This document shows positions 1 through 64,000 of a DNA stretch of 64,000 bases, piece after piece. The position numbers were made by a program, and so were the translations under genes. Source of the DNA: Schmidtea polychroa (taxonomy: Eukaryota); NCBI GenBank assembly GCA_044892525.1, contig CM097885.1, forward strand, positions 30,258,001 to 30,322,000, written 5' to 3'. Below the pieces are notes generated by a model, which was given only the letters and a program-made list of their open reading frames with translations, ran no database searches and was not told the origin of the DNA. Positions within the stretch are counted from its first letter, which is position 1. Every line of letters begins with the position of its first letter.

Positions 1-252
1 AAATATTATTTTTTAATAAATTAATAAGGTCTTTTTTCTTTAAATTATACTGAGTTAAATGATCCCTGTGTTGATGATAAAACTCCATGTATGTTACAGT
101 CTCGGGGTTCATACAAACAGGGCAAATAAAAAAGATGGTATGATTATGGCTATGCTTGTAATATTTTTCCATTATGAAATCACAATCATCATGTAAAGAA
201 CTATTACAATAATTTTGATATTTTGAGCCTGAATGAAATCAAAGGTTTAAGA

Positions 253-303
<51 letters not shown>

Positions 304-339
304 TATTATTATTATTCTTATTATTATTATTATTATTAC

Positions 340-412
<73 letters not shown>

Positions 413-512
413 GTTATTATTATTATTATTACTACTATTATTCTTATTCTTATTCTTATTCTTATTATTATTATTATGATTATTATTATTATTGTTATTA
501 TTATTATTATTA
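253..512. repeat. (TAT)n microsatellite
   Basis: Near-perfect trinucleotide run; it explains the poly-Y/poly-I ORFs. Confidence 0.98.
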
Positions 513-798
513 CTTCAATAAATAAATTATACATATATTTTTATCAAAAAGATAAATTGATTGTAAATATATTTAACCTATTACATAATAGTTTAAACAT
601 ACTTAATACAAAATAAATTATTGATGAAAATAAATTTAACCTGTTACATAATAGTTCATTATTATTATTATTCAAATATATTATAATTATTGTATTTAAA
701 GTATTAATTATTAAGTATTAAAATAAAAACATTTATAAATCCTTTAATAAAACCTTATAAAATCATTAAAAATCTTTAAATAATAATAAAAATCTTAC

Positions 799-1154
799 AT
801 TTAACTTTTCTTTTTGATATTTTGCAATCATTTTTTCCATATGCATTACTGTGCGCAATCAAATTGTTACCATTATTATTGTTATTTGTACTTGATTCAT
901 TCATATTTCGTCCATTTATGCTGCATCCATTCATGTTGTTTATAATAAAATCTAAAAAGAATAAATAATTATAAATTTAATAATAATAACGAAATACCAT
1001 TTGTCATGTTTTCAATGTTATTGTTAGAGCTTTTGTTGAAATTTCGATTAAGTCCTATAAATTATATCAATAATAATGACAAATAAATAAATAAATAAAT
1101 CTTACCATTCTTGACACTGTTTCCGCTTTGGCTTCCTTGATTATTTCTTGACAT
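799..1154 (-). CDS. Putative spliced Asn-rich small protein (exons 1154-1106, 1054-998, 951-799)
   Basis: ATG downstream of a TATA/Inr. Removing GT-AG introns of 51 and 46 bp (both phase 1) keeps the frame open: MSRNNQGSQSGNSVKN-GLNRNFNKSSNNNIENMTN-DFIINNMNGCSINGRN... A further GTAAG donor lies at 798. Confidence 0.55.
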
Positions 1155-1187
1155 TTTGTTGAGTTTAAAATTTTAGGTATATAATAA

Positions 1188-1330
1188 AAGTGATGGCATA
1201 TTTTTAAACATTGCTTTATATATCATAAATTGCGTAATATGTATTCACCCAATAGAAATTGAGAATATTACATGCACACGCACTGTGAAATATAATTTAC
1301 ACACACTGTGAAATACTTTTCACACATTGG
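1188..1330 (-). promoter_or_regulatory. Pol II-type promoter (TATA + Inr + CCAAT + short repeats)
   Basis: TATATAAAG at 1222-1214, TCACTT at 1193-1188 (~30 bp spacing), CCAAT at 1249-1253, CACTGTGAAATA at 1281 and 1304. Confidence 0.55.
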
Positions 1331-1471
1331 GAAGCAAAACTTACACACATTACAAAATAAAAATTTCACACAAACTAAGAGAACATGATATACATGCATT
1401 TAAACTGCAATCTTAATGCATATGAGTAATAACAAAATTAATAATAATATAATTTTTAATCAAAATCTTTA

Positions 1472-1875
1472 TTAATTTTTTAAATAATCTAACACAGCAA
1501 TTAAACAATTTTTGTAAGCACAATTAGAATGATCAGGGTAAGGACACAAGATATTATCAGGAAAATATTCTGATAATTGGAATGAATATTTTATTAATCT
1601 TAAATTTGGGAAATAATTTTTCAAAACTGTAAGTTTATCTTGATATAGAAAATTCCACTTGTATCTTCTACATCTCTCAACGAAATTCACCTTCATACCA
1701 TTCCAATCGATCTAAATTTTCATGTCCAGCTCAAAATGGTAAGTCATTAAATAACCAATACTTTGGGCGTAAAATATTATTTACATTCATAATACATAAT
1801 TCTTTAATAATTATTCCACCAGCATGATCATTATAACCAACAAAGTCAATAAAATAATAAGAGATTTTTATTAAT
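1472..1875 (-). pseudogene. Polinton-associated DEDD/RNase H-fold-like protein
   Basis: Manual translation gives YFIDFVGY...IIKELCI...LEWYEG, then a stop/frameshift into ORF 1472..1696 ending C-x4-H-x2-CA-x2-N. This pattern resembles a small conserved Polinton gene. Confidence 0.6.
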
Positions 1876-1879
1876 AAGA

Positions 1880-2245
1880 TTTATTAAACTACATCGTTTA
1901 TACATATAACATTGAATTTAACTATGCAAGGCAATGTTGACCACATGATTGAGTTATTGGATTTTGATAAAGAATTTTATTATACAGAAGGGCTTTACCA
2001 ATTGTTTGTAGTTTTGTTGTCATTATATCTGGATAATAATATCCCATCGGATCAAAAACATGTATTTTATCAGGTTTCACTTATATTGCAATCCAATGTT
2101 CTCCTCTAAGATTTGATGATTGAGTATTGACGACTATAGCTTGGTTTGCGTTCAGATCGGGGATTTTATCTAATGGGAATACACCAGTAAACTGATTCCC
2201 CAACAACATTTTTCTAATTCGATTAACCTGAATAGAACTAATCAA
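1880..2245 (-). pseudogene. Adenain-type cysteine protease (Polinton PRO)
   Basis: Minus-strand translation FTGVFPLDKIP...IVVNTQSSNLRGEHWIAI*...VFDPMG...YQNPITQSCGQHC shows the His/Asp/Gln/Cys motifs with internal stops. It is absent from the ORF track. Confidence 0.88.
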
Positions 2246-2344
2246 ATAAAATTAATTAGTAATTAAAAGCTTACTCCATAATAATTTGTTTCAATTGTTT
2301 AATTCATTTATACTACGTTTAAACCAATAATGTTTGAAATACTT

Positions 2345-3561
2345 TCAAACCAATACTGATCGACTTGCAGTAATTTGTAATTCTCTTTCGAAAACTCCGT
2401 ATACTATTACATAAACTCGAGTGATTTATTAAACTTTACACTCAATTTTAAATTTCCTTGTTGTGGTAATTGACTTTGATTCAAATCAAAATCTGGAGAC
2501 AAAACAAATATAAAGAATGGATATTTATCTTTAAAATCTTCAAGTGTTATCCCACAGTTCATGTTTTTATACAAATACCCCAGATTTCTCACAATACTTT
2601 GCATATACGTTGCAGTATAATCATTTGTGTCAAAGTTTTGTGTATATGTCTCTCGATAGTCACTATTTTTGGCTAAAGTGGTTGATGTAATATCCAAATG
2701 TTTAAAGACTGAGCTGGATTCCTTATATGTTCCCTTAAATTGAGATTCAGTTTGAAATGCCACTAAGACGAAATTTGGTAATCTTTTATCAATAAATAAT
2801 TGTTCCTTGTAAAATGATGATGAACCTTTACTGATTGTAAAGTTGACAGTTTCTTTACTTCTAATTGGATATATAGCATTTTAAGAATTTAACCCTATTT
2901 GATGCCCTGCTAAAACTGATGGTTCAACTCGAACTCTACGAATCATTGATTTTGCTTCCAATATCTTTATCTTTGGTTCATCTGTTAGCGAATGTATACT
3001 GAATGATGATAGGTTTCTTTTCATTGTTACATTAACATTAACTCCTGGAAGTAAATATTTTGATTGATCCATAAAATCTATTTTCAATGACGAACATAGG
3101 GAAACTTATTTAGAACCGGCAATTAATGCTGTTCTTTCGTTATCAGATGGAATATAACCCATAGGAGCCAGACAAATGTTTTTACTATCTCCATTATAAT
3201 TTAAAATAGTTTCAATTAAAGCTTTTTGTGTATATCTTCCGTTTCCACCTTCAATCTTTTGACTATTGAGTCCAACAATAACATCACTAAAAAGTGTATG
3301 GAACAAGTAATTGTTAGCTTTTGCATCTGAAGTAACCGGCAATTCCGTTCCATTATTATTTGTAACCTTTAATTTAATGTAGAGTAATGTATCATTCAAA
3401 TCGAGATATTCAGTATGAGAACCAGTTATCTTGAATTCAATATCGCTTTTATTATCAACAATTGAATTAAATGGGAATACGTCTTCAAATGTCGCATATT
3501 CTATAACCGCCTGAGGAGTCGGTCGATCAAAAATACATAATTCAGTTTTTCCACAAATCAT
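2345..3561 (-). pseudogene. Major capsid protein (double jelly-roll), fragmented
   Basis: KTELCIFDRPTPQAVIE...IEFKITG...YLDLNDTLLYIKLKV, then QSKYLLPGV, then GNLKLSVKF...VYGVFERELQIT across ORFs 3106..3561, 2881..3087 and 2407..2763. Confidence 0.9.
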
Positions 3562-3945
3562 TTTTCGAATATAGAAGGACGTCCTGTCATTCGTTTGTTT
3601 ATATACCTTCGATGTTTTCTTCGCTTAGGCTGTGGTTCAGACTCATCAGATTCTGACGTTTCATTTGATCCCATTACATTTGGTAATGAAGAAATCACAT
3701 CTGGTAATGCCTCTTTGAATTCAGATATGGCATTAGATTTTAAAGATAGTAATATTTTTGCATTATTCATTATTACATTTTTAGCTGTTTTCATACCAAA
3801 ATTTCTTATACGTTTAAGAATAGAGAAGAGCAAACCGACCAATAGTTTTTAACCATCCAGATCCATATTGTTTGCCAACAAAATAGGGTAATTCGCCACC
3901 AGTTTGACTATTGGCATAAAGAGAAACTATATCAGGATTAGACAT
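3558..3945 (-). pseudogene. Small virion core-type protein (adintovirus 'gasderminX'-like), frameshifted
   Basis: Reconstructed N-terminus YANSQTGGELPYFVGKQYGSGWLKTIGRFAL with QxGG/QxGxG motifs, a basic C-terminus, and a position between the minor and major capsid genes. Confidence 0.65.
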
Positions 3946-4957
3946 CTTGTTTTCTAAAATGTAAAGTTACGTGTGTTTTTGAACCGTTTGCAAATCGGAT
4001 TAAGTTTCCACTATCATCGCGTATATTAATTTCTTTATTGTTTATACATGTTCTCCCAACTGGTAAATACATAGGATTTTCTATTTGTATTTGCACAACT
4101 TCATCTTGCTCATATTTCTTAATCCACACCTCTTTCAGAAGAGGGACCAGTGAATCACCAACATTTATCGGATCAATAATATCGTTATAGATGAACATTT
4201 GTTGATGGTGATTAAATATTTTTCCTTTACGAACTCCACCAAATTGTTTGTCATTATATAATTGTTTTTGTAATCCAAATGTGTTGACCAAGTTTTTATC
4301 AAATATAACTTCTTTAATGTTTTCACCGAGACTGAATTTGAAGACATTTTCATTCAGTTCAACAGACTTGAAAATATGGGGGCAATTATTTGTTAAATAG
4401 TTGGTTAAATCTTCAAGCTTCTTTATGTATAAATCATCAGTAAATGTGAAAACTGAATCTTGTAAACAATTGTATGTTAACTTCATTCTAATTACATTAT
4501 TCATAATGCCATCAACATACGGCGGAATTACAATTTGAAATGTATCAGTGTGACTTATAATTGTTGGTTCAGGAACTCCTAATCTTTTTACGCTTGCTGC
4601 ATCTTCAAATGTTATCTTGAATGGATGGTAATCGCAACAAATATTTAAAACTCCCTTGGTAATATACATGTAACAATCATTATTTAATTCTTTTATTGGC
4701 ATTTCATCATCTTCGGGTTCAATAACATAAAAGCTGCTAACTGATTTCGGTACAATTTCTTTATATTCAATCTTAGAATTACTGTAAAATGGAAATGTAT
4801 TGTACACAAATGTGTAATCAAGCAAAGCAACTTCCCACATGTCATGCAGGTAAATGGGATTTTGTAACTCAACGATAAATTTACTAGCCTCATTATTCGG
4901 ATGAATTAATGGACAGCTATTGCTTGGTAAAATAGTGCAAAAACTGTTTCTATTCAT
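3938..4957 (-). CDS. Minor capsid protein (penton)
   Basis: N-terminal ILPSNS...WEVALLD and C-terminal IYNDIIDP..VGDSLVPLL...IRDDSG..IRF...VTLHFR motifs; uninterrupted 339 aa. Confidence 0.88.
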   Translation of the reverse strand: MNRNSFCTILPSNSCPLIHPNNEASKFIVELQNPIYLHDMWEVALLDYTFVYNTFPFYSNSKIEYKEIVPKSVSSFYVIEPEDDEMPIKELNNDCYMYITKGVLNICCDYHPFKITFEDAASVKRLGVPEPTIISHTDTFQIVIPPYVDGIMNNVIRMKLTYNCLQDSVFTFTDDLYIKKLEDLTNYLTNNCPHIFKSVELNENVFKFSLGENIKEVIFDKNLVNTFGLQKQLYNDKQFGGVRKGKIFNHHQQMFIYNDIIDPINVGDSLVPLLKEVWIKKYEQDEVVQIQIENPMYLPVGRTCINNKEINIRDDSGNLIRFANGSKTHVTLHFRKQDV

Positions 4958-5990
4958 TCAATTTGAGATGCTGATATCCAAGTTGGGTTTTGATATCCAT
5001 GCCATTTGACGTAATATTGTTTATCCTTACCTTTATATTTTGATTTAAGAATTTTGTCAATTCTAAAGACAGATGGTGTCGGAATAACTTGCAGTTCCTG
5101 TTCGTAAAATTTACCCTGGATTTTATTATTATCAATATCTTTAATAACATACATAACGGACTCTGTTTCGTATTAATCTTCAATATTTGAAAGACTTCGT
5201 CACTCCAGTTGTTGTCAAAATTTTTAATGAATGGTGAAGCCGATATTTTACTTATTCTAACATGATCACCAACTTTATATTTAGGTTTTTTAATTTTTGT
5301 TACATCTTGTTGTGATAATAATATTTTCATACTATTTTTAGATGTTACATCAATCGGTCTCATATCCTTTAGACCTCCATGTTCGGAATGATAGTAACTA
5401 TGAATTATTTTCGGTAAAACATTTATCCAAGTTTTGTTACCTCGATGTGCAAAATATTTTTTCAATCGATCTCTTAATGTTTTATTAAACCTTTCCACAT
5501 GAGCAGCTTTGAATTGTGAAAAAAACAGAGTAATGATTTATTCCCTTTAGATTTTCTTTAACTTTACTATTATAAAATTCTTTGCCCAAATCAGTTTGTA
5601 AATTATCTGGTTTACCATTTTTAAACATTGTTTTTATTGCAACAGCCATTTCACTAGCAGATTTAGTTTTCAATGGTATAGCTCGAGCAAATCTACTAAA
5701 GACATCAATACATGTCAAAATATATTTGTAACCCTTATTAATTTTAGAAAATGGAATCATTTCCATTAAATCCATTGGCCATAAATCATTAATACCATAT
5801 GTTTTATATGCTCTTGTGGGAAACCGTTTCAACATTGGGTTGTTTAAACTGTATGCCAGTTGACTCGACAACCATTTTTGAGTCTCCTTTTTTGATTTGG
5901 GTACTTTTTTCTTTAACTTTTCGACTCCACCGAAACCGGCCGGATCTTTTGGGTTTGTCCATATCTTCTCAATTACAACACGATGATTTA
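4954..5990 (-). pseudogene. Retroviral-like DDE integrase with C-terminal chromodomain-like region, frameshifted
   Basis: PAGFGGVEKL; WPMDLMEM...YILTCIDVFSRFA; LQTDLGKEF; AAHVERFNKTL; YYVKWHGY. Split over three ORFs. Confidence 0.93.
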
Positions 5991-6071
5991 AAATTTAGAA
6001 TAAGGTTTGGTAAATGTCCCATAGGTAATTGACCCATTGTTTATGATGATGATATTAAAATAATTCAACGT

Positions 6072-6403
6072 TTATGAAGGCACACCTAATAAACCAGATC
6101 CACCTAATAAAGATAATGCGATTGGTATCAAAGCTGATATAAACCCCCTCGCTGTTTGTATATAATTTTTCGCATTATCCGTTTATTTTTTGTATTTACT
6201 AACGATAAAAATGATTTTTTATGGTTTTGCAATACAAGTTTTTTCGCTTTACTAATGTCAACATTGCCACGCACAACATTAACAATAATATCAAGCAAAT
6301 TGTCCACAACAAATTGTGGGAATGACTGTAAAATACTTCTTCTTTTCATGAGTGGTGCTTTTATCAATGCATTAAAATATGGTATACTACGTTGTAATTT
6401 CAT
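6072..6403 (-). pseudogene. Small basic Polinton core-like protein, frameshifted near C-terminus
   Basis: NVVRGNVDI..AKK..L..HKK...IIYKQRGG, then shifted FISALIPIALSLLGG. This is typical of the small gene beside the Polinton ATPase. Confidence 0.7.
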
Positions 6404-6629
6404 TATTGAAATTTATTTTTTATCGTTTAATTTTGTTTATAATTTAATCCATTTTTAGGTGTTTTGATTGATCTTTTCATCAACTTTTTCTTTACAGAAT
6501 TCTTTACTATCTTTTTTACAGATTTCTTTACATGTTTCTTTACACGTTTCTTGACATTATTCACTTTGACTAATTGATTATCATATTTAATTAAAACTTT
6601 CTTGAACCCAATTTTTTATTATAATAGAT

Positions 6630-7259
6630 TCATAATTTAATTTTGTTTATAAACTGTTTACCATCTTTATTAAAAATATCTGTCCTAATACGTACATCAT
6701 CCATGCATTGTTGAGTAAAATCAAAGAATAAATATCCATGGGGTATTTTGGTTGCATCTTGAAATGATTCAATTAGAAAGTTACGATTGTTTGGATATGC
6801 TTGTCTTGCAATGAAATCAATAACAGTTGCATCCCTCGGATTTTTGAAAATAACGAGATATTTAACATTCAAGTTCCGAGTTCGATGACTCCCACCCTGA
6901 TGAAACAGATTTTGTGTTATAAAAATAACTGTTACACCTTGATGTCGAGATATTTTTGTAAATAAATTATTAAAATCTTTTTCTTTGTTAGCTTCTTGAT
7001 ATAAATCATCAATAATAATTACATCACCCTGTTGTAATCTAGATGACCAGTTTTTATCAAATCCTTTTATTATTGTCATTTTTAATTTACAGAATTGTTC
7101 TTGCGTCAAACCATGTTCGTCATCAGCACCCCTATGCCAATATATTTTATTGAATTTTGACTTGAACATTTTTGATTGTAATAATTTACAAACAAATAAA
7201 GTTTTACCGCTACCGCTTGGACCTAGAATTTGATAAACAGCATCATTTCTTAATTCCAT
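6630..7259 (-). CDS. DNA-packaging ATPase (FtsK-HerA/A32-like)
   Basis: Walker A GPSGSGKT, Walker B VIIIDD, SRH..VTVIFITQNLF, FKNPRD, PHGYLFFD. Confidence 0.93.
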   Translation of the reverse strand: MELRNDAVYQILGPSGSGKTLFVCKLLQSKMFKSKFNKIYWHRGADDEHGLTQEQFCKLKMTIIKGFDKNWSSRLQQGDVIIIDDLYQEANKEKDFNNLFTKISRHQGVTVIFITQNLFHQGGSHRTRNLNVKYLVIFKNPRDATVIDFIARQAYPNNRNFLIESFQDATKIPHGYLFFDFTQQCMDDVRIRTDIFNKDGKQFINKIKL

Positions 7260-7342
7260 TTTAAAAAATTATTTATATATTAATATTGTTTATATTTGTT
7301 TTAATTCATCAGTTTACTTGATGAAAAATTATTTGAAAAAAT

Positions 7343-7777
7343 ATGATTAGTAATATAAATTATAAAGGTAGATTTGATGTATCTCATATGGAATTTCCAA
7401 AAGGTAAACCACAACAAATTGTTGACAGAAGTGGTAAACATTCAATAATATTTTTCAAGTCAGGTAAATGTCGAATAATGGGATGTAAAAAATCGATCAA
7501 AGTTGAAGATTTAAAATATGAAATCAAGGATTTACAAATTCAATCAATTACAGTTACTGCTGATATTGAATCAAATGTTATTTTAAATGATTTATCAAAG
7601 TATATGAAATGTATTTACGAACCAGAAATATTTCCGGCATTAAGATATATAAAATACAATCCAATATGTGTTAACATATTCAATAGTGGTAAAGTAGTTA
7701 TACTCGGTATAAAGACATTGGATTATCATTTACTTGTTTATAAAATTATTAAAGATATCAGTAAATTAAATCAGTAA
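7343..7777 (+). CDS. Element-encoded TBP-like protein (divergent, shortened)
   Basis: Two TBP-type repeats: IIFFKSGKCRIMGCK and YEPEIFPALRY...VNIFNSGKVVILGIK (compare TBP LIFSSGKMVCTGAK and YEPELFPGLIY...LIFVSGKVVLTGAK). Confidence 0.88.
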   Translation: MISNINYKGRFDVSHMEFPKGKPQQIVDRSGKHSIIFFKSGKCRIMGCKKSIKVEDLKYEIKDLQIQSITVTADIESNVILNDLSKYMKCIYEPEIFPALRYIKYNPICVNIFNSGKVVILGIKTLDYHLLVYKIIKDISKLNQ

Positions 7778-7843
7778 TTGATGACATGGAATTTTTAAAA
7801 TTTTTCCTAAACTAAAGTTACAATCGTCCATGCATGAAACCAA

Positions 7844-8239
7844 TTGGTTGATGGTGTGTATCGAAATAAGAATATATACAATAACACTTTAATCATTTAT
7901 TTAGTAATATTTGAGAATGTCAAATTTAACTGTAAATGGTATATTTTGATTATTGCTTTTTATATTTATAATTTTAAATGTTTTAGAAAAAAAGATACAG
8001 ATTCTGATTGGGAAAATGGGGAGTTATATCCGAATATTTTAAAGAATCTAATCTATTGGGCACCAGAGATTATTCCATTCAGAATATGGATGTCTACCGG
8101 AATAGATTTGAATGTGGTCTTATTTGATCACTTGAGGACGTTAGAAGACGATCTTGACCCTGTTGACAGCCGCAAGCCATCAGTATGCCCATACAAATAC
8201 GAAGGATGTGTTGATAGAGAGAAGAAGTATAATATATGA
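7844..8239 (+). CDS. Hypothetical Polinton accessory protein (5' part uncertain)
   Basis: Coding-like composition from ~7987; a possible 48-bp GT-AG intron lies at 7939-7986; no recognised motif. Confidence 0.35.
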   Translation: MVDGVYRNKNIYNNTLIIYLVIFENVKFNCKWYILIIAFYIYNFKCFRKKDTDSDWENGELYPNILKNLIYWAPEIIPFRIWMSTGIDLNVVLFDHLRTLEDDLDPVDSRKPSVCPYKYEGCVDREKKYNI

Positions 8240-8473
8240 ATATAAGGAAAAAATTGAGAAAAGCTGACTTTTCATTAATTGTAGATTACTAATAAATGTT
8301 TAGTTATTATAATACAGTGTTTTCTAATTTATATTGTTACTTGTGATAGTACACTATTTTTATATTACATGTATAAAATTAATTATATAATTTTAATATC
8401 ACACTAATTAGTACACGTTTTAATTAACTAATTTGCAATACATCTGCAATACATATGCAAACCATGTATGACT

Positions 8474-8630
8474 CACATACAAAGGTCACATACAAAGGTC
8501 ACATACAAAGATCACATACAAAGGTCACACACGAAGGTCAATGACACATGCATGTTATTTGCAATACAAATGCATTAATTTGATTGGTTATACACAAGTA
8601 TAAAAGAGAGATAAAATGACATCAGTCATT
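8474..8630 (+). promoter_or_regulatory. 13-bp tandem repeat array plus TATA/Inr promoter
   Basis: About five copies of CACATACAAAGGT, ATTGG at 8583, TATAAAAG at 8599, TCAGTCATT at 8622-8630, ATG at 8641. Confidence 0.6.
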
Positions 8631-8780
8631 ATTTTTAAAAATGCAATCCAAGAAGAACGTTTTTGGTGAGAAAACATTTTCTAATTTATTGAAAGAAACA
8701 AGCCCAATTAAAAAAATAACTGAGACGAAAAAGCATGCCATTCTTAGCATGCCAAGAATGATGTGAAACCAGTACAAATG

Positions 8781-9774
8781 TGAAGAAGTTGATGCTTATC
8801 CACTATCCTAAAAAGAATTATATAATTCATTGGAGACTTCTCCAGCTTTATCTAAATATTGGGGTAAAGGTCACTAAGATTCATCGCGCTATACAAAATT
8901 ATATAGATACTAACACACAACTTAGGGCATCATCAATAAACACATTAGATAAAAATTATTTTAAACTATTAAACAATAGTCTATACGGTAAGACTGTCGA
9001 AAACCTAAAGAAACGAATTAATTTAAAACTTTGCAATTCAGCCCAAAAGGTTTTAACATATTGTTCTAAACCTAATTTCAAAAGGACTACTAAAATCAAT
9101 GACGACTTAATATCTGTTCTATTAAGTAAAGAATTAATATGTTTAAATAGACCAAGTTATATTGGTCAATCAGTTTTGGATTTATCAAAACTTCGTATGT
9201 ACCAACTTCAGTACATTAATTTAGAAAAATATCGTATAGAATTTAATTGTAAAATTAATATAGTCGCCGGGGATACAGATTCCTTCTTCTTAGAAATTAA
9301 AAATTGCAAATTAAATTCTCTTTTACCAGCAATGATAAGGGATAATTTATTAGATACCCCTAATTATGAGCCAACGCATTCATTATATTTAAAAAACCTT
9401 GACTCTGTAATAGGGAAATTTAAAGATGAAAGCAAGGGTATGATGAATGGATATTTTTAAGACCAAAATGTTATAGCATGAAAGGTAGTAAGGGATGTAT
9501 GAAAGCGAAGGGAGTCACAATGAAAGATACTGGACTAAATCATCAGTCGTATCTGAATTGTTATAATAATATTGAGATTTATACGGTACCACAATTTAGG
9601 ATAACGAGTAAAAATCATCAACTTTTCAGTATTAAAAATAATAAGAGGGCTTTAACTAATGCTGACGATAAGCGCAATTGGGTACTTAAAAATAAAAGTT
9701 ATGCGTATGGTCATTATAGGGGGATGGTATGGTTATGGCTGATGATTCTGATGAAGAAATTTTGCTGCCAATAG
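8781..9774 (+). pseudogene. Protein-primed family B DNA polymerase, C-terminal half only
   Basis: KLLNNSLYGKTVEN, GDTDS, IGKFKDE, frameshift to LRPKCYS..KAKGV, DDKR, YAYGHY. The exonuclease and motif A regions are absent. Confidence 0.93.
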
Positions 9775-9967
9775 TTGATCCAAATGCAGATTTGCTATAT
9801 CATCCTCATTTTCCGAATGATGATGGTTGTCAATTAATAAATTTTATGATAAAAAAAATATGTTTTCATTCTATTTTTAAGCGTTACAAAATTTTTATTT
9901 TGTTACTTGTGATTGTACACTATTTTTATGTTATAGTATTTTTATGTTACTTGTTATAGTCAATCAG

Positions 9968-10422
9968 TTTTTTGTGAGAAAACATTTTCTAATTTATTGA
10001 AATAAACAAGCCCAATTAAGAAAATAACTAAGACGAAGCATGCCAAGAATGATGTGAAACCAGTACAAATGTATCATAACCATAAGATATATTTCTTGGT
10101 AGACGAAATTTCATATAAATTCTCAAATGCAGTCAAATTGATCAAGTCGCAATATTAAAGTTTCATTGCTCATATAACAAAAGAAGATGTTGTTGCAGTA
10201 AATAAAGTGTTGGGGAAAATCAATAAGAATCTAAGTTGCAATGGAAATATAATCATCAACAATCGAAATTCCCGTTTTCATGATGCCTTTGAAAAAATTG
10301 AATATAAAGATTGGGAAAGCTGGTTTGTAAATATTTCAATACAAGGATATAAAATGGATGATAAAGATGTCATATCACCGATTTGGAGATTAGATAGTGC
10401 TCGAATTTCTCTGGGATTTTAA
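9968..10422 (+). pseudogene. Polinton accessory gene of unknown function (its 5' end is duplicated at 8641-8780)
   Basis: 9968-10071 repeats 8659-8780; the reading continues through one stop into ORF 10207..10422. Confidence 0.5.
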
Positions 10423-10789
10423 TAAATGTTTAGTTTTTAATACATCTTTTAATGTGTGTTTTAATATAATTTTTTACTATCATAATGAGTTTTCTTAAGT
10501 ATAGATGAATAATTTGGATTTTTAAAAAGTTGAAAATACGTCTGTATGTAAAATTTGGCTGAAAAAGACATTTTTTAAGGTGTTATGATTATGACTTTGA
10601 AGTAAATAATGATGTCATTTTGTAGAGATTAAAATTCTATCTATATATTGTTTGAATGAAAATATCTCAATTTGTTTAAAAAGATGTGTGAATTCAAAAA
10701 TGGTGTACTAAAAATGAAATTTCAGATTTTTGATTACGTCATAGTCTCATAGTATATTGACATAAAAATTCTTATAAAAAAATTAAAAT

Positions 10790-10991
10790 GTATGATGTAA
10801 TCAACGATTTAAAAGTTTTTTAAAATTATTACATAGTCGACGATTTAAACAATTTAAAATAATATGTAATCAATGATTAAAACAAAATTTAATTATTATG
10901 TAATCGATAGTTAAAAAAAAATTAAAATTAAAAAAAAGTAAGGGGGTCTTTGTGGAGGGGTCTGGATCTGGAGTGCATATAACTACCTACT
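10790..10991 (-). repeat. Probable right terminus/TIR of the Polinton
   Basis: The minus strand starts AGTAGGTAGTT, followed by a GC-rich patch and ~35-bp imperfect subterminal repeats (ATGTAATCAACGATTTAAAA-like). The partner TIR is not seen in the window. Confidence 0.55.
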
Positions 10992-11922
10992 TTCGTATCC
11001 ATGTCATTTCTTATTAAACATTCCTTCTGCACTATATATATATATACACTAGTATGAGAGTATGTGTGTGCGCACTGATTATGTAAAAGAGATTTGAATT
11101 ATTTATATCCAATTAATTTTTATCAATTTTGATGGCGATTTTTTAAAATTTATAGTTTATTTTATTTCTTGATTTTTAAATTTTGTTTAATTTTAAATTA
11201 TTTCGCCGCCATGATAGATATGGCCAATTTCTAGAATATTCTATGATAATTTAATAATTTTATTATATATTCCTATTTCTTTTAATTCCTACGTAATTTT
11301 ATTTAAGTTTTTGGTAATTTGATTTCTAAAGTCTTAAATTCTACTTAACTTAGGAATAATTTTAGGAATATTTTACGTTACGGTCTTTGAAAATTATGAG
11401 TTTAGTAAATAATGTGATGTTCAAATAAATTTTTGTGCAAATATTTTAAGTTTTGTTTGGAATTTTCTATCCATCAGCAAAGGTTTCTAAATTATTCTTA
11501 TTGTCGTAATTTATTATCCACCAATTCATTTCCTTTATATGAAACAAAATGTAGGTCACTGTTTCTTTTATCTATTTCATTTTTCTAAACTTTTCATCTA
11601 TCAAGAATTAGGAAAAATGGACTCCTATTAGGAGTGTAAAAATGCGGATTTGCACTTACAAATAATGAGTTACAATGGCTTTGAAAGGCTTTTGAAGACA
11701 AAATGAGTTGAAGTACTCACATCGTACTAGTAAATCAAAAATCACGAAAAAAATTATAAATTAATTGAGCTCTTGCAAATATGATTTGTCTTTCGTTAGT
11801 GCCAAATTGTTTATAATTTATTATTTTATATTTTCATCCAATAACAAATCAAATAATTTTAAAATTAAAAAAATGTATAACTATTAATAAAATATATTAC
11901 ATGTAATTTAAACAAAATTAAA

Positions 11923-12729
11923 ATGATAAATATTAATGATAAATATAAACACATTCAAACCCTTCAGTCATCAACAAAAAGTGAAGTATATATTGCTGAA
12001 AATAATTCCCAGAACAATAAAAGGAACAAAACTGTAGTGATTAAAAGAATCCACAAATCTGAAAATAGATTATTTGCACAGAATCCAAATTATCCATTTC
12101 GTATTCCACTGGAAATGCATTTTAATCAATTAATTAATGATGATGAAATTTGCCCTAAGATTCTTGATTTCTTTCAAGACGACAAAGAATTTTCAATTGT
12201 TATGGAGCATTTGACCGGTAAATGGGCTGAACTAGGGGAATACATTATGGAGAAAAAGCGACAAGAAAGATGTGTTAAAAGAATTGCAGAAAATGTAATA
12301 ATTGCCATTGAAAAATTAATCGATAAAGGCATTTATCATCTCGATATCAAACCTAGAAATATATTTGTAAATAAAACAACATATCAGGTAAAGATTATTG
12401 ATTATGAAGACGCTCTCTTTGATAATGTGATGAAGTACCCTAAAACTAACAGTTATGCTGGAACAGTTGGATATTGCAGTCCGGAGGTATTACTTCGTCA
12501 AACATTTGATGTGAACAAAAGTGTTGTATTCATGTTAGGCGCTCTAATTTACAAATGCATGGAAAGAAAACATCCATATCTATTAAAAAACAATTTCTAC
12601 ATTAAGGATATAATATTTTATAGGTCTTCAGAAACATTACAAAAGTTAGTTAACAAATGTCTGGATTATAATCCTACAAATAGAATGACCATAAATGAAA
12701 TACGCAATGACATTTGGTTTCAATCTTAA
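11923..12729 (+). CDS. Intronless Ser/Thr protein kinase, PIM-like, atypical motifs
   Basis: VVIK, RIPLEM, HLDIKPRN, IIDYED, GTVGYCSPE, C-terminal PTNR. Confidence 0.85.
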   Translation: MININDKYKHIQTLQSSTKSEVYIAENNSQNNKRNKTVVIKRIHKSENRLFAQNPNYPFRIPLEMHFNQLINDDEICPKILDFFQDDKEFSIVMEHLTGKWAELGEYIMEKKRQERCVKRIAENVIIAIEKLIDKGIYHLDIKPRNIFVNKTTYQVKIIDYEDALFDNVMKYPKTNSYAGTVGYCSPEVLLRQTFDVNKSVVFMLGALIYKCMERKHPYLLKNNFYIKDIIFYRSSETLQKLVNKCLDYNPTNRMTINEIRNDIWFQS

Positions 12730-13199
12730 TTTTGATAATGCTGTGTGGAATGTTTGCAATAAATTATTTGTGATAAGTGATGAAAAAGTGCAGTGAAAGA
12801 AGAGTTTTTAATGATTGATTGAAAGAAACTTTTTAATTCTCATATTTCCCTTGAAATCTCCATCATTTAACTCTCAAAGATAGAAATTCATTAAATTTAT
12901 TATTTTCTAAAAATCATCAAAAATCAAATTAATAAATCAATAACATTTCATTGAATATAGTAATTAGCTAGTGGCGTACGGCAGCACGACCATCCGGGAT
13001 ACATCCTCCCCTCTTCCTTAGAAAAATTCTCCTTGGTCTCAAGGATTTTCAATACAAAATCCGATCCTCGTTAAAAAAGCCAAAATACTTTTAAAGACTC
13101 AAGACTTTTTATACATAGAATTTATGGTCCGATTATTTGATTTTTTTCATCATTTTTCAAGGCTACACTAGAATTTCTAGATAAAGTCAGAAGTGAATG

Positions 13200-13535
13200 A
13201 ATTAATCTCTCACTAGAAAAGTTGAAACTGGATTTTTCTTCTGGTTTCAAAGATATTTTCTGTTTCACTCCGCGGCTTGAAAATCCATTGACATGCGATA
13301 TTTCTATCGTGGCAACTAGCATGCAATTATTAGTAGGATGTGAAGGTGCAGTACAGCTTGAAATAACTGAAATTCATAATAGTATTGAAATACATAATAA
13401 TGCCCTTCGGGACTGACAACCACAAAAATACATTGCCTACTAGTTTCTAAATGACCTATGTTTTTCTGTCGAATTTTCACGTATATAACAATTTTGTAAA
13501 AAGTTATTGATGATGTTTGGAAGCACTTACGTTTT
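13200..13535 (+). mobile_element. hAT (Buster/SPIN-like) transposase C-terminal remnant
   Basis: LENPL..DI...VQLEITEI and downstream LLMMFGSTY dimerisation-domain motif. Confidence 0.55.
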
Positions 13536-16500
13536 AACTATGGTCAACAGTTACGCTCACAGTTTAAAAAAAATGTTATTTTTCCAAAATATATTTATAT
13601 TTTATTTCTCGTTGTATAAAAATAGGGTTAAGATTCTTTTTGACAACTAGGACCCAGGCTTAAGGTTTTTAATTTTGAGTTTATATTTTAAATTTTATTT
13701 AAAAATTATTGTCCAATCAAATTTTTTTTCACTGGAATTTTTTTTAATTTATTAAATTATTTCAAAAATAATAAATATTTTCATTTAATAATCTAAAAAA
13801 ATCAAGACAACCCATACATCAAAATTTCTTTAATTGAGTTTAAAAATCAAGTTCAATAATTAAATATGAGTTATTATTTCCTTAGTCTCCCTATTTTTGT
13901 AACAGTAATTTGACATATATTATCCATCAATTTCCCTGAATGTGTTACAAGATTAATTTATTTATATTCTCATAAGATTGGGCAATATTTCAGTAAATTA
14001 CCGAACAATAATTCGGAATAATTGTGAATCATTTCCCCAGGAAAATCCTTTAAAATGAAATTATTAGAAAATATTTTTACTGTATTTAAAGAAAAAATAT
14101 TTTTGATTTGAGAAAGAGTTTTGTCAATAATTGGTGAATAAACATGCCTACAAATTCCCGGATTTGGGAGATTATTAAATTGACAACAATTTATTTTTAT
14201 TATTAATTTATTTTATGTCAATGAAAACTTTAATAATAATGTAAATTTTAAATGTTAATGTTTTCTGTTTAAAGAAAAAAAATTTATTTTTGATATTTAA
14301 ATTTATTTGACAAATCGGGTACTCATTATCTTAGCAAATTAACTTTTTGGATATTGAAAATTCATAGTGTAGTGCCTGAAACATGAACATTAAATTTTAT
14401 TCAATATTTTTAATTATTTAAATTAAAATTACAAATGCATTATTGATTTAATAAACAAAAATTGTGTTGTAAATATTCACATTTTCTCGCCAAATTGTTT
14501 TTTAATTGATTAAAAGATCAAAATCTGGAATCGCAACAATTGTGAAAAATCATACCGCTTCATCTCAACATCAATATTAATCTGTTTGGTCTTCATATAT
14601 TTCTGTGTCATTAGTGTTCAAAGTTCACCTAATGGAAATATCAGTTCGCATTTGAAGTTTAAAAAAGAAAATCTAAACAATTGTTTTGGAACAATATCGA
14701 TTATGTAGGCTCGTTTGCTTTTGTCAATCTCAGTCACAAAAATGGAACAAATACAAAAGATCATAATTCAGATTCCAACAATTCCAACGATCGCCGTTCA
14801 AACCTTCAAAACTATATTGTATTAGTTAAAAATATATTTCAAATTCTTAAATTATTCTTATGCTCCTGCACATTGTTAGATGTTATTAGAACATCTTCTA
14901 AATTGCATTCATTATCTCAATATTGTTTAATATTTAAACAAATTTTTCGGCATTGAATCAAACAATCTATCAGAAGAATTTAATGTATTAAAATTCAAAT
15001 CGAATTATTTTTTTTATTTAAATTTATATTTTACAATTAAAAACTTATTTTTAATTTAACTTATTTTTGACTTAAATTCATTTTAAACTATTCCGACAAA
15101 TCATCCGAAATATTTAAATCTGCTGAAAACACCACACAGCATAAATTCTTTAAATAATGAACTTATGAATATAATTATCCATTATTAATTTAAACAAAAA
15201 TAATTTATTGATTACATTCACGGACAGCTCATATTCTGCACAATGGATAAAAGGCCTCTGTACATATAGAAATAAATGAAAACTTATTAAATAATCAAAA
15301 TAATCATAAACAAGAAATAGTATTTAGAAACAGTTAAATGTATTTGAAATCATGCTTAAAACAAGAAAGGTCAAGTAAATGGAAAATTATATAGTAAAAA
15401 GAAATATATAGAAGAGAAAATACAAAACCAGAAGATATTTTCAATTCTCCTCCCGACTCAAAACCTGTCAATATGAACAAAGTAATTTTTATTTCATATT
15501 TCCTCGTGATCAGTACGAGGTATCTAACTGGTTTAATGTCTGCAATGTGTCATTGTGTTCCATCTACCCTAGGTTTGTGACAAAATTGATGCCGACCACA
15601 ATTTCAATGGTCCATCAAGTGGTACATATTGTCGGTACCGGCTTTACAACAACCATTTGTCCAATTTTATATTCACAGATTACTAAGTGGTCATTTCAGA
15701 TCCGCGATAAAATCTTCAGTAATACTTGAACTACCCTTCTGACGGGGTTCTGTTTATAGCACTAGTGATATATGTAGATGAAACTTTGTATCAAAATACG
15801 ATATTCTAAGGAACTGCGTAAATATTGGCTGCATGCACTTTATCGTCTGGTGGGTTTTTTACAATGCCGTTATCAGTTTCACATTTTAAAAAATATTTAA
15901 AGCTTTCTATTTTATTTTTATTTTTCACTTTTATAATTATTTCCATGTCAACAGGTCGATTGACTAATAAACCTTAGACTGACGACATATTCCTGAAATA
16001 TTCCTGACAAAGCACCAACTCTTTTCACTTAACCTGGCCCCACATGAAAGTTTGTTTCAATGACAACCATTTCATGTTATTTTATTCTCAACCAAAAATT
16101 CAACAGAATTAATAACAAAAATTTCTAAATGCTATAACCATTAATTTAAATAAATTTATTTAAGAAACAAATACCAAAAATAACTTCTTCCAATATATTT
16201 TTAAATGCAAATTTCAAAGAAAATATCATGCATAAATATTGCGCACAGTATAATAAAATGAAATCTTCTTTCAATTAAAACAAATAATAAAAGTAAAAAT
16301 ACAATGAAAAGAAAATCTTATCTTGAAAAATATTTTTTATTATTTTAATGAACCGATATATTCGTGCATTTTATAATTTTAGATTTTCCTACTGTAAGTA
16401 GATTTATAATAAAATTTTAAATATTAAAATTATTTTTTACTAAAATTTTATATCAGATAAAATATTTATAATATAATGAAATTAATACAAATTCAAAAAA

Positions 16501-16994
16501 AATTTGGAAATTTGATAAGTTTCATTTGATTAATATAATTAATATAATAATTATTGTTAATTCCAAAGTCAAATCAAACTCATAATATTATGATCTCCAC
16601 AGACCCCATGAGTCCAGGTCAATTCAATCTAATCCGGATTTAAACGCCAGGTGGTGATTTTCTGAAGCAATTCAATTTAAACTAGTATCAACTAAAGATT
16701 TTAATTTTTAAACAATATATTAAATTAAATAAAATATTTGAAATGTTTGTAAAAGTCAAACATAAAATAACGGAAAAAAAGAAATTCAATCTATGTTATG
16801 CGCTTGCTTTAATTGCCATATTTTTTATAAAATTTTAAAATCATTTATGTCAACTTTGGATTTTACTATTTGCTCCCCTTCACTTAAGGGCATGCAATGA
16901 GAGGTATATAGAGTGAATTCCCACATTTATTGTAAATATCTAATTAAAAAGTGATAACAAGAAATATTCATAACAGAGTGTAACATTTATTAAA

Positions 16995-17400
16995 TTACAT
17001 ATAATGTTTTAATAAAACTTTTGAAACAAGTTCTATGATGGAGAGATACTAAACGAAATTGGCAAATATATCGAGTATCGCTCCTTTTATTGTTTGCAGT
17101 ACATACTTTACATTTTTTGCATGGCTTTTTTTGTTTCCCTTTGCTGACGAACATGTAGTCTCATATCCCCAGACAATCGTCCTGGTGGATGGTAAGTAGG
17201 AGCACGTCTGGTATCAGTAGAAATTTTGGATTGTGCACTCTCTACTGCATCTTCTTCTGCGTCAGAATCATCACTAGACCAAGTTTTTTGCAATTTGCAG
17301 TAAAAAACCTTTTATTTTATTTTGGCTGTAGTGTTTAAATTTCTGTATACTGTGAATGAATTGAACAGTCCATAATTTATCATTCAAAATACCGCCAATT
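16995..17400 (-). mobile_element. piggyBac transposase C-terminal remnant
   Basis: LFNSFTVY...RLSGDMRLH followed by a Cys-rich tail (CKVC...TRYICQF...TCF). Confidence 0.65.
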
Positions 17401-19656
17401 AATTGTGAAAAGTTAATTTTATAAAATTTGAATATAACAACAAATTGGTTTAAGGGGTCTGTAATGTATTGTTATATTTTATTTTTTTATTGTTTGTCCT
17501 AATTCCATGGAAGTTACAATTTTAGTCACCGCGTGTTGCACTTGGAGAAATTTTTTTTAAAAAACTATATAGCGATAATTTACCATAGTAAATTATCGCT
17601 ATAGAAAATTGAATAAGATAAAAATCAATCGAAAATTCAAAACTAGAAGAAATTGAAAAGATTATTTATAGATATACCTGAAAATAACATTTTTTTTAAC
17701 AATTATATATTTATGAGAAGATCCTTTGAATTATAAAGAAGACGATCAAAGATCTGTTTAGAAAATCCTAGAAAGATTATTTATATATTTGTATCCAAGG
17801 AAAACTAGAATATCATTGAAGAGATTATTTGTATCAAAAGGAAAACAAGGTTGATTAATTAATTTTATTTCAATAAAAGTTGAGGTTAATGTTTCTGTTT
17901 ATTTATACCTTATATAATATATTTGTTAACTGTCAGTATATATATATATATATATATAACATACACGCACGCCAACTGTCCCAAACAATTATTTTTGCGG
18001 AGACTCTGTTGGCTTCTACAATTCTTCTCTACACAATACGACCATATCACCTCTTTACTGAATAAGTCACACAATAGGGTTTTTGTTAATTTAAGTATAT
18101 GTCAAATTTTTTAATTACAATAAATTACCTTATTTTTATTAAATAACTATTTTTGCTTGTAATTTTCGTTTGATAGAGTAGATTGTATATAGTATATAAC
18201 ATGTTCAATAAAAAACGTAATTGTCTATAAAATCTTATTTCTTTAACATTTTAAGTGCATATTACAGATATATTCGTCAAAGATAAGATCTTTTCTCTGT
18301 CATTATGACGGATATATCCGTAATGTAGAAATTTAAGTAAATCTCTATGAGCTGGACTTAAATGTCAATCAACTTGCATTCTTTTGGTATTAAGTGTATA
18401 CATCTGGTTTCGTGGGATAGTATCATATATAATATAATAAAGTCAATGAGTTTCTATTATAGAAACATACAGACTTGCCTGTGTATTGATTTTTGTTGTT
18501 GCATGGAATAAGATCATTTAATATAGAAATGTTTAGATAATGAATAAGACATATATATCCGCAAGTGGTGAAAATCTCTTCCAATTGTGATGTACATTAT
18601 CATTTAATGCTTGAGGTTCTTAAGAGGTTAAATCAAACATAAAAAGTTGTTTCTATATTCAACAGTTTTATTTTTAATTATTTAGCTATCTTTGATGAAA
18701 GAATTATTTAAAACACATATTTATTGCGTAAATATTGTATCAAACCCTCATTAATACCATACGCTAATGATTCCTGTTTTATATCCCTTAAAACAATCAT
18801 TTAATCACATCCAAAAGTTACACGAGATGCATTCATATCTTGATTGTTTTCTTCATTTTCCATAGGAAATTGTGTGAGTAAATACAATATATTCGTAGAA
18901 CTCATTTAATGACATCGGTGCAATGATGAAAATGGTTGTGATCCTCAAGAGTTAAATCAAATACTTCTGGCATAAGTAGAATACTGTATGCTCTTTGGGT
19001 CATTAGCAATTTTGGGACAATTACATAGACATGAGCCTTTTCTAATTTTTTATTTATCATTTCAAAATATTTACTTGATTGAAAAGAGCAACATTGGGCA
19101 TTTAACAGAATTCAGACACATTATAGTCACTGACCTTGCTAATTTATCTTTCAGAATAAAGTTTTCAAACATAAAAATCAAAAATGAATGATCAAAATAA
19201 ATTTCAATCCTTTAATAATATCAAAACAATTTCATTTCAAAATACAAAAAGATGTCTTAATTGATGTCAAGAAAAATTCAACAAAGATATTTTTTGTGAT
19301 TTATTGCTGTGTATTATTTTCTTGATTTAATTACTCTTACAAGAGAATCTTAGTTTCTTTTTTCCTGTTGATATTAAAAGTCACTGAACATGGCACATCT
19401 TTCAGGAGAAAATTTATTAGATTATGTGTCTATCATCCTTTTTATTTTTTTCAAAGCAAGCATGCATGCAATGAAGATTATGAAAAATAAATTTTAAATT
19501 TTTGTTTATTCGAGAAAGTTATTTAAATTCATTATTATTCAATGAATATTGCAAAAGAATTTATAAAATAAACTAATTTGTTAAATTATTATTATTATTA
19601 TTATTAATATTATTATAAAATGATGATTGCTTGGTAGCAGCATTTATTATTTAAAA

Positions 19657-19827
19657 CAATAAAATGATAATTTAAGCCTTTTGCTGCAAATAATGTATTT
19701 AATGAAAGAATTTTCGACTATACGATAGTCCTTGTCAATCTATCGTATAATCGTATATCGTATAGTCGAAAATTCTTTCATTAAATACATTATTTGCAGC
19801 AAAAGGCTTAAATTATCATTTTATTGT
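19657..19827. repeat. Fold-back repeat family A (~70-bp perfect arms)
   Basis: The arms are reverse complements; related copies lie near 30830, 36120, 42052, 42333 and 60997. Confidence 0.9.
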
Positions 19828-19832
19828 ATTAA

Positions 19833-19969
<137 letters not shown>

Positions 19970-20212
19970 TTTTATTACATGTTTAATTTACATTCTTTCA
20001 TAAGGAATATCAGATATTTATGCAATTAAATTTTATGAATGAAAATAATTGTCTTTAACTTTCTCAATCTCACTATCAATTGACATTCAAGAAATATCAA
20101 AAAAAGCGAAAATCGTGGGACAGCCAGTTTTAAGATAATATTTTAAGTATGGCTTACAATATGTTTCATTTTATCTACCAACTTTGATTAAATGAAACAC
20201 CAGTTATTGCTG

Positions 20213-20372
<160 letters not shown>

Positions 20373-23300
20373 TAGCAATAATACATATACAAATACATAA
20401 AATAATAATAGTAAACCTTTACTGCCAATATTTAATAAAGGGAAATAAAACAGAAATGACTTTTTGCAATTTTATAGTTGCCCTCTTTTCAAATATTAAA
20501 ATTTATAAATCCTTACAAATGTCGAAATTAAAATATTGAATTAAACTTTATAATTTTCTCCTCTGGCATTAAAACCTTCGTCTTTGTCATAAAATATTGC
20601 ATGCGTTCATAAGAATATTCAGTTTATCGGGGGTTGACAATTTATTTGACAATAATTATATATAATTTCTTTAAAAACTTATGTTAGTAAATTATTGCTA
20701 TTATTATTCTGTCTGTAAATATGGTACATTGATCTGGGTAGAAAAAAGTCTCATAAAAGATTTGTTATGTAAGACGTAAACATGATTTTTAACTTATATT
20801 TTCTCAGTTTTTTATGATTGAAGTAAAAATTTTAAAAATGTGAGAATATATGAAAGGAAATTATATGAAATTAAAATCTGAATTATTTAAAGAGTATTTG
20901 AAATTTTTATTAGAAATCATTTTAAAATTGTTATATATTTGGTTGATGCGAGTGTTTTTTTACAAATTGCTTTGTTGAAATTACCGTTTCTTAATTTTTA
21001 CAGTTCATGTCTTGAAGATGAAAACATCTGAAGAATATTTGTTTAAATATCGTATAATTTTACGCATATTGTCGACAAGAATATTTTTTGTATTTTAAGT
21101 CTTTTAACTATTAGAAACGGAATCTATTTGGAATTCCTAAGACTGCAATGTATTTGCGTCGTACAATTAAAACATAATCTTGGAGTTTTATACATCTCTT
21201 TACTTTTGGTATACCATTTCACATACTTGATAAAGGCTATGCCAAAATTTTGTGCTGCATAGAAAATTAATTTTTGGTCTACAATCTAAGCCTAGTCTTT
21301 GATTATAGGAAAAGGTCGAAGAATAAGGGTCATGACCTTTATGCTAAGTGAAAATTGCGAATATAAGTTATTAATACCAATAAATAAATAGAAATAGCAA
21401 ACGTTTTTAACTGCTCGGAAGATGTAACCTTACTTGTGTCAGGTTGATGTTTATTAATTGTTAATTGATACAATTGACTTCCGCTTTTCCAACCGGTAAC
21501 AAATAATAATTCTGTTAATTGGAATTTATCTAAGAGGTAAAGTTGAACAAAATGAACTGTCCAACAATGAAATATTTATCAAATACATAATGCGTTTAAT
21601 GATATCCTTATAATTTGTTCCGTTTCATTACATCAGCATGAAGAATTTCTTGACATTGAAGTGCATCCTTGACTGATTCTAAGTCAATTTCATTGTTTGA
21701 TTAAGACGAAATAGGAAGAAACAATCAAATTGAATTGTTTTAATAGGCATGTTTAATTATTCAATTCTCCTTCATTTAGGCTCTCAGTAAAATCACAAAA
21801 TAAACTTAACCTTAATTAACTTTATACTCACTCCTTTTACTTCGTAATCCAACTAGTTCAAAAATAGCTAAAAAATAACAGTGAAGAACTCTCAACAATG
21901 AACCGTAAATTCTCGCTGAATTTGATGTTACTAACCTTGACTTATCATTTTGTCGAGGGGTGACATGACGTGTTGCAACTTGTACAAGTCAGAACTAAGG
22001 AAAATATTTCAAGAAATATTTAATAATTACTTTCATTTTTTAATAGAAACAGGCTGATGCTGTATTTCTCTTCCCGATATAACTTATATTAACATTTGTG
22101 GATGTCAATATACAATTTTAATTTTTGAGAGAGGGCGGCATATTGTTAATTTTTTTTTAATTGTTTATTCTAAGTTGTTCAGTTTGTATAAATCTAATAG
22201 TTTTTCCATGTCAATGTGGAAACTTAATTTATATTGAATGCAACTTTGTCATGTTTTGTCATATTAAGTCGCGTGAGATCCAAAGAACCCAAAATTTAAG
22301 AAATGAAGCATTTTAGTAATTTGTAATTATTTTGAGGTTTCGTCAAGTTGATAAAAAAAGTAATCAAATTAGAGGACTACGAGAAAGGCACTAAGAATCA
22401 ATTAGAAAGTAATTAAACAGTAATTATTATAACTATTGGTTAAAAATCAACATATTTAACTGGAAAAATTGATGAGAGTTCCAAGGAAATCAAATGAAAA
22501 AATTCAAGAAACTAAAAATGATTTGTCTCATCAATCTTCATAAAAATAAAAAATAAAATTCAAATACACATAACTAACATTAGAACTACCAACAAGGAAA
22601 AGTGACGGATTTCACATTATTTTGGTTTAAATTTATTAACATTATATCTAATGCTGTATTTATGATTATTTTTAGTATGACATTAACAACATTTTTGATT
22701 TTCTTTATTTAAGTTCATTAATTCTAATGATATGCTTAACTTAGGTATACCAATCAACTCTGATAGTTATAGTGTTAAAAATTATTTCGTTATATCAAAT
22801 TGGCTTTCTGAAGGAAACCTGAGAAAGAAAGAAATTAATGAGTGCTTACAGTTTATAAACATTGATAATTTAATTCAGATTTGCTTGTTTTGGTAGAACA
22901 TAAGAAGAAATAAAATGCCTATGATTCATCAGAATAAAAGAATCTTTTGGATTTAAAAGTTGATCTAATTATCGGAAAGTCGGATTAGAAATGAAGATTT
23001 TCATAGGACAACCTACCAAATTGTTTACTGAAAAAGAAATTTAATTTTTTTGGTCTTATTTATCTGATATAAGAGAACGAGGAGTGAGAACTTAAGTTAG
23101 TCAAACGGAAATTAACTATAAACCTAAAATTTCGGTATTGTTTTTATTAAAAAGTAGATAATTGTTTGATAAAATATACAATCAATTTAAACAAAATTCA
23201 TACATTTGAGACATAATTTGATATAAATATTGAATTACATTATTTTCAAAATAATATATTATTTCAATAAAAATGAAAATTAATAATTTCACCGATGAAT

Positions 23301-23501
23301 TACATTTCAGGAAAATCCACATCAAGTAAACATGAATTGAAAATATTATTTTTTGCCTCAAAATTCTCTATAAAATTAATGACATATCTTTTCATTTATT
23401 CGCTATTAATTTTCTTAAAAATGTAAATATATATTTCTCTATAAGAAAATTACCAAATGATTAATTCTTTTCCTAAATCAATCGAACTTAATTAATGTCA
23501 A

Positions 23502-23648
23502 TTAAAAATAAAAGATTTAAGTAAATAGTAACAAAAAATTATTTTTTAATTGTTCATTTTTATACATATATTAAAAATAAAAAGATTAAAATTAAGTAAA
23601 TAGTAACAAAAAATTATTTTTTAATTGTTCATTTTTATACATATATTA
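23502..23648. repeat. ~75-bp tandem duplication
   Basis: AAGTAAATAGTAACAAAAAATTATTTTTTAATTGTTCATTTTTATACATATATTA occurs twice. Confidence 0.85.
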
Positions 23649-23709
23649 TAAGAAGTATATTATAAGAACTTTCTTCAATTTTCACGACTGATTTCTTTTC
23701 CATTGACAA

Positions 23710-23910
23710 TGTATTTATTAAAAAGCTTGACTATGAATCAGTAAATATATCGATGTTTTTTTTGATATTCACAAATTTTCGGCACTGCCTTTTTCAAGGG
23801 AATTTGATTTTTGAATCAAAATCACTTGAAAAAGGCAGTGGCGAAAATGTGTGAATATCAAAAAACATCGATATCTTTACTAATTCATAGTGAAGTATTT
23901 TAATAAATAC
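23710..23910. repeat. Fold-back repeat family B (~87-bp arms)
   Basis: Inverted arms 23710-23798 and 23825-23910; related copies lie near 42210, 56725 and 60077. Confidence 0.88.
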
Positions 23911-24151
23911 TATATATATATATATAAATATTTATTACTAAATTATTTATTTTTTATTTATTTATCGATATACTTGTTGATATTTTTATTTATATATTTA
24001 TTTATATATTTCTTTCTTTATTTCTTTATTTAGCAATAGATATAAACCAAATTCTATGTTGTCTCCCATCATTTTCCATTATTAGTTATCTCGTTTTCTA
24101 TTGGTTCAATTTTGAAAATAAAACAAAACAATAACTCAAACACTAAACAAA

Positions 24152-25423
24152 ATGAAAAATTTAAAGAACCTTTCCTCGATAGAAAAGATGAGTGCTGAAT
24201 ATCTTCAACGACTTATCGGTCGGGAATACTTCGTCGCAATCATTTTTGTAACCGTTCTTCTGACAATCGTCAGCATTACTGGGTTGATTGGAAATTATTT
24301 CGTAATTGTTGTTTTCAGTAAACATATTAAACAAGCAGTTTCGAATTTGTTTATCACATTTTTGGCTATTATTGACATGATCATTTGCGTAATCGATATC
24401 CCAATGACCCTGTATCTTGTGGTTTGGCAAAAGAATTCAGTTGACATCGTATGTAAACTCCACATAAGTCTTAAAGCTTTTTGTGTACCTGTGTCGGCTT
24501 TAATTTTAGTAATGATAGCCGTTGATAGATTCCTTATTATATGTTTCATTCCCAGTATTTTGATCCGAAAAACGTCTGCTGTAATTATATTATTATTAGT
24601 ATTTTTGTCAGGTATCGTTCTCGCTGTACCAATGGGTATTCATACTGGAATAAAAACCTTCTTCAAAACTTCCATAAAAGATGTTTTGATGCCACCGTTG
24701 TCGAAAGATTCAAATGATACGGTTTATATGTACAAAGTCAACTATAATGACATAGAAAGGCCCATGCAGAGACACCTTTTCAAATCCGGTAGTTGTGACA
24801 TAGATCAAACGTACATTAGTAAACTAAATTTTTCATATTACAAAATGGCATTATTTGTTCTTTTTACATTTCTCATGGTTTTGATTATCGTATTCTATTC
24901 GATAATTTTCATTTTTCTTTGGTCAAAGCACCAGAAAATGAAATCGTATAAAAACTCAAATAATCGAAAAAACCAAAAAGAAACATCGATAACGCTTTCT
25001 TCCAATCTTCTAAGAATGAGAAGTTTAAACAAACGGAAGAGCTCTTACAAACATTCAGTTGACATTGATGAGCCTAGTCTCAGTTATTCGTCAAATCTGA
25101 AACGACAACACAGCCATCGAAGAAGGAAACCCCATGTCAAAACCGCTTACACGTTAGCTCTAATAGCAGCCGCATTTATCGTTTCTTATTTGCCGTATTT
25201 GTTGATCAGTAATGACTTTATTCTACCCATTAGAATGACTAGACCCTTCAACAACCACCAACAAGTTCTCACTGATAAATATCTTTATTATTTTCGGCAA
25301 ATTCTATTTTACTTTTACTTTTTAAACAGCGCAATAAACCCAATTATTTATTCAGCTACCAATAACCAATTCAAATCGGACGTACGGAAAATGGGAATCG
25401 TGAAATGGTTTTTTAAAACGTAA
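24152..25423 (+). CDS. Class A (rhodopsin-like) GPCR, probably a peptide receptor; single coding exon
   Basis: Seven hydrophobic segments; GN in TM1, LAIID in TM2, IAVDRF, SYLPY in TM6, NSAINPIIY in TM7. Confidence 0.95.
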   Translation: MKNLKNLSSIEKMSAEYLQRLIGREYFVAIIFVTVLLTIVSITGLIGNYFVIVVFSKHIKQAVSNLFITFLAIIDMIICVIDIPMTLYLVVWQKNSVDIVCKLHISLKAFCVPVSALILVMIAVDRFLIICFIPSILIRKTSAVIILLLVFLSGIVLAVPMGIHTGIKTFFKTSIKDVLMPPLSKDSNDTVYMYKVNYNDIERPMQRHLFKSGSCDIDQTYISKLNFSYYKMALFVLFTFLMVLIIVFYSIIFIFLWSKHQKMKSYKNSNNRKNQKETSITLSSNLLRMRSLNKRKSSYKHSVDIDEPSLSYSSNLKRQHSHRRRKPHVKTAYTLALIAAAFIVSYLPYLLISNDFILPIRMTRPFNNHQQVLTDKYLYYFRQILFYFYFLNSAINPIIYSATNNQFKSDVRKMGIVKWFFKT

Positions 25424-28057
25424 ACTTGGAAGGATTTCGAGTAATATAACAAGTAATGTGGAGGTGTGTTCTTTTTACTTTTTTTGTTGTTATTCTAATA
25501 TAAATTGTTTTATTATTAGACTTCAGTTTAATTTCTAGCATGATTGCATCAAGGATGATCAGATGATATTTTACAAATAAATAGTAGCAGTATGTAGATG
25601 TGAACTTTCTAACTCACTAGGTGTTATTGAGCGCATTCTCCTTCCTCCTAGCAAAACACTCGGCAATGTAGATAGAGGGGGACATAGGTTGCATTTGCCT
25701 CCCACCAATAAATTAAAAATTTTCAAATATAAATTAGGGATGAAATATTTTAATTAAACCTTTACTTTGCTTTTGTTATGAGAATTGTATGAGAATAAAG
25801 AAAAACAGTGTATATTTTTAGTTAAGTCTTTTCAAATCCAAGACAGCACAACAATGCTCGCGCTAGTTATTCCTGTAGTTTGTCGGTCTTTTCGACACAA
25901 CAAAGTACATAGACGAGTGCCGGTTAACCGACCAGTTACATGTATTGTTGTACTCGGCTACGAGCGCAAACCACCCCCACTTCTCTGTATTTGACACATT
26001 TACTTGTATTAGTTTCGAGTTAATAGTTTTGAAGTGCAATAGTTTTTTTTATTTTATTTGTCATAAAACGAATAATAATCATTTGAATATTTTCCACTAC
26101 AGTAAGTACTATTATTCTTTTATTTTGTTCATTTTGTTATCGCTGCAATTTTATTGATAGGAAATTTCTATATTTTTTCGAAAGGAATGAAAAATTATAA
26201 AATCAGTATGAATTTATTTGTGTTGAGTTTTCAATTAAATAAATATGATAAAATATGATTAAATAAAGTCGGTGTTTCTGACTCCACATATTCTATAAAA
26301 GCAATTAAACAAACAATACTCAACGTATATTTGTTTTCGAATTTGTACAATTTACAATTTACAAAACTATGAATATCGCAATAGAAATGTCTGTTCTAAC
26401 TATTCGATAAGTTTAACTGTGACGGCATTGGTTCTGCACATTCTACAACAATAATCATTTCTTTACTTTAATCATTTGATTTAACTTGACCCTTTTCTCT
26501 TCTCTTTTGTTATTTTTATATTCTATTTCTAATAATTTTTTCTTTACCTGTTTTGTTTTGTTCGTTTATACCTGAGGCAAAATGTCGATTTTTTCTAAAT
26601 TTGAGTTTTTTTATATACTTAAATTAATAGCATTGATTATTAAAGTTTTAATCAAGTCATCTTTATTTGACAATCTTTACCTCGAGCCTTTTTTCATTTT
26701 TTCTTCGTTGAAGGAAATAATTAATTGTCCCACCGTGCATCTCCGTTGTGATAATCTTTTAGCTTTAACCCATTACTCATGCTGTCATGATAATCGTTTT
26801 TTTTGTTTACTTCTCTTTCTGTTTACCTAGCTTGGTTTTTCCTTAATCAATTAATTAACGATCTTCTGTTTATATAAATTTCCTTGCATTTTGACCCATT
26901 CTGAACATAATCTGATAAATCCATTCTCTCCATGATCTTTTCCATCATCTCAACTGCATCTGACCCGTTTTTCAAATTTTAATTCGATGATTTGTTGATC
27001 TCTTTATTTTGAAATTTCAAATACTCCCTTTTAATTACATGGAAATTATAATAATTTTAAATTTAACAACCCTAGTTTTTGTAAAGAGTCGTCACAACTT
27101 AAAAAATTAACAAAACCGAGAAATTTGTTTAAATGTGCTATTTAAGAAAGTTGGCCATAATAAAAAATTCCCCAAATTTTGATTATCTTTTATGCACTTT
27201 TTCACGACACCTTAAATTTTCGAGAATTCTTTGGAGAGTGTAACTCTTTTATTGTACAGTTTATTCAATATCTATGTAACTCATAAAATATTAAATCTTT
27301 CAAATTTTTTATTCATTTTATTGCATTAATTTTTTATTTAATCAGAATTAAATGGATGTTTTTGTATATTGAACCAGGACTTGTTTTTGGTACACATGGA
27401 CGTGTCGACAGTGAGTATTACGAGCTCCTTCGTTGAAAATGATTACTCATGTATTCTAAAAGTCGGAATTTAATGGAATTGTGTAAGAATTAGATAAAAA
27501 GAATTAGAATTTAGGTGGAAATGGCGGTGTTATGGGTTTCTTAGTGTTTAGCATATATTTAATTCCTTTATGATCTGTTCGAAGACGGAACGTGTTTCCT
27601 ATATGTAGTGCCCATTTTCATCTCTTTGGGATAGTACTAATAGTAATGATATCAAAACTGCAAACAATTGGTAAACCTCTAATGTATATTAAAAGCCTGT
27701 ACCAAAATACAATGATATTATTATGTTATTATCAATTTTTCAACTCAAAATTTGATATTTCTATAAAGAATTCTTGTTACTTTATCGAGTTTATTGGTTA
27801 AAATGATAATGCTGGTAATATAATTAAAGAATTATAAATCATAAATGTTAATAATATTTTACGCTAAAGCTATTGGTTATTTAATGATTTACCATTTTGA
27901 GTTGGACATGAAAATCCGGAATGAAAGTGTTTTAAATTAAAATAAGAAAAATTAAATTCATATTTTTTATTAAGCCAACTGATACGGTGGTATTTAATGT
28001 TTTAAAATTGTACTATGAATTGCGTGGTGGGTTTTGATTAACTTTTCGTTTTCAATT

Positions 28058-30048
28058 ACACCTAAATCCGAAATATAAAAGTTTCTATAATCTAAAAAAA
28101 TCCGATAAAATTATAATATAGTAACACACAAACTTACCTGTGTGTAAAGATTTAATGTTCCGAAAGTTAAAAGTTTTATTATAGGAATTGAGAAAGTGAC
28201 AGAAAAATAATTTTACATACAAACACAGCACACATAATATAAAATACATGCAAATTTATTATAGCGTTTTTTATTCCGAAAGTTAAAAGTAATTATCATA
28301 TTGTTAACATATCATTATTTCTAATATATTAAAAATTCATGGGGAAAAATTTTAGATTTTGAATCGGACAACTCTACTTTGAACTTTCGAGAAAAGGACG
28401 ACAAAACATAGTAAGAATTATTTATAAAATATTTTTGAAGTTAATATTTATTTACATTTTTAGATATTTCTCTGGAAACGCTACCGTTTCGCTAAAGTGA
28501 AGAATTGACAATGGAAGAATTTATTCATTTAATTGCAAATAATTAAAATATTTTACAGTATATCAGATATTTCTTGTCAAACGACTTTGTGTGAAGGTAT
28601 CATTTCCAATATCCAACAAGGTCCATTGACTTCTTTGGATTTGCAGAAAAAACTTTGAAAATGGTAAATTTTAATAACTTGTATAAAAAAATAATATTTT
28701 CATTGAATTACATAAAATGACAAAACTCGCCATATCAATGAGCTGGAGAAAGAAGATTACAAAAACTTAAAAAAGCTACGCTGCTTCTTTCTTAAATATC
28801 TTATAAAGATAAATGTGTTTGGTGATTTCTTTATTTATTTATAGTTAAAAATATATCTAACATACATTTTAACGAAATAATTCCAAATAAATTCATAAAA
28901 TGTCATAAAAATCCTAAGATAAACCCTGAAAATTAATTAAAAATAATCTATAATCAAAATGTTGACGACAAGTAATATTTAAGAGCTTGAATAATGATCT
29001 AATAATTATATAAAATCAAAATTTAAACCTTAAAAGGTACTTAAATTAAAAAAAATTGTAAAATTGAATAAATGAAATGAAGTAAATAACTTCATACTCT
29101 CATGAATTGTGAGTCATCCACTGATGAACACACCAACGTGCATTATAGAAACTTTTATACACAAAACACTACTGAGATATATTCCCTATAGTGGTGGTTG
29201 GAATGTACAGCAATTTCTCACTCACTAATTCATGTACTGAATTGCTTATCATTTATTTATTCTGGAAATTTATTTCAGCCATTTTACAAATGGCTTTCAA
29301 GTAATTCTTTTATTTAAAGTAAATTTTAAGACTTGAATTTTAATTCATATAGATATGAGATCATTATTCAAGTTCTTAAATATAACTTTTAATCAACAGT
29401 ATAATTATAAATTATTTTTAATTAATTTTCAGGGATTTTTTAGGAATTTTATGACATTTATCTTTAAGTATTTTGGAATTATTTCGAAAAAATGTGAGTC
29501 AGATATATTTTTAATTATAATTAAATAAATCAATCACCAAAAATATGTATTTTTTTAAAACATTTTGGGAAAAATCGCCGAATATGAATAAAATAATCTT
29601 TTTAATTTTTGTAGTCTTCTTTTCTGAGCTCAATATGGGGGATTCTTTCAGGAAATCAAATCTGGATTGAAAAGACATTGAACCAGATTCATCTGCTCTT
29701 AATATTTTCATTAAAAATATATTTTTAAAAATTTTCAGCGATCTTTTTTTTCTAAAAATTGTCTAAAATAAAGTTAATATAGAAACGTATCTCAGTGATG
29801 CATTTCTACGAATCAAAAGTTTGTATGTGATTTTTAATATGTGTTGCGCTTGTGTGCAGTTTTTATTTTTTCTTCCACTTTTGAGATTTCTACAGTATAA
29901 GATGTATCTCACTGAGATATAAATGAGAACATCAACATGAAATCAAATTAAGTATGTATGTTTCAATAATGTAAGATTATTGATTTTTTTGTTATATTAT
30001 AGGAAACGGTTCTCAGTGGTGTTTGGTGTATTTCGGATTTAGGTGTAC
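28058..30048. mobile_element. Old ~2-kb fold-back (long-TIR) element
   Basis: TACACCTAAATCCGAAATA at 28058 is the reverse complement of 30029-30047; 28740-29000 aligns inverted to 29355-29630. Confidence 0.65.
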
Positions 30049-30926
30049 TGTTAATGGTTAATCCTAAAGTTAATTATCGCGTCTGTGTGTGCTTTGGTTT
30101 TGAAAGTGTACTTATTTTAGTGTTTGCGCACAGACGCGAACAATGTTTCTTGATTTTTTTAAGTTGTTGGAATTTTCGATTTATGTTTTGGAAAAGTTAG
30201 CGGAAAGCTGTATTCATAAGTGTCATTCTCGATAAAATATTACTCAATAGCTATTTTACTGGATAAATAAAGTGCTTTAAGAAATTAATCAAAAATTGAT
30301 TAATTAAAATTCGATAATTTTCCCGACTTATTTTTTATAGGTTTTTCAAAATTTTTATCCATTTATTATTTCGCTTTTGATACTTCACGAAAAATTATTA
30401 TATAATATTTTAATAAATTAATAATTTTTAATAAACTTTTAAAAAATTAAAAATTTTAAATATAAATTATTCATAAGAAGAATATTTTTAAAAAAAGTGT
30501 AGACTAATTAAATAAGTAATTACAGATAAATATGATAAAATAAAATTACTAATCCAGCAAAAAAATATGAAAAAGAGACACCATAACAAAAATAGTTTCA
30601 AAAAATTCTACAAATGAAAATATAGGAATTATTAAATGAAATAAAATTTATGATAAAATGGCAATAGAAAATGTGCCAGATTATAAATGAGCAAAGGATC
30701 ACAATAGATGTGTCGGGACAGTAAAAATGATTAAGAAAAATCTTTTATTTTTAGTCACCTTTGATTTGTTTTCTATATTTGATGATATTTATGAATAAAT
30801 TCATCATCTTTCATTTTATTGATAAATATTAATATAAACCTTTTTGTTGCAAAGTATATATTTAATTTAATTCAATATATACTTTGCAGCAAAAAGGCTT
30901 ATATTATTATTCATTTATTCAACATT

Positions 30927-31150
30927 TAACACTAGACATACTATAACGGGTCAAATGACCCATTTTGAACTTTTGCAATGAAAATGCACGTATCATTTTA
31001 TTGCTTTTGCACATTTGACTTCATGACTTTTTCGAACTAATTAATCTACAGTTAATATAGTATTTTTTTATTTTTGTTGTTTTGTTTATGTTGAGTAATA
31101 CTTGTCGTATACTGTTATCTACCACAGCGGGTCATTTGACCCTGAGAGCA
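30927..31150 (+). mobile_element. piggyBac-like left end
   Basis: TTAA+CACTAG start and subterminal CGGGTCAAATGACCC / CGGGTCATTTGACCC palindromes. Confidence 0.5.
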
Positions 31151-32454
31151 TTCGTTTGTTTTAAGCAGTTTTAGTTGCACATTTCTGCAAAAACTGTTGC
31201 GTAAAGCAGTTCAATCAAAATAGCTGAGAATAATTTCAAGAAAATATTAAAATTTCATATTGGATTTTGGTTTCAGTGTTTCAAAAGGTAGATTAATATT
31301 TGAAATTACCATGAAATTATCACTTTATACATTATTCATAAATAAAAATTAAATTGAAATTTAGAAGAGGCAGTAGGAAGTTCATTTGAAAATATTTTAC
31401 TGAATTTTAATGAATGTATGAAATTTTATTTCAATCACCGTATTTATTATAAAACTGAAGATTGAAAAATCCTTTATATTATAGGAATTATAGATAGGGA
31501 AATTTTGATAAATAAAGTGAGCATTAATACTGAACTTTATTGTCCAAAATGAACAAAAAATTGCTAAATCATGTCCAAATTTGGTGATCAGAAGAGGTAG
31601 AAAGCATTTGAATAATAGTATAAAACTGAATAAAAAAACAGTGGAAAATTTGTTATATCCAAATTAATCAAGCATTTCTTTTTCTTGTTCAAAAAATTCA
31701 AAGAACATTTCCATTGGAATTGAAAAGAGATCTGAACATTGGTAGAAGCCTGAAGAATATTTAGGTGAAGAATATTAATTATATTTTCTTTATCAATATA
31801 TCTTTTTTCTTTAAATTATTTTTTTTTATTTTTGAACGCAATATATATATTTGATAATAAGAAAAATATTATAAATAAATATTAAATAAAATAAAATTTT
31901 AAATTATTAAAACACGGAAAATTCATTCATATCAAAAATATTAAATAAACAATAAATAAATATTTAAATATGAAATAATTATTAAAATAAGTAATAAATA
32001 AAATTTAAATGATAAAAAACATTCATTGCCAAAATATTAAATAAAGAAATAGTAAGTAAAAATTTAATAAATAATTTATATAATATTAAATAAATATTAA
32101 ATTATTATTAAATAAATATTAAATAAATAATAAATAAAATTTAAATGATTAAAATTGGAGAAATTCATTCATAGCAGAACAACAACGTATAATTAAACAC
32201 ATAGACTTATTTATGAAGCCAATAAATGAGACACTTCTATAATTATTCAGTTTGTCATTTCTAGTAATCATTGTTTATAATTAATTCACTGAATAATAAT
32301 TTTCAAACGGAAAAAGGTGCAATCAAAATTTTCTAGCAAATGAAACTGGTATTATAATTATTGAAGAATTTAATTTTGCCAAATTTTAATTTATTTTAGA
32401 ATTTTCTATTTCATCGACAATTTTCATATTAATGCTTACAAAACTATAGATCAA

Positions 32455-32576
<122 letters not shown>

Positions 32577-33339
32577 TATTTGATCTGCAAATACTTATTG
32601 AATTAAAAAAAGATTAAAAATGAAACCAAAAGATAAAGTGTAATATAATTTTATAATTAATTCCAACCTTGGTTGATGTTGGCATGATTATAGTTTACTG
32701 ATATTAAGTATTATTTGTCAAAATTCATTATAGTTGGTAAACTATAGATAATATTTGTAACTATTAATCGTATCTGTAAGAAATATATATAGTCTATTTA
32801 TAGTGTTCAAAAACATTAAAATAGTAGGAATATAAAAATTACCGTTTGGTAATTGAAAGGTTTAATCGTTATTACATTCATCATCTTCCTCTTTTTTGGT
32901 TAATTTAATTTTAATATTTTTTTTTATTTGCATAAGGGTAAAGTGACCAGACGTCATGGATTATGCAGGGCTTTTCCGGATTTATAACGTATGTTCTGCA
33001 TTGAAAATTGTACCAGAAAGTGTCCCGTATTGCACATCTTACCTTATTATTGCTATCTATTTGTAAAATAACTTTTTCAATTAAATAACACTGCTTTGGT
33101 TTAACTGGTAACAATTATTTAAATTCAAAAATTCAAATGTTTCAATTTAAATATGTCATGAGCTTTTAGCGAATTCACATTGCTTAAATATTTAAAAAAA
33201 ATCTATTTCTATAATTGCTATTTAAGTTTAAAAAGTTTAAGTGTACAAAACAAAAGTGCTAAGTTAAAATTTTGCTATATGTAACAGCGACTTCTCGATT
33301 GGCTTGGGTGGTAAAAATGATATAATCAGACATGTTTTT

Positions 33340-33900
33340 TTTGTAGAATTTTTTGAATTAGTAAAAGTAGATCCATGAACAATTCAATCAGAAATTATAA
33401 AATGTTTTAATAGTGTTGAGTTTACAGAAATCTATTTGCAAAACAATTTAGTTAAGTTTTGTTCTGAAGGTATAGCATTATACTGGGGGAAAATAGATAG
33501 TGAACGCTAGAACTTTAAGGTAGTTCTTAAGCATTATAGCTTGGCATTGTTTAAATCATAATATATAATTAGTTTTATACAATACAATAACAAAAATAAA
33601 GCGGATAAATCAATAAAGTGAAAATTAAATTGAACTTAACAAAATATTTTAAGAACTTGGAATTATAAATACATTTTGGGGTAAAACAGGGTTAGGTCAT
33701 ATATGGCTATGTGGTGGGCTTATTCAGTCTTATATAGTCATTTATCTTTACATCAACAATACTTAGGTATGGCGACTCACTTTTCCAACAAATATTTATT
33801 ACATGATTTGGCAATAATGACGGATATCAAATGTATTAGAAGCAAAAAATATAGATCTGATGACATTGAAAAAACAATAATACGAAAAATTAAGGCATTA
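33340..33900 (+). mobile_element. hAT transposase remnant (ZNF862/KIAA1586-like)
   Basis: Degenerate NNLVKFCSEG (cf. F.SDGA), WHCLNH (CxxH motif) and AMWWAYSVLYSH. Confidence 0.55.
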
Positions 33901-34011
33901 ATAATGAAATAAAGACAATAATTATGTTCACAAAACTTAATAATAATTACCACCTTACTACTTACTAAATAACAGTAATCGATAAATATTCCACTACTAA
34001 ATAATGTGTAA

Positions 34012-34935
34012 GTTAAACATATTTAATTTCTAAGAAGGAATTTGAGTCACCCACAACAATGTTGATACTGCAATTGAATTGACTACAATATTTAACCAAT
34101 TTCACATATTGAACCTCACACACTCGAATTATTTATTAGTTATATTAATTATTTATTTTATTTTATTTATTTTTCTTTTTCATTATTATTTAATGTCTCT
34201 ATATATTTTAATAATAATAACATATGGATAATGGCTAGTCAGTTTATATATCAAAATTATTATTTAAAACAATATCAATAATAACAACACACCAAAAAAT
34301 TACAATGACAATGACAAGTATATTAATGATTTTATGAATAGTCTGGTGATTATTCTGCAAATTTCACATTATTCCCTATCCTATAATAATCATATATTAG
34401 ACTTTCATTCTTTCTCACCAAAACCCTTTTATGGCAATTATTTGTAAGCGTGACTTTGGCAGTTTTAGAGATATATAATTGGTGGTTGCTGATACATATT
34501 CTAAATCGAGACACCTTAGGTGTTTCTAATTCATTGTAACAATCCACATACGACTGGTGTTTAATGCCTGTATTTTCAATTTAACACCTTTTGCTATCGT
34601 CGTATTCGTTTTACCTAGTAAACTATAACATTTTGTCGCAGAAATATTCACTCTTTGTGACCACTACCTTAACTCTCATCTTTAAATTTTCCAATTACAG
34701 AGTGAAAATTTTTGCTATATAAAGACTGAGTTAAATCATAGTTAGACGTATCTAAAGAATTTTTATTGATCGCTGGAGGCACAAGAGTCTCAAGTTAAAC
34801 ATATTTAATTTCTAAGAAGGAATTTGAGTCACCCACAACAATATTGATACTGCAATGGAATTGACTACAATATTTAACCAATTTCACATATTGAAGCTCA
34901 CACACTCGAAGCTTAGATAAATCCAAATGTGATAT
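34012..34935 (-). pseudogene. Second Polinton pPolB C-terminal remnant with partial duplication
   Basis: LDLSKLRVCELQY...INIVVGDSNSFLEIK and FRI..SNHQL align to the 8781-9774 PolB; 34012-34128 repeats 34793-34909. Confidence 0.85.
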
Positions 34936-35505
34936 GTACACTTTTAAATGCAAAATTATGAGAGCCTCTAAGTGTACAGGATCTCTTGGCACTGTCAGAT
35001 CAAGAGCAGTGAGCGGATTGCTAACATTTGTGAATCCCATTTCTGATAATAGGTCATTCTGATCCTGAAAGAATAAATATTTTGACTCAAATTTTTATTT
35101 TTCAACTTGGTGTAATTTCTATTTATTTATCTTTTAAAATGAAAAATATTTTCCATTTCGGTTGGCATCATTTTGATGCTTTTTCCTCGTAGCTCTTAAT
35201 TAGCGCAACATTTGAACGTTATTTACAGAAAATTGTCTTGCACTAGAAATAAAGCATTTTCATTTCATTCACAAGAACTAATTGAATTGGAAACTCCACT
35301 AAAATAATTATTTAATGGAAATGAAAATTTAGAGAATATATTCTAATTAATTGCTATTTCATGTTGCTAAATAATTCCATTAATAAATGAATAAATTTTG
35401 ATTTCATGTTCGGAAAATTTCAAATTTAACTTGTTAATTCATTTTTATAATTTAAATTAAATTATTTAAATTTTAGCCATAATAGTAAAGCGGAAAAATT
35501 TGATT

Positions 35506-35695
<190 letters not shown>

Positions 35696-36188
35696 TAAAC
35701 AGCCAAGCTTTGTGATACCCAGTGCAAAACCCAATAGTAGACTATTTTCGAGCTTTTGGCTCTCATCAATATTATACAAGAAACGCGAAGATTTCTCTTC
35801 GCGCCAGGTAAGTATACAATATTTCTGATCCAGATTTATTGCATACATCCCTTGATAACTGAGTTAAGAAATTTTTTATAAGCAAATTTTTTATGATAAA
35901 TTGTTTTTGAAAAGTAGCTATAGAATCTTTTAAAATTTAAAAACTTTTATATTCTCTTGTTTTGAGTTTTACAGAAATTTTAATTTCAAATTCTTGGAAA
36001 AAAGTTTATTTTATTTATTAATTTATTTCATCCAATGAGAAGGAAAATTAAAACAGTTAAATTTCCAGAAATTAATAAGGATAATCGTATAATCGAAAAT
36101 TATTTCATTTTCTTAAAAATATACTTTGCAGCAGAAAGGCTTATATTATCATTTATTTGTTTAATTTTATTATTATTATATTATTATA

Positions 36189-36284
<96 letters not shown>

Positions 36285-39200
36285 GAGAAAAAGAACAACA
36301 AGAACAAGAAGATTTAACTTTATTCGTAGTTGTTTCATGACTATTTCACTAAAACAAAATTAATTTTCCAATTTAATAGAAGCGGAGTATTAAATATAAA
36401 TAATATTTTGACAAATCGCATTATACAATCTCAACATACCACAAACATTTAAAAATATTAAACATAGTTTTATTTTGATTTTTATTTCTAATAACATTTA
36501 ATGTTTCCTTAATGATTCTATTCAAAGAAGAAAGTTTTCGGCCACAAAAATGAATTGCTGAGAAATACTTTGTTCAAATGAAGGCATTGAGAGTATATGC
36601 CTTGATATTACAGACCCACTTCCAGAATGTCAAAGAAATTAACATTCTTTAAATGATGCTCAATTAAAAAGTGATTTCATGAATGAATTTTGTGAGCTTT
36701 GTGAATTAGTCCGAGTATTGTTCGTCTTTACTTCGATGAGGGAAACGGATTGAGCGAAAGGATATTTGGAACGGGAAAAGATGGAATGAATATATGCAGC
36801 ATGGAAGTAGTTTTCTGTCAGTTGGGTTGAGTCATTGCCATTTCTTGAAATGGGAAAGAGAGAATAGGTAAATAAAACTATATGATATTCGCCTAATTAA
36901 GTGGTTTTCGAGAAGTCAATGATCAAGTCAGAAGAAAACCAATCAGATACCGAGAATGCTTCTTTTCAAAAGAGGCATGTTGTGTTTAAATAATATAAAA
37001 AAACTGCAGAATTTAATTGTGTAATATAAGATATTATTTTAAAGAGTTTACTTTCATATTTTTTGTATAAAATCCATTTTTTCATTTTTTTTCATAATTT
37101 ACATAATTTTACTCAACATTTCTATTTTTTTGGCAGTTGCAACATTTGCTACTAATTTTATAAATATTTTATAGACGTTTTATTTAGTATTATTTCCTTA
37201 TGATTTAATTTTAATATTCTTTTTCTATTTTATATCATTATTTTGTTTCAGTTATATTTTTCTTATTTAAACAACTGACTTTATTGTTTTTTAATAATTT
37301 ATGGATATCATTTTAAATATTATTACAATATCATTCATTATATATTTTTTTGTATTTTTCATTATTTAAGTATTTTATCTTAATTTTCCAACAACAATAA
37401 TATAAGTAAAAACAACTAAAATAAAATTCGATGGGAATAAATTTACATAAAAATAAACAAATTATTAATTATTAACTTATTTATATGTTATTCGTCATTT
37501 ATTTATGAAACTGTTATGTGGCAATTAAGAGATAATTGAATATAAAATATTCTGGATATTTTCTTATCATTTCTATTATCGGTGTGAGCAACAAAAATAT
37601 TAAATAATATTAAATAATATTTTGTTATAAAAATGTGGCAAAAATTTCAAAAATTTTTTTAAAATTAAATTAATTCGAAAGATTATATTCTTTCAAATAT
37701 ATTAATTATAAAGAAATTAAATTTTAAAGCTTTGGTGTATTTCTATGATGGATTTCTTTTTCAATAATCTGCAACGAACAAATCAAACGTAAAACTAGTA
37801 GAAATCACGAGAATTTGGAAAATGTACAAAAACAGCTCATTTGGTTTATATTTTGCACATTTTGAGACATGCATCTTAAATATTTGATTTTTGCAATTAT
37901 TTCTGAGATTACTTTTTTATTTTAGTAGAACGAATAAATATTACAATGGTCAACATGTTGATTTTACATGAACTCGGTATAAAACTCTTAAGAAACTCAA
38001 CGACCTTCTACATTTAAAGTAAGAGATCAGTTCCATAAAATGAAAAAATTCGGCTTTATTTAAAAATGTTATCATTCAACTTTGAAATTACTTCTGCTTT
38101 TTTCTTCAAATGAGGCTTTTAAAATTAGAATTTAACTAAGAATCGCAACGCTCACTGGATCATTAACATTATTTTTCTTTGGAGTTCCAAACTTTAGAAG
38201 ATAAAAGAATATCTTTTAAAATGGAATATAACTGGAATATAGCATTGTTTAAGATTTTTTCAAAAGTTCTTAATTATTCCAGAAAACTTTCTGATTACTG
38301 GAATTGTTTTATCCAAAAACTTCTTTGAAAAACAAAACATAATGGTATTATTAAAACAAAATGCTAATAATTAAAATTATATTTAAATAAATTAATAAAT
38401 ATTAAAAATAATTATTTTTACTATTTGTAATATTTTGAATCAACTTCTAATCTATACTCAGTTGTAATTTTATTATGGATGGCTGGGTATATTATCATAA
38501 ATTATGATTACATTTATAATATAGGCAAAAGCAATATGAAAAAAAACGTGGAAAATTTGTTTAAATATCTCTCTGAAAATTTTAGATTTTTCTGAGAATT
38601 TCATAAAGTCTAGGACATCTTGAAAAGACTCTCAATATCCTAAAAAATGAAAGTATAAGCAAATATCGCGAAATTACATTTGGTTGAGTTTAGTATTTTT
38701 AATTGCTGTTGTTCATATTTGAGGATAAAATAATTGTCGCCTATCAAAATTAAGCCTAGAATTCTTAAAAAATAAATTGTGATGGTATTTAAAAATATAA
38801 AACATCAGGTAAATCAATTCACAGCCCCCCCCTTCCAAATGGCTATACGCTATTTTCAGTTTCTCAGTGTTTCTGTGAGTAGTATATTTAAATTAGTGTC
38901 GAAACATAATGTGACAAATGGGCTTCAAATATCTAGGCCGAAAAAATACTCCGGCAAAAACACGAGAATTATTGTTAATTATTTTTTTGGCTTTTGATAA
39001 ATTTCCTTTATTTTCATTTCTTTTATAGACTAGAAATTAATATTTTGTTTTAAACAAATAACACAAATATTTGGCACTGAGAGATAATCCTAAACAGAAA
39101 TTATAATAATAGAAATAAATATTTTATTATTTCTTATTAATTTTAATACGTTGAAAATATTAAAATTATTTATTTAACTGTTTCTAACGAAATTAAATGT

Positions 39201-39729
39201 GACATACATTGACATATTTAGTTAAAATAAATTCTTATTTATTGATTAAAATTACTTTGAAAGATTAAAACAAATGCATATAAATTGTAAATTATTTCTC
39301 CAATTTGGCAATTTTATTATTTCATCGAGCTTGATATTGTATAAAAAGAAACAGATATTTATGTAAGATAAAATCTCATATTTGCTGAATTTATTCTACA
39401 GAATTGACGATTAAATAGATATGAAAGAGATAATAAAATTTCATCTGACAATAAATCGGTATTAATTTAATTTAATGTGGAAAATATTTATGTCGACAAA
39501 TACAATCATAAAGTTTTTTAAATTCATTTTATTTATTTGTTTCGTTGAAGCGCTATGAAAATAATTCTTTTTCACAGTTTTTGGATATAATTTCTTGTTA
39601 TTTTTGAAGAAATTAAATGAAACTTCAGAGTGGAAAATGTTTTATTTTAAAGATAATATTTACATAATTTTAAAAATAAAAAAATATTTATATTAAATGA
39701 CATTGCTTTAGCAAGAAAATTACATAGAA

Positions 39730-40200
39730 TGAACATACTGACAGTAAGCCTCATTCTGAGTACCTTGACTTCATTGGAATTAAATGTATATAAACACGCC
39801 CTGTATATTCTTTCGATTGTATTGAAACTTTTGCCATTATTTAATATGAATTACTCTCTGGAATCTAGAAATATTAAAGCAGGTTCTGATATCAATGTAT
39901 TTTTGAAAAGATTTTTGCATGATTTTATCCAGTTTATCTTGTCACTATTCTTTCCGCATACACTTTTTAATGTTCTTACTTTCATAGGATTATTTTCGAT
40001 GAATAGTCTATAATAATTACATACCCATAGGAAATTTTTAATATTATGTAAATATTTTGGTCTTTGGAACAATCGGACCTCTAGTATTTTACTTTGGACA
40101 GCTTGAATGCTTTCACTATATATTACGTAACGTAAAAGATTCATCCCATTTTTCAATATTTGACATTTTAAGCAAGATATTCTGCAAGACTTCAGAGATT
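39730..40200 (-). mobile_element. Ty3/Gypsy pol remnant (RT thumb/connection to RNase H)
   Basis: FQRPKYLHNIKNFLWVCNYYRLFI...INW..SC..LF...LISEPAL resembles P.PK....SFLG..NYYR.FI. Confidence 0.7.
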
Positions 40201-40599
40201 CCTAATTTAGTACTCAATAAATTATACCTTATAAGATGAGTAGGATATAATATCCAATGTATTTACTGGAAAGACTAGCATTGTCTTATTGCTCAATTTT
40301 CATTCATTATAATTAATTTTATTCATCCCGTTATTACAAATTTATTTCAAAACATTTCTATATACAATATTTTCATTCTCTTGTTAAACACAGGCGATGA
40401 TTAGCAATATTGGGGAATCTCTCACCCTTTCCACGTACAGATGTTTATGCGAGAATCACTCTTCTATCAAATCTAAATTTGTGACTTTGAGTTTAAGTGA
40501 TTGTGATTAAAATGTCAAAGTTGAAAGTTTAAAATAGCAGAGGACTTAATGAAATCCCATGGGTAAATTATATTAAGGATTTATTTCGGTAAACTGTAA

Positions 40600-41040
40600 T
40601 GCACCCTTGTTGAAATACAGAGTACAAGATCGACATGTCTGAAGATGTTCGCATCTGGGCGTGTTATGACCGATCATGTAAAAACCCAAAAAATGGTGAG
40701 CTATGTTTATGCTGGTTGAAGTCAGATGAAAATCTGATGGAGAAATGCCGCGGGTTTGACGTGTAAATCGATAGTCAAGCATGAGCAAATATACGATAGA
40801 TTAATCAAACCATTTAATATATGGCTTCATCCAACGTTTTCTTAGAATAACTGACATTCGTGAGTGAAATTTGACTTGGTAAAGCGAAGAATTAAAAGTA
40901 TTTGGCGAGGAATGTTCTTAACTTATGCTCAAACTTTAAACGGGGCCTAAGTATGTCTCTCTTGTTATAGAAGTACATCTAATACGAATGACTAATGAAG
41001 CATTTTAGTTAGTAAATCTGGCGATTTCGGATGAACCAAA
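40600..41040 (+). pseudogene. Degraded 28S rRNA fragment
   Basis: Collinear degenerate matches to conserved LSU motifs: ACCC.TTGAAAYAC, ACCCRAAARATGGTGARCTATG, TGACGTGYAAATCG, TAATCRAACCAT, GGTAAAGCGAA, CTCAAACTTTAAAYGGG, GGATGAACC. Confidence 0.8.
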
Positions 41041-41607
41041 TATTAAATATATCAAAATAATAAAAATGAAACATTCAAAGTTTATAAAATATATTCTTAA
41101 CAAATAATTTTCAACTTAATTTTATCTATTGTCAATATCTCGTTCAATGAAATCTTTAATCTCTAGACAAATGTCATTGTGTTTTCAGATGTATATTTGA
41201 CACAAAATAATGACAAAGAAAATATTTATTTACAATTCAAATAATTTTTCAATAATTGCTTTTTTGGGAAAATAATGGCAAATGTGAAAAAAATGATTAT
41301 AAATCACAAAATGTAGATTTCAGATTTTTATATTAATTATTTATATATTTTCACAATTGATTTATTTTAATCAATATTTTAATTTAAATCAAACCAATAT
41401 TTATTGATCCATAAACATCAGACGATTAAAATTGCAAGGTTCAAAGAATTTTCTTAATTATTATTTACAAGATCAAAAATATTTTTCAGGTGCCAGATTA
41501 AATTGACTGCATGATGAGATTGATGAATTATTTATGAAATATTATAATATTTACATTTCATTATATCGTTATTATAATTTTATATTATTATTATTATTAT
41601 AATTTTA

Positions 41608-41677
<70 letters not shown>

Positions 41678-42051
41678 TAAATTTAATGTAAAAAGAATAA
41701 TGAAGTTAAAGTCACAGTAAGTATTTTATTGGTAAAAAAATAAAATAAAAATACATCTACATTTTTACATTTTATGTAGTAAATGTTGAAAATGAAATAG
41801 AGTTCATAACATCTATTAAAGTTAATACAAGGAAAATGAGATAAAAAATTTGTCATTTCATTGATAATTCTTTTAGATTTTCTATAGAAGATTTGCTTGA
41901 ACCAGCTTTTGAAAGTCAGAACAAAGTTCTGTATCCCATTGATATGACTAAAGATATGTTAAAAATTGATATTATCATCATCATCATTATCATAATAAAA
42001 ATAATAATAATAAATAAATAATAATAAATAAATAATAATAATATAAATAAT

Positions 42052-42562
42052 AAAACAATAAAGTGATAATTTAAGCATTTTGTTGCGAATAATGTATTTA
42101 ATGAAAAAGGCTTAAATTGTCACTTTATTGTTTTAAATATTAAATGCTGCTACCAAGAAATCATCACTTAATAATATTAATAATAATAATGAAAAATAAT
42201 AATAATAATTTATTAAAAAGCTTGAATGAATTAGTAAATATATCGATGTTTTTAATATTCACGAATTTTCGGCACTGCCTTTTTCAAATAATAATAATAT
42301 AAATAATAATAATAATAATAATAAAATTATAAAGTGATGATTACTTGGTAGCAGCATTAATCGAATTTTATAACAATTAAATGATAATTTAAGCCATTTG
42401 CTGCGAATAATATATTTAATACAAATGAAAAAATTTTCGACTTAATATAGCCCTTTTCAATTTCATGAATATGAAAAGGACTATCTTAGTCGAACATTTT
42501 TTTCATTTGTATTAAATATATTCGCAGCAAAAGGCTTAAATTATCATTTAATTGTTTTAAAA
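42052..42562. repeat. Cluster of family A and B fold-back repeats within (AAT)n
   Basis: Family A hairpins at 42052-42170 and 42333-42562, and a family B arm at 42210-42288. Confidence 0.8.
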
Positions 42563-42588
42563 TAATAATAATAATAATAATAATAATT

Positions 42589-42682
<94 letters not shown>

Positions 42683-43581
42683 TAATAATAATAATCATAT
42701 GTACTAATAATAAAAATAAAATTTTTCAATAAAAGTGTTTTGTTAGAAAAATGTATGTAAACAGAGATTTTCGTGCATGAACAATGACAAATCAAAGAGG
42801 ATCAGTACTATATTTTATTCAAATTTGCATTCTTCACCCCCCGCTTGTGGAGAATAGTAAACAAATGTATAAACTTCTTTATACAGTTAAGGAATTGTTC
42901 GACAAGATATATTGTGAATGTTTCAAGTGCCTGAGAAAGTATACAATTTGCTTAATCCGTTCTAAACTTTGATTAATCGTGTAGCAGAGAAAGTAAAACA
43001 ATATTTATTTATTTTTATAATGAGATGACAATCAATCAAATTTGCTGTCATTTAATAATGTATAATTAACAATTTTCGATCAATGGTGAAGCTTTTTTAT
43101 TGAGGAATTTGTATTAATAAAATTATTAGTGGAATTAAAGGATTGTACTATCTTCATATCAGTGACAATTTCCCTTTGAAGTGAGATGCAATGTAAATAA
43201 ATTATGGAAATCTCAACAGAATTTATAAACCTTTGAATAGATAATCTTTTTGAAGTGAATATGATTAAGAAATATCATTTTATTTATTGCATATAGCATT
43301 AGACAATATGAAGGGAAAATTAAGACCACATTGTCAGATATAATATTTCTTACTTTTCTTTTCCATAGCATAATTAGCATTATTATATTCTGATAAAAGA
43401 CACATTGAATATAAAGGGGTTTGAAAACTTTAGATTTGACTTTATTTTATTTATCACAATTTTTACAAAAGTTAATTGAGAACTATATGATAATATTTTG
43501 CTATTAAGGTTTTCTTGAAAATACATTTAATAATTATTTATAAATATGTAATTTAAAAATACAATGTTTTGATGAATATAT

Positions 43582-43798
43582 TTAACCCATTACCACCCAC
43601 TGTACTGACATGGGTACACTTGTTAAAGGCGTGAAGATCATGTTTTTCTATAATGATTATCCTGGAAGAAGTGACTCATTTCAACAATAGATGGCACTAG
43701 TAGTCTACGAAAAAATTCAATATGGCGAAAACGCAATAATAACCGTCATTAATGTTAGTTTGTTTTACAGCATTTTCTTTTGGGCATTAATGGATTAA
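43582..43798. mobile_element. Non-autonomous piggyBac-like MITE
   Basis: TTAA-CCCATTACCACCCA ... TGGGCATTAATGGA-TTAA. Confidence 0.6.
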
Positions 43799-46700
43799 TA
43801 TAAAAATAAGTTTATAAATAAAAGTCAACAAAAATAGACAAAAAACGAATGAGAAATATTTTTCATAAAAATAAAATTTTAACAAATCTCTTCAAATATG
43901 CAATTTATCTTAATACTGTGGATGTGGATTTCAATCCTTCGAAGGCATTTCTATCAAGTCATAACAGAATTTATTTTGAATTAATTGTCTTTTATTAATA
44001 ATATAGTGGGAAATAATCATTAATACATCGTCCCACAGTATAATAATATTAATTACTATTGTAAAATTCAATTGATAAAAGTTTAAATGACAATAATTTA
44101 GAGTTTCAACAATACAAATAAAACTAACATAGATATGCTTTCATGGAAAAATAGTATCTATGATAGAGGTTTGTGTGTGCACTAATAGATGAGTCATAAT
44201 TTGTCAGAAATTATTTGTGTTCAAATTATGAATTTAAAAAATTTGGTTCTTTTTGGATTATTTACAATTTAGAGTAAGTTTTTATATTATTCGCTACATA
44301 TTTTCATTTTTAAAATTTCAAATATGCACAAGTGTTTAAATTTTTACGTTGATCTCTCTTTGCAAATTATAGAGCTAAATAAACTTCATAACTGTTTAAA
44401 ATTAAATTCGTTTTCATCATTTAATATCTTTTCTCTTTATTTATCGAAAACTCTAGAGTAGTAAAATTAAATTTTCCAGAGTTTTTGACATTAAAATTTG
44501 AATATTTATCTGTCATCATTTTTTCTAAAAAATAACAATTTAAAATCCTATTATTCCATCCAACATTAAAACTTAACATACATTTGTATAATATGTTGTG
44601 TTTGTGTGTTTAGGTTATTTTTTCTCGCATTTTCTCAATTTCTATATTAAATAATGTTATTCTACGTAACATTAAAATTCACCTCACTATTAAGTTTGTA
44701 TATTTCTATAATATAATATTTTTGATTTTTTTTAATATGAAAGAAGTTGTGTATAATATGTGTCGTGAATAAAATTGATGTTAAATTAGATTTTTGGCAT
44801 TAAATAAGAGACAATAATAAAATCGGACAATAAAAATTATTGAAAAAAAGAGAAAAATACATAAAAGGAATTCTGTGAATTGTTTTGAGTGCAGATATTT
44901 ACTTTTTCTTCTTTTAGTAATTTTTTTGTATCTTTTTATAATACACAAAGCACATAAATTATGTACAACAAAGACAAATATCATGGGTAAATTGTAAATT
45001 AAATTATATTTGTCATTAAATTAAAAAAATTTTTTAATAATTAAAAATATTTTCAATTTTGTAATTTTGATGTTTTATAAAGTAAAATTTTCATATATAT
45101 TATGAATTTCAGGTAATTTATGATTAATTTTCAAAAACAATATGATTTATTAAATTTTTTTAAATACATATTTTTAAAGAAATATTTCCTACAAGTAAAA
45201 TTCTCAATCCCGTCCACCATTGCTCTATCAGTATCATAATAGATTTCTTTTATCATCATTTAAGATTTTAGAACAATGATTTTATTTATTAAACCCGCAT
45301 TTAGCAGTCTTTTCAAGAGCAAAATTTTAGCATTAAATAAATAAAAATATTGATCTATAGTCTGAAATAAAAATAAAGTAAATTGATAGACATATTTCCT
45401 CAAATTTCTTCAATTACTATCGAGATTATAAATTTTATCGTGATAGGGAAAAAATATTAAACGCAAATTTAAGAACTGCACTTAAATTACAAAGAGATCA
45501 ACTTGTTTTCTCAATTTTCTGTCTAGATAATTTCATCTTTCAATGATAAAAATACACGTTTAAATGCAATATAATTACACTTATCTAATTATTTCCGATA
45601 AAGCCTTGTAACAAATTATTAGGAAAATTTTCCCGGTGATTATCAAACGAAAGTTATGTTAATTTTTTCAAATAAAATTACCGTTTTTAGATTGTCGGGA
45701 AAATTTATCTTTGTTAATTAAATTTCAGGTTTTCTGCTAACATTTAATATGCTTATTTTTATAATGCTTAAAATTAAAAGTTGAAAGTAAAAATAATTGA
45801 CTATTTGAATTATTATTTTGTGAATTATTCATTTAAAAATTTACAGAAAAAATATGAAAATAATAAATTTATATATAATAAATATAACTTTCATATGACA
45901 TTTCTCATAAAATATTATTTCACTTACAATTAATAATTAATTTATAATTTTTTTTAATTCCGAACACTTTGTGATGGTTTTTAAAATTTAATCCAAATTT
46001 TATTTTACAAAATAATATTTAGCAATCGAATATACAAAATAAAAATGTAATCGTTTAATACTTTTTTCAAAATTTTAAAAAGAATTTACAAAACTATTAT
46101 TGAATTATTATTATAAAAATAATATGATAATTATATATAATTATGATTATAAAAATTTAATCTTTTAATACTTTTTGAAAATTTTAAAAAGCATTCACAG
46201 AATTATTATTGAATTATTATATTAATAAAAAATATATTAATTGTATGTAAAAATATCAAAATCGAATTTTATTGATTTTTATAAATTTTTATTTTTTGAT
46301 TATCGTTTAATTCGTTTAAATTGATTTCTTTATAGATTTTTTATATAACAGATAATAATGTGGAAAAAAATTTCTAAAGAAAATAAAACATGTTAAAATT
46401 TTGTAATTAGAAATGACTTTTGTTTTAATTATTAGAGAGAAAATGATTGAATATTTTCCTAATTTTATCCTTCAAAATAAGCATAGAAAAACCTAATAAT
46501 CTTGTTAGAAATTATTTTTTCTCGATTTTTATTATTAATTATTGCACTTAGAAATATCATTTTAATATTCTTCGATGGCTGATTATTCAGGATATTTAAA
46601 ATAAAGAAAGATTTATGAGATATTTTATTTGGCTCGTTTTGTTAGTTTTTAATTAAAAATTATTGTTAGAAATAATAAAAAATCACGCAATTTATTAAGA

Positions 46701-46801
46701 ATTATTGATAAAATTATATATTCTATTATTCAATAATTAATAACTATAATATTAATTATTAAAATTATAATAATAAATAACATCAATAAATATAAAAAAA
46801 A

Positions 46802-46956
<155 letters not shown>

Positions 46957-48689
46957 CACATCAAGTTCTGGACAAGCTGTGAATATACTAGGATATTTAA
47001 TTGTCTTGTTTAATTTTGATTTGGTTTTAAAACATAAGTTATTGCTTAATTGTCAATTTTAGAAAATAGTCCAACGGATTTCTGAATTTTTTTAGTTATT
47101 TTAAAAATAATTAAACATAAATAGCAACGATTCAATTATAAGAAAGCGTCATTCAAACATTCGTTTCACGATATATTTCGATAGTATTCCTGTCATCATC
47201 GGGTAGGATAGAATAACTATAGAAATTATTGATTTTTGAAAATATTTATTAATTTCTCTTTTTTTAATTATATTTTAAATAAAAAAATCATTTTAAATTT
47301 ATATATATATATGTGTGTGTGTTTCGGCCGGTTGTGAATTTATTCTTTCGCGTCTGTGTGCGCAGTTGTGGTGGTTTCAGTGTCAGGCATACAGCCGCGA
47401 GGAACGGTGGTAATATATAATTTTTATGTAATTATTAATTAATGGGTTTTAAGATTTTTTTGGAGTTTGTTTGTCCTAAGCATTTTAATTTTTTATTATC
47501 GAAGAAATTGGAATTTTTGTGATTTTTTTTGGAAGTTATGTTAATATTCGAATTCGATTTCTGGAACCAGATATTTTAAAATTTAAAGGAAATTTGGGAA
47601 CTTAATGGAATTTAGGATGCCTATGAATTATTGTCGTATTTGTTCGCCGCTTTTGAAGTTATCAAGTTGTTTTGCTTCTAATCCTGTTCCTTTACAATGT
47701 TGTCCTCATACATCGTTGGTTCTATGGCAAGGAATATATTATACACAGAAAATATATTCCGCCGGCGGATCGAATTGCATCTTGTTGCAATTATTGCGAT
47801 CTATTTAATATGATTTTGCATGCTGAAAGGCCAATAGGTTTAGTTCTACCCGAACAGTGGTTATGGGAAATAACTGATGAACGGACATTCCGACAAGATT
47901 TGTACAGTTTGAAAGAACTAAAAATTTGGCTTATATATTAAGTATTTATATCAAATTAAACAATACCTCCTTTCAATTATCCCATCGTTGAAAGCCATTT
48001 GTAATTCACGAATTACATCTTGATAATTTTGAAAAACTTGTTTTATTACATTTCGATTTGTTGTTAAAAATATTTTATTTTCAAAGAATAAAATATTATA
48101 TGTTGGTAACAAAATATATATACACTTAAAAAATTATTATTAAATAAAAATTTGATTTGAATTTATTTTAATGCATTTTAGTGAGAGATAATTCTTTTGT
48201 TCAAAATTTATGTCTTTAAAACAAAAATCCTTTCACTTCATTTAAACAAATATATTTCTTAAAAAATATACACTTCAACAGAGAGACGTATGCAAAAGGA
48301 AATCATCATATCTATGTACTACCTATTTTTTTAAAACACGATGTATAACTTTTGTCAATCTTTGCTATATCATTGAAAAATCCAGACTCCATAGTGGACA
48401 AGAGAGAAAATTTAAAATATTTTCAAACATTTTTCTGACCATTTTCTATGTATAAGATCGTACATTATGTAGTTGTCAAAATTAGTTTCACACTTTTAAG
48501 TAAGTTAAGATAGAACACCTTTTCAACGTAACTTGTAATATTAAACTTCTTTTACATTTTCAACAATTATATGTATTACTATTTTATTTTCTGATAAATA
48601 GGATAACTACCAAACTATTATGACGATCAGATACAGGAATATTTACAAATAAATGCAATCTGTCCATAAATTGAAATGTGAAGGAAAAT

Positions 48690-49500
48690 ATTAGGTGTAT
48701 CCAATAAGTAATCAACTATTTAAAATAAAAACGTCTTTTTTTCATAATTTTCTAAATTGTAAATTTTCAATTCCTCTCTTTTAGAAATCTGCAGACTCTG
48801 ATGAAACGTATGATTCGATTTGTATTCTTAAGGGAATGTTCTGCAAACCTGAATAACTGATAATCCGATGGCATAATATCGGATAAATATAGAATTTTTC
48901 AATCAAGCTTGGGTTAATTTTGCTGCATATAACCTGGCAGTCTCACATTGCAGTATAACGTGTTTTCTGTTAACTACAGACCGGCTGTTTTATCAATAAT
49001 TTCTGATGTAATCATTCTAGTTGCTGGTGCAAAGGTTTTTCACCCGTGTTTAGCAACTCAAAATAAATTATGATAATAAAGTCCCACACAAAAGCACTTT
49101 TTTAAACTTTGGTATAGTTGAATGTTTCAAGTTATTGTAAAGGATCCATTTGTTGCCTATTCAATAAAGAAGTGCAAATAGTTCTTCGCGGATCTTTGTT
49201 TGCATTCAACAATTGATGCATAATTCAGATATCTTTTCTAGATACTTTCCCAATAATGTGAAGGTATTTTTACACTGTCGACAAAGTTTTCCTGAGTGTG
49301 TTAGCTATTTCCTGCACGGTTAATATTTAGTCCGACTCAATCAGTGATTTTAAAGTATCAATATCGAATACAATATCAATATCAATATAGAATACAGCAA
49401 TATAGAATATCAATATAGAATACAGCACCTACTTCGAATGCTATCAGACAGGTCGAAATCACCATTGACAAATTTTCTAAACTAACTTGGACACTTATTG
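48690..49500 (-). mobile_element. mariner transposase remnant
   Basis: GKVSRKDI*IMHQL..ANK..R.TICTSLLNR (WVPHEL region), YLSDIMPSDYQLFR (YSPDLAPSD motif), and a TIR-like TTAGGTGTATCCAATAAGT at 48691. Confidence 0.75.
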
Positions 49501-49912
49501 AGTTTCGAAACGTTCCCGGATGTGTTGGGTTATTATTTAACTAGTCGATTAGTTTCTGACTTCTCGTGTCCTTTATTATTGCAATGGACTAACTCTAACC
49601 CAAAAAAGAACACTTTATTCAATCTTTATCGCAATTACAACTTGTCACGGTATTTGCACCTTTCTATCGAAATAATCTATAAAGTAGATTGCCCAATGGG
49701 TAATCAACTTTTCTAGTAATATAATTTGTAACTTCCTTTAATTTCACTTAGATTTTATCTCTCGTTTCATAAATTTTTCGCTAACGTTCATATATTTTTA
49801 TTGCTTTATTAGACCAAACTGGAAATTCGATTTTCAACAGCTCTCTTATGTGTAGGTATGTGGTTGTTAGTACTTGGTATCTAGTTGTTGGTACTTGGTT
49901 GTTGTTGGTGTC

Positions 49913-51530
<1,618 letters not shown>

Positions 51531-52001
51531 CTAATTAACTTTACTATATATACTGTATAATTTACTGTAATTCAGTTTTTAGACCCTTAATTTACTTTAA
51601 TTTAAAATTTTGACATTATTTTACCCATTTATTATTATTTTACCATGCTTTTATTGAATACCCTCTTTTTGCATTGAAAATCCCAGGACTAAGGAGACCC
51701 ACCCAAATTATACTTAGAAAAATCCTTGCATTTTTAGTGATAGTCGGATTTTGTATTGAGATATTGAGACCCTCACTATAGTCAGAAATCTTTTAGGGGG
51801 GGGGTACCCCCTTGCTGTGGAGAGCTACTAACTATATATCAGGAACATAAATCAAATTAAAGTTAAATTAATTATTTATAAGTAAATATTATATAGTGAA
51901 AAATAAGGAATTAAAATATAGATTTTCTGATTGCCAATTTTCACTATATAATTGATAAATTTTATTCATTCAAACAAATAATTATTATGAGTTTCACAAA
52001 C

Positions 52002-52176
52002 CTTTGAGTAATATTTAAAGGCTTCTTCGCAATCCATTTGAACGCCTAATCCCAGATGCAGACAACGGGCAAAAATAAAACAAGCAATAGAAATTCCTTT
52101 TCTCAGATATTCCTCAATTATTATGCTTGAATGTTTTGAGAGTCTTATTATTTCATTTTCATTAACTTGAGCAACT
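52002..52176 (-). CDS. LRP2BP: Internal exon of a SEL1-repeat protein, LRP2-binding-protein-like
   Basis: TTTTAG acceptor and GTTTGT donor; KGISIACFIFARCLHLGLGV..D...AFKYYSK resembles the LRP2BP C-terminal region as recalled. Confidence 0.65.
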
Positions 52177-53056
52177 CTAAAACAAATCATCACCATTATT
52201 TTATAATATTAATGAATAATATATCATCAATTATATTATCCGTAAATGATGGAAATGAGCTTGAATTAATTAAGTTTCAAAAAATTACTAAAAATTAATC
52301 CTTTATTTATCAACTCCTTGGATGTAAAAAAATGAAATAGATATAGTATTTTTATCTTCCATATTTTGTTCACATTTGATCAGTTTTTATTTCCTTTTAA
52401 TATTTTATTTATTTTCATTACTATAGATCATTCTCCTATGTAATACAAATTTACGGCATTGCCATTTGAAAATAAATAACATTTGAAAAAGGAAATGCCG
52501 ATTTGTGTTGGATAGTAGAAAAAATGTTTTATATTATAAACGAAAAAAAACTGAAATGTAAAAAAATATTTAATAGTTATTATTGTTAAGATGAGAGTTA
52601 AAATTTTTTTAATGATGCTATTTAACAGTTACATTAAAATTAATTAATAGTGTTGATAAATTCTTAATGATACAATAAAAGATTATATTTAACTCATTAC
52701 TTACCAACATTAAGGATAAATTGTAAAAAAAATAGAATTTAAAAATAGAATTGATATGAATTAAAAGTTAGTAATTTATTAACAATCTAAACATTTATTT
52801 ATCAACTTTCAATTATTTGTTTATTCAAGCTTTGTTGTTAAAACTATGGATTTTTAAAAAATGAACAGGTAATAAATATGGGAAGTAATGAGTTAAACAG
52901 AAGTTTAGATTCGTTTTGAAATGGATAAAAAATAATTTTGAATAATTATTGAATAAAACTAATATAAAATAATATAAAAAAAAGATTTTGCTTCATTCTT
53001 TTAAAATATTTTTTCACTGACATGTTTTTTCAAACAATAGGGTGTATTAGAGGGTA

Positions 53057-53415
53057 CTTCCGTGTTATCTTACCCCCAAAAATTAAATTAAAAAAGAACA
53101 CATATAATTATTATATTTATTTTCTAAATCACAGTTACAAACTCAGCAAATGTTTGTAAAGAGTTTGTAAATGGTCGTCCAGGTGGCAAGAAAACCACAA
53201 TGTCGTTGAGAATAGTGTCGAACACATCGGCACTGTTGCTTAGAACATGTTTGCGCCACATAAACTCACATAATAACATAAATCACAGATAGCCTTAATA
53301 AATTCATGTTCAATAATGTTCAATAACGTCATCAATAATGTATTCTCTCATTTTTTATATTGTTATTTTAATTGTATTTTATAATTTAATTTTTTGGGGT
53401 AAGATAACACGGAGT
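53057..53415. mobile_element. TA-flanked MITE (Tc1/mariner-type)
   Basis: ~33-bp TIR TCCGTGTTATCTTACCCC.AAAAATTAAATTA and its reverse complement. Confidence 0.7.
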
Positions 53416-53532
53416 TAGCATTTTGTAAGAACTCCTAGTATGTAAAACGTCAATAGTCGATTTGAAATAAGTTTGAAATAATTACAAATTCAATACACGT
53501 TAATCAAGTCAAATGTTGTTAAGGAAATTTTA

Positions 53533-53645
<113 letters not shown>

Positions 53646-53710
53646 ATACAATACCAATTGAAAAGAAACCAGAGGTGAAAATCGAAAGAGGTTCTTATTA
53701 TATGTATATG

Positions 53711-55275
53711 CAGTCAAATCATGTTACTATGCCACTCTCGCAATTATACCACTTTGACTAGGTTCCAACAAAATTAAATATAAAATAAATTTACTATACC
53801 ACTCTCTACTCTCGTTACTATGCCTATATTGTGTAACTGTCAAAAGGCACGACTTTTTAAAAGCCTATGTTTTGGCACAATGCTCGATTATTAGACACGT
53901 CTCAAATGTGAAGCGATAAATTAAGTCTAACTGCACACAACAACACTTAATACATACACGCATAGTATGACTGTATCAAGGTCAAACACGTCAAGTTCAA
54001 GGCTTCTCGTAGATAACAACTATAAGAAGCCAATCACAAGATGTACAGCGATAAGTCTACAACCGAAGCTAATAAGAGAATACAAAAGCGCCATTATACA
54101 TAAACACTCACATAATGGTGACGTAATTTTTTTTCAAATTCAACCCATAATGCCAGCTCAGAAACGGAAGCGAACTAACTTTACTCGAAAGGAAAAAAAA
54201 TGAAATCATCGATACTGCGAAGAGGGAGCCGAATCAAACAAAGTTGACTAGGGAAATAAGCAGGAAATGGTGCATCGAAGTTAAGAGAACCACCGTGAAG
54301 GGTATTATCAGCAAAAAGGATGCAATTGAGATTGTAATCAAATCTGGTGTTCCATAGAATCGCATGAAGTTGACACAAGCACATGATGCGAAGCTTGATG
54401 AGGGAGTGCTCAGATGGCTGAAGCAAGCAAGAGGACAGAATTTGTCTGTCAGCGGTAATTTGATCAAGGAGAAGGCGATAAAACTAGCCGAGCTGAAGCA
54501 TATTCCACACTTCATGGCGCACGACGGTTGGTTAGACAATTTTAATAAACGCCACGTCATCAAGTTCAAAACGAACAGTAGATTTACAATCTCCTTTTGA
54601 GTGACAACAGCAAATTCTCCTGTCATTACTCACACAGTTCTCTGCAGACGACGTCTTCAAACTGGATGAGACAGGACTCTTCTGGCAACTACTTCTGAAC
54701 AAGACCATGGGTTTCAGATGAGACCAGTGTACATGAGGAAAGAAAAGTAAGCAAATGATCACTCTTTTAGTTGGAACAAATATGAATGGTAGTGAAAGGT
54801 TTCTTCTTTTGGTAATTGACGCTTCCAAAAGACCTCGTGCGGAAAGCTCTGCCTGTCGAGGAAAAGATGCACAAGAACGAGGAGATCAAGGTGTCTGACT
54901 TTCTCAAAGCTGATGAGCGCCTCTTGACTGGTAGGACTTTTACACTGGGGAGATTGCGGAGGAGATGCTATGTGGTGAAGAGGAGGAAGTCATTTCATTC
55001 GAGGAAGCTCAGCGCGCTTGGACTATCGTACTGAAGTGCATGCACCAGAAAAGTGGGAAGCTAGGTGTGATGCAAGCGTGCGATCAAATAGATAACAAGA
55101 TACACGTAATCCGCCAAAAGAAGATGCGCCGACCAACAATTCTTGAGAGCTTTGGTCGGATAAGTAACTTAAGAAAATAAATCTATTTTTTTCAAAACCT
55201 TGTTACTATAGCATTCTTGTTACGATGCCTCTTTTGCTCGATGCTGACAGGTGGCATAGTAACAAGATTTGACTG
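53711..55275 (+). mobile_element. Tigger/pogo DNA transposon, internally deleted
   Basis: 25-bp TIRs CAGTCAAATCATGTTACTATGCCAC / GTGGCATAGTAACAAGATTTGACTG; CENP-B-type HTH (VLRWLKQAR...GWLDNFNKRH) and DETGLFW. Confidence 0.92.
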
Positions 55276-56016
55276 TATATACTTACCAGATTTTCAACAT
55301 TACACAATCATTCAATCCAGCACACTATTAATTAATTTATTTTAAATTTTATCTCACAAGACGTTTTAAAATGTCAAATTTTGGGATTGCATTGTGAATA
55401 TTTTAGTTCTATAATTTCTAAATATCATTAATCAAAATTAAATTACAAAAACTTCAATAATAAACACTTAATGTTTTCTTCTCACCAATAAATGACTTGG
55501 GGATAAATTTTAAAAATTCATCTGCTAATCCCATTAAAATGATTAGAAAGAGTTTAGGAAAAACATGAGTATTAATCATTTTTAACAGTAATTTTTGGTT
55601 CAGGAAATGATATATGATTGAATTTTGATAGACTTGAGCTATGTTTTCCAGTTATTACATTTGGGATCACATTTCCATTGTTATGCTGTATACTTAATAC
55701 TCTTATTCCGCAAAGAAAGCATTAAACTGCAATTTCATCTATTTCCATTTAGTTGTCTATTAAAGATCAATATTTCACTATTTAACACAAAGTATCGATA
55801 CTGAATTTTACAAGTGTTTTTTTATTTTTACTATTCTAAATAATTGAATTTTTTTATTTTTATTATTCAAAATAATCTTGGAATTAAATTAATGTTACTT
55901 CTCAATTCAAACGTTAATCCAAATGAAGTAGACAATAAATTATTATGATATTACATAGAAAATGAAATGAAAGAATATTTCAAATAAAACTTTTTATTTA
56001 TATTTATTATTAGTTA

Positions 56017-56094
<78 letters not shown>

Positions 56095-59000
56095 CATAAT
56101 TATTATAAAAAGATTAGCAATAAACTGGTCAAAAATATTTTTCATACATTGTGAAATTTCTTAATAATGTAAAAAATGATAATCAAATTATAAAACAAAT
56201 TAAATTAATATTCATCACATAAATTTTCATATAGAATGACAATACATAAAATGTAATTAAATTAAAATATAATTATAGCATAAGCTTCTTAAACTAAAAA
56301 AAGATTTTATATTTTTTTCCATTTATTTTTTAATGAAATAATCGATAAAATATGATATATAATTTCAATGATAACAATAATAATAACAAACAATCATTTT
56401 GATTGTCTGAAATTAAAATTTATTTTAATTTATGTACACAAATTATTTATTATATAAAAAAATCGGAAAGTAGAAAGTAAAAAAATAAAAATTAAATTTT
56501 TTGAATCAAATCACTAATTTTTTTATGTGTTACAGCATTATAGGTGATTTTTGAATTTAATGGCCCAAAAATTAGATTATTTGCTGATTAGATCTTCTCC
56601 TAATGATGGAAAAAAGAAGAGACACATTATGTATAAGCTCAAATATTTTCTTTAAAGTCATATAATTGCCTAATCTTGCAATTTCTACTGTTTGAATTTC
56701 ATAATTCGATTGTTACTTAATAAAATATAATGGAAAAGAAATCAGTGGTGAAATTTGAAAAAAAAAACTTCAAATTTTACTTTAAAAAATATAAATTAAT
56801 TAATAAATCAGTTCTAAAACATAATTTTATACAATAATATCGATGATCAGATAACTTAGTTATAAACAACAGTAGAAGTTATAGGAAGAAAAATGCGTCA
56901 TTAGAAGTTTATTCATGAATAAGCCAAAAATTCAGATTATAAATATACGTGGTGTACCCAATAAGTAGACTCTTAGAAGTAAATAAATGAAATAAAACAA
57001 ACGGGAAGTATATATTCAATCGTGTATACTACTATTTGTTTTAATCAGTCATTTCTTAATTAAGATATTTTAGCACTTATTTTAAAATGTCCATAGAGTT
57101 CGTGTAATATCGTAGTTTCATTCGCTTTTTTCTTTCTGTAAAGAAGTCAATACAGAACTAAATACTATTTATGGTGATAAGTGCCCACCAAAAGAAACAA
57201 TTACTCCCAGAGTAATAAAACCTCAATTTATGATGATGAATACCAAGACAGACCTTTGCGAAATAAATCTGAGAAATCGAATCTCCCAATTTTTGGACTT
57301 AAATGGAAGTATATAGGCCATCAGATATTGAAGTATTAAAGGCCATTGGATGATTTATTATTCAATTTAGTTTTTACCGTAAATTCGCCATCATAATTGA
57401 CATGTTTTTTTTTATTTTTACTCTCTATATTAACTTCGCTGATGTATGTATGTGCCACGCAAATTTGGTGAGGCCAGATTAACCTAGTTTCCATGATCGG
57501 ATTGAGTTGAAATTCGTTGTCGAGAACATCAAAATTTAAGAACGATCTGATTAGGAAAAGTGGGTTAATTCCAAAAATATTGATATGTCTAATCTAGTGT
57601 TATTTCCTTATTTCAATATAAATTCTTAATTAATTATATCTAAAATCTGTTAATTAAGTTTGAACCTTACTTAACGTGCAAAGTAGTATGAATAATTTCC
57701 TTATGGAGATTTTACGTTGACTTTTTTTCAATATATTATATGAAATATATAGTTCTTGTGCTATAAAAATAAAAACTTTGGACTTGATACAGTGTAAAAT
57801 TTGTGTTCTGTGATTCAAAATTGGAAAGAAAATGTCGTTCTTCGATTGGCTATCAAATTAAAACTTCTTTTAGAAGAACCGAACTTTTAGTTATTTGGGG
57901 TAGCAGATAACTACCACTGAAGATTTGACATTTGTTACCTCAAAAATTAGGTATCTGTTAAACTTTCGATTTCAGTAATGGCGAAGAAAAATAATGAAAA
58001 TGCAGTTCAGAGAAAGCGCTTGAAACGCATATTGAAATTTTAGTTTTGAGTGAAATTAAGAGAATGAAATATAAAAAGAGTTTCAATAACCATGTTTTTA
58101 TGGCTGATTTTTCATAACGTTTATTTTTTGTAAATATTGACGTGTAAATATTTCAATATGGGCCAGTTTTCATAATCCGTATTTTTATGTGTTCATCGGA
58201 ACTTAAATTTCAAAGTTTAGTAGATTAAGTAGCTCGTCGATTTTTTGAAGTATTAATCTTGTATAATATATATTGGTTTTCCCTATTAAATGTTTTATTG
58301 AATACTATTTTCACAGCCTACTTTTGGTGATAGTTTTCATTTTAATGTATTTTGTAAATTTATGTGTTTCAAGCAAAATAATTTTAAATATGCAAAAATT
58401 TTAAATATTTTAAATGTGCATTACAATAAATATTTTGATACTGAAGATGTATCGATTGGTTGGACAATAAAAGTTTTTTTTATAAAAATATAAAATTCGT
58501 AAAATTAGTGAAAGATTTTTTAATTATCTGCCATTAGAATTATAATTATAAATTCATATCTGATAGAAATAGAAAATTGAGTTTTAAAAAGAGAAGCTCG
58601 TAAAATTAAAAACAAAAAATTTTAAAATAATCAATATAAATTTGAATGAAATAGATGTTTATTTATTGTCCAATGGTGTTTTACCTTTAAGCTAGATACT
58701 CGGTTTTTTATTTTAATAACATGTTAATTACTAATTAAAAAGATTAATTGATTATGTGAAAAGGCCGATATCGTTAATTAATGATGAGTTGAATGTCTAG
58801 TGGGAATATCAAAACTTTATATTATTGCTTTCTTTATGGGAGTTTCCTAAAAAGGAAGTTGTAAAAGTATGGAAATATTGAGTTTATTATTAAATATGAA
58901 AAATAAATTCGTTAATTTTCATATTAATGTTTGTAAGACAATAGATCAAAACAATATATAATACACAAAATATGTGAAATACACATTTGATAGAGGCTAC

Positions 59001-59612
59001 GCCAAAATATCGACTACTATGATGATGATGTTTTTACAAATTATGAAATTACAAATTACAATAAAAAAATTACAAACATTAATATGAAATTTATTGAATT
59101 CAAAAAAAGATCAATGGCGAAACCAAAAGATGAATATGGAAGACAGATATTAGGAAACATACAGTAGAATCTACTGAGTAGAGGTATTATATTGCCAAAC
59201 GTGGTCATTGTTGTCAATGTATTACTCAAAGTTTATTTCTGACACCTCATTTGTAACATCTATATCATGTCTTATAATTTCTTACACTATAGTTAAATGA
59301 TAAATACAATTTTGATGAAATTGTTAATTATTACTGTTTAAATTTGTTTTATCGAAGTGGTTAAATACTTTTGAAAATTACCCTCATGTTTACTTAAATG
59401 TATTCCTGTCTAAAGGTTGTCCTTTTAACTTCACGATGAATAATATATTTTCATGTGTGATCAACATGAACAACATGAACTTTTTTCAGATCAGAAGAAA
59501 TATTATAGCAAAATTGACACAATATTCCGAGTGTGAAAGTCAATAATATTTATCACACAATAAATAATGCCATGTTAAAACAAATGCAATCTCAAACTAC
59601 AATGATCTAAAC

Positions 59613-59918
59613 CAGTGATTCTCAACTACAGTGCCGTGAAATTCTTGAAGTGTGGCAGCAAATTTGAGGTTTAACGTCACAAGACGCCATTGTGAAACCA
59701 AAACAGTAAATATGAGATGTGCATGACTATTAGAGTTTTTGACTGGTTCTGGATTTAACCCAAACAATACCACAATATGCTGCTTACAAGCTTAATTAAA
59801 ACGGAATTACTTAAAAGGTAATATACGATACGTCGTTTTTAAATTTATCTTATTGTTAGTGTTGCGGCCAATTTTTTAATTAAAAGTGTATCGTGACGAA
59901 AAAAAGGTTGAATCACAA
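59613..59918. mobile_element. hAT Charlie/SPIN-type MITE
   Basis: CAGTGATTCTCAAC left TIR, degenerate right TIR, perfect 8-bp TSD ATCTAAAC. Confidence 0.8.
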
Positions 59919-60212
59919 ATCTAAACTAATACAAAGATTTATTAAGTAAACTCAAAATTCACTATTTTGTACCTCAAAGCAGTGGTGGGACGCCAATAAG
60001 GGCTGCAGAGTTGCAGCCCTCCCATCAAAATGAAATCATTTTTAAATGATTAAATTATTAATTTATAAGAACTTTTTGTACAAATTTCACCACTGATTTC
60101 TTTTCCATTGACATTGTATTTATTAAAATGCTTGACTATGAATCAGTTAATATATCAAAAACATCGATATATTTATTGATTAATAGTCAAGCTTTTTAAT
60201 AAATATATTATT

Positions 60213-60251
<39 letters not shown>

Positions 60252-61089
60252 CAATGAAAAAAAATACTGACAAATTATGAGTCATCTATTCAATAGATTC
60301 TATTGGTTTGCACACCAACATGCATTATAGATGACACTTCCATAAAATCGGATGTATTGAGATTCTTATTTATTGTCATTAAGATTTATCTATAGTTACA
60401 GAATAAGTAAAATTTTAAAAAGAAAAACAGATCAAAAGTGAAAACAAATTAATGATTTTATAGATAATATTATTATTAACTTTATTTAAACTTACTTATT
60501 TTGAAAAATTATTTTCCTTAAAATTCTAAAAATAAATAATAGTTCTAAAATTCATATTTAATACATGATTATATTTAATTACAAATCAATAATAAAACGC
60601 CAAGATCCAATCAAAACTTAATAATAATTTACAAAATCAATATTTCACTAAAATATAAAATTTATCGATTTATCTCAATAAAGTTCAGTTTTCACCGCAT
60701 GAAATAACGATTTAAAAATTAATTTATTTATTCGTCAATTATATTTAAGATTTTAATTAAATTTTACCAGTCGTCTTGATATATAGTAAAAGAAAAAAAA
60801 ATGAGACAATAATTAATTAATGTGAAATTTATATTTATATTGAATTAACTGTCTGATGTTGGAATTTAAATCGATAAAATTAAAATTCAGTTTAAAAATC
60901 AACCAACCAAATCAAATTATTATTTTTTCCGTAATTAATTATTTGTTTAGAATTTATTTTATTTATTTCATATAATTATTAATATATAAAACAATGAAAG
61001 GCTTAAATTATCACTTTATTGTTTTAAATAATAAATGCTGCTACCAACAAATAATAGTTTTATAATAATAGTTTTATAATAAATTTGAA

Positions 61090-61480
61090 ATAATAGTTCT
61101 GGTTATTCCATATTGAAAAAAGTTTTAAGTTTTCTGTAATGAGAATTCATTGGGCAGTTCCAATATATTTTAAATAGTATCAAAATATTTAAAATCATTA
61201 AATATGTTTAGGAATAAATCTCAAACCCCCAATAGATTTAGGGTACAATACCACATACATTGAAGAGACCGCCCGTCATAGCCGATTGAAAGACATGAGT
61301 CATATTATTGAGCATCGACAACTGTGTAAAAGGGCGACAGACTTGAATGATTTTAAATTTTAATATAAAAACTTTAATAGTGGATAGGAAAGAATTTTAT
61401 GTGAAGCAATGGTCATTAAATCACAATTCCCTATAATTAACATTCAATCAACAACGAATTTATTGAGATTGTTCAAAAAA
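61090..61480 (+). mobile_element. Penelope-like retroelement remnant (GIY-YIG endonuclease)
   Basis: TYIEETARH...SHIIEH..LC...DFKF...ERILCEAMVIKSQFPIINIQ matches the PLE YIGET...H...C...EA..I...P..N.Q pattern. Confidence 0.7.
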
Positions 61481-61526
61481 CTCAATAAATCATAAATATG
61501 GCATAGATTATGATGCAGGCTGATTA

Positions 61527-62359
61527 TGATGATAATTCTAAAATATAAATTAAATTATTATTATATGTTGTCTGTATGTTGGAATTCTTACTTATGCATT
61601 AATTATTTTTATAGAAACTCGCCAAGGATAATTAATTGTGACAAAGGCAAGTCATCTGAATCAAAAATAGTAAAGAAGGTTACAGAAGACCACAATATTG
61701 AAATAAAATATTTAAGTTCATACAATCTTTCAGCGAATGGACAAATTGAGAGACAGTTCCGAACTATTAGAGATGAAATATAGATAACGCATCAAGACAA
61801 AAGGCATAAATCATGGGTTGACATTCTTCCTGGGGTACAATTTTTGATGAATTCATCGTTCCAAAAAACTATTAAGAAAACTCCAGATGAAATGGTGCTT
61901 GGAAAAAAGATTTATAGTGAATGGTTTTTAGAAACACCGATAGATAAAAGAATCAATAAAATAACAAATCGCAATTTTCAAATTGGAGATTATGTTTTGG
62001 TTAAAATGGATATTCGCAATAAAAATCAAAATAGATATATGGAGCCAAGGGAGCTTATTAAGAAGCTGCAAGAACGGAACTATAAAATAAAAATGGAAAT
62101 ACTTTAATTAAAAATATTGAGTGGTTGAAAACTTTTAAACAAGGGGATGTGAGGTGTTCTAAAATATAAATTAAATAAGTATTGTATGTTGTCTGTATGT
62201 TGAAATCCTTACTTATGCATTAATTATTTTTATAGAAACTCCTCAAACAAATTATGATTTGATTTGTTTAAGTACTATTGTGATTAAATAATAAAACGTT
62301 GTATTCGAAATCTTGATTTTAAATGTATTCAATTAATACCAGACGTTATGTGGATAACA
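61527..62359 (+). mobile_element. Internally deleted Gypsy LTR element (LTR part + integrase 3' half + PPT + LTR)
   Basis: Direct repeats 61538-61620 / 62159-62240; CDKGK...ANGQIERQFRTI, TIKKTP, FQIGDYVLV; purine tract AAGGGGA then TG at 62148. Confidence 0.8.
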
Positions 62360-62394
62360 CCGAAAAAATAAGCACAAATGGAGGGAAATGACTA

Positions 62395-62625
62395 AATTGA
62401 AGAACAATGTAACAATAAATAAGTCACAAAAACAAACTTTTGAACATGTTGGAATCCATTTGTCTAATCCAGTACTTAGTTATGGTCAATCATGTGGATT
62501 TTTACGATGTCGGTCTCGCGAAAACAATAAAGTCAAGATCTCCAAAATATGTCTCCAAGGAAATCGTTATGAACAATCGAAATTGAATAATAATAATGTT
62601 TGTACATAAAATATCGTGTATATAA
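62395..62625 (+). mobile_element. Helitron PIF1-helicase C-terminal remnant
   Basis: VTINKSQKQTFEHVGIHLSNPVLSYGQ...T*NIVY (cf. MTINKSQGQT...PVFSHGQLYV). Confidence 0.8.
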
Positions 62626-62888
62626 TTATTTTTGTGAATTAAATAATTCATCAATCTAGATGTTGGAAAATAGTATTAAACTTTTCATTTCTTTATATTC
62701 ATCAATCAACTATCAAAAAATATTCAACAAGGAAAAAAACAAAATTATCACCATCATCCTGGAAATGTGGCGGAAACTGTGACTATGATAACTTATTTTG
62801 AAGGTTTCGGTAATAAATGACAAAATCTGTAAGTAGAATTTGTATTGAATGTAGAAATAGATCGAATGCAGCAGGGTTTATACATTTT

Positions 62889-63560
62889 TGGTCTGGTTCA
62901 ATTTCCCGACAATCACTTTTCCGACAATCACTTTCCCGACAAACGGTTTAAAAAAGTCGATAATTCAGTTGAGTGTATTATTCGAGGCGAAGAACGTCCA
63001 AGGCAAAAGAAAAAAGTGATTGAAAGAGATAGAAGAATCTTAACATTTTTTAATAACAGTGGAAATTTAACTTTATTAGATTATCTTCGTGGCATTGCTC
63101 ATAGTGTTTCTTTATGAATAAGCTCTTTAAATTAAACATTTTTAATTTATTTATGTTTTAAATTTATGTTTAGTTTTCTAATATATTCTATTTACGTTTT
63201 TTAGCAGACAATTTTTGTTGATATTTTTTTATAATGCTTAGCTCAAGCTTTAATATTTATAAAAACCTTTATGAATATGAATTTCAAAACAGAAGTCTGA
63301 AAATTAAATTTTAATCCTTTCATTGATTATTCACTTATTTTTCAATTTATTTTTCAATTCTTATGACTCAAAATTAAATTATATTTATTATTTATTTTTT
63401 ACCTTGAATAATTATTTTTTTAACTTTTATTAAAAAAAAATTCACCTTAATTTTTTTTTTCTTATAACTAGTTTTAACTTAAATAATTTCTATTTATTAA
63501 AGTGATTGTGGGAATGTGATCATGTCAGGAAAGTGATTGTCGGGAAAGTGATCGCCACCC
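62889..63560 (+). mobile_element. Mutator-like (MULE) deletion derivative
   Basis: TIRs built of TTTCCCGACAATCAC units, 9-bp TSD ATACATTTT, and transposase tail LLDYLRGIAHSVSL. Confidence 0.85.
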
Positions 63561-64000
63561 ATACATTTTATTCCTTTTAAAAAATGAGCTTAGAACATTT
63601 TTTATCAATCTTCTGTCTTTGAAAGATTTCATGGTTTTCTAAAGTACTATTATTTATCAATGGTGCGTTTTATCTCAAACTATCCGACAATAGGCGCTAT
63701 TTATCAAATGATAGTACCAGAGACATATTTGCTACTCTGTAACAAACTATAAAACAATTTATGAAAATTTCCTGCTTGATATTTATTTCCCAATTATGTT
63801 TTTTTATAATTACATAAACCGCTTTGTAAATAAGCAATTTACATACCGACAAATCATAACTTTCATGAACCAATATTTGCCAGATTTTATAAGATCTTAT
63901 ATTACTAACAAAATTACATTTGTTAGATCCGCTAATCATTAGAAACAAAAAAAATTCATCAATTAAACAAAAATGTATAAAAATATATATAGAAATGAAA

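Follow-up and report, generated by a model that had tools for sequence, protein, structure and literature searches.

Organization of the element

The window analysed here is a 64 000-nucleotide stretch of the Schmidtea polychroa genome that opens inside a Polinton. The element extends over 15.7 kb, from G000:C1 30253253 to window position 10991, and has the ends AGTAG...CTACT. Four sister elements (15.0 kb, 99.4–99.5% alike) have AGTAG ends and a 6 bp target-site duplication (TSD; 4/4), and a terminal inverted repeat (TIR) of about 1.45 kb was found in at least two of them. Identity between the window copy and the four sisters is about 95%. Its ends are present with no matching TSD, and it is a dead copy, with breaks in the genes for the polymerase, the integrase, the protease and the capsid.

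The genes and boxes from position 1 to 7293 lie on the minus strand. The 5' end of the polymerase B gene occupies positions 1–172; the remainder (in pieces) and the left terminus precede the window, from G000:C1 30253253. The whole polymerase ORF (1303–1305 residues) is present in three sisters and lies in eight pieces in the window copy; PF03175, the protein-primed polymerase B family, was matched in a relative with an E value of 4e-19. A broken conserved ORF of 139–165 residues without an assigned function (1472–1865) is preceded by an ATAAAC box (1896–1901) and adjoins a broken adenain-like cysteine protease gene (1901–2209), identified on a sister by PF00770 (Peptidase_C5) above the cut-off. 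The double jelly-roll (DJR) major capsid protein (MCP) gene (2345–3561) is broken by two stops and one frameshift and has an ATAAAC box 41 nt before its ATG (3597–3602). No Pfam match to the MCP was obtained with hmmscan; the assignment was made through the sister protein, whose nearest Atlas clusters (0.98) carry the DJR family PF21738 in 15% and 65% of their members.

A small conserved ORF before the capsid gene (3558–3945) is broken, as judged by comparison with the sisters. It is followed by a putative minor capsid gene (3938–4957; no Pfam match) with an ATAAAC box 67 nt before it (5019–5024). We presume from its position that this gene encodes the minor capsid protein, and the core label used below is presumed likewise. 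Some subfamilies carry a tandem duplication of the putative minor capsid gene (L126:5541-7575, L043:5616-7687, L177 and L183). The rve integrase gene with a chromodomain (4954–5973) is in three pieces with two stops; the retroviral-type integrase family PF00665 was matched above the cut-off by the window fragment and by a sister. Two ATAAAC boxes (6039–6075) lie ahead of the integrase gene and of a tiny ORF (about 5980–6036) that starts with Met-Gly and ends with Cys-Cys. This ORF, which precedes the integrase gene with its own box in several subfamilies, possibly encodes a lipid-modified virion peptide.

A gene for a small basic protein, putatively of the virion core (6128–6403), is truncated (110 residues in the sisters); the protein matches Adeno_PX weakly and below the cut-off (E = 0.08). 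One ATAAAC box is located 37 nt before this gene (6435–6440) and another within the 3' end of the ATPase gene, ahead of the small basic ORF (6645–6650). The A32-like packaging ATPase (6630–7259; PF04665, Pox_A32, above the cut-off) is unlike the sisters in its last residues, and the first base of its ATAAAC box (7288–7293) is 34 nt before the ATG. The TBP-like gene (7343–7777, plus strand) lies head-to-head with the ATPase gene across a divergent intergenic region of 83 bp (7260–7342), an arrangement already described in the first-pass annotation of this DNA.

Also on the plus strand are a broken Cys-containing ORF of 100–115 residues without an assigned function (8018–8272), the 5' remnant of an SSB-like gene (8641–8780), an inverted duplicate of the 3' part of the polymerase gene (8744–9851) and a further SSB-like remnant (9961–10422). 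The right TIR (8768–10991) has grown in the window copy to take in the polymerase 3' part, and it closes with CTACT at 10991. The 157-residue protein of the terminal-repeat gene of a sister was modelled as an OB fold like those of T7 gp2.5 and the Enc34 SSB; its top three matches were a phage DUF2815 protein and the Enc34 and T7 SSBs, with a middling score (Z = 7.1–7.3). Since the SSB-like gene lies inside the TIR, the sisters carry two copies.

With a protein-primed polymerase B (pPolB), an integrase, an A32 ATPase, an adenain, a DJR capsid, TIRs and, in the sisters, a TSD, the element is a Polinton/Maverick. Beyond it, the window contains an intronless protein kinase ORF of 268 residues 0.9 kb past the right end (11923–12729, plus strand; Pfam E = 5e-32) and an intronless rhodopsin-family GPCR of 423 residues (24152–25423, plus strand).

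Fold and state of the TBP-like protein

The TBP-like ORF encodes 144 residues from ATG to stop. It matched the Pfam TBP family PF00352 with 57.2 bits (cut-off 22.9, E = 1.6e-15) over residues 64–134, and its PDB sequence matches were TBP or TBP-containing chains in 35 of 35 cases. An AlphaFold2 model of the natural sister L003 (154 residues, 96% identical to the window ORF) was built on 76 family rows and had a pLDDT of 95.6. This model was aligned to TBP using VIA-align with a Z score of 12.6 and an r.m.s.d. of 2.5 Å over 143 residues; with Foldseek, ranks 1–44 among the matches listed were TBP chains. The two-lobed saddle and the PF00352 match place the protein in the TBP superfamily; it is a TBP homolog. 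Both TBP repeats claimed at first reading are borne out by the saddle of the sister model, so the absence of a TBP fold, which would have disposed of that reading, does not apply.

The C-terminal repeat is near canonical as described, with YEPE and both C-lobe Phe residues present. The description of the N-terminal repeat was correct for the FKSGK Phe, which is present, and for the first Phe, which is missing; its helices, reported as shortened, are essentially deleted. The L003 model keeps the N-lobe strands, but ahead of residue 81 none of its helices reaches a length of four residues.

The ORF had also been called uninterrupted. It is present, but relative to the sisters a small insertion shifts the frame after codon 139, the last five residues are foreign, the product ends 10 residues early and about 10 residues are missing from the final helix. 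A length of 154 residues is encoded by 29/29 other best-scoring copies. The window-versus-sister dN/dS of the gene is 0.36–0.47, on few changes. The window copy is decaying, inside a dead element.

Conserved residues

The TFIIB glutamates are conserved among the 76 family rows (E93 in 73, E95 in 75), as are three intercalating Phe residues (F38 in 75, F97 in 76, F113 in 76). Three of the canonical four Phe are kept; the first N-lobe Phe is absent family-wide. Two forms were distinguished by alignment: one of 165–175 residues, which keeps the N-lobe helices and is without the first Phe, and one of 145–155 residues, which has lost the helices. Canonical helices H1 and H2 are absent from the short form by model and alignment, and are present in the long form by alignment.

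Eight positions of the DNA face are changed: N6 (75 of the 76 rows), R44 (75), M46 (76), S68 (75), T70 (70), R101 (75), C109 (76) and N111 (76). In yeast numbering, we take these to include V71>N, V122>R, T124>M, N159>S and V161>T. The yeast residues aligned with R101, C109 and N111 are I194, V203 and L205 (I194>R, V203>C, L205>N); according to the excerpted text of PMC1636458, from which this numbering comes, mutation at these positions changes TATA specificity and all three are altered in TBPm3. The same excerpt assigns contacts with the 3' half of the box to the N-lobe. The DNA face is re-set to a conserved, more polar set and is not degenerate.

The N-lobe binds TFIIA, TAF1, Brf1/2, Mot1 and NC2, and the C-lobe glutamate pair contacts TFIIB, as stated in the excerpted text of PMC7221094. 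No TFIIB Pfam match was obtained among 18 element proteins, and the 157-residue neighbour is an OB fold; the failure to detect a TFIIB among these proteins would point to that of the host.

Distribution, selection and phylogeny

In the genome search, 150 of 4,150 first-look candidates were scored and 150/150 matched with 65–100% identity; these are matches and not copy numbers. The first-pass annotation had proposed a tBLASTn-type search for copies adjoining a Polinton ATPase, and 29 of the 30 best copies are head-to-head with one, the remaining copy being rearranged. Five subfamilies in the genome share 58–68% identity. The dN/dS of the TBP-like gene, the calculation of which had likewise been suggested, is 0.07–0.23 across them (11 of 14 between-subfamily pairs, three being saturated); the figures are NG86 values, and ML dS was saturated. 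The capsid gene gave a similar range (0.11–0.22, NG86). These ratios indicate purifying selection on the TBP-like family.

Beyond the S. polychroa genome, 88 homologs with 39–66% identity were found, and 60 clusters at 50% identity scored below an E value of 1e-30. Of the 68 metagenome loci of the TBP clade, 37 include a core gene of Polintons; at a further 17 the Polinton genes are accessory ones alone, and the last 14, on contigs 1.0–3.1 kb long, have no Polinton gene. For contigs of at least 5 kb, a core gene is present in 13/15. The place of the TBP-like gene within the element varies among the metagenome loci. Ten regions of the S. polychroa genome were compared; eight have the virion genes of this type and all eight have the TBP-like gene, the other two having the polymerase only. 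On these comparisons the gene is a mark of an entire Polinton lineage and is not peculiar to the window element.

A tree was calculated with LG+G4 without a mixture from 49 of 93 rows (redundant and context-free rows were removed; no named NCLDV TBP or TRF2 was among them). A single branch (100/100) unites 28 Polinton-type rows and separates them from the host paralogs and from eukaryotic and archaeal TBPs; its stem of 1.24 makes long-branch effects possible. In an AU test on 35 rows, a clade of the copies from this genome with the host TBP paralogs was rejected (p-AU = 1e-73).

This rejection disposes of the grouping with host TBP that would have marked the gene as a one-off retrocopy. We give practically no credence to a host retrocopy or to a chance ORF without function: the frameshift of the window copy, its place in a dead element and its window-versus-sister dN/dS fit such an origin, but the 150 genome matches, the 88 homologs, the Polinton context of the metagenome loci, the selection on the family, the tree and the AU test all speak against it. 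The retrocopy reading is refuted for the family and holds only as the decay of the window copy.

The host itself has a TBP family of at least seven loci (L141–L146 and L148; G000 C1, C2 and C4): a canonical locus, two paralogs with introns and four divergent loci, which are 30–41% identical to a canonical TBP and some of which are intronless. Intronless, near-identical TFIIB-like genes of about 300 residues gave 13 matches in two clusters (L197–L199; G000:C3 38.2–39.1 Mb and C1 23.8–24.2 Mb), with no Polinton gene within three 10 kb stretches checked. The host also has duplicated TFIIB and Brf-like genes; introns split the relevant repeat of the host TFIIB gene.

The ATAAAC box

Upstream regions of homologous genes were taken from five own-genome and 31 metagenome loci, and the box was sought on the sense strand. 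Start codons for these regions were picked automatically, and some are wrong. At 25–50 nt before the ATPase ATG the box was present in 24 of 25 regions (dinucleotide shuffles: mean 0.75, maximum 4), with a spacing of 31–40 nt in 21 of the 24. Over the same interval it precedes 11/14 core-like, 8/14 MCP and 10/18 minor capsid genes and 6/8 of the 139-residue ORFs. It is missing or more distant in the case of the protease gene (0/6), the small pre-capsid ORF (1/11) and the integrase gene (1/20, or 8/20 at 20–70 nt), and was not found before TBP-like (0/35), SSB (0/6) or polymerase (0/5) genes. Pooled at 25–60 nt, ATAAAC occurs in 68 of 99 regions compared with 0/46 regions of TBP, SSB and polymerase genes. 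The same 99 regions contained no ATAAATA and ATAAAA in only six cases, which argues that the C of the box is selected.

A canonical TATA was found before 11/35 TBP-like genes (shuffle mean 1.44) and 3/6 SSB genes; before the TBP-like gene of the window's subfamily there was none in the 70 nt examined. Between elements, the sequences on either side of the box show no relationship (median identity 0.33, with three of 300 pairs above 0.7). Immediately before the box stands a C at 15 of 17 sites in the long-form TBP subclade and a T at 42 of the 51 other sites, a co-variation that rests on two subclades differing in GC content too. The MCP box sits in one frame in nine of ten cases, so protein constraint may contribute there. 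We read the 8 bp site, (T/C)ATAAACA, as a TATA box whose seventh position is C; this position falls in the half expected to be contacted by the remodelled N-lobe.

The forkhead consensus is RYAAAYA, and ATAAACA conforms to it. The box also often overlaps the end of the upstream gene, as a polyadenylation signal might, and an SSB gene adjoins the TBP-like gene in many loci, which would suit another DNA role for the protein, for example at the termini in replication. That the box is a forkhead site or polyadenylation signal, with the protein acting elsewhere on DNA, nevertheless seems very improbable. GTAAACA and AATAAAC each occur in 1/99 regions and the reverse orientation in 0/99, upstream of the own-genome ATPase box there is no gene on the same strand for it to terminate, and the spacing from the ATG is tight. 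Both readings of the box are disfavoured by the near absence of these variants among the 99 regions.

Elements with other gene contents were examined for the box. In the S. polychroa genome, neither a TBP-like frame (E values up to 10) nor a box upstream of any ORF was found in a second family of Polintons. L103, a Polinton with a different TBP, has no ATAAAC box. At the six IMG/VR integrase loci examined, the available DNA showed no TBP-like frame, and the interval of 25–60 nt no box. No close relative without the TBP gene was found; IMG/VR scans with the ATPase and capsid (four weak loci were left aside) and a GTDB scan gave no usable Polinton. The box-less controls are all distant and mostly partial contigs, so co-occurrence is inseparable from shared ancestry, and at the level of sequence the link between gene and box is a correlation over few lineages.

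The second family (L163–L165; G000:C1 63.60–63.62 Mb) is 15 kb long and has at least 98 capsid matches at 99–100%; in several of its genes the ATG follows a CATTTT word and a run of A. The TBP of L103 (L103:3332-4192), a metagenomic Polinton, is full length, near canonical and outside the clade, and likely represents a second, independent TBP capture. An IMG/VR contig (L031:9803-10351) carries a full-length TBP of 182 residues with TATATA-rich upstream regions and no Polinton genes.

Proposed function

We consider it probable, on sequence and model, that the TBP-like protein is an altered-specificity initiation factor for the virion genes that works from the box through the TFIIB and RNA polymerase II of the host and does not respond to the N-lobe regulators. 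The protein would be made first, from a host-type promoter, and would bind through its saddle to the ATAAAC box about 35 nt before the genes of the virion module. Box-bound protein would then hand over to host TFIIB and RNA polymerase II, and would escape TFIIA, TAF1, Mot1 and Brf1 because their binding surface on the N-lobe is gone. Such a scheme would give an early/late switch to an element without its own polymerase, comparable to the vTBP/TATT system of herpesviruses although relying on a single small protein, 'early' and 'late' being labels of this analysis; the binding, recruitment and timing are inferred.

Some observations count against this scheme. A clean TATA precedes only about a third of the TBP-like genes, and cellular TBP can itself make weak use of TATAAAC as a TATA. 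In Table 4 of PMC10005294, TATAAACG gave 27% of the activity of TATAAATA with cellular TBP, and by its title PDB entry 1qn3 is a C(-25) TATA variant crystallized with wild-type TBP.

Host TBP or a paralog might read the box as a weak TATA, the element protein acting elsewhere as a TFIIB decoy or as a modulator of host transcription. The tolerance of cellular TBP for C at position 7, the seven host TBP-family loci, several of them divergent, and the kept TFIIB glutamates fit this explanation, which we judge unlikely. A TATA read by the host would not require the C that is selected in the box, the CATAAAC form departs twice from TATA, and a pure TFIIB sink needs no near-invariant new residues on its DNA face. 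The first-pass annotation had offered both an initiation factor for the virion block and a TFIIB decoy; the first gains support from the box and the conserved, altered DNA face, and the second is weakened.

The same DNA-face and box evidence would fit a protein that binds the box and represses, keeping the virion genes silent in the integrated state, and the lost TFIIA and TAF surfaces could yield a non-productive complex. We hold repression to be quite improbable: the near-universal retention of the TFIIB glutamates argues against it, as does the core-promoter position of the box before genes that are mostly without a canonical TATA to block.

Taking the TBP-like protein as an initiation factor, the broader proposal is that this widespread lineage needs only one captured protein for an early/late cascade: a TBP reduced to a saddle that recruits TFIIB and is proof against regulators, its altered DNA face having evolved together with an ATAAAC core promoter private to the lineage. 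This would be a natural orthogonal TBP/promoter pair on host RNA polymerase II and the smallest viral late-transcription system described, independent of that of the herpesviruses. We regard this proposal as evenly balanced between true and false.

The proposal bears on how Polintons control their genes and on whether the integrated state switches to particle-making; a conserved capsid-gene promoter with its own dedicated factor would speak for a virion phase that is regulated. With a factor, a candidate site and a split between gene sets, the system is testable in vitro, for instance by comparing the preferences of the TBP-like protein and host TBP on TATAAACA, CATAAACA and TATAAAAG. The series from full TBP to helix-less TBP would show which parts of TBP suffice for initiation, and a TBP and box whose specificity has been altered in nature might be put to use as an orthogonal tool for transcription.

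Comparison with known systems

Among viruses, NCLDVs, poxviruses and herpesviruses are known to have TBP-like factors. We found no prior description of a lineage-wide reduced TBP or of the ATAAAC box. In the Polinton/Maverick literature searched for TBP, TATA, TFIIB and promoters, the only mention was a 'TBP' label in Starrett et al. (2021); figures, supplements and Repbase may name the gene. The main text of Jeong et al. (PMC10748475) gave no matches for TBP, TATA or promoter, and PMC12220804 gave term matches in its references only. The label of Starrett et al. stands undiscussed in the legend to their Fig. 5, no TBP label occurs in the extracted text of their Fig. S2 adintovirus maps, and the parts of the article consulted propose no promoter or function for TBP (PMC8502044).

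The element shares pPolB, integrase, A32 ATPase, adenain, DJR capsid, TIRs and a 6 bp TSD with the Polintons, adintoviruses and MELD viruses, as these are described in the consulted parts of Starrett et al. (2021; PMC8502044). With cellular and archaeal TBP (PF00352; PDB entries 2z8u, 7egb_P and 1cdw) the Polinton protein has in common the two-lobed saddle, the EPE of the C-lobe stirrup, three Phe residues and the equivalent of N69. It differs from them in being about 30 residues shorter, in the loss of the N-lobe helices and first Phe and in the replacement of eight DNA-face positions by a conserved, mostly polar set, and is 23–29% identical to them.

NCLDVs carry their own RNA polymerase, whereas neither a TFIIB nor an RNA polymerase was detected in the 15 kb Polintons. 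Foldseek matched the Polinton protein to NCLDV TBP-like proteins with E values of 1e-8 to 1e-3. The N-lobe regulator surface has diverged in these proteins also, and most viral TBPs vary at the TFIIB glutamates, the first of which is kept in about 40%, and pair with a viral TFIIB, according to the excerpted text of Ravarani et al. (2020; PMC7221094).

The vTBPs of beta- and gammaherpesviruses (KSHV ORF24, HCMV UL87) resemble the Polinton protein in being TBP-like factors with a polar DNA face that work with host RNA polymerase II, as outlined in the excerpted text of PMC12529657. There, vTBP reads TATTWAA late promoters; in both systems a TATA variant stands before virion genes (TATT versus ATAAAC) and conventional promoters serve other genes. 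ORF24 is described in the same excerpt as a large protein that binds RNA polymerase II directly within a six-protein complex. In the Polinton protein, which aligns to the TBP core over its whole length, the additional polymerase-binding and C-terminal domains of herpesvirus vTBP are absent. Compared with ORF24, it is a bare TBP core of 144–170 residues with the TFIIB glutamates, far closer to cellular TBP.
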